The notes under the pieces are model-generated. The model was not told the origin of the DNA and searched no databases. It worked only from the letters and a program-made list of their open reading frames with translations. Of a stretch of 64,000 bases of DNA, positions 1 through 64,000 are shown piece after piece. The position numbers and the translations under genes are program-made. Origin of the DNA: Macrostomum lignano (Eukaryota). The stretch covers positions 124,001 through 188,000 of the forward strand of contig NIVC01000782.1 in the NCBI GenBank assembly GCA_002269645.1, given 5' to 3'. How positions within the stretch are numbered: position 1 is the stretch's first letter; the number at the start of each line of letters is the position of its first letter.

Positions 1-237
1 ATTTAAAACAATTGAAATATTTCGACAGAGCATTCAACTGAGAATGAAGCAGATCGCAAATGCAGCCTGAATACCTGACAGTAGTATGCAAAGGATATTA
101 TTATTATTATTGATAGAAATGGCACATTTAACATTGCAATCGCATTCGCCTATTAGAATAGACGCAATCAGGCTTTGAGTCCGGGCCGATATGTATCGAA
201 AAGGCCCAGCATGCAGTGCGAATTGCAGCCTGAGTGA

Positions 238-750
<513 letters not shown>

Positions 751-1580
751 GCGGAGCTTCTTGATATTTGATGATGAGCCGGCGGGGCAGGATGCAGCCC
801 TTCAAACTGAGGTGAGGCTCATCCATGAAGAGCGTGAGCACAACCGAGCACATGAGGCAGAGGGGCAGGAGAGAAACCCTGGGCTCAGGGCAGGGCCTGT
901 ACGAGCCTGGGGCGGGTGTATTTTTAGCACGCCTGGAGTTTTACAGTTTGTTTCTCTGTCTGCCCGGCTGTGCCTGGGCGCTCCGCCCCTCCGCTCGCCG
1001 CCCACGCAAATGATACAGCCAAGGACGACTTAAGTAGAAGGACGGGAAACCTCGTTTCTTAGAAATTTTAGAAGGCAGGTGTTTCCGAAAAAATACACTA
1101 CGGAGATAGGAAGTTTTAATTTTTTCAGCACAAAAATTGTTATTGCTTTCGATAGGAGACCGATCCAGTGTTCATTTTTTGATATGTTGCACAATGACGT
1201 CACCATACAGCTGTAAATTGGCGAGTTTTGCTATGTTTCCAAACTTACCATGACATGACTTGCTTGAGGCAATCTTCCTAATAAACTTGCGGTCTAATCA
1301 TTTTCAAGTTGAACAAGTTTTGCATGTCTCAAAAATAGGAGGTTGATTGTGAGTATTGTGAGAATTGTGTGATTATTGTGTGCCATCTCTCTACAAGGTA
1401 ATTAAGGTAATACAAAATGCCTTAAACTTAAAAATACTTTCTATGAAAAGATGCAGAGCAGGGCAGAGCATCACTATAAATGATATAACTGCACATTTGG
1501 TAGTTCTTATCTAGTATTACACTATTACACTAGACATATAAGATTCATATCGATCTCTTGGAACATCTCAAATCCCTCAG

Positions 1581-1834
1581 ACTCCGAGTCCAGAAGCCCA
1601 GCAATGCCAGCAGCGGACGATGTCAGCGAGCAGCTCAGCAGCAGCCCGACAGTCACGTGCAGCCCCATCGTTACGGCGTGGGACGCAGAGCTCATGCCGG
1701 TCTCTGGCAGATTCGCAGGTGGGTTTTGAGCTTCTGTGACTGCTTATTGCATAAACATTAGTTACTGAGGCCTGACAGCCCTGACTGCATGCTGAAATTC
1801 TTTCTCCGGCTTTTCAGAGACCTTCGCAACCTGA
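1581..1834 (+). CDS. Possible last two coding exons of an unidentified gene (1581-1718, 1818-1834)
   Basis: CCCTCAG acceptor, open frame DSESRSPAMPAADDVSEQLSSSPT...RFA, GT donor at 1719, TTTTCAG acceptor at 1817, phase-consistent to TGA 1832-1834. No recognisable domain. Confidence 0.3.
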
Positions 1835-2598
1835 TGGCGGCTGAGCGATGGCAGCTGCATTTCTGTGTGTGAATCAATGTGACTCACACTGACACATTTG
1901 TACAGATGAAATGAGATGAGATGTCAGTAATTTGCTTCAAATATTGACTTTTCATACATATTATATTCAGTTATTGAATCTGCCGATGATGCGTTAAAAT
2001 CCATAATGCTGCAGCACTGAACTCGACTCCCACCGCCCGAAAACCCCACGGCTCAACCGAATCGAATCAGTTAATCTACTTGGGCACAGGTAAACAAAGT
2101 TCAATAAGCAACTTTTTGATTTTGAAAAATGTGATAAACACATTAGCTGCTACAGGACAGCTGTGATACACTGGCACACATCACATGCACATTTTCATCT
2201 TAATTAACATGAAAAGCTCAGGTACTGCAACAGTTTATCAGCCTTGATTGAGCTCAGATAGAATTATAGAATGAGCACAAGTGACGTCACTGATTGGCAG
2301 CCTTCAAATCGATTTCTGTTGCTCCAAATGTTGTTTCAGGGCATGCGACTGTTGACTGCGTCAGAAGAGAGCGATTTAGGCTTCACTGCTTCGGCCTATC
2401 ATTAATAATTAATGCGCAGGCCGATAACTGCTGATTTTCATATTTATTAATATTATCTGTGGCAAACTAATTATTCAATATTATCTACAAAATATTTTTG
2501 CTGAATTAATGTTATAACTTTCGTAGAATTTCGGGAAAATACTGTCTATAACTACCAGTAGTATGCAAAAAAGAAGCCAAGTGACTCAGGTGGAAGGC

Positions 2599-5187
2599 CT
2601 CAGGTGTCAGCACTCGGTCTCAGGTGTCAGCACTCGGTCTCAGGTGTCAGCACTCGGTCTCAGGTGTCAGCACTCGGTCTCAGGTGTCAGCACTCGGTCT
2701 CAGGTGTCTGCACTCGGTCTCAGATGTCTGCACTCGGTCTCAGGTGTCAGCACTCGGTCTCAGGTGTCAGCACTCGGTCTCAGGTGTCAGCACTCGGTCT
2801 CAGGTGTCAGCACTCGGTCTCAGGTGTCAGCACTCGGTCTCAGGTGTCAGCACTCGGTCTCAGGTGTCAGCACTCGGTCTCAGATGTCTGCACTCGGTCT
2901 CAGATGTCTGCACTCGGTCTCAGGTGTCAGCACTCGGTCTCAGGTGTCAGCACTCGGTCTCAGGTGTCAGCACTCGGTCTCAGGTGTCAGCACTCGGTCT
3001 CAGGTGTCAGCACTCGGTCTCAAGTGTCAGCACTCGGTCTCAGGTGTCTGCATTCGGTCTCAGGTGCCAGCATTCGGTCTCAGGTGTCAGCACTCGGTCT
3101 CAGGTGTCAGCACTCGGTCTCAGGTGCCAGCACTCGGTCTCAGGTGCCAGCACTCGGTCTCAGGTGTCAGCACTCGGTCTCAGGTGTCTGCATTCGGTCT
3201 CAGGTGCCAGCATTCGGTCTCAGGTGTCAGCACTCGGTCTCAGGTGTCTGCATTCGGTCTCAGGTGCCAGCACTCGGTCTCAGATGTCTGCACTCGGTCT
3301 CAGGTGTCAGCACTCGGTCTCAGGTGTCAGTACTCGGTCTCAGGTGTCAGCACTCGGTCCCAGGTGTCAGCACTCGGTCTCAGGTGTCAGCACTCGGTCT
3401 CAGATGTATGCACTCGGTCTCAGATGTATGCACTCGGTCTCAGGTGTCAGCACTCGGTCTCAGGTGTCAGCACTCGGTCTCAGGTGTCAGCACTCGGTCT
3501 CAGGTGTCAGCACTCGGTCTCAGGTGTCAGCACTCGGTCAGGTGTCAGCACTCGGTCTCAAGTGTCAGCACTCGGTCTCAGGTGCCAGCATTCGGTCTCA
3601 GGTGTCAGCACTCGGTCTCAGGTGCCAGCACTCGGTCTCAGGTGCCAGCACTCGTCTCAGGTGTCAGCACTCGGTCTCAGGTGTCAGCACTCGGTCCCAG
3701 GTGTCAGCACTCGGTCTCAGGTGTCAGCACTCGGTCTCAGATGTCTGCACTCGGTCTCAGGTGTCAGCACTCGGTCTCAGGTGTCAGCACTCGGTCGCAG
3801 GTGTCAGCACTCGGTCTCAGATGTCTGCACTCGGTCTCAGGTGTCAGCACTCGGTCTCAGGTGTCAGCACTCGGTCTCAGGTGTAAGCACTCGGTCTCAG
3901 GTGTCAGCACTCGGTCTCAGGTGTCAGCACTCGGTCTCAGGTGTCAGTACTCGGTCTCAGGTGCCAGCACTCGGTCTCAGGTGTCAGCACTCGGTCTCAG
4001 GTGTCAGCACTCGGTCTCAGGTGTCAGCACTCGGTCTCAGGTGTCAGCACTCGGTCTCAGGTGTCAGCACTCGGTCTCAGGTGTCAGCACTCGGTCTCAG
4101 GTGTCAGCACTCGGTCCCAGGTGTCAGCACTCGGTCTCAAGTGTCAGCACTCGGTCTCAGGTGTCTGCATTCGGTCTCAGGTGCCAGCATTCGGTCTCAG
4201 GTGTCAGCACTCGGTCTCAGGTGCCAGCACTCGGTCTCAGGTGTCAGCACTCGGTCTCAGGTGTCAGCATTCGGTCTCAGGTGTCAGCACTCGGTCTCAG
4301 GTGTCAGCACTCGGTCTCAGGTGTCTGCATTCGGTCTCAGGTGCCAGCACTCGGTCTCAGATGTCTGCACTCGGTCTCAGGTGTCAGCACTCGGTCTCAG
4401 GTGTCAGTACTCGGTCTCAGGTGTCAGCACTCGGTCCCAGGTGTCAGCACTCGGTCTCAGGTGTCAGCACTCGGTCTCAGATGTATGCACTCGGTCTCAG
4501 ATGTATGCACTCGGTCTCAGGTGTCAGCACTCGGTCTCAGGTGTCAGCACTCGGTCTCAGGTGTCAGCACTCGGTCTCAGGTGTCAGCACTCGGTCTCAG
4601 GTGTCAGCACTCGGTCAGGTGTCAGCACTCGGTCTCAAGTGTCAGCACTCGGTCTCAGGTGCCAGCATTCGGTCTCAGGTGTCAGCACTCGGTCTCAGGT
4701 GCCAGCACTCGGTCTCAGGTGCCAGCACTCGGTCTCAGGTGTCAGCACTCGGTCTCAGGTGTCAGCACTCGGTCCCAGGTGTCAGCACTCGGTCTCAGGT
4801 GTCAGCACTCGGTCTCAGGTGTCAGCACTCGGTCTCAGGTGTCAGCACTCGGTCTCAGGTGTCAGCACTCGGTCTCAGGTGTCAGCACTCGGTCTCAGAT
4901 GTCTGCACTCGGTCTCAGGTGTCAGCACTCGGTCTCAGGTGTCAGCACTCGGTCTCAGGTGTAAGCACTCGGTCTCAGGTGTCAGCACTCGGTCTCAGGT
5001 GTCAGCACTCGGTCTCAGGTGTCAGTACTCGGTCTCAGGTGCCAGCACTCGGTCTCAGGTGTCAGCACTCGGTCTCAAGTGTCAGCACTCGGTTTCAGGT
5101 GTCAGCACTTGGTCTCAGGTGTCAGCACTCGGTCTCAGGTGTCAGCACTTGGTCTCAGGTGTCAGCACTCGGTCTCAGGTGTCAGCA
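2599..5187. repeat. 20-bp satellite (CTCAGGTGTCAGCACTCGGT)n, about 129 units, with a ~1.08 kb higher-order duplication
   Basis: Direct reading. Diagnostic variants recur at ~1078 bp offset (AGATGTATG 3402/4480; 2-bp-deleted unit ~3535/~4613; GTGTAAGC 3881/4960). Confidence 0.98.
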
Positions 5188-6253
5188 AACAAAGGCAGTC
5201 AGCGAGGCGAGGACGGCGCGGCCGCAGAGGACGCAGGTGGTTGTGGAGGCGTTGCAGGCAGCGCAGAGCACAAAATGAGCACACGGCAGGGAGACCCGGC
5301 TCCGCGCTCGCTGGCGGCAGCGAAGGCACCGGTCGTCCTGCGGCTCGGCGCTCGGGTGCAGCGGCTGCTGCGGGGGCGGGGGCGGGGCGGCGGCGGTCGC
5401 GGGCGACTCGGCGGGCGCCTTGGAGGCGGCAGCCGCGGGTTGGCAGCCGCCGCCGCGGAGGCCGCAGAGACCGCGCAGCAGCGACTCGACAGGCAGGTCG
5501 AAGACGCGGGCCGCGGCGCCGCCCAGCCGGGCCTCCAGCTCGTGAGCGGCCAGGATGAGGTCGCCCGGCCTCGCCAGGTCGCCGCCGCCGCCGCCGTCTC
5601 CGCCGAGGTGCCGCCGCGCCACCGCCAGCACCAGCGCCGGCCTGGCGATGCCGAAGGCCTCCGCCCGCGCCACCGGCGCCGCCTCCACGCGGCCCAGCAG
5701 CCGCTCCGCCGCTCGGCCCAGCTCCGACGCGTCCCTGGCAACCAGCTCGGCGTCCCTGGTAACCAGCGGCTCGCCGCTCCGACGACAGCGCAGGAGGCGC
5801 AGCAGGCGAGCGAGCTGGCAGTCGGGGCTGGCGGCTGCGTGGGCGGCTGGCGGGGAGTCACGTGACCCGGGGTCGGCGCTCGGCAGCCGGCAGTCGCAGA
5901 GAAAGCAGCGCAGGTCGCCCGAGGCGGCGTCGAGGAAGAGGCCCGCCGCTGCCGCCGCCTCCGACGCCCCAGACTGGCAGCGCAGCGAGTGGGGCGCGAA
6001 CTCGGGACGTTTCGATGCGACCACAGCTTGCAGGAGGCCGCCTGTGTTAGTAAAATTACAAGTGCTGAAGTTATATTTTTATTTCTAACCGTTAGCCGTG
6101 ATTAAATAATGACAGACATCTGGACTCACCTGAGAAAAATGCAGCTTCTGTAACGTTCCGTGACTGCTCACAATCGCTATTACTGAGCAGCTGCTCAATT
6201 AATGACAGATCAGATGGAGAAAGAAGGCAACCTGCTACTGAGATGCTGGCAGT
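5182..6253 (-). CDS. IAP: IAP-like protein (BIR - UBA-like - C-terminal RING); 5' end not found
   Basis: Exons 6253-6130 and 6041-5182 join in phase across an 88-bp GT-AG intron. BIR ligands C-x2-C-x18-H-x6-C (AAAGLFLD..GDLRCFLC..H..PDC). UBA-like EAFGIARPALV..GDLIL. IAP-type RING CLRC..LPCAHFVLCAAC..CVLC at the C-terminus. Confidence 0.8.
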
Positions 6254-7184
6254 CTGTAGAGTTAGCTGTGTGTGCGCTGTGTGTGTGTGGTAATCAGAAC
6301 TATAGCAGCTCGGATTCTAAAAATGTAAATGCAGCCATGCACAAGTAGGCTTTAAGTATCTTTTATCTTCTTAAGTACCAATGTAGAACTTGTATAGAAG
6401 TTAATGTGAAAACTAAGGAAGTTTAAAGAGAAAATTTCGTCAGTTAAATTTAGTAACTAACTGCTGCCAATGAAGTATCTTATTTGCTCTGGATACAAAA
6501 GTTCAGTTGTGGAAGTTCACTTCGGTAAGTCTTCACGCACTAAAATGTTGCCTCCGTTGATTGAAGAAGGTTTTGTTTGTTTTAATAAAGTTAATAAAAG
6601 TATTAAGAAATAACCATAAAATGCTTTCAATACGTAGCGTATAATGCTTTTATCACTAGACATTCAAGCTGAAATCCTACGGAACAAACTACAGAACTAT
6701 AGAACAATTAATTCTCAAAGTCAAACTTGCAACTTATAGCCACAGAATTTTGTCAAAGACTGGACAGCCAAAAAATTCAAGATACAGCTAAACCTTCAGC
6801 TGATGGAATCAGCAACATGTCACCAATCAGACTCGTAGCACTGACTGATCATGAAAAAAGCAAAAGTAAATCCCTATGTAGGATTTTTATCCGGATACTC
6901 GATCCTAAGAAACGTTCAATAATTCTGTTTTTATTGTTTACGACCTAATACGTCAGTTTGAGGCAGGTATCTGACTCTAACTGGTTTTAAACCCCCCCCC
7001 CCCTGCGCCGGCCTGGCCTCGCTTTGGTGGGTTGGTGGGGTGCTGGTGCTCTGCGTGCGTGCAGGGCTTAGGGCAGCCTCCCCCTCCGCTCTGTGCTATT
7101 TAGTCACGCGTCGCGGCCGCTGAGTCGGCGTAATTTTGGCAAAATATTTTTAGCCTGCCTGATTTGCCAAGCACGGCACTCACA

Positions 7185-8201
7185 ATGGACTCTACGTTAG
7201 GCAGCATGACCGTGCAGGCCCTCAAAGATGCCTTCCGCGAGAAGGCCTTACCTACAAGTGGCAATAAAGAAGAGCTGATAGGCCGCCTGCTCGCTGCAAG
7301 CCAGGCCGAACGAGCTCCCAGCGATGACGACGGTGACGACGACCAGGACGAGGATGACGTGCGCCGGGCTGCGCCAGCGGAGGAGGCCACAGAAGCGCAG
7401 ATTAGGCAGACTCAGAAAAGGATCGAGCTGCTGAAACTGCAGAAGGCTGAGGCCCAGTTGCAGGATGAAGTGCAGTCGATCCGCAGTGGCGCCGGATCGT
7501 CCCCGCTGGCCAGAGGAGGGCCGGACATCTACGCCAGCCTGTTCGGGGACCAGAGCCGACAACCGAGGTTTGATTCGGCCGGAGCCCAGCGGCCCCCATC
7601 AGCGCTGCTCATCCCGGAATTTCTGGACGAGAGGCAGCAGTCGGGAGGATGGCTGACACAGGAACGTGGTCGCCTGACTCTGAAAGGCGCAACGTCGAGC
7701 CTGTCCGGAGTCAACTTCGGCCAGTGGGTGGCTGCCAACGCGCGGATCATGCAGCGGCTGCTAGAGACCGGCCAGCTGGTGGCGCCCGGTACGGATGGAC
7801 AGCCCGACTGCAAGAGGCTGAGCGCCTACCTCAACTTTAACATCCACATTGGCGAGCTGATCGACGCTGGCTACGACTGGAAGGTGGTGCTCCAGTACGA
7901 CCAGGACATGAGGCTGCAGCAGCACTCGCGACAGCGCGACTGGGACAGCCCCGATCTGAACCTCATCATCAAGCATATGACGGCGCCCAAAAACCTGCGA
8001 GCTGCTGGCCCAGTCGCGGTCGGTCAAGGAGTCCAGGGTCACCGTAGCAGGGGCCAGCTGTCATCCGCTGGACAGGTCATCTGCGGCCTGTTCAATAGCA
8101 ACAAAGGCTGTCACAGACACACCTGCAATTTCGCCCACATCTGCCGCATCTGCGAAGGGAGCCACTCAAAGCTGCAACACAGCTCGGTGGCTGCCGAATA
8201 A
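7185..8201 (+). CDS. Retroelement ORF1 (gag-like): N-terminal SAP domain, C-terminal CCCH-type zinc finger
   Basis: ATG 7185. SAP-like MTVQALKDAFREKALPTSGNKEELIGRL. Central ..QYDQDMRLQQ..W. C-terminal ICGLFNSNKGCHRHTCNFAHICRICEGSH is typical of DIRS/Ngaro ORF1. Confidence 0.82.
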   Translation: MDSTLGSMTVQALKDAFREKALPTSGNKEELIGRLLAASQAERAPSDDDGDDDQDEDDVRRAAPAEEATEAQIRQTQKRIELLKLQKAEAQLQDEVQSIRSGAGSSPLARGGPDIYASLFGDQSRQPRFDSAGAQRPPSALLIPEFLDERQQSGGWLTQERGRLTLKGATSSLSGVNFGQWVAANARIMQRLLETGQLVAPGTDGQPDCKRLSAYLNFNIHIGELIDAGYDWKVVLQYDQDMRLQQHSRQRDWDSPDLNLIIKHMTAPKNLRAAGPVAVGQGVQGHRSRGQLSSAGQVICGLFNSNKGCHRHTCNFAHICRICEGSHSKLQHSSVAAE

Positions 8202-10510
8202 AAAAACTGAGCAAAGAGGCGGGTCGCGGCGGCACCAGTTTTAGCCCTAAGCGGACGGCGTCTGATAGACAGTCCAAAATTTTAATTCCATGCGAGACAG
8301 CTGCTCGCACTGCCACTGGCCCTGCCGCTCGCCCTGCCGCTCGCCCTGCCGCTCGTCCTGCCGCTCGCACTGCCGCTCGCCATGCCACTCGCCCTGCCAC
8401 TCGCCCTGCCGCCGGCCCTGCCGCCGGCCCTGCTGCCGGCCCTGCTGCCGGCCCTGCTGCCGGCCCTGCCGCCGGTCCTGCTGCCGGTCCTGCTGCCGGT
8501 CCTGCTGCCGGCCCTGCCGCCGGCCCTGCCGCCGGCCCTGCCGCCGGCCCTGCCGCCGGTCCTGCTGCCGGCCCTGCTGCCGGTCCTGCTGCCGGCCCTG
8601 CTGCCGGCCCTGCTGCCGGCCCTGCTGCCGGTCCTGCTGCCGGCCCTGCTGCCGGTCCTGCTGCCGGCCCTGCTGCCGGCCCTGCTGCCGGCCCTGCTGC
8701 CGGTCCTGCTGCCGGCCCTGCTGCCGGTCCTGCTGCCGGCGCTGCTGCCGGCCCTGTTGCCGGCCCGGTGGCTGCACTCCGAAAACGTTGGCCGCTGTTA
8801 ACTGCTGCTTGGACACCAGTCCTGCTCGGAGACTCGGACGCGGAGTTTCTGATCGCGGGAATTCGCGATGGCTTTCGCATCACCGACGCGGCTCCGACCA
8901 GCGAATCCCAGCTCGAAAATCATGCATCCGCCTGCTGCGAGGCAAATCGGAATGCCGTTGAGCTGCAGATCAGAGAGGAGGTCGTGGCTGGCCGGTACAT
9001 CAGCGCAACTGACTTGGGCATCGCCAGGCCGACCATCATCAGCCCACTGGGCGCCGTCCCGAAGGCAGACGGCGCCATCCGCCTGATTCACGACGCGTCC
9101 GCGCCACAGGGCAACAGCCTCAACGATCTGTACAAGCCCCGCCAGAAGATGAAGTTTGCCAATGTCGAGGATCTCACCAGGCAGCTGGCACCAGGCTGGT
9201 TCATCAGCAAGGTCGACCTACGCCACGCCTACCGAAGTGTTCAGGTGCACCCAGACTGCTATAAGGCGACGGGGCTCCGGTGGACGTTCGAGCTGGACGG
9301 TCAGCCCACCTATCTGGTTGACACGCGACTCCCATTCGGTGCGGCGGCATCAGTCAACATTTTCCACCGCCTGACGCAAGCTGTCAAGCGCTTTATGTAC
9401 AGGCAATTCTCGCATCTGTCCAAATTCGTCGTCATCGCATACCTCGACGATTTCTGCATAGCTGCCCGGGACTACGAGGTCTGCCTGCAGCTGCACAATT
9501 TTCTGCTGGCCACCCTGCAGCACCTCGGCTTTGAGATCAACTGGGCCAAGACGCAGAGCCCAGCCACTTCGGTCACTTTCCTGGGTGTGCAGATCGACAC
9601 ATTGACTGGCCTGCTGTCACTGCCCGCCTAGAAGATGGACGGCCTTCGAGAACTTCTCCAGGACTGCGCCAACTCAAAGAGCCTGGAAAAACGTCGCCTT
9701 CAGCACCTAGTCGGCAAACTGAACTGGTTCTGCAAAGTGGCCAAACCTGCAAAGGCCCTGCTTCGCGCGCTCCTGGAGATAACCATCGCTATTCCTGAGC
9801 AGCATCATCGAGTACCGGTGCGCGGCGAGCTACTGGCCTAGTTGCAGTTCAGGCAGCATGAAATCCCAGTGTTCCCGACCGACAAGCTGTGGCGGCGTGC
9901 ACGAGTGCTGGCAGCGGTCGAGACGGACGCCTGCGTCAGTGCCGGTGGCATGATCCTGAGCACCTCTGATGGCCAGCGCGAGTTCCGCCTCGTCGACTTC
10001 TGCAGTGACGCCGGTGGCATCTTCCTGAGCGAGCACATCAACGCCAAGGAGACGGTACTGCCGCTGCTCGCCATCATTCTGTTCCAGGAGCAGCTGGCCG
10101 GCGGCAAGGTGGCCTGCTACGTCGACAGCAGCGCGGCGGTCGGCACCATCAACCGCGGTGCCTCCAGCAACCCGATCGTCATGACCCTGCTCAAAACGGC
10201 CACTCTGGCAGCGCTGAGGCACGACTTTCAGTTTCGAGCTCACCATATGCCGGGGTCCTGGCAGCTGCTGAGCGACCCGCTGTCGCGCTGCCTGACGCAT
10301 CCCCGCCACATGCTGCTGTCTCTGCTGTGCTACTTCGGCCGGGCCAAGGCGCAGCCGGAAGATCTGCGCAGGGCCTGCCTCAATGAGTCAACGGCGGCCC
10401 GGTTGCTTGAGCAGGCGTTGCTCGCGCTGAGCCCCGGTCTCTGGCGCAGTTCTCGAGCGGAGCGAGTTGCGACGGCTGAAGCAGATCCCGAGCTCAGGTA
10501 CGAGTCTTAG
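8099..10510 (+). pseudogene. Retroelement ORF2: reverse transcriptase + RNase H in one frame, interrupted by TAG at 9629 and 9839
   Basis: Frame open from 8099 with no ATG upstream of the RT-like segment. Motifs W..D..F...GI.DGF, PLGAVPK.DG.IRLIHD, SKVDLRHAY, RLPFG, YLDDF. RNase H TDAC, HINAKE, YVDS, HHMPG..DPLSR. ORF-track pieces 8768, 9635 and 9842 share the same frame. Confidence 0.88.
8305..8767. repeat. 12-bp coding repeat (GCCGGCCCTGCT)n, about 38 units, in the ORF2 frame (AGPA linker)
   Basis: Direct reading; stop-free in the RT frame and continuous with the RT N-terminus. Confidence 0.95.
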
Positions 10511-12824
10511 AGCTATTGCTTGGACCTGGCTTTTTTGGCTTGGTTTAATTTATTCTGCGGCTCGTTGATTTGATTTTACACGCTTGTCTCCTTCCTCCCT
10601 CTTTCTGTTGGTGTTGGGGTTCGTTTTCCCTTTCTGGGCCGCGTCTGCCGGTCTTTTGCGCCACTTGCTTTTATTCTGCGTTAGTCTTTTGGGGTTTAAA
10701 TAAGTACGATTTAGGTGACCATTTAAAATAACTTTTTTAGATAGATGTTCACTTTCGCAAGCTGTGACAGTACAGCTCAGTGTTTATGTGACGAAGTTCT
10801 AGCTCGTAATTTAGATTCTATTTTTAGCTCACTTCAATAGCAAGTGCTTCCTGCAGTGCTGCATAAGACGCATAACGTACGCTTGTGCATTTTAATGGCT
10901 CTGTTCCTACCTTACATCTTGTAGCGATTTGTTAATCAGCAGCGGCTAGAGCGGAACCTTGAAGTATCTCCATCAGTCTTGCGCTTCGGTTGGGTCAGTT
11001 CACGGGTTTCAAAATTATTTGAACTGTCTAGACTATTTATCTTTGTGCTAGATTAGGGCGAATTTCGTTTTTGCAAAAATAGACTGAATGTATTTATTTA
11101 TAGTTGTGAAGTGCAAGTTGCTCAACACCTACTAAAGCGTACTTGCCTTTTTTAACACGAAGGTATGAACATTTTTTTACTTCAGCAGATGCTGTGTGCA
11201 ACCTGATACGAGTTCTACAAATAGAAAAAAAAATGTCTTTCGGTTTTCGTTTTCATTATAAAAAGTTAACGGTTGAGAATTAACCGTTCGTTAGAAATAG
11301 AAATCTACATTTATTTTTAGAAAAAAATATTTTACAGAATCGCAAAAATAGACGCGAGAATAATGCTCAAGTGTCTAAAAGGGAGAAGCAATAATGAGTT
11401 GAAGGCTAGCGCCAGAATATGGCGATGCTGATAATTTTTTGCTACATTCATTGTCACGTTGGATCCTTTACATGTACCTGCAATGCCATTTTCAAGTTGT
11501 GTTTATTGCTTTTGTCATATTGCAGCGTGAAGATGCTTGACAATCAACTGGTTGTAATGAACTACGCTCGTATTGTAGAGACTATTAAAAATAAGATTTA
11601 GGTTAGGTTGGGTTAAGAAATTGTGAAAATTGCAGTGGTGTGGTATCAGAGCGTGGTGGAGTGCAGCAGTTGTGAACAGCTGCCCTCTTACGAGTGCAAA
11701 AAGCCACAAGTGCTTGCTGGCGGAGTGCACGCTGCCCTGAAAGTCTGTCTCAACTTCCAAGGCTATTTATGTATTTTATGTGGGGCAGGGATTCAAGTGA
11801 TGTACATCTAATACCAAGTAACTTCCGATGACGCACGAGAGAGAAGGGTCCGTGGGAATCGACCAGAATTGCGAGTTTGGAAATCATCGCATTATCCGGT
11901 TTTGTGAACATTTTGAATCAGCTGCATGAAGGAAAATTTATTAAAAATACGCTAATCGTTACTAATTTTAAGAGCCTGACGATGCCTGACGCGAGGCGAA
12001 ACATGTCGCATAAAAAATGATAGCGCTCACCTTCTTAATTCTAATTACGAAATAAACATACATAAAAGGCTAATGAGGAATAAAATTAATTTTCGCCGTG
12101 ACGAGATTTAAATTTTAAAAACTTTGTTTGGTGATAAAAACGTTTGGTGCCCACTAGACAATTTCTCTTTTCAAAATTCTAGAGAGAAATGAATAAAGAG
12201 AACCCCGAGGGAGACGCAGCTTTCACGCTGCGTACGCTCGTACCTATAGGAGCTAAAAATAGCCACAGAAAAAGATGTGTACAACGAGCGTACGAGTTTA
12301 ATTGAAGAGCTGGGGCAATTCCACGGTTTTTCCGGCGTGCCATATGCCTAATTACTTTTCAGAGTGCACACAACGACAGCCCCAGTTTGCTTATTTAGTG
12401 TCTAATCTGAGTCTGAAGACATTCATTGTATTTAAAGCATTTCTAAACATGCTGCTCACAGCAAGTACTCATATTCATACGTAGCTGTCACCTCATTCCA
12501 TCAGTTTCAAATAACAAACTGCAGCCAACGCCACCAAATGCTGTTTTCTTGTCGATTCTGAAGACTCAAACGGAGCACCTTCAGTTTATTTAAAACAATT
12601 GAAACATTTCGACAGAGCATTCAACTGAGGATGAAGCAGATCGCAAATGCAGCCTGAATACCTGACAGTAGTATGCAAAGGATATTATTATTATTATTGA
12701 TAGAAATGGCACATTTAACATTGCAATCGCATTCGCCTATTAGAATAGACGCAATCAGGCTTTGAGTCCGGGCCGATATGTATCGAAAAGGCCCAGCATG
12801 CAGTGAGAATTGCAGCCTGAGTGA

Positions 12825-13035
<211 letters not shown>

Positions 13036-13069
13036 CTGTGGGGGGAGCGGCGACTGCGGTTTGTTGGTG

Positions 13070-13600
13070 CTGTGGTGTCACTCTGGGTGTCACTTTGGGT
13101 GTCACTCTGTGTGTCACTCTGTATCACTCTGGGTAGCTGCGGCACTCTGTGTCACTCTGGGTAGCTGTGGCACTCTGTGTGTCACTCTGGGTGTCACTCT
13201 GTGTGTCACTCTGGGTGTCCCTCTAAGTGTCACTCTAGATGTCACTCTGTGTGAAACTCTGTGTGTCACTCTGTGTGCCACAGAGTGTCTCTCTGTGTGT
13301 CACTCTGGGTAGCTGCGGCACTCTGTGTGTCACTCTGTGTGTCACTCTGGGTAGGCGCGGCACTCTGTGTCCCTCTGTGTGTAACCTTGTGTCACTGTGT
13401 GTCACTTTGTGTCACTGTGTGTCACTCTGGGTACTGTAGCTGCTGCACTCTATGTGTTACTCTGGGTAGCTGTGGCACCCTGTGTGTCACTCTGCGTAGC
13501 TGTGGCACCCTGTGTGTCACTCTGCGTAGCTGTGGCACCCTGTGTGTCACTCTGCGTAGCTGTGGCACTCTTATCACTTAAGTTACTCCGGGTAGCTGTT
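13070..13600. repeat. GTCACTCT-core minisatellite
   Basis: Variable units GTCACTCTGTGT / GTCACTCTGGGTAGCTGCGGCACTCTGTGT. Confidence 0.9.
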
Positions 13601-13754
13601 TAGTGTGGGGGTGTCGCTCTTAGCTCCTAAAATCCTAAAGGAGAAAACCTAACTCCCAACTCCTAAAAAATTTAGTCACTCCTAAAATTCCTAATTTGTC
13701 AATTTAGGGTGTAAATCTCAGTTGCTTTGAGTGTCACATAATGTGTACGCACTC

Positions 13755-14372
13755 CAGGTGTCACTCTCATCGCTCACAGGCACTCCAGCTGTCATTCTCA
13801 TCACTCACAGGCACTCCAGCTGACACTCTCATCACTGACAAGCACTCCAGCTGTCACTCTCATCACTGACAAGCACTCCAGCTCTCACTCTCATCACTGA
13901 CAAGCACTCAGATGTCACTCTCATCACTCACAGGCACTCCAGCTGTCACTCTCATCACTCACAGGCACTCCAGCTGTCACTCTCATCACTCACAGGTACT
14001 CCAGCTCTCACTCTCATCACTCATAGGCACTCCAGCTGTCACTCTCATCGCTTACAGGCACTCCAGCTGTCACTGTCATCACTGACAAGTACTCCAGCTC
14101 TCACTCTCAGTCTCATCACTGACGGGCACTCCAGATGTCACTCTCATCACTGACGGGCACTCCAGATGTCACTCTCATCACTCACAGGCACTCCAGATGT
14201 CACTCTCATCACTCACAGGCACCCCAGATGTCACTCTCATCACTCACAGGCACCCCAGATGTCACTCTCATCACTCACAGGCACTCCAGATGTCACTCTC
14301 ATCACTCACAGGCACTCCAGATGTCACTCTCATCACTCACAGGCACTCCAGATGTCACTCTCATCACTCACA
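13755..14372. repeat. 31-bp satellite (GATGTCACTCTCATCACTCACAGGCACTCCA)n
   Basis: About 20 units; same family as 22400-22875. Confidence 0.92.
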
Positions 14373-14981
14373 GTATGAGATGAGCGCTCCGTCGGACTGT
14401 ACAATCTACTGTTAATTTATATACATTTCTGACTTTTATCGACCCGTTCTTTGTCTTAATTGTTAAATAAAAATGAACAAATAAATCGTTACTAATTTTA
14501 AGAGCCTGACGATGCCTGACGCGAGGCGAAACATGTCGCATAAAAAATGATAGCGCTCACCTTCTTAATTCTAATTACGAAATAAACATACATAAAAGGC
14601 TAATGAGGAATAAAATTAATTTTCGCCGTGACGAGATTTAAATTTTAAAAACTTTGTTTGGTGATAAAAACGTTTGGTGCCCACTAGACAATTTCTCTTT
14701 TCAAAATTCTAGAGAGAAATGAATAAAGAGAACCCCGAGGGAGACGCAGCTTTCACGCTGCGTACGCTCGTACCTATAGGAGCTAAAAATAGCCACAGAA
14801 AAAGATGTGTACAACGAGCGTACGAGTTTAATTGAAGAGCTGGGGCAATTCCACGGTTTTTCCGGCGTGCCATATGCCTAATTACTTTTCAGAGTGCACA
14901 CAACGACAGCCCCAGTTTGCTTATTTAGTGTCTAATCTGAGTCTGAAGACATTCATTGTATTTAAAGCATTTCTAAACATG

Positions 14982-16508
14982 TGTTGTACTCGCGGGCTGC
15001 GATCTCGTCTAGCCCGGTCGTTTTGTTTTCCCCGGGTAGCGGGTTCGGTGCGGGACTGCCCCGGGCGCGCAGCGGAGGGATGGACAGAGGACGAACGACT
15101 GGCGCTCCTCGAGGCGGATTGCCACTCCGAGGGGAAGAGGAAGAGATGCGACCCGGGGCGCACAGGCACTCCTCGGTCACGGAAGGCTCGGGGTACTTCC
15201 GCGGTCAGCGGAGCGGATAGCCACTCAGAGCCGGCCCGGGAGTCACCGAGGTGAATGTGAAACGAGGTGAATGTGAAGGATTGGCCGGGGCGTACAGACA
15301 CTCCGGACCAATCAAGAGATACGAGGTGATGGATTAGCTGGGGCGTACAGACACTCCGGACCAATCAAGAGATACGAGGTGATGGATTAGCTGGGGCGTA
15401 CAGACACTCCGGACCAATCAAGAGATACGAGGTGATGGATTAGCTGGGGCGTACAGACACTCCGGACCAATCAAGAGATACGAGGTGAAGGATTGGCCGG
15501 GGCGTACAGACACTCCGGACCAATCAAGAGATACGAGGTGATGGATTAGCTGGGGCGTACAGACACTCCGGACCAATCAAGAGATACGAGGTGATGGATT
15601 AGCTGGGGCGTACAGACACTCCGGACCAATCAAGAGATACGAGGTGATGGATTAGCTGGGGCGTACAGACACTCCGGACCAATCAAGAGATACGAGGTGA
15701 TGGATTAGCTGGGGCGTACAGACACTCCGGACCAATCAAGAGATACGAGGTGAAGGATTGGCCGGGGCGTACAGACACTCCGGACCAATCAAGAGATACG
15801 AGGTGAAGGATTAGCTGGGGCGTACAGACACTCCAAGCCAATCGAAGAGTGCAGGTGAGCAAGGGGGTGAGTAGGTTAAGCGATGAGGCGGCGAGGATGG
15901 AGGGAAGACACGTGCAGAGAGCCCCAAAAAACGCGAACGCAACCCGAATAAACGTAATTTAAGCTCACCGGGAGGGGTCAAACCGACTCATGCAACGCAG
16001 TTTATTTGGCCGTAGTAACTGTTCTGGCAGCTCGGAGACGGCGGGTGGCACGGATTAGCTTGCTACGAAGTGTTCCGATAGTTTACTGGGCTCGTGCAGT
16101 TTTGTACTTTTATGCTAGTTTTCTTACTCAGTTGCTGGTGTAGCTCTAACCGCAAAAACCAAGCAGCGTGCCACCGGCCGGCTCCAAGCCAGCTAATAAA
16201 TAGTATGCCAAAAAATGGGGGAGTGGGCCAAACCGGCCTGAGCGCAAATACTCACACAACAGAACCCCGCGAGCACCCCATCCTAGCCCAGCCAATCAAA
16301 GCACGTGCTGGGTAAGGCTTTACGAACGAGGGGGGGGGTAGAAAAGCGAGGGTCTGCCGCCCCAGCCAGCCAATCAGAGCACACGCCGGCTGCCTAAAAC
16401 CAAAGCCGGCTGAACCAACTCAAACCAGCTAGGCCGGCAGACCGGGCGGTTCGCATGCGACAAAAAAAACATGTTGATGAGAAGGTCATTGTGGCGCAGG
16501 CCACAACA
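14982..16508. mobile_element. Solo LTR (1527 bp), TGTTGT...ACAACA, 4-bp TSD CATG
   Basis: CATG at 14978-14981 and 16509-16512. The paralogous copy has the empty site CTAAACATGCTGCTCAC (CATG 12448-12451). TG..CA termini with a 6-bp inverted repeat; no coding sequence. Confidence 0.9.
15266..15849. repeat. 53-bp tandem array (11 units) inside the LTR with CCAAT and GGGGCG motifs
   Basis: GTACAGACACTCC recurs every 53 bp from 15292 to 15822. Confidence 0.95.
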
Positions 16509-16926
16509 CATGCTGCTCACAGCAAGTACTCATATTCATACATAGCTGTCACCTCATTTCATCAGTTTCAAAAAATTAAATGCAGCCAACGCCACCAAAT
16601 GCTGCTTTTTTGTCGATTCTGAAGACTCAAACGGAGCACCTTCAGTTTATTTAAAACAATTGAAACATTTCGCATTCAATATTCATTCAACTGAGAATGA
16701 ATGTTGAAAACATTCAAAACATTCAACTGAGAATGAAGCAGATCGCAAATGCAGCCTGAATGCCTGACAGTAGTATGCAAAGGCTATTATTATTATTATT
16801 GATAGAAATGGCACATTTAACATTGCAATCGCATTCACCTATTAGAATAGACGCAATCAGGCTTTGAGTCCGGGCCGATATGTATCGAAAAGGCCCAGCA
16901 TGCAGTGAGAATTGCAGCCTGAGTGA

Positions 16927-28403
<11,477 letters not shown>

Positions 28404-28569
28404 CTCGACAGGGGAGGCAGGAGTGACGAGAAGAAATGTGAAGAAAATTGAGACTTCGCGGTTATACCTGACAAGTTCCATAGAGAAAACTTGTAGCCAT
28501 GTCTGGCAAAATAAATTTAAAGTTATATTCATATTTGAGTAATTTTTATCTCAGCGCTTTGCCGCGTTT

Positions 28570-28935
28570 TCTGGGAAATTCCCCTTGAACCTCAAAGGTC
28601 ATATCTGAGAAATTCCCCTGAACCTCATGGCCATACCTAAGAAATTCTCCTGAACCTCATGGCCATACCTGAGAAATTTCCCCTGAACCTCATGGCCATA
28701 CCTAAGAAATTTCCCCTGAACCTCATGGCCATACCTAAGAAATTTCCCCTGAACCTCATGGCCATACCTGAGAAATTCCCCCTGAACCTCATGGCCTTAT
28801 TTGAGAAATTCCCTTTGAACCGCATGGCTAGAGCTGAAAATTCCCCTGAACCTCATGACCATACCTGAGAAATTCCACTGAACCTCATGGCCATATCTGA
28901 GAAATTCCCCTTGAACCTTATGGCTATATTTGAGA
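28570..28935. repeat. 33-bp minisatellite (CTGAGAAATTCCCCCTGAACCTCATGGCCATAC)
   Basis: Direct reading; upstream of the NSD start. Confidence 0.9.
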
Positions 28936-29684
28936 AATCTGCTCCAGAGAATGCAGAACAATTTCAAATAACTGAGTGCTTGATCTCCAATATAAAAAAG
29001 CAGGAAATATTTTATAAGCGCCAAACAAGGGAAATGAAACTGCAATTACAATTAAAATATATTAATTATTAAACAATAATGCACTCGAGTAGTTAAACAA
29101 CAAACATAGCGGCATTAAAACACTGGGCCATTGAAACATGAACAAAGTAAGTTCAATAATAGCAAAATTGGCTTCAGAAAACAACAATAAAAGTTGGCCC
29201 ACAGCAAACATACTACTATAGTGGCTAAACAAAAGCAGTAGTGTCTATAGGCTACAGACATTTAATTTTTCATTATTATTGTTTTTTCAGTGCCGGTGCA
29301 ATGCTGATTTATAATTGTTTTACGATTAAAATGCTGAGCAAGTTTTTCCAATACCGGCTGGCGTGCACTACTGATAAGCGGACTGAATAAGTAGGCAGTA
29401 GCGAGTTTCAAACCGGATTTAAAATTGGAGTGTCAAAATGAATGTAGCAAAAGGCTGTACAAAACCAGAAATATGCGACAGGATATGTCAGACGATATGA
29501 TTTTCGAACTTTATGGAAGTTACTAATAATTATAAATTAGTAGGAACTCGGTTAGTGAACAATAATTTACAGTATATTAATAACAGAAATTAAAAAAATG
29601 AAGCTAATGAGTTGCTTCAATTTTGACACTGAGCAAGTTTTACGCAAGCAAGTGCTCACAATTATGGGATTGGTGAGGGGATTA

Positions 29685-30160
29685 AAACCATGAGAAACTG
29701 GGGGAATTCATGAGAAACTGGGGAATTCATGAGAAACTGGGGAATTCATGAAAAACTGGGGGAAATTCATGAGAAACATGGGGAATTCATGAGAAAAATT
29801 GGGGGAATTCATGAGAAACTGGGGAATTCATGAGAAAAATTGGGGGAATTCATGAGAAACTGGGGAATTCATGAAAAACTGGGGAATTCATGAGAAACGT
29901 TGGGGGAATTCATGAGAAACTGGGGAATTCATGAGAAACATGGGGGATTCATGAGAAACTGGGGAATTTATGAGAAACTGGGGAATTCATGAGAAACCGG
30001 GGAATTCATGAGAAACTGGGGAATTCATGAGAAACCGGGGAATTCATGAGAAACTGGGGGAAATTCATGAGAAACATGGGGAATTTATGAGAACTGGGGG
30101 AAATTCATGAGAAACATGGGGAATTTATGAGAACTGGGGGAAATTCATGAGAAACTGGGA
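29685..30160. repeat. 19-22-bp minisatellite (GGGAATTCATGAGAAACTG)
   Basis: Direct reading; in the Mi-2 3' region. Confidence 0.9.
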
Positions 30161-30270
30161 TTAAAGATAAAGTGCAACAATATGCATGGTTGGCTTAAGT
30201 TATGAGAACTGGCAGTATAATTTTAACACGGAAGTCTAATTAAAGTCGGGATTCGAACTCGCGACCTGTC

Positions 30271-44767
<14,497 letters not shown>

Positions 44768-44867
44768 GACAGCTCGGCTGAGTCAGCAGCGAAGTGATTG
44801 TTTGAGCTCGCACATGTATGCATTCATTACATTTTATGCTATGTATGTTATGTTATGCCCAACTAGG

Positions 44868-45130
44868 GCCAGATGTGCAACCGACAGCTCAGCTGCAGCT
44901 ATTGCACAGCGCATCTGAGAGCTGATTACGGCTGTTCAGTCCAAGGACTGGTGGGTCACCACACACACTCAATTACCCCAGCTAATGCTGGCACCCATTT
45001 TACAGCTGGGTGAACTGAAGCAATGCAGAGTTATTAGTGTCTTGCTCAAGGACAAAAATTGTCCCAGTGGGATTGGGAATTGAACCCCTGACCTATAAGT
45101 TGTAAGTCTGATACTCTAAAAATTAGGCTA
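44868..45130 (-). mobile_element. CORE-like SINE family 1, second and more decayed copy
   Basis: Homologous to 32080-32346; degenerate A/B boxes; (ACAT)-like tail at ~44815-44858. Confidence 0.8.
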
Positions 45131-46549
45131 TAACTCTCTTACAACTGAAAGGTTTAAATATTTAATTCTTAACCACAAAAACAATGTTTACTTGAGCAAG
45201 ATACTTAACTTTGCCTTGATTCAGTTCAATAATTATAAATTTGAGTAAGATGCTAAATTATTATTTTCTTTTTTTATAATTAATAAAATATGATAACACA
45301 TCTGCAACCATTTTACTTGAACTTAGGTGTTATTTATTTTTAAGCTAACTTGTTCTAATTTATTCTTGTAACAGTTTTATTCAATAAACTTTGTTTGGAA
45401 GGTACCAGCTAGCAATTGAAGCAAAAATAAATATACTCAAAATAATTTTGTTTAATACTAATTATATTCAATTAAATCTAATATTACTAATTTAATTATC
45501 AACATTTATTTGTATGCTTATTGCTAAGGTACCAAAAAGCAAACTAGGGTACCAAGTTGCTAGGCACCAAAAAGTATACCTATACTTTTAGCAAGCATGT
45601 GGCATAATAAAGGGCCTTATCAAAAACTACTCAAGATTGACTTAACTGTTAAAAATTTGTTAGGTCCCACTCCCACACTTTCAAATATATTGCACGGCAC
45701 ACTAGAAAAAATTACCCTAATAAAAACCATAACTTCAAGTTTATAGATGTTTTTTGCATTGCAACAATATTAAGATCTTTTTTTATATTACAACATCTTA
45801 GTCTTGTATGCCAATAGCTATGCTATAGCTTTGTCCCTTTGTGATGCAATTTGTTCTATATTCTAGATATTTTATATTAACCATTTTTTCATATCTATTG
45901 TATGCTAGAAGTTTTTGGCATATATATATAAGATTTAAGCATAGAGGTTAGGCCTCATGACTTGATTTAAGGTCTTAAGCATCTCTTAAGCTTAGCTTAA
46001 AAAGATCTAGGCCTTCTAGCATTAGTGCCAGGGTATAGCCTAACTTTTAGGGGGCTATAGAAAATCCTAGAGACATGTCCATGCCACACTCCAGATCATG
46101 TAATATATGCCCAAAAATTCAGGCATGAACTGGCCTTGCATGCCAAAATTAAGTGCGCACAATTGGCATGTCACTCCTAAGAAAAAAGTATGTGTGCACA
46201 CCTGGCATGTAATTTATAGAATCAGGCATAACAGTTTTTGGGAAGTAGAAAAAAACTGAAAAAAAAGTTAAATTTCAAGCTTTCCAGTTTTTTCAAGCTT
46301 GTAAGAAGCATTTAAACAAATCTTTGCATGTATTAATTTTCTGCTATAAATAGTATTGCCAAAAAAGCATAAAAATCAACTAAATTATATGCTGCTAAGG
46401 GTCTTATTATGCAATTTAAAGAAGGCCATTCATTGTCAAAAGCTAAAAAAGGTTATTTATTATTGCAACACCAGCATATTTTTGGGAATGGGTGTGCACT
46501 AATTTTTTTTTGGTATGCATCAAATATTCCCCATTTATACCAGTGCTAA

Positions 46550-47400
46550 GGCAAAAAATGCTGGCATTCCTTCAGTTTACGATCACCCCAAACAGTGACA
46601 ATCACCTCAAACAGTGACAATCACCACAAAAAATAGTTGTAAGACATAAAATCCATAGTTTCCAATGAAACAAAATCAAATGTTGGCAAACTGACTTTGT
46701 TTATTTCAAAAGATGGTAAGATTGTTGTAGCACCTTATATTTCACCTTCAGTTTATGATCACCTAAATGTATGCTACCCATTGAAATGATTGTAAAATGT
46801 AAACTGAAGCTAGCAATAGGAAAACCTGTCAAACTAATTTCAAGTATCAAGTTGCAAGTTTGAGCTACAGTAGCCTATATTTTTCACCTTTGGTTTATGA
46901 TCACCCAAGCATATGTTGCCCATTAAAATGATTGTGAACTGAAGCTAGCCATAAGAAAGTGCAGTACTAAGGGTTGGCATGCTTTCCTATAGCCAGCTTT
47001 GGTTTAAGATCATTTCAATGGAGTACATGTGTAGAAGTGATTGTAAACCAAAAGTGAGGGGGTGCAGCGCTGAAGATTAATTATACTAAGCTAGGGTTGA
47101 CATGGTTTCCTACAGCCAGCTTTGGATGATTGTAAACCAAAGGTGATCTATATAAGCTACTAGTGAACCAATGTACAATCTTTTCAATTTCAAATAAACA
47201 AAGTTAGTTGATCAGCCAACTTTTGCTTTCTTTTCATTTGAAACTACTATTGGTTTTTATGTCTTAGTTTTAAACATGCCATTTTTGTACTGTGGTAAGC
47301 AAAATATAAGGTGATTGTAAACCAAAGCTGGAAAAATAGGTGATCATAAATTGAAACTGGCAAAATAAACAATGATTATAAATCAAAAGACTGCCAAAAA
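46550..47400. mobile_element. Decayed ~850-bp palindromic (foldback/MITE-like) element
   Basis: 46640-46730 aligns with the reverse complement of 47175-47270. GATCACC motifs on the left mirror GGTGATTG/GGTGATC on the right. Confidence 0.62.
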
Positions 47401-47419
47401 TGCTTTTGTGCCACACTTA

Positions 47420-48150
47420 TCCCTATTGGAATAAGTTGACAAAATGTGGATGGCCATCCATTGCATTTTCAGATTCTCCTAGTGTCGCGTTGCGTGACAG
47501 TGGTGTCAAGTGGTGTGTTGCATCACGCGACACTGTGAAAACCTGGTGTCGTCATGTGTCGCATCGCGCAATGCGACAGTGTGGCAACTTGGTGGCTGGC
47601 GTCGTCATGTGTTGCATTGCGGCCTGGATCTGTAGCCAAAACCTCGCAAACTCTGTTTAATTGTAATATGTTCATGGTTGTTTCTAGGTATTTAAATGTT
47701 TTAAACATGTTTGATAATAACTAGTTCTTAAATTGTTCTTTTTTATTTTGACAGTAAAGTAACTGATACTTCAAATATAATTTTTAGAAATGTTACTTGT
47801 TAGTTACAATGTGTGCACTGTTTTTCTAAGTGTTGTACCTTTGTTGTTTTACTGTTTATTGTTTTTAAATTTCATTTCTTTTTCTGCAAAATTGAAAGGA
47901 ATACTCTTGTCCCTCGCCCCATGGTGGTCTCAATGTCGGGGGTGAATGGCAGAATGGGAATTGTCAATTGCATTGTGGCTACTATGGTGTCCTCCCCCCC
48001 CCTAGTCATTTGGTCAACAGATATTGGTGTTGCAATGCACATCGCCGCCCCCTAGTCAACAAAATTTGGTGTCACGTTGCACTTTTGAGGGCACAATTTT
48101 GGTACCCATGTTGCGCGTCCATAGGCTTTTGAAACTTATTCCAATAGGGA
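47420..48150. mobile_element. Non-autonomous TIR element, perfect 18-bp TIR TCCCTATTGGAATAAGTT
   Basis: 47420-47437 and AACTTATTCCAATAGGGA at 48133-48150; no coding capacity; TSD unclear. Confidence 0.7.
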
Positions 48151-48814
48151 CCTTAGTCCTTATTGACCCTGGCAAAATTTGTCATTATTGACTGAAAAAA
48201 AATATATATATACATGTACATATCTGGCAAACTTGTGAAACTCTTAATGGTTTATATGTGCTTAGCTTTTATTTGTTTAAAAACTTGCATGATTAAATTT
48301 AAAATATTGAATATAGACCCATTATACTTACAATAAAACAAAGTTATTGTATTTATTTTAAAAGCATAACAACTGACTTATCATTATATTAGGCAAACAT
48401 TAAATAGACATTAATTTAAACTTAGTTTAAACTTTAAACTTAGAAACAATATATCCCAAAAAAGTTGCTTACAAAATTCATATGCCAAAAAACTTGCACA
48501 ACTTAAGGCTTTAAGCTATGGGACCTACCTAGGCAGGATAAAAAAATTGTGCAAAAAAGTGCACAATGTTTTGTACCAAAATAACCATGCAAAGATTCTA
48601 TTAGTGGCTTAATAGTAGAACTAGCATATACATACAAGGATAGTATTCAAATATTATTTTAAATTGGATAGGCCTAGCTCAAGAATGAGAAGTCTAGAGA
48701 CTATAGGAGTACAGTGTTGTACATTTAGGCTAGTGGCCTAAGACTATTTACTATTCCTAGGCCGGCCTACCAAACTAATGTTTTAACTGGGGCTGGTTTA
48801 TTAGGCCTAGCTAG

Positions 48815-49206
48815 TAGAGGTCGGACAGGATCCTGATCCCAATCCTGAAATTTTGGGATCCCAAAGAAAATTGAATTTCCGCGGGACCAGAATCCCAACC
48901 CTAATAAACTCGAGATTCGGGAATAGGTCTTTTGATTAAAAATTTATAGAAGTACCCTAGTGATTACTTGAAGGTATTTTGCTTTAACTTATACTCGTTA
49001 CATTATTTACTTTGTTGGTTACAAAACTTCATATCAATTTTGTTGTGTTTTACTTCTTGATTTTGACAATATTTTCTCAATTTTGTTTAACTTTACATGG
49101 ACAATACACTGAAAGACCTGATCCCGATTCTTAAATCCTGATCCTGAGAAAAAAATTATTTCCAATCCCAATCCTGCCCAAAGATTTCAATCCTGTCCGA
49201 CCTCTA
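48815..49206. mobile_element. MITE with TAGAGGTCGGACAGGAT TIRs (hAT-like termini)
   Basis: Perfect inverted match of 17 bp (21 bp including the flanking CTAG). Internal ATCC(T/C)GA motifs. The 8-bp flanks match only in the first 4 nt. Confidence 0.75.
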
Positions 49207-52200
49207 CTAGTACTAGCTAGAGCTTTAGCAATATATTTATCAACTATTATAGTATTTAATTTTCAATCTAACATGACATAGGCCCCTACACCTACTAGCC
49301 TAAACTAGAGTTTACACTCTACTTCACACATGACAGACCTGTATAACTTCTGAAATTAGTGTCTGAAAATGCGTCAGCAAAAGTTAACTGTTACGACACA
49401 ATAAGTAGACCATCCAAAGTTCCAAAAAGCAAGCTTCCTCCTAAAGGACTGGGGGGTAATTCCACGAGATGATGGTCATTGGGTTAGAGCAAATAATAAT
49501 CAGTAATCATACAAAAAACAAACTAAATTGAGACTGTGAGTTCTATATTTATGGGCGTGACCTCTAGATTGAGATGAGATACATTTTAAAGTCATTTGTC
49601 TTACTGTGTTGATTTAGCAGAGAGAAACTTTCGATGACGGTCGTTTTTAGTGAAAGTTTATGTATCCAACTTTATAACTTAAGTTTAAGATTCCTGCAAA
49701 TCAGGCAAGTTTTTGTCTCAATTGATCATTAATTGTAGTAAACAATAGCTAGATGAATGGTAACAAACAATTATTACATTTTAGTAGATAACTTTAACTG
49801 TGTTGCACATTTTTTCTTAAATGACGGTCGTTGACTGACGGTTGTTTGTTTCAAAAAAATGACCTTCAGTTTTAAAAAGTGTATTAGGATTCTCTATTTT
49901 TAGATACAATCTTGGTTAAAAGATTGTTTATAATCCATAGTTGTTCATATAAAAACTATAACTTGCGTGTCTAACCATAAAATTTATTATATCTGTTTCA
50001 CATTTCAGATCAAACGTACTTATGCACCTTCAACAAAAACATCACTTCATGATTGCACAACTCAACATATGATCATAAAGATGGACAGTCCTAATCTATT
50101 CAAGAATTCAAAGAATAGAATATAACAATTAACAAAACCAAAGGCAAATATAGATTATTTGTTAGGCAATAAGCAGTAGCACCAATGGATAGTAAAAACT
50201 TGAGTCTAGTTAGACTACTTATGCCGAAGATTGGGGCATGTGTTAAGGTGCATTGCAAACTAAAGTGGAGAGTTCTAGGTGCATGGTTAGTAATTAGAAC
50301 AACCTTTTTAATAGTGCAGGTGCAGGTTGAAAATGATTTTATGGTATCAAACAAGTAATTGACAGTATACATTTTTAATAAAAGACTTGAATTCCACTAT
50401 ATTTTTCTTTACAATCAAAACTGTAAAAACTTTGAAAGAGAAATTGAATAAGTAATTCACATTTAAAAAAGACATGATTTTAGAATATCAGTAAATTCAG
50501 TTTTTTGTATAAAATTTAGGAATAAATGATAGTAATTCAGGTTTTATGAAGATCAACAGATTTCAGAATACCAGAAAATGATGGTCATTAGGTAACTTTG
50601 CAGGGTTTTTTTAGCATGTTACACTTATCATAATGTAGTAGTGGTACCTTATTTCTAGGAATTATTGTTTTTGAACTAACGCGAAAATTAATATTCTTTT
50701 GTTATAATACGCGAAATATTCTCAAGTTGTAAGAGTTTGTTTTAAATATACGCGATTGATTGGTATAAATAGGAGAAAGCCGAAGGGATGGAAGAATAAC
50801 TCGTTCGTTAGCTATAAGCTCAAAACGTGTTCGATAAACATTCTCAGATCTTTGCTCATTTTAAAAAGGTATTGAAAGCCAAGAATTGGGAATTCATGCA
50901 GAGAGAGTACTAAGAGTAATCGCTGTGACCCTCTAATCTCGGTAACGCCCAGACTGGAGAGAGAAAGTACATATACCAGTAAGACCGCTCAGGCCATATA
51001 CTAAGAACGCTACCAGACTAATACATAAGACACTACCAGAAACGCTACTAAAAACGCTACCCAGAAAATACATGAGATTCTAAGAAACAGTTAGAAATAC
51101 TAAAAGCAGAATTTAGTATCAGCAGTATAAATTCGATAACAGGGAATTTGAAGGCCTGTCACAACTTGGTGTCAGCGGCTGAGATTTCTAGACAGAGGAA
51201 TTAGCCCTAGTACAACTTGGTAACAGCGGTGAAATCATTTGTAGGGACAGAAGTTACCCCTGGTACAATAAACTAACAAAAATGACTATAAACTTAAATA
51301 TAGGCTCAGAAAATATTTTAGCAAAAAATTATCAACTTATAAACCTCTTGAAAATTAGTACAACAACTTTTTGTAAAAAAAATGATGGTCGTTTTTAACA
51401 CTTAAAAAGGGAAGTCAAACTTTTTAAAATAAAAAATTATGATAGATAGAACTATATTAGATCATAAAACTTTATAATTTCAGTCTTTAGATATAAGAAA
51501 GAAAGATTTTTATTATTTATGCACTTGATGCATTATGTTTATTAACTTTTTTCTTATTGAAAACTAGATTAAACTTTTTATAATGTCCCGCGGGACATTT
51601 AAAATCTTGCAAGGGTACCATGATCAAAACAAAATATATATACCTAGAGGTAGATAAATGTGTATGAAACTACATAAAAATGAAACTATACATAATTATA
51701 TGCAAAATGAAATATTCACATTTGCAAATAATTTTTAAAAATATTTCTATACCTTTGATGACCCTATCATGGAATAACCCTGGGGGTCATCTAAAACGAA
51801 ATAGTCTCTAATTCAATATACAACAATCTTGTCCGTAGTTTGACATTTCAGGGAAGTAAAAAGCTCGAAATTTTTTTATTTATAGATATTGTAGGCCCTG
51901 ACTGCCAGGGAGCCAGTGACTGACTGGCGCTGCAGCCTGCAGGCTGCAGCTAGCCTGCCCTAAGTAAGTAGTACTGACGAGACAATCGTCCTAGTTTTGG
52001 TTTTAGTGGATCGAGCCAATGCTTGATTGGTATGATTGATGCATTCCAGCCAGCGACTAGGCCTAATATGGAAGCGAAATATTATACTGAGTAACTGAGG
52101 GAGGGAGGGTCCAAGGCCAAGCCTTCAAAATTAAAATCGCCGAACTTAAACTGATTTATAATTTCTTAGAAGTTATTCTTTTAAAACAAAGTAGGGGCTA

Positions 52201-53519
52201 GACTCAGATTGATTGGATGCCGACATAAAAGATTTCATCAGCTTCAAGATTACATTCATCAATTTTAAAGATTATACGCGTTTTAGGCCTACACAGTCTG
52301 ATTTTTCATGTTAGAACCACCCGTGTCAGCAGTTTATACGCGAATTCAGCACAATTTTAGGTACGATAAACATGCATATCCTGCATGCTGGTTGCCTTTA
52401 CTGCATGCTGGATACTCGTACATATTGCCTGCACAATGACAAACAAACTAGTACCGTCTAAATTCAATATTGTAGCCTAATCACAACTGAATAGTATTGC
52501 TTTCTATTCGTTAATAAAAAACGGGAGTTAAATACATTTCACTGTACAGAGTTAGTTATTCCTAAAGCAACTTTCGATACATCATCAATTTTGAATATGC
52601 TTAATTTTGAGTACAAGTGCCAGCAGCAGGCTTGTTTGAGCTGACTGCGATCCCTAAAATACAGATATGGATATTAGATATGACTTAGGGGCCTAGCCTA
52701 GATAGATGGATCGTCAGAATATCATTAAAATAGATCATATCATCATCGTTAGGCCTACTACCTGGTTCTGCCACACTGACTAGACTTAGACTAGACTAGA
52801 GTCTAGACCTATTCTATTGGTATAGAAAAATTAAAATCAAACTTGATGGGGTTGGGAAGCACATTGATCATTAAATATAGGCCTACCAAATAAATCAAGT
52901 TTTAATGCATGGGGATAATAATAAGCTTTTAATATCAAAGCATTTTATTTTTAAAACCAAACAAAAAGTAAATGGTTAATTTCTAGCATAAAAAGTTCAT
53001 TAGGCCAGGCCTACATTTATAAAATAAGAATGTTTTGACTAAATTCTTATTTTTGTTATTTAAATTTTGTTTTTGCCCCTAAATTATTGTGGCCATAATC
53101 ATGGATATTTTGTATCTAGACTTTTCTTTCCTGCAAACATTTATTTTATCAAAGGTTATATTATTATAATTATGATATATCTATATTTATATAGCATTAG
53201 GTAAGATTATGTTATTTAACCATTTTCATATTATAGTTCTAAAAAATTATAAAATTTAATGGTTACTTATAATATAAATCTATGTTTATATGCTAGTTTT
53301 GTTAATTAATATTTGTTGCCTTGGATTGGTAATTAACATGGTTAAATAATCTATGACCAAATTGGCTTAGGGGTAAAATAGTCTATAGGTGAAATTGTTT
53401 TAAATGCGAAATTTCCATAGCTAACATAGCTTAAGGGAATAATGACTAGTTATTTTTTAATAGGTTTGCTAATTTGCTTTGTTTTTTTTACCCAAGAAAC
53501 AAATTTTTTAGATGCAGAA

Positions 53520-54240
53520 TTATATACCCTCTATACCCTCCCTATATTCTCCCTGTACCTTCCATACCCTTCATATACCCATCTTTATCTCTCTACATCC
53601 TCCATACCCCTTCCCTATACCCTAATGCTCTCTATATACCCTCTGTACACTCCATACCTTCCTATACTCTCTATACTCTCCCTATATCTCTCTATACCCT
53701 CCATACTCTTTATACTCTCCCTATACCCATTTATACCCTCCCTATATACCTTCTCTGTACCTCCATACCCTCGCTATACCCTCCATACCCTTCCTATACC
53801 CTCCATACCCTTCCTATACCTTCCATACCCTCCATACTTTTTCTATACCCACCCATGGCCTCCCTGTACCCTCTATGCCCTCCATATACCCTCAATACTC
53901 TCCCTATACCCTCCATACCCTTCTATACCCATTCATACCCTCCATATACCCTCCATACCATCCCTATACCCTCCATACCATTCCTATACCCTCCATACCA
54001 TCCCTATACCCTCCGTACCATCCCTATACTCTCCTTATAACCTCTCCATACCCTCCATACCCTCCATACTTTTTCTATACCCACCCATGGCCTCCCTGTA
54101 CCCTCTATGCCCTCCATATACCCTCAATACTCTCCCTATACCCTCCATACCCTTCTATACCCATTCATACCCTCCATATACCCTCCATACCATCCCTATA
54201 CCCTCCATGCCCTCCCTATACTCTCCATACAATCCTGCTT
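53520..54240. repeat. Pyrimidine-rich (ATACCCTCC)-type satellite with a ~232-bp higher-order duplication
   Basis: Block ATACCCTCCATACTTTTTCTATACCCACCCATGG at ~53826 and ~54058. Confidence 0.88.
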
Positions 54241-54409
54241 TTCCTATACTTCTCCTTCCCGCGTTATACTTTTCCCTATCCAGCCTCTACTATCCCCTCT
54301 TTCCACCTCCAGCGCCTCCCCCTCTCTAGCCCCTACCCTCTCTTCCTTTACTTTCCAGCCCCCATCCTCTACTCCTTTCCAGCGCCCACCCTCTTCTCCC
54401 ATCAGCCCC

Positions 54410-54915
54410 CACCCTCTCCTCCACTCCAGCGCCCTCCCTCTCCTCCACTCCAGCGCCCTCCCTCTCCTCCACTCCAGCGCCCTCTCTCTCCTCCACTCCA
54501 GCGCCCTCCCTCTCCTCCACTCCAGCGCTCTCTCTCTCCTCCACTCCAGCGCCCTCCCTCTCCTCCACTCCAGCGCCCTCCCTCTCCTCCACTCCAGCGC
54601 CCTCCCTCTCCTCCACTCCAGCGCCCTCCCTCTCCTCCACTCCAGCGCCCTCCCTCTCCTCCACTCCAGGGCCCTCCCTCTCCTCCACTTCAGCGCCCTC
54701 CCTCCCCTCCACTCCAGCGCCCTCCCTCTCCTCCACTCCAGCGCCCTCCCTCTCCTCCACTCCATCGCCCTCCCTCTCCTCCACTCCAGCGCCCTCCCTC
54801 TCCTCCACTCCAGCGCCCTACCTCTCCTCCACTCCAGCGCCCTCCCTCTCCTCCACTCCAGGGCCCTCCCTCTCCTCCACTCCAGGGCCCTCCCTCTCCT
54901 CCACTTCAGCGCCCA
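54410..54915. repeat. 24-bp polypyrimidine satellite (CTCTCCTCCACTCCAGCGCCCTCC), about 21 units
   Basis: Direct reading. Confidence 0.95.
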
Positions 54916-56019
54916 CCCTCTACTCTCCTTGGTTATGCCTTTGTTACGCTCTTCCCTCCTCTCTGTTTTACTTACTGTGTCATGCATAACCCGTCTGCTA
55001 CAGTGTTTTTAAATAGCCTTTTATACCCTCCTCTTTCCCTAGCCCCTCCTCCCCCGGCGGCTCCCCTTCTCGTAGCTCTGCTAATAAAATCGTAATTCTT
55101 CTTCTCTTCAGAATAATTTGCCCAGCTGCGAACTGTGATGGTGCATACCGGGTACTCGCAATTTAAAAAGCGTATGCTTTTTACTGATTTAATTCCGACG
55201 CAACCAAGCAAATCGTTTACTTTCAAGTCCGTGCATTTTTCTTGTGTTTAACTTTTCACCGTTCGGCGTTAATGCCGTGTGGCGTTGGTGTAATACTATC
55301 GCGAAATTCAATTTCCAATGTCATTATATAACTATTGTCGCTTTTCTGTATTACAACTATATACTATACTTCTGCATTTATTGACGTAACATTGTGCCAA
55401 TAATGTCACATTGTGTGGCCCCAATATGAATCTGTTGCTGAATGCAACTTATAGCGCAATGACCATTTTAATCGCTTGAAATACATTGTAATGTAATACT
55501 GTATCGCTTTTGGCAATCGAAACGAGACTTTAGCCAGACTCCTCACTGATCCAAATGCTCCTCAAGCAAAGGTACGAGTATATGGAAAGCAGACTGAGCT
55601 CCGCAGACTTAGTATATTTGATCTTCGGATCGCGGATAGAACCAAGGAAATCTTGATACGTAAATAAAATTGGAGTCACTTTTCCTACTTCCACTTCCCT
55701 GCTCTTTCCCTGACCACAGTCTGTGCCCCAGGCTTAAGTTAGACCAACGCAAAATACTAACCTGAATAGGAAGCAAGCAACTCACTTCCCATCACTCTAG
55801 TCTTTTTCTGCCACTGTTGTCTTGCAATACTCGCAAAGATCTCGTATGGCGTCCTATTTGAATTGGCGCAAGTCTCGTTTACATAGTCGAAAGCAATACT
55901 GGTGCCAATTATTTGTGTCGATCAAGTTTCCTAGAGAATGATTTGTTGATAACTGTATATTTGCTGTCTTAGAGCTGCACGCTGTGTTTAACCATTACTT
56001 TGTCGTAGAGGAGCTGATG

Positions 56020-56732
56020 AAGGGAGGCGTTGGGGCGGACCTTTTGGAGGGGCGGAGCTGATGGGGGCGGTAGCGGTGGAGCTTTTGGAGGGGCGGAGCT
56101 GATGGGGGCGGTAGGGGCGGAGCTGATGGGGGGCGGTAGGGGCGGAGCTGATGGGGGGCGGTAGGGGTGGAGCTGATGGGGGGCGGTAGGGGCGGAGCTG
56201 ATGGGGGCGGTAGGGGTGGAGCTGATGGGGGCGGTAGGGGCGGAGCTGATGGGGCGGTAGGGGCGGAGCTGATGGGGGCGGTAGGGGCGGAGCTGATGGG
56301 GGGCGGTAGGGGCGGAGCTGATGGGGGGCGGTAGGGGCGGAGCTGATGGGGGCGGTAGGGGTGGAGCTGATTGGGGGCGGTAGGGGTGGAGCTGATGGGG
56401 GGCGGTAGGGGTGGAGCTGATGGGGGGCGGTAGCGGCGGAGCTGATGGGGGCGGTAGCGGCGGAGCTGATGGGGGGCGGTAGGGGCGGAGCTGATGGGGG
56501 CGGTAGGGGCGGAGCTGATGGGGGCGGTAGGGGCGGAGCTGATGGGGGGCGGTAGGGGCGGAGCTGATGGGGGGCGGTAGGGGCGGAGCTGATGGGGGCG
56601 GTAGGGGCGGAGCTGATGGGGCGGTAGGGGCGGAGCTGATTGGGGCGGTAGGGGCGGAGCTGATGGGGGCGGTAGGGGCGGAGCTGATGGGGGGCGGTAG
56701 GGGCGGAGCTGAGGGGGGCGGTAGGGGCGGAG
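56020..56732. repeat. G-rich 23-25-bp satellite (GGGGCGGAGCTGATGGGGGCGGTA)
   Basis: Direct reading; two G4-6 runs per unit. Confidence 0.95.
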
Positions 56733-56949
56733 CCCTACGTGTACGTGTATTCGAGCTACGCTGGTAGTGCAGTTGTTTGTCTAGTATAGTTTATACATGC
56801 GTATACTGTATGTACATGTAGTCTCACAATCCCAGCAAAAGCTAGACATTTTATTTCTTTGGTTAGTAATCGTGGGGATATTAGATCCACATGCAGCTAT
56901 ATCGTCATTCGGTCAAGTTATGAACCCAGTCCCGCTCGATCCAGTTGCA

Positions 56950-57875
56950 CAGATTCTCAATTGGATTGCCAGTCCATGGTGCGGATGTTGTTCTCAGCAA
57001 GCTTCGGATCGTTGTCCTGCTGAAACTGGCAGCACATACCGGCGACCATCAGAACCAGTGCGGGAAAATTTGCTCTCATCACTTCAGATGACCTTGGCCC
57101 CAGTCCTGGGGTGTAGAGCTTGCATGTTGCTTCGCCCAGTTCAAGCGCCGCTTCCGGTTTTTGTCGGAGATGAATGGCTTCTTCCTAGCAATGCGGCCAT
57201 GCAGTCCGGCAGCTACCAGACGGCGGCGGACAGTCATAGGGTGCAGCTGGACACCTGAAGTTCACGGCTGATGTCCACAGCGGTTAGCCGACGGTTGGAC
57301 TCGGGCATTCGCACAATTCGTCGATCCAGTCGGTGGTCAGTTTTCGGTGCCCGCCAGGTCTTGAGGCACAGCCTGTGCTGCCAGTGCTGCTGAGGCGCCT
57401 GAATGCTTGCTGCTGGACGCACGTTTTCTGCGTACGTGACTTTGGCACGCTGGGAAACTCCTTGGTCGAACAGGGCCCTGATTTTCCTACACGATTCAGG
57501 CGATAGAGCTTTGCCTTTCCCATTCTAGGAGAGTTCGAGATCATTTTTGCTTGGGTTGTATTGAATTTGATGTTTTGGACTTGGACTTGGATGTTTTGGA
57601 CTTTGGAATCAGCAGGGCCACTGTTGTAGCACCTTTTAGCCCAATTAATTAAGTGGTCTCATTACTGTGTGACTTATCAAATTCGATTGTGAGATAAGGA
57701 CTTCAATTAAACAGACTCAATTGTGAGTAATTACACAACACATAACTATAATTTTACTGATTGATACCACGGTTATCTATAACTGATTAGATTAAATGCT
57801 TCCGCAATCTGTGAAGGTTATGAAACTAAAAGTTCGAATTTGTGTTAGGTGGTCTTAATTCATTGTGCGCCACTT
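56950..57875 (-). mobile_element. Decayed Tc1-family DNA transposon (transposase pseudogene, one TIR-like end)
   Basis: Minus-strand pieces KTDHRLDRRIVRM..RRLTAVDISREL, TVRRRLVAAGLHGRIARKKPFISDKNRKRRLNWAKQH and VI*SDESKF (WSDESKF with TGG->TGA), with frameshifts. TIR-like AGTGGCGCACAATGAATTAAGACCACC near 57850-57875. Confidence 0.85.
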
Positions 57876-59635
57876 TATGTATAATGTTGCTGAGTACTTT
57901 CAAGGCTCAATCCAACTACATGTACCATGTCGGAGTGGCCGTCTAAATATGGCTAAAACACACTAAAAATAAAGCCTGAGAATTTGCATTTACATTGAGA
58001 TAAGTAGTAGACCTTGGAACTGGTTAACAGGCCTCAAAACGAGGCAATTGTGTTTTAAATTGAAACTAAACTGATACTGAAATTGAGCATGAAAAAGACG
58101 TACGCTCAAAATCATTCAAAAACGACGTTAATTTGCTCTCACCGTTAATGGAGAGCCGAAACTGATACAGTGGCGTTAATTTCAATTCCTGACTACTGGC
58201 GGCAGCCCCATCATTTTCTCTATAATGCAGCTGCTATCTCACGGGAGCTGCAAACACAGCTTTTAAATTGGGCTGAGTAGCTGATTGGGCCGCCTTAATT
58301 GTTTCCACGGCGCCTCCGGTGTGCAGGGAATACATGTAGCTGGTCATTCGGGCATGGATCCTTGTCCAGATGTATGAGGGGCACTACGAAAGTTCTGAGC
58401 CATTCGATGGCATTGGATACATGTACGAGTGTCCCTTGACGTGTGCGACAACCCAGTGAAAAATGATTCATGGATTCCACGTGGGTTCCACGTGGCCATG
58501 TGGAATTTAAATGTTTCTTTATTTTTTGCAAATTAATAACTTAAAGATGACATAATGGTATGCAAAGTATTTTTTATGCATTATTTTTTTATTTTTACTG
58601 TCCTAATGTTGATGTGGATTTTACAAGGAATTCATGAGAAATAAGCGTATATTGATTCAACATGGAATCCACTTCGGTAAAAAACTGTGATACACCACAT
58701 TCAGACATTTTTAGGAAATTACTATAATTAATTATTATATTTATATGTTTTTAAGTAAAAATTAATATCTTAAAGCTAAATTATAATCGGCAAATAAAAC
58801 ACTGTTTGTTAAAATAGACAAAATAGAAGTGAACAATAAAAAACCCTTCGTGCTTTTTAAAATTAAATTTATTTTATTTTATATTCGTCAATGTTTTGAT
58901 TCAAGGCCTTGAAAGATAAATTGCCTTGTTTATGGCTATTTAAGCACCTTAAAAATTTTAGTAGACCTAGCCTATAGGCAATAACTTATCAGGCCATAGC
59001 CTCCATGAGATTAGAAATTAGATAAATCAGTATTTTATCATAGATAGGCCTAATACTTTTGGTAAAATCCATGATAAATTTATTTAGGCCTAGGCCTCCA
59101 ATTTCTAGGAATCCCATGGCCATGTCCATAGATTGGCTACTCATTTTTTTAACTTAAATAGGCCTTTAGAAGTTCATAATTTCCTCTTAGTCCTACCTAT
59201 TAGTCCTATCTATTTATATGTATGCTTAATAGGTGTATTTTAAGCTAGGCCTGCTATAACTATCAATTTAGGTCCTTCTATTTTAATTAAGGTTAGGACT
59301 AGCTTGACTTTGTGAATTGTGACTAGTCAATCTAGTTAATATGTTAAAAATCAATTAATTTATGATTTTCTTCAAAAAAGTCTGTTAGCATCTTTTGGAC
59401 TTGTTGCATTTTTAATAACAATATTATTAATTATAATAAATAATTCTTTGCAATTACACTTGCAACTTGCTTTTGGCATAGCTAGCCTAGCAGATCCCTA
59501 AGGTTGCTAATAAAAATAAAGAATGATTATTGTAAATTTGATCTGATTTAGGCCAAGTCCAGAATTTAATTTTAAGCCATAGGGCATAGCTATTTAGGCT
59601 TAGGTTAGGCCTAGGCCTAATGTTTAATTATACTA

Positions 59636-59994
59636 TTTTTTTATTAGAGGCAGGGGGGTTGTGTGCACCCTGGCGCACTTTAAGCGACATAGGCACACAA
59701 CTGGCAAGAGGCATTGCTGCCCATTCCGCCGACTCCCCTGAGCAGGCACACAAGTATTTGGATATATATGCAAGCACACTCACACAGGAATGTACAGCGG
59801 CCCTAGCTTTATTTATTGTTAGGCATGTATACTTCACTGTGCCTTGGGGGTTGGCTCTCAAGGCCATTAATTGCATGAGCAGAGAGCCAAGCTGAGATTC
59901 CAATTCAGCCCCAAATTAATATGACTGCACTTGGATTCAAGCTTGGGTCGCTGGCACACCAGAGCAGCTGCGCTACCACTTGGCTACGGCCCCC
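59636..59994 (-). mobile_element. tRNA-derived SINE family 2, second copy
   Basis: Reverse-complement homology to 39257-39616 over the full length; a further 3' fragment at ~60410-60490. Confidence 0.87.
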
Positions 59995-60599
59995 GCTTTT
60001 AATCATACTAGGCCAGCAAATATAAAAAACATGCATTGCTTTGCCTAAATACTTTATAGTCTAAAATCAATTTTAAAATAAAAAATTAAATTTATAGAAA
60101 CATATATTAATTATTTTTATACTTATTATTTTAATTTTATTAATTTTATTTTATTGATTGACTTAGGTAGGGTTTTCTTTTTTGCTAGAGACAAGGTGCA
60201 AAATCATACCCTATCATGCTCACTTTTAGGGTTTTATGATTTTAAGGCTTAGAATGCAGTTTCTTTTTTTTTATATAAAGGCAATGCAAATAAGGCTTCA
60301 ACATAAAAATAGGTAATGAGATCGTACCTAAACTGTATCAACTTTTTAATTTCAGTTTTCAAGGTACAATTTTAAGATTTAGGGTGCACTTGACTTACTT
60401 GACTTAGCTGCAGGGGGCTCTGTGCATCCAGAAACAGCGAGGAGGCATTGCTGCCCATTTTGCTAACCCCTGGCAAAGGCATATGCACACTTTGCACTTA
60501 AAAAATAAACCTAGGACTTAGGCCTAGTTAATTTTAAAATAAACTTTATTAAGTATTCATCCTTAAATTAGTTTTATGAATTATATCAATCCTATATAC

Positions 60600-60700
60600 T
60601 AAAAATGGTCTGTCTGTGTCTATGTGATCGATTAGAGAAAAAATGGCTGGACCGATTTTGTTCGAACTTGCACTGTTCGATCAGAAATTTTCCCGTGACT
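60600..60700 (+). mobile_element. Possible non-autonomous Helitron/Helentron (DINE-like) 5' fragment
   Basis: TCTGTCTGTGTC followed by AAATGGCTGGACCGATTTTGTTCGAACTTG, resembling the GGCTGAACCGATTTTGATGAAATTTG motif of such elements. Confidence 0.4.
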
Positions 60701-61194
60701 GTACATGCATCGTGGCTAAGAAATTGCTCGATGCTAAAGGCATTAAATATTTGAAAAACATGCTTTTTTGCAAAGGTCAAGCAAACTTTTCGACTTGAAA
60801 TGCATTGTAAGAATGCTAGAGAACAAACTGACTGGTTGAATTCTGATTCTGAAATAGATTGCATCATAACTGAATTGTAACTCCGACTTGAATTGAAAAT
60901 GCAGTGTGGAAGCGTAGCACCAGACTTGATTTAAATTGCGTAACCATATTGTTAACTGATACTGACTGACTGGATATTGATTATGTCATAACTGCTTCGT
61001 GTGATTTACTCTATGCTTGGATTTTAAAGTGTTGAATTATATAAGTGCAAAATTTGATGTTATCAAAACGATGAGAGCTAGCCTAGAGGTGAACAAACTG
61101 AACTGCTAAATGCAAAGACGATGGTTCGAATTTTCATAGAGTATAATTTTTTTAATTAAAGCTTTTCAACGTCAGGAAAACTAAGACTTTTTAA

Positions 61195-62610
61195 AAAGAA
61201 GCGTCATGTAAAAATCATAGAAGCGTCATGTAAACAATCATAGAAGCGTCATGTAAACAATCATAGAAGTGTCATGTAAAAAATCATAGAAGCGTCATGT
61301 AAACAATCATAGAAGCGTCATGTAAAGAATCGTAGAAGCGTCATATAAAAATCATTGAAGCGTCATTTAAAAAATCATAGAAGCGTCATGTGAAAATCAT
61401 AGAAGCGTCATGTAAAAAATCATAAAAGCGTCATGTAAAAAAATCATAGAAGCGTCATGTAAACAATCATAAAAGCGTCATGTAAACAATCATAGAAGCG
61501 TCATGTAAACAATCATAGAAGCGTCATGTAAACAATCATAGAAGCGTCATGTAAACAATCATAGAAGCGTCATGTAAACAATTATAGAAGCGTCATGTAA
61601 AAAATCATAGAAGCGTCATGTAAAAAAATCATAGAAGCGTCATGTAAAAAATCATAAAAGCGTCATGTAAACAATCATAGAAGCGTCATGTAAACAATCA
61701 TAGAAGTGTCATGTAAAAAATCATAGAAGCGTCATGTAAACAATCATAGAAGCGTCATGTAAACAATCATAGAAGCGTCATGTAAACAATCATAGAAGCG
61801 TCATGTAAAAAATTGTAGAAGCGTCATGTAAACAATCATAAAAGCGTCATGTAAACAATCATAGAAGCGTCATGTAAAAAATCATAGAAGCGTCATGTAA
61901 AAAATTCATAGAAGCGTCATGTAAAAAATCATAAAAGCGTCATGTAAACAATCATAGAAGCGTCATGTAAACAATCATAGAAGCGTCATGTAAACAATCA
62001 TAGAAGCGTCATGTAAAAAAATTGTAGAAGCGTCATGTAAACAATCATAAAAGCGTCATGTAAACAATCATAGAAGCGTCATGTAAACAATCGTAGAAGC
62101 GTCATGTAAACAATCATAGAAGCGCCATGTAAAAAATCGTAGAAGCGTCATATAAAAATCATAGAAGCGTCATGCAAAAAATCATAGAAGCGTCATGTTA
62201 ACAATCATTCAAGTGTCATGTAAAAAATTGTAGAAGCGTCATTTAAAAATTATAGAAGCGTCATGTAAACAATCATAGAAGCGTCATGTAAAAAATCATA
62301 GAAGCGTCATTTAAAATCATAGAAGCGTCATGTAAACAATCATAGAAGCGTCATGTAAACAATCATAGAAGCGTCATGTAAACAATCATAGAAGGGTCAT
62401 GTAAAAAATCATAGAAGCGTCATTTAAAAATCATAGAAGCGTCATGTAAACAATCATAGAAGCGTCATGTAAAAAATCATAGAAGCGTCATGTAAAAAAT
62501 CATAGAAGTGTCATGTAAAAATCATAGAAGCGTCGTGAAAAAATCATAGAAGCCTCATTTAAAAACTAATGAAAGTGTCATTTAAAAAATTAAGAAGCAT
62601 CATGGTAGAA
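61195..62610. repeat. 23-bp AT-rich satellite (ATCATAGAAGCGTCATGTAAACA), about 60 units
   Basis: Direct reading; variable A-run. Confidence 0.96.
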
Positions 62611-63467
62611 TAAAAGAAGCGTCATGTCAGACATGAAGGGTGTCATGTAAAAATTAAATGCAGCTATAATGCTGTGCTGGGGAGAAAAAACTGAGACATA
62701 AAGGCTCTCAGAGAATAACTGAGATTACGGGGGGGGGGGGGTTTCTGAGATGTCAAAGTAAAAGTCAGAAGCTACTTCAAAGTTCATGTACTTTACTCAT
62801 TTTTTATTGCATTCTTTGTTGGCTCGCCACGGGGGGCGCTGATAGAAGAAGAGTCATGTAAAAAATAAAAGTAGCACTACGTATACATAAAAGAAAAGTC
62901 ATGTTCAAGTTAAAAGATTAATTTGGGAATTGCTACAATGTCAAAGCTTGGTGGAAATCGTTATAGTGCTTGATTCTTAAAGAAGGAATCACTAAAATGT
63001 CAAGGCTTAGGGGAGAAGAATTGCTGAGATTTCAAGGCTTTAGGTTGGGTTAAAGTTAGGTTTAGGTCAGGTGTGGGTTGAGGGTTATATTTTATCAGGT
63101 TTCAAGGTTAACAGAATAACAGGGGATTTTTTAGATTTCAAGGTTTATGGGGGCCATCGCTGACATGTTAAGGCTTACGGGGGGAATAGCTGAGATGTCA
63201 AGGCTCACGGGGGTATAAATGAGATTTCAAGGCTAAAGTCAGAAGCTACATGTAGTTTATTGAAAACTTTTTATTACATTATTTGATGCCTCCTCAGGGG
63301 AGGGATCGCTGATAAAAAAACGTAATGTAAAAAATAAAAGAAGCTTCATGTCGAAGTTAAGATATTCATTTGGGAATCCCTACGATGTCGAGGCTTGCAG
63401 GGAATCGCTATAATGCTGTAGTAGTGCTATTATGACTCTTAGAGAGAATTACTGAAATTTCAATGCT

Positions 63468-63530
63468 TTAGGGTTAGGTTAGGGTTAGGGTTAGGGTTAG
63501 GGTTAGGGTTCGGCTAGGGTTAGAGTTAGA
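63468..63530 (+). repeat. Interstitial telomeric repeat (TTAGGG)n
   Basis: TTAGGG, TTAGG, five perfect TTAGGG (63479-63508), then degenerate units. Confidence 0.85.
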
Positions 63531-64000
63531 AGGTTGACAGATATTTTTAGATTTCCAAGGCTTATTGGGGGCATTGCTGAGATGTCAAGGGGGGGAAGTT
63601 GATATGTTAAAGCTTGTGGGGGGGGAATTATTGACATGTCAAGGCTTACAAGGTTTGACAGGAGATTTTTTAAGATTTCAAGGATATATATGTAGCTTAT
63701 TAAAAAAAACGTGTATTGCATTTCTTTGGCTCCCCAACGGGGGGCGTAGATTGCTAGTATTATCTATCAATCTTAATTGGCAACAATTATTTTTCTATTT
63801 CATTTCAGCCTAACATTACATGGCCCATCCTCAAACTTGGATGTCACCTTGGTCTTGCCTTTGAAGCATGCAAAGCTACTTGGAATTGGAATTTAATATC
63901 TCGAATGCTACCTTTTGTGAAGCAATGGTAAGTTTTAGTTATAAACTGATTTTTTCTGTCATCAAAATCTGTTATAAGATCAAAATCTATCAAAATCTAT

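What the first reader, a model, noticed from the sequence alone, without database searches (positions are those of the whole stretch)
8099..8260. Classic -1 slippery heptamer A_AAA_AAC at the ORF1/ORF2 junction, followed by a 0-frame TGA
ORF2 lies in the -1 frame relative to ORF1, is open from 8099 and has no ATG upstream of the RT-like segment. In ORF1 phase the junction reads GAA TAA AAA AAC TGA (8196-8210). An X_XXY_YYZ heptamer (8201-8207) directly before a stop is the textbook layout of a programmed -1 frameshift, and GC-rich sequence follows. It works only if TAA 8199 is a recent mutation or is read through. Gag-pol frameshifting is standard in LTR elements and retroviruses, but to my knowledge it is not the usual description for DIRS-type elements.
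Basis: partly seen in the sequence, partly recalled or inferred. Interest (0 to 1): 0.72.

Follow-up and report, generated by a model that had tools for sequence, protein, structure and literature searches.

The report
Dead frameshift signal in a retrotransposon
The A-rich seven-base "slippery" site between the gag-like and reverse-transcriptase genes is real and is kept in 14 distant relatives, so it is very probably the signal that lets ribosomes slip back one base to make the polymerase. In this copy it is a disabled relic inside a truncated, broken Ngaro-type retrotransposon.

Summary
A_AAA_AAC (8201-8207) lies in ORF1 phase and a 0-frame TGA follows it. The -1 frame is open from 8099 into the reverse transcriptase (RT), with no ATG before 9149.

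The comparative evidence is new. In 14 relatives whose RT is also -1 to gag (RT identity 38-58%), an in-phase slippery heptamer sits 0-8 codons before the gag stop, and within 2 codons in 13 of them. It is A_AAA_AAC in 11, A_AAA_AAT in 1 and C_CCA_AAA in 2. The closest gag relative (39% identical) ends on the same heptamer and the same TGA.

In all 14 the codon ahead of the heptamer is a sense codon. Only the window copy ends ORF1 there, so its site cannot work as it stands.

The copy also has two internal stops in pol, no tyrosine recombinase (YR) gene and no terminal repeats. The GC-rich sequence after the heptamer folds no better than shuffled sequence.

Gene order (gag, RT/RNase H, YR) and the split direct repeats of one relative make the family Ngaro-type, not DIRS1-type. 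One sister clade has gag and RT in one frame across a single TGA in a leaky-stop context.

Verdict: a relic of a family-conserved gag-pol -1 frameshift site. The mechanism is ordinary; I found no open paper describing it for this order.

The parts
6990..10510 (+). GC-rich block: what remains of an Ngaro-type tyrosine-recombinase retrotransposon (gag plus RT/RNase H only). The 5' edge is approximate, at a C-run. The 3' end is truncated.
   Evidence: The composition changes at about 6990, and after 10510 the DNA is T-rich and then AT-rich. A YR profile built from 6 relatives finds nothing in any frame of the window. No split direct or inverted terminal repeats were found.
7185..8201 (+). ORF1, gag-like, as it stands (first ATG to its stop). 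It ends one codon short of the point where the heptamer could be decoded.
   Evidence: The only homologue found among 5.8 billion proteins is P0001 (39% identity, 92% coverage). The start Met aligns with the Met of P0001.
7197..7292 (+). SAP domain of ORF1
   Evidence: Pfam PF02037, E 7e-8, above the curated cut-off
8082..8180 (+). Cys/His knuckle at the C-terminus of ORF1 (CCCH-like)
   Evidence: Invariant Cys/His columns against P0001. The homologous region of relatives L005 and L007 matches zf-CCCH. Bounds.
8201..8207 (+). Slippery heptamer A_AAA_AAC in ORF1 phase: relic of the -1 frameshift site
   Evidence: The same or an equivalent in-phase heptamer is found in 14 relatives.
8208..8210 (+). 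0-frame TGA directly after the heptamer. It is positionally the same as the ORF1 stop of the closest relative, L001.
   Evidence: In 13 of 14 relatives the 0-frame stop lies 0-2 codons after the heptamer.
8099..10510 (+). pol reading frame (linker, RT, RNase H and a stub of the YR N-terminus), -1 relative to ORF1. Broken gene: 2 internal in-frame stops, no frameshift detected, no ATG ahead of the conserved N-terminal motif, 3' truncated.
   Evidence: Relatives align in a single frame over 8831-10288. Stop count. The RT keeps 44 of 44 family-invariant columns.
8310..8766 (+). 12-nt tandem array (38 copies, no indels) in the gag-RT linker. Read in the pol frame it gives a Pro/Ala/Gly repeat.
   Evidence: Relatives L001 and L002 carry 21-nt arrays at the same place. 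Both periods are multiples of 3.
8846..8875 (+). Family-conserved motif at the N-terminus of pol, upstream of the first ATG of the frame
   Evidence: The motif is present in every relative, of both the -1 type and the in-frame type.
9161..9595 (+). Reverse transcriptase domain (RVT_1)
   Evidence: Pfam PF00078, E 2e-17
8208..8290 (+). Stretch where a stimulatory hairpin or pseudoknot would be expected. None is predicted.
   Evidence: MFE -18.2 kcal/mol against a shuffle mean of -20.3 (z +0.73). Shorter windows give z +1.0 to +1.8. No Rfam family matches at 7900-8900.

Best explanation
The window holds a 3'-truncated, broken copy of an Ngaro-type tyrosine-recombinase retrotransposon (gag, then RT/RNase H, with the YR gene lost). 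In working members of this lineage pol has no start codon of its own. It is made as a gag-pol fusion when a fraction of ribosomes slip back one base on an A-rich X_XXY_YYZ heptamer placed 0-2 codons before the gag stop. The two tRNAs on the last two gag codons re-pair in the -1 frame, and reading continues through a short linker into the RT. In the window's clade that linker is a tandem-repeat linker. Most ribosomes do not slip, terminate at once and give gag alone, which sets a gag-to-pol excess.

The heptamer at 8201-8207 and the TGA at 8208-8210 are that signal, inherited. In this copy ORF1 terminates just before the heptamer can be decoded, so the signal is dead. That stop is most simply one of the few inactivating changes of a young but defunct copy.

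Shown: the anatomy, the conservation, the position in the family and the broken state of the copy. Inferred: that slippage is ribosomal, and that it occurs at all (no expression data).
For: (1) Heptamer, phase, TGA and the open ATG-less -1 frame are confirmed.
(2) The closest gag relative, L001 (39% identity), ends ORF1 on the same heptamer in the same phase with the same TGA, and has no stop ahead of it.
(3) Fourteen -1-type relatives at 38-58% RT identity carry an in-phase slippery heptamer 0-8 codons before the gag stop. These are L001, L003, L005, L007, L009, L013, L014 and L016-L022. The heptamer is A_AAA_AAC in 11, A_AAA_AAT in 1 and C_CCA_AAA in 2. All 14 have a sense codon ahead of it.
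(4) Such heptamers are rare elsewhere in gag: 13 in 2517 in-phase sites, 9 of them at the junction.
(5) Among the 7 first-analysed -1-type relatives, the -1 frame runs without any ATG from the heptamer to the conserved pol N-terminal motif in 4 of the 6 where it can be followed (L005, L007, L009, L013). Gene callers had to use GTG or TTG starts, or a later Met that cuts off the motif.
(6) The variants C_CCA_AAA and A_AAA_AAT keep the X_XXY_YYZ rule and the phase. Ribosomal slippage requires this; transcriptional slippage does not.
(7) A sister clade (L006, L008, L010/L011) has gag and RT in one frame across one TGA followed by CTA or CTT. So fusion of gag to pol by recoding is general in the group.
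(8) The copy is defunct: 2 internal stops in pol, no YR anywhere in the window, no terminal repeats. Yet its RT keeps 44 of 44 invariant columns, so the damage is recent.
Against: No sibling copy of the same family from the same genome could be found, so 'secondary stop' rests on outgroups only.

One other relative (L004) also has a stop directly ahead of its A-run. It looks decayed, with several stops in its pol frame that the gene caller read as Trp.

No stimulatory structure is predicted in the window. In the family only L001 and L005 show a clearly stable hairpin; L016 and L022 are marginal and the rest show none. Pseudoknots were not assessed.

Three relatives (L001, L002, L014) have an ATG between the junction and the RT motif, so independent initiation is not excluded for them.

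There are no expression, ribosome-profiling or peptide data of any kind.
Confidence: 0.75

Rival explanations
1. The stop that ends ORF1 here is the genuine terminator of this family. Pol is made in another way, such as termination-reinitiation on a non-AUG codon, a spliced or subgenomic RNA, or internal ribosome entry. On this reading the heptamer is a leftover or irrelevant.
For: L004 shows the same layout, a stop directly ahead of the A-run. No hairpin follows the heptamer in the window. The RT is well preserved, 44 of 44 invariant columns, so the copy is not an old wreck. L001, L002 and L014 have an ATG upstream of the RT motif.
Against: All 14 -1-type relatives, including the closest one, have a sense codon at that place and end gag 0-8 codons after the heptamer. 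The window still carries the homologous heptamer and TGA after its stop. The pol frame has no ATG, GTG or TTG between 8099 and 8768, and no ATG before 9149. The copy has two further stops in pol and lacks YR, so it is not a working design.
Confidence: 0.08
2. The conserved A-run works at the RNA level: the polymerase stutters and adds one A, which puts pol in frame with gag on a fraction of transcripts (transcriptional slippage). On this reading the ribosome does not slip. The window copy would be equally dead, because its stop lies ahead of the run.
For: Twelve of the 14 relatives have a run of six A at the junction; the window has seven. No conserved downstream hairpin was found. A one-base insertion gives the same -1 outcome.
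Against: All A-runs sit in the one phase that ribosomal slippage needs, and stuttering would not care about phase. L009 and L016 use C_CCA_AAA, with only four A. The 0-frame stop hugging the heptamer has no role in a transcriptional model. Established knowledge: cellular RNA polymerase II is not known to stutter efficiently on runs this short.
Confidence: 0.1
3. Coincidence or artefact. The heptamer is a chance A-run at a gene end, the open -1 frame is a by-product of a stop-free tandem array, or the stop ahead of the heptamer is an assembly error.
For: The 12-nt array is open in all three frames. The heptamer occurs 24 times in the window. Base-call errors near homopolymers are common (general knowledge).
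Against: Position and phase are conserved in 14 diverged relatives. Only the -1 frame is open on both sides of the array, and it is the RT frame. A change in A-run length would not remove the stop, because the stop's first base precedes the run.
Confidence: 0.05

Closest known systems
gag-pro / gag-pol programmed -1 ribosomal frameshifting of retroviruses and LTR retrotransposons, and ORF1a/1b frameshifting of astroviruses
   Same: An X_XXY_YYZ heptamer in gag phase close to the gag stop, pol in the -1 frame without its own start, and a fusion protein made by a minority of ribosomes. To my knowledge (not tested here) the very same heptamer is used by several retroviruses and by astroviruses.
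   Different: The host element is a tyrosine-recombinase retroelement with no protease or DDE integrase. No conserved downstream hairpin was found. The constant partner of the heptamer is a 0-frame stop 0-2 codons away. In the window the site is disabled.
Ngaro superfamily of tyrosine-recombinase retrotransposons (DIRS order)
   Same: Relatives have gag, RT/RNase H and YR in that order, with no methyltransferase. L013 has split direct repeats A1-[ORFs]-B1-A2-B2. This matches the description of Ngaro in PMC8547959 and PMC9210276.
   Different: The window copy has lost YR and the repeats. The open papers I could read say only that the ORFs 'overlap' or are 'frameshifted' and name no slippery site.
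DIRS1-like elements
   Same: Same order. The RT/RNase H is related, a gag-like ORF1 is present, and a YR is used instead of an integrase.
   Different: DIRS1-like elements have inverted terminal repeats plus internal complementary regions, a methyltransferase domain, and gag-YR-pol order with a long YR/pol overlap (PMC3266345). None of these is seen here or in the relatives.
In-frame leaky-stop (read-through) gag-pol expression, as in gammaretroviruses
   Same: The sister clade L006/L008/L010 has gag and RT in one frame, separated by one TGA followed by CTA or CTT. This is a context known to favour read-through (the context rule is from general knowledge).
   Different: This is not the arrangement in the window. 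The window's ORF1 stop is of the type and context that terminates most efficiently (general knowledge), and pol is in another frame.
Transcriptional slippage on A-runs (potyvirus P3N-PIPO type)
   Same: A short A-run at the point where a second frame must be entered.
   Different: Phase is conserved, non-A-run heptamers occur, and a stop lies adjacent. All three point to the ribosome rather than the polymerase.

Membership tests
Programmed -1 ribosomal frameshift site | X_XXY_YYZ heptamer in the phase of the upstream ORF | tested here: met
   A_AAA_AAC at 8201-8207 in ORF1 phase
Programmed -1 ribosomal frameshift site | The upstream ORF is open through the heptamer, so that its last two codons can occupy the P and A sites | tested here: not met
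   In the window ORF1 ends at 8201, and only the first base of the heptamer is inside it. The feature is met in all 14 relatives of the -1 type.
Programmed -1 ribosomal frameshift site | The -1 ORF is open across the site, encodes the downstream protein and has no start of its own | tested here: met
   The frame is open over 8099-9631. Its first ATG is at 9149, downstream of the conserved motif at 8846-8875.
Programmed -1 ribosomal frameshift site | Stimulatory hairpin or pseudoknot 5-9 nt downstream | tested here: not met
   Window z = +0.7 to +1.8. Among relatives only L001 (z -2.1 to -2.3) and L005 (z -1.2 to -2.2) show one; the others do not. Pseudoknots are not covered by the tool.
Programmed -1 ribosomal frameshift site | Conservation of the site among diverged relatives | tested here: met
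   14 of 14 -1-type relatives at 38-58% RT identity
Programmed -1 ribosomal frameshift site | Measured frameshift product | not testable with these tools
   No expression or peptide data are available.
Ngaro superfamily | RT/RNase H of the DIRS-order type | tested here: met
   RVT_1 match. A single-frame alignment to relatives covers RT and RNase H over 8831-10288.
Ngaro superfamily | Tyrosine recombinase ORF downstream of RT/RNase H | tested here: not met
   Absent from the window. Present in relatives with the H-x-x-R and Tyr signature.
Ngaro superfamily | No methyltransferase domain between RNase H and YR | tested here: met
   In relatives the pol ORF of about 500 aa is followed directly by the YR ORF. 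No MT match in Pfam.
Ngaro superfamily | Split direct repeats A1-[ORFs]-B1-A2-B2 | tested here: not met
   None around the window copy. Present in relative L013: A 2777-2935 / 6660-6818, B 6484-6658 / 6900-7074.
DIRS1-like superfamily | Inverted terminal repeats with internal complementary region | tested here: not met
   No inverted repeats of 40 nt or more in 5800-16000. L013 has split direct repeats instead.
DIRS1-like superfamily | gag-YR-pol order with a methyltransferase domain | tested here: not met
   The order in relatives is gag-RT/RNase H-YR, without MT.

The most novel reading that the evidence does not exclude
Ngaro-type tyrosine-recombinase retrotransposons as a lineage express their polymerase by gag-pol recoding. 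The ancestral mode is a -1 slip on A_AAA_AAY (or C_CCA_AAA) placed 0-2 codons before the gag stop, apparently without a conserved downstream hairpin. One clade has exchanged this for a leaky in-frame TGA. No paper I could read states this; they speak only of 'overlapping ORFs'. A much less likely reading is that a stop directly ahead of the A-run, seen in the window and in L004, is itself a working variant of the signal.
Probability: 0.4. Interest if true: 0.5.

Novelty: new member of a known kind. Interest (0 to 1): 0.35.

Why it matters
The window feature itself is a fossil and changes nothing for the host.

Its value is comparative. It led to a consistent picture of how one superfamily of tyrosine-recombinase retroelements makes its reverse transcriptase. 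A conserved slippery heptamer hugs the gag stop, and one clade has switched to stop read-through.

That picture gives annotators a rule for joining 'overlapping ORFs' in DIRS-order elements. These are now often called with spurious GTG or TTG starts, or even with an alternative genetic code.

It also offers a natural set of frameshift sites that seem to lack a strong downstream structure. That is of some interest for how much the adjacent stop contributes.

Tried and rejected
- **Sibling copies in the window:** there is none. tblastn and blastn against the window itself give a single copy.
- **Siblings or relatives by gag:** one protein only. Gag-based locus scans of viral and metagenome contigs gave nothing. 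A degenerate DNA pattern for the gag C-terminus in metagenome contigs gave nothing. An RT alignment against viral contigs gave nothing.
- **Hairpin after the heptamer in the window:** not better than shuffles at 43, 50, 53 or 83 nt. No Rfam match.
- **Pol starting at the ATG at 8290 (+1 frame, ORF 8290-8961):** rejected. That frame is open only because of the array and GC-rich sequence. Homology to relatives is in the -1 frame from about 8807 on, and the array has no indels.
- **Read-through of the ORF1 stop followed by a slip:** rejected as a working route. It needs two rare events in series, and the stop type and context are the least leaky (general knowledge).
- **Slip with the stop in the A site:** the codon ahead offers no -1 re-pairing.
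- **Intron between the two internal pol stops:** rejected. Relatives align through that stretch in frame.
- **The 498-bp direct repeat (11954-12451 / 14484-14981) as the element's split repeats:** rejected. No matching A repeat lies upstream of ORF1, and the intervening DNA is satellite shared with other places in the window.
- **The 1100-aa ORF at 2563-5865 as part of the element:** it is an artefact of a 20-nt satellite.
- **Literature:** six searches and five papers read. None names a slippery site in DIRS-order elements. The original Ngaro description is not held.
Full report
**1. What is in the sequence**

ORF1 runs from its first ATG at 7185 to 8201 (the frame is open from 7134). It is a gag-like protein with an N-terminal SAP domain (7197-7292; Pfam E 7e-8) and a C-terminal Cys/His knuckle (8082-8180).

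In ORF1 phase the heptamer A_AAA_AAC occupies 8201-8207, and TGA follows at 8208-8210. ORF1 as it stands ends at 8201, so only the first base of the heptamer is inside it.

The -1 frame is open over 8099-9631 and contains RVT_1 (9161-9595). It has no ATG, GTG or TTG before 8768 and no ATG before 9149.

Between junction and RT lies a 12-nt tandem array (8310-8766, 38 copies, no indels). It is open in all three frames. Part of the '510-codon ORF2' is therefore uninformative. Even so, only the -1 frame is open on both sides of the array, and it is the RT frame.

**2. What the element is**

The RT search gave 84 relatives, the best at 58% identity. The gag search gave one relative at 39% identity.

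Contigs of 12 relatives were fetched. Ten more loci came from an RT-alignment scan of prokaryote MAG contigs. These look like host-DNA contamination, for example in MAGs labelled Sedimenticola or Thiodiazotropha; to my knowledge these genera include bivalve symbionts.

In the relatives the ~500-aa RT/RNase H ORF is followed directly by an ORF with the tyrosine-recombinase signature. There is no methyltransferase. L013 has split direct repeats A1-[ORFs]-B1-A2-B2. That is the Ngaro layout as described in PMC8547959 and PMC9210276, not the DIRS1 layout of PMC3266345.

The window copy is a remnant, a GC-rich block from about 6990 to 10510:
- RT and RNase H align to relatives in one frame (8831-10288) with two internal in-frame stops and no frameshift.
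- After a short stub the recombinase is missing. A YR profile finds nothing anywhere in the window.
- There are no terminal repeats.
- The RT keeps all 44 columns that are invariant in the other family members, so the copy is young.

The neighbouring host gene is CHD4-like, so the host is an animal.

**3. The junction in relatives**

In every relative where RT is -1 to gag, an in-phase slippery heptamer lies at the end of gag.
- A_AAA_AAC: L001, L003, L005, L007, L013, L017, L018, L019, L020, L021, L022.
- A_AAA_AAT: L014.
- C_CCA_AAA: L009 and L016. L003 also carries it in tandem with A_AAA_AAC.

The 0-frame stop follows after 0 codons in 7 loci, 1 codon in 5, 2 codons in 1 and 8 codons in 1.

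The closest gag relative, L001, ends gag on the same heptamer and the same TGA as those that persist at 8201-8210 in the window. In all 14 the codon ahead of the heptamer is a sense codon.

In-phase heptamers of this type are otherwise rare in these gag genes: 13 in 2517 sites, 9 of them at the junction.

Among the 7 first-analysed relatives, in L005, L007, L009 and L013 the -1 frame runs from the heptamer to the conserved pol N-terminal motif (27-31 codons) with no ATG and no stop. L003 likewise has no ATG there but carries one in-frame stop in that linker. The gene callers had used GTG or TTG starts, or a later Met that removes the motif.

A sister clade (L006, L008, L010/L011; 57-65% identical to each other) has gag and RT in the same frame. 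They are separated by one TGA followed by CTA or CTT.

**4. Downstream structure**

L001 has a stable hairpin 7 nt after the heptamer (-20.6 kcal/mol, z -2.3). L005 has one 11 nt after it (-19.1 kcal/mol, z -2.2). L016 and L022 are marginal (z about -1.4).

The window, L003, L007, L009, L013, L014 and L017-L021 are no better than shuffles. The window is worse than its shuffles (z +0.7 to +1.8). Rfam finds nothing.

The constant partner of the heptamer in this family is therefore the nearby 0-frame stop, not a hairpin. Pseudoknots could not be assessed.

**5. Mechanism proposed**

Working members make gag by normal termination. They make gag-pol when the tRNAs on the last two gag codons re-pair one base back on the heptamer. 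The first pol-frame codon then starts at the last base of the heptamer.

This accounts for four things:
- the ATG-less pol frame;
- the conserved phase;
- the heptamer variants that keep the X_XXY_YYZ rule;
- the in-frame periods (12 and 21 nt) of the linker arrays in the window and in L001/L002.

In the window the signal is inherited but cannot be reached by a translating ribosome. Together with two stops in pol and the loss of YR, this makes the copy non-autonomous.

What is shown: anatomy, conservation, family position, broken state. What is inferred: that slippage is ribosomal and actually occurs.

**6. Rivals**

(a) The early stop is genuine and pol is made otherwise. In favour: L004 shows the same stop-before-A-run layout, and three relatives have an ATG in the linker. 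Against: the 14 outgroups, the retained heptamer and TGA, and the other damage in this copy.

(b) Transcriptional slippage on the A-run. Against: conserved phase, the C_CCA_AAA variants, and the adjacent stop.

(c) Chance or assembly error. Against: the conservation, and the fact that a change in A-run length would not remove the stop.

**7. Novelty**

Gag-pol -1 frameshifting is textbook for retroviruses and LTR elements. For DIRS-order elements the open literature I could search speaks of overlapping or 'frameshifted' ORFs without naming a slippery site. The original Ngaro papers are not held, so prior description cannot be excluded.

I rate the window feature as a new (dead) member of a known kind. 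The family-level pattern is a modestly interesting by-product.

Noticed in passing
L006 4986-4988; L008 1915-1917; L010 640-642; L011 805-807: One clade of relatives has gag and RT in a single frame, separated by one TGA followed by CTA or CTT. This is a leaky-stop context and suggests a switch from -1 slippage to stop read-through within the same retroelement group.
   Followed up: partly
L004 5099-6120: This relative's pol protein (P0007) was called with TGA read as Trp, and the locus does not translate to it under the standard code. Its gag ends on a stop directly ahead of a run of eight A, the same layout as the window. It is probably a decayed copy, but the coincidence is unexplained.
   Followed up: partly
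window 8310-8766; L001 1256-1323; L002 1-80: The gag-RT linker holds a tandem array in the window (12-nt unit) and in its two closest relatives (21-nt units). The units differ, the place is the same, and all periods are multiples of three.
   Followed up: partly
window 8768-10510: All three stops of the pol frame (two internal, one terminal) are TAG, while the RT keeps every family-invariant residue. This may be a mutational signature. It was not analysed.
   Followed up: no
window 2599-5187: A 20-nt satellite of 130 copies at 94% match. The 1100-aa 'ORF' at 2563-5865 and its overlapping ORFs are artefacts of it.
   Followed up: yes
window 11954-12451 and 14484-14981: A perfect 498-bp direct repeat encloses about 2 kb of short tandem arrays (12/30-nt units at 13070-13571, 31-nt units at 13749-14373). 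The 31-nt array recurs at 22396-22898. Related sequence occurs at 1-617 and 16508-17689. It could be an LTR-like non-autonomous element or a segmental duplication.
   Followed up: no
window 15273-15849: A 53-nt tandem array of 11 copies at 96% match.
   Followed up: no
window about 31200-44800, minus strand: Exons of a CHD3/4/5-type chromatin remodeller: CHDNT at 43706-44764, SNF2 at 37865-38902, CHDCT2 at 31225-31842. The best solved relative is human CHD4. The host is therefore an animal.
   Followed up: partly
L015-L022 (GenBank MAG contigs QIEB01, JBEVXV01, JBEVVS01): Contigs filed under bacterial MAGs (Flammeovirgaceae, Sedimenticola, Candidatus Thiodiazotropha) carry complete-looking eukaryotic Ngaro-type elements. 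This is most likely contamination of the bins by host (animal) DNA.
   Followed up: no
window 6990-7003: A run of twelve C marks the 5' edge of the GC-rich element block. Whether it is the true element end is unknown.
   Followed up: no
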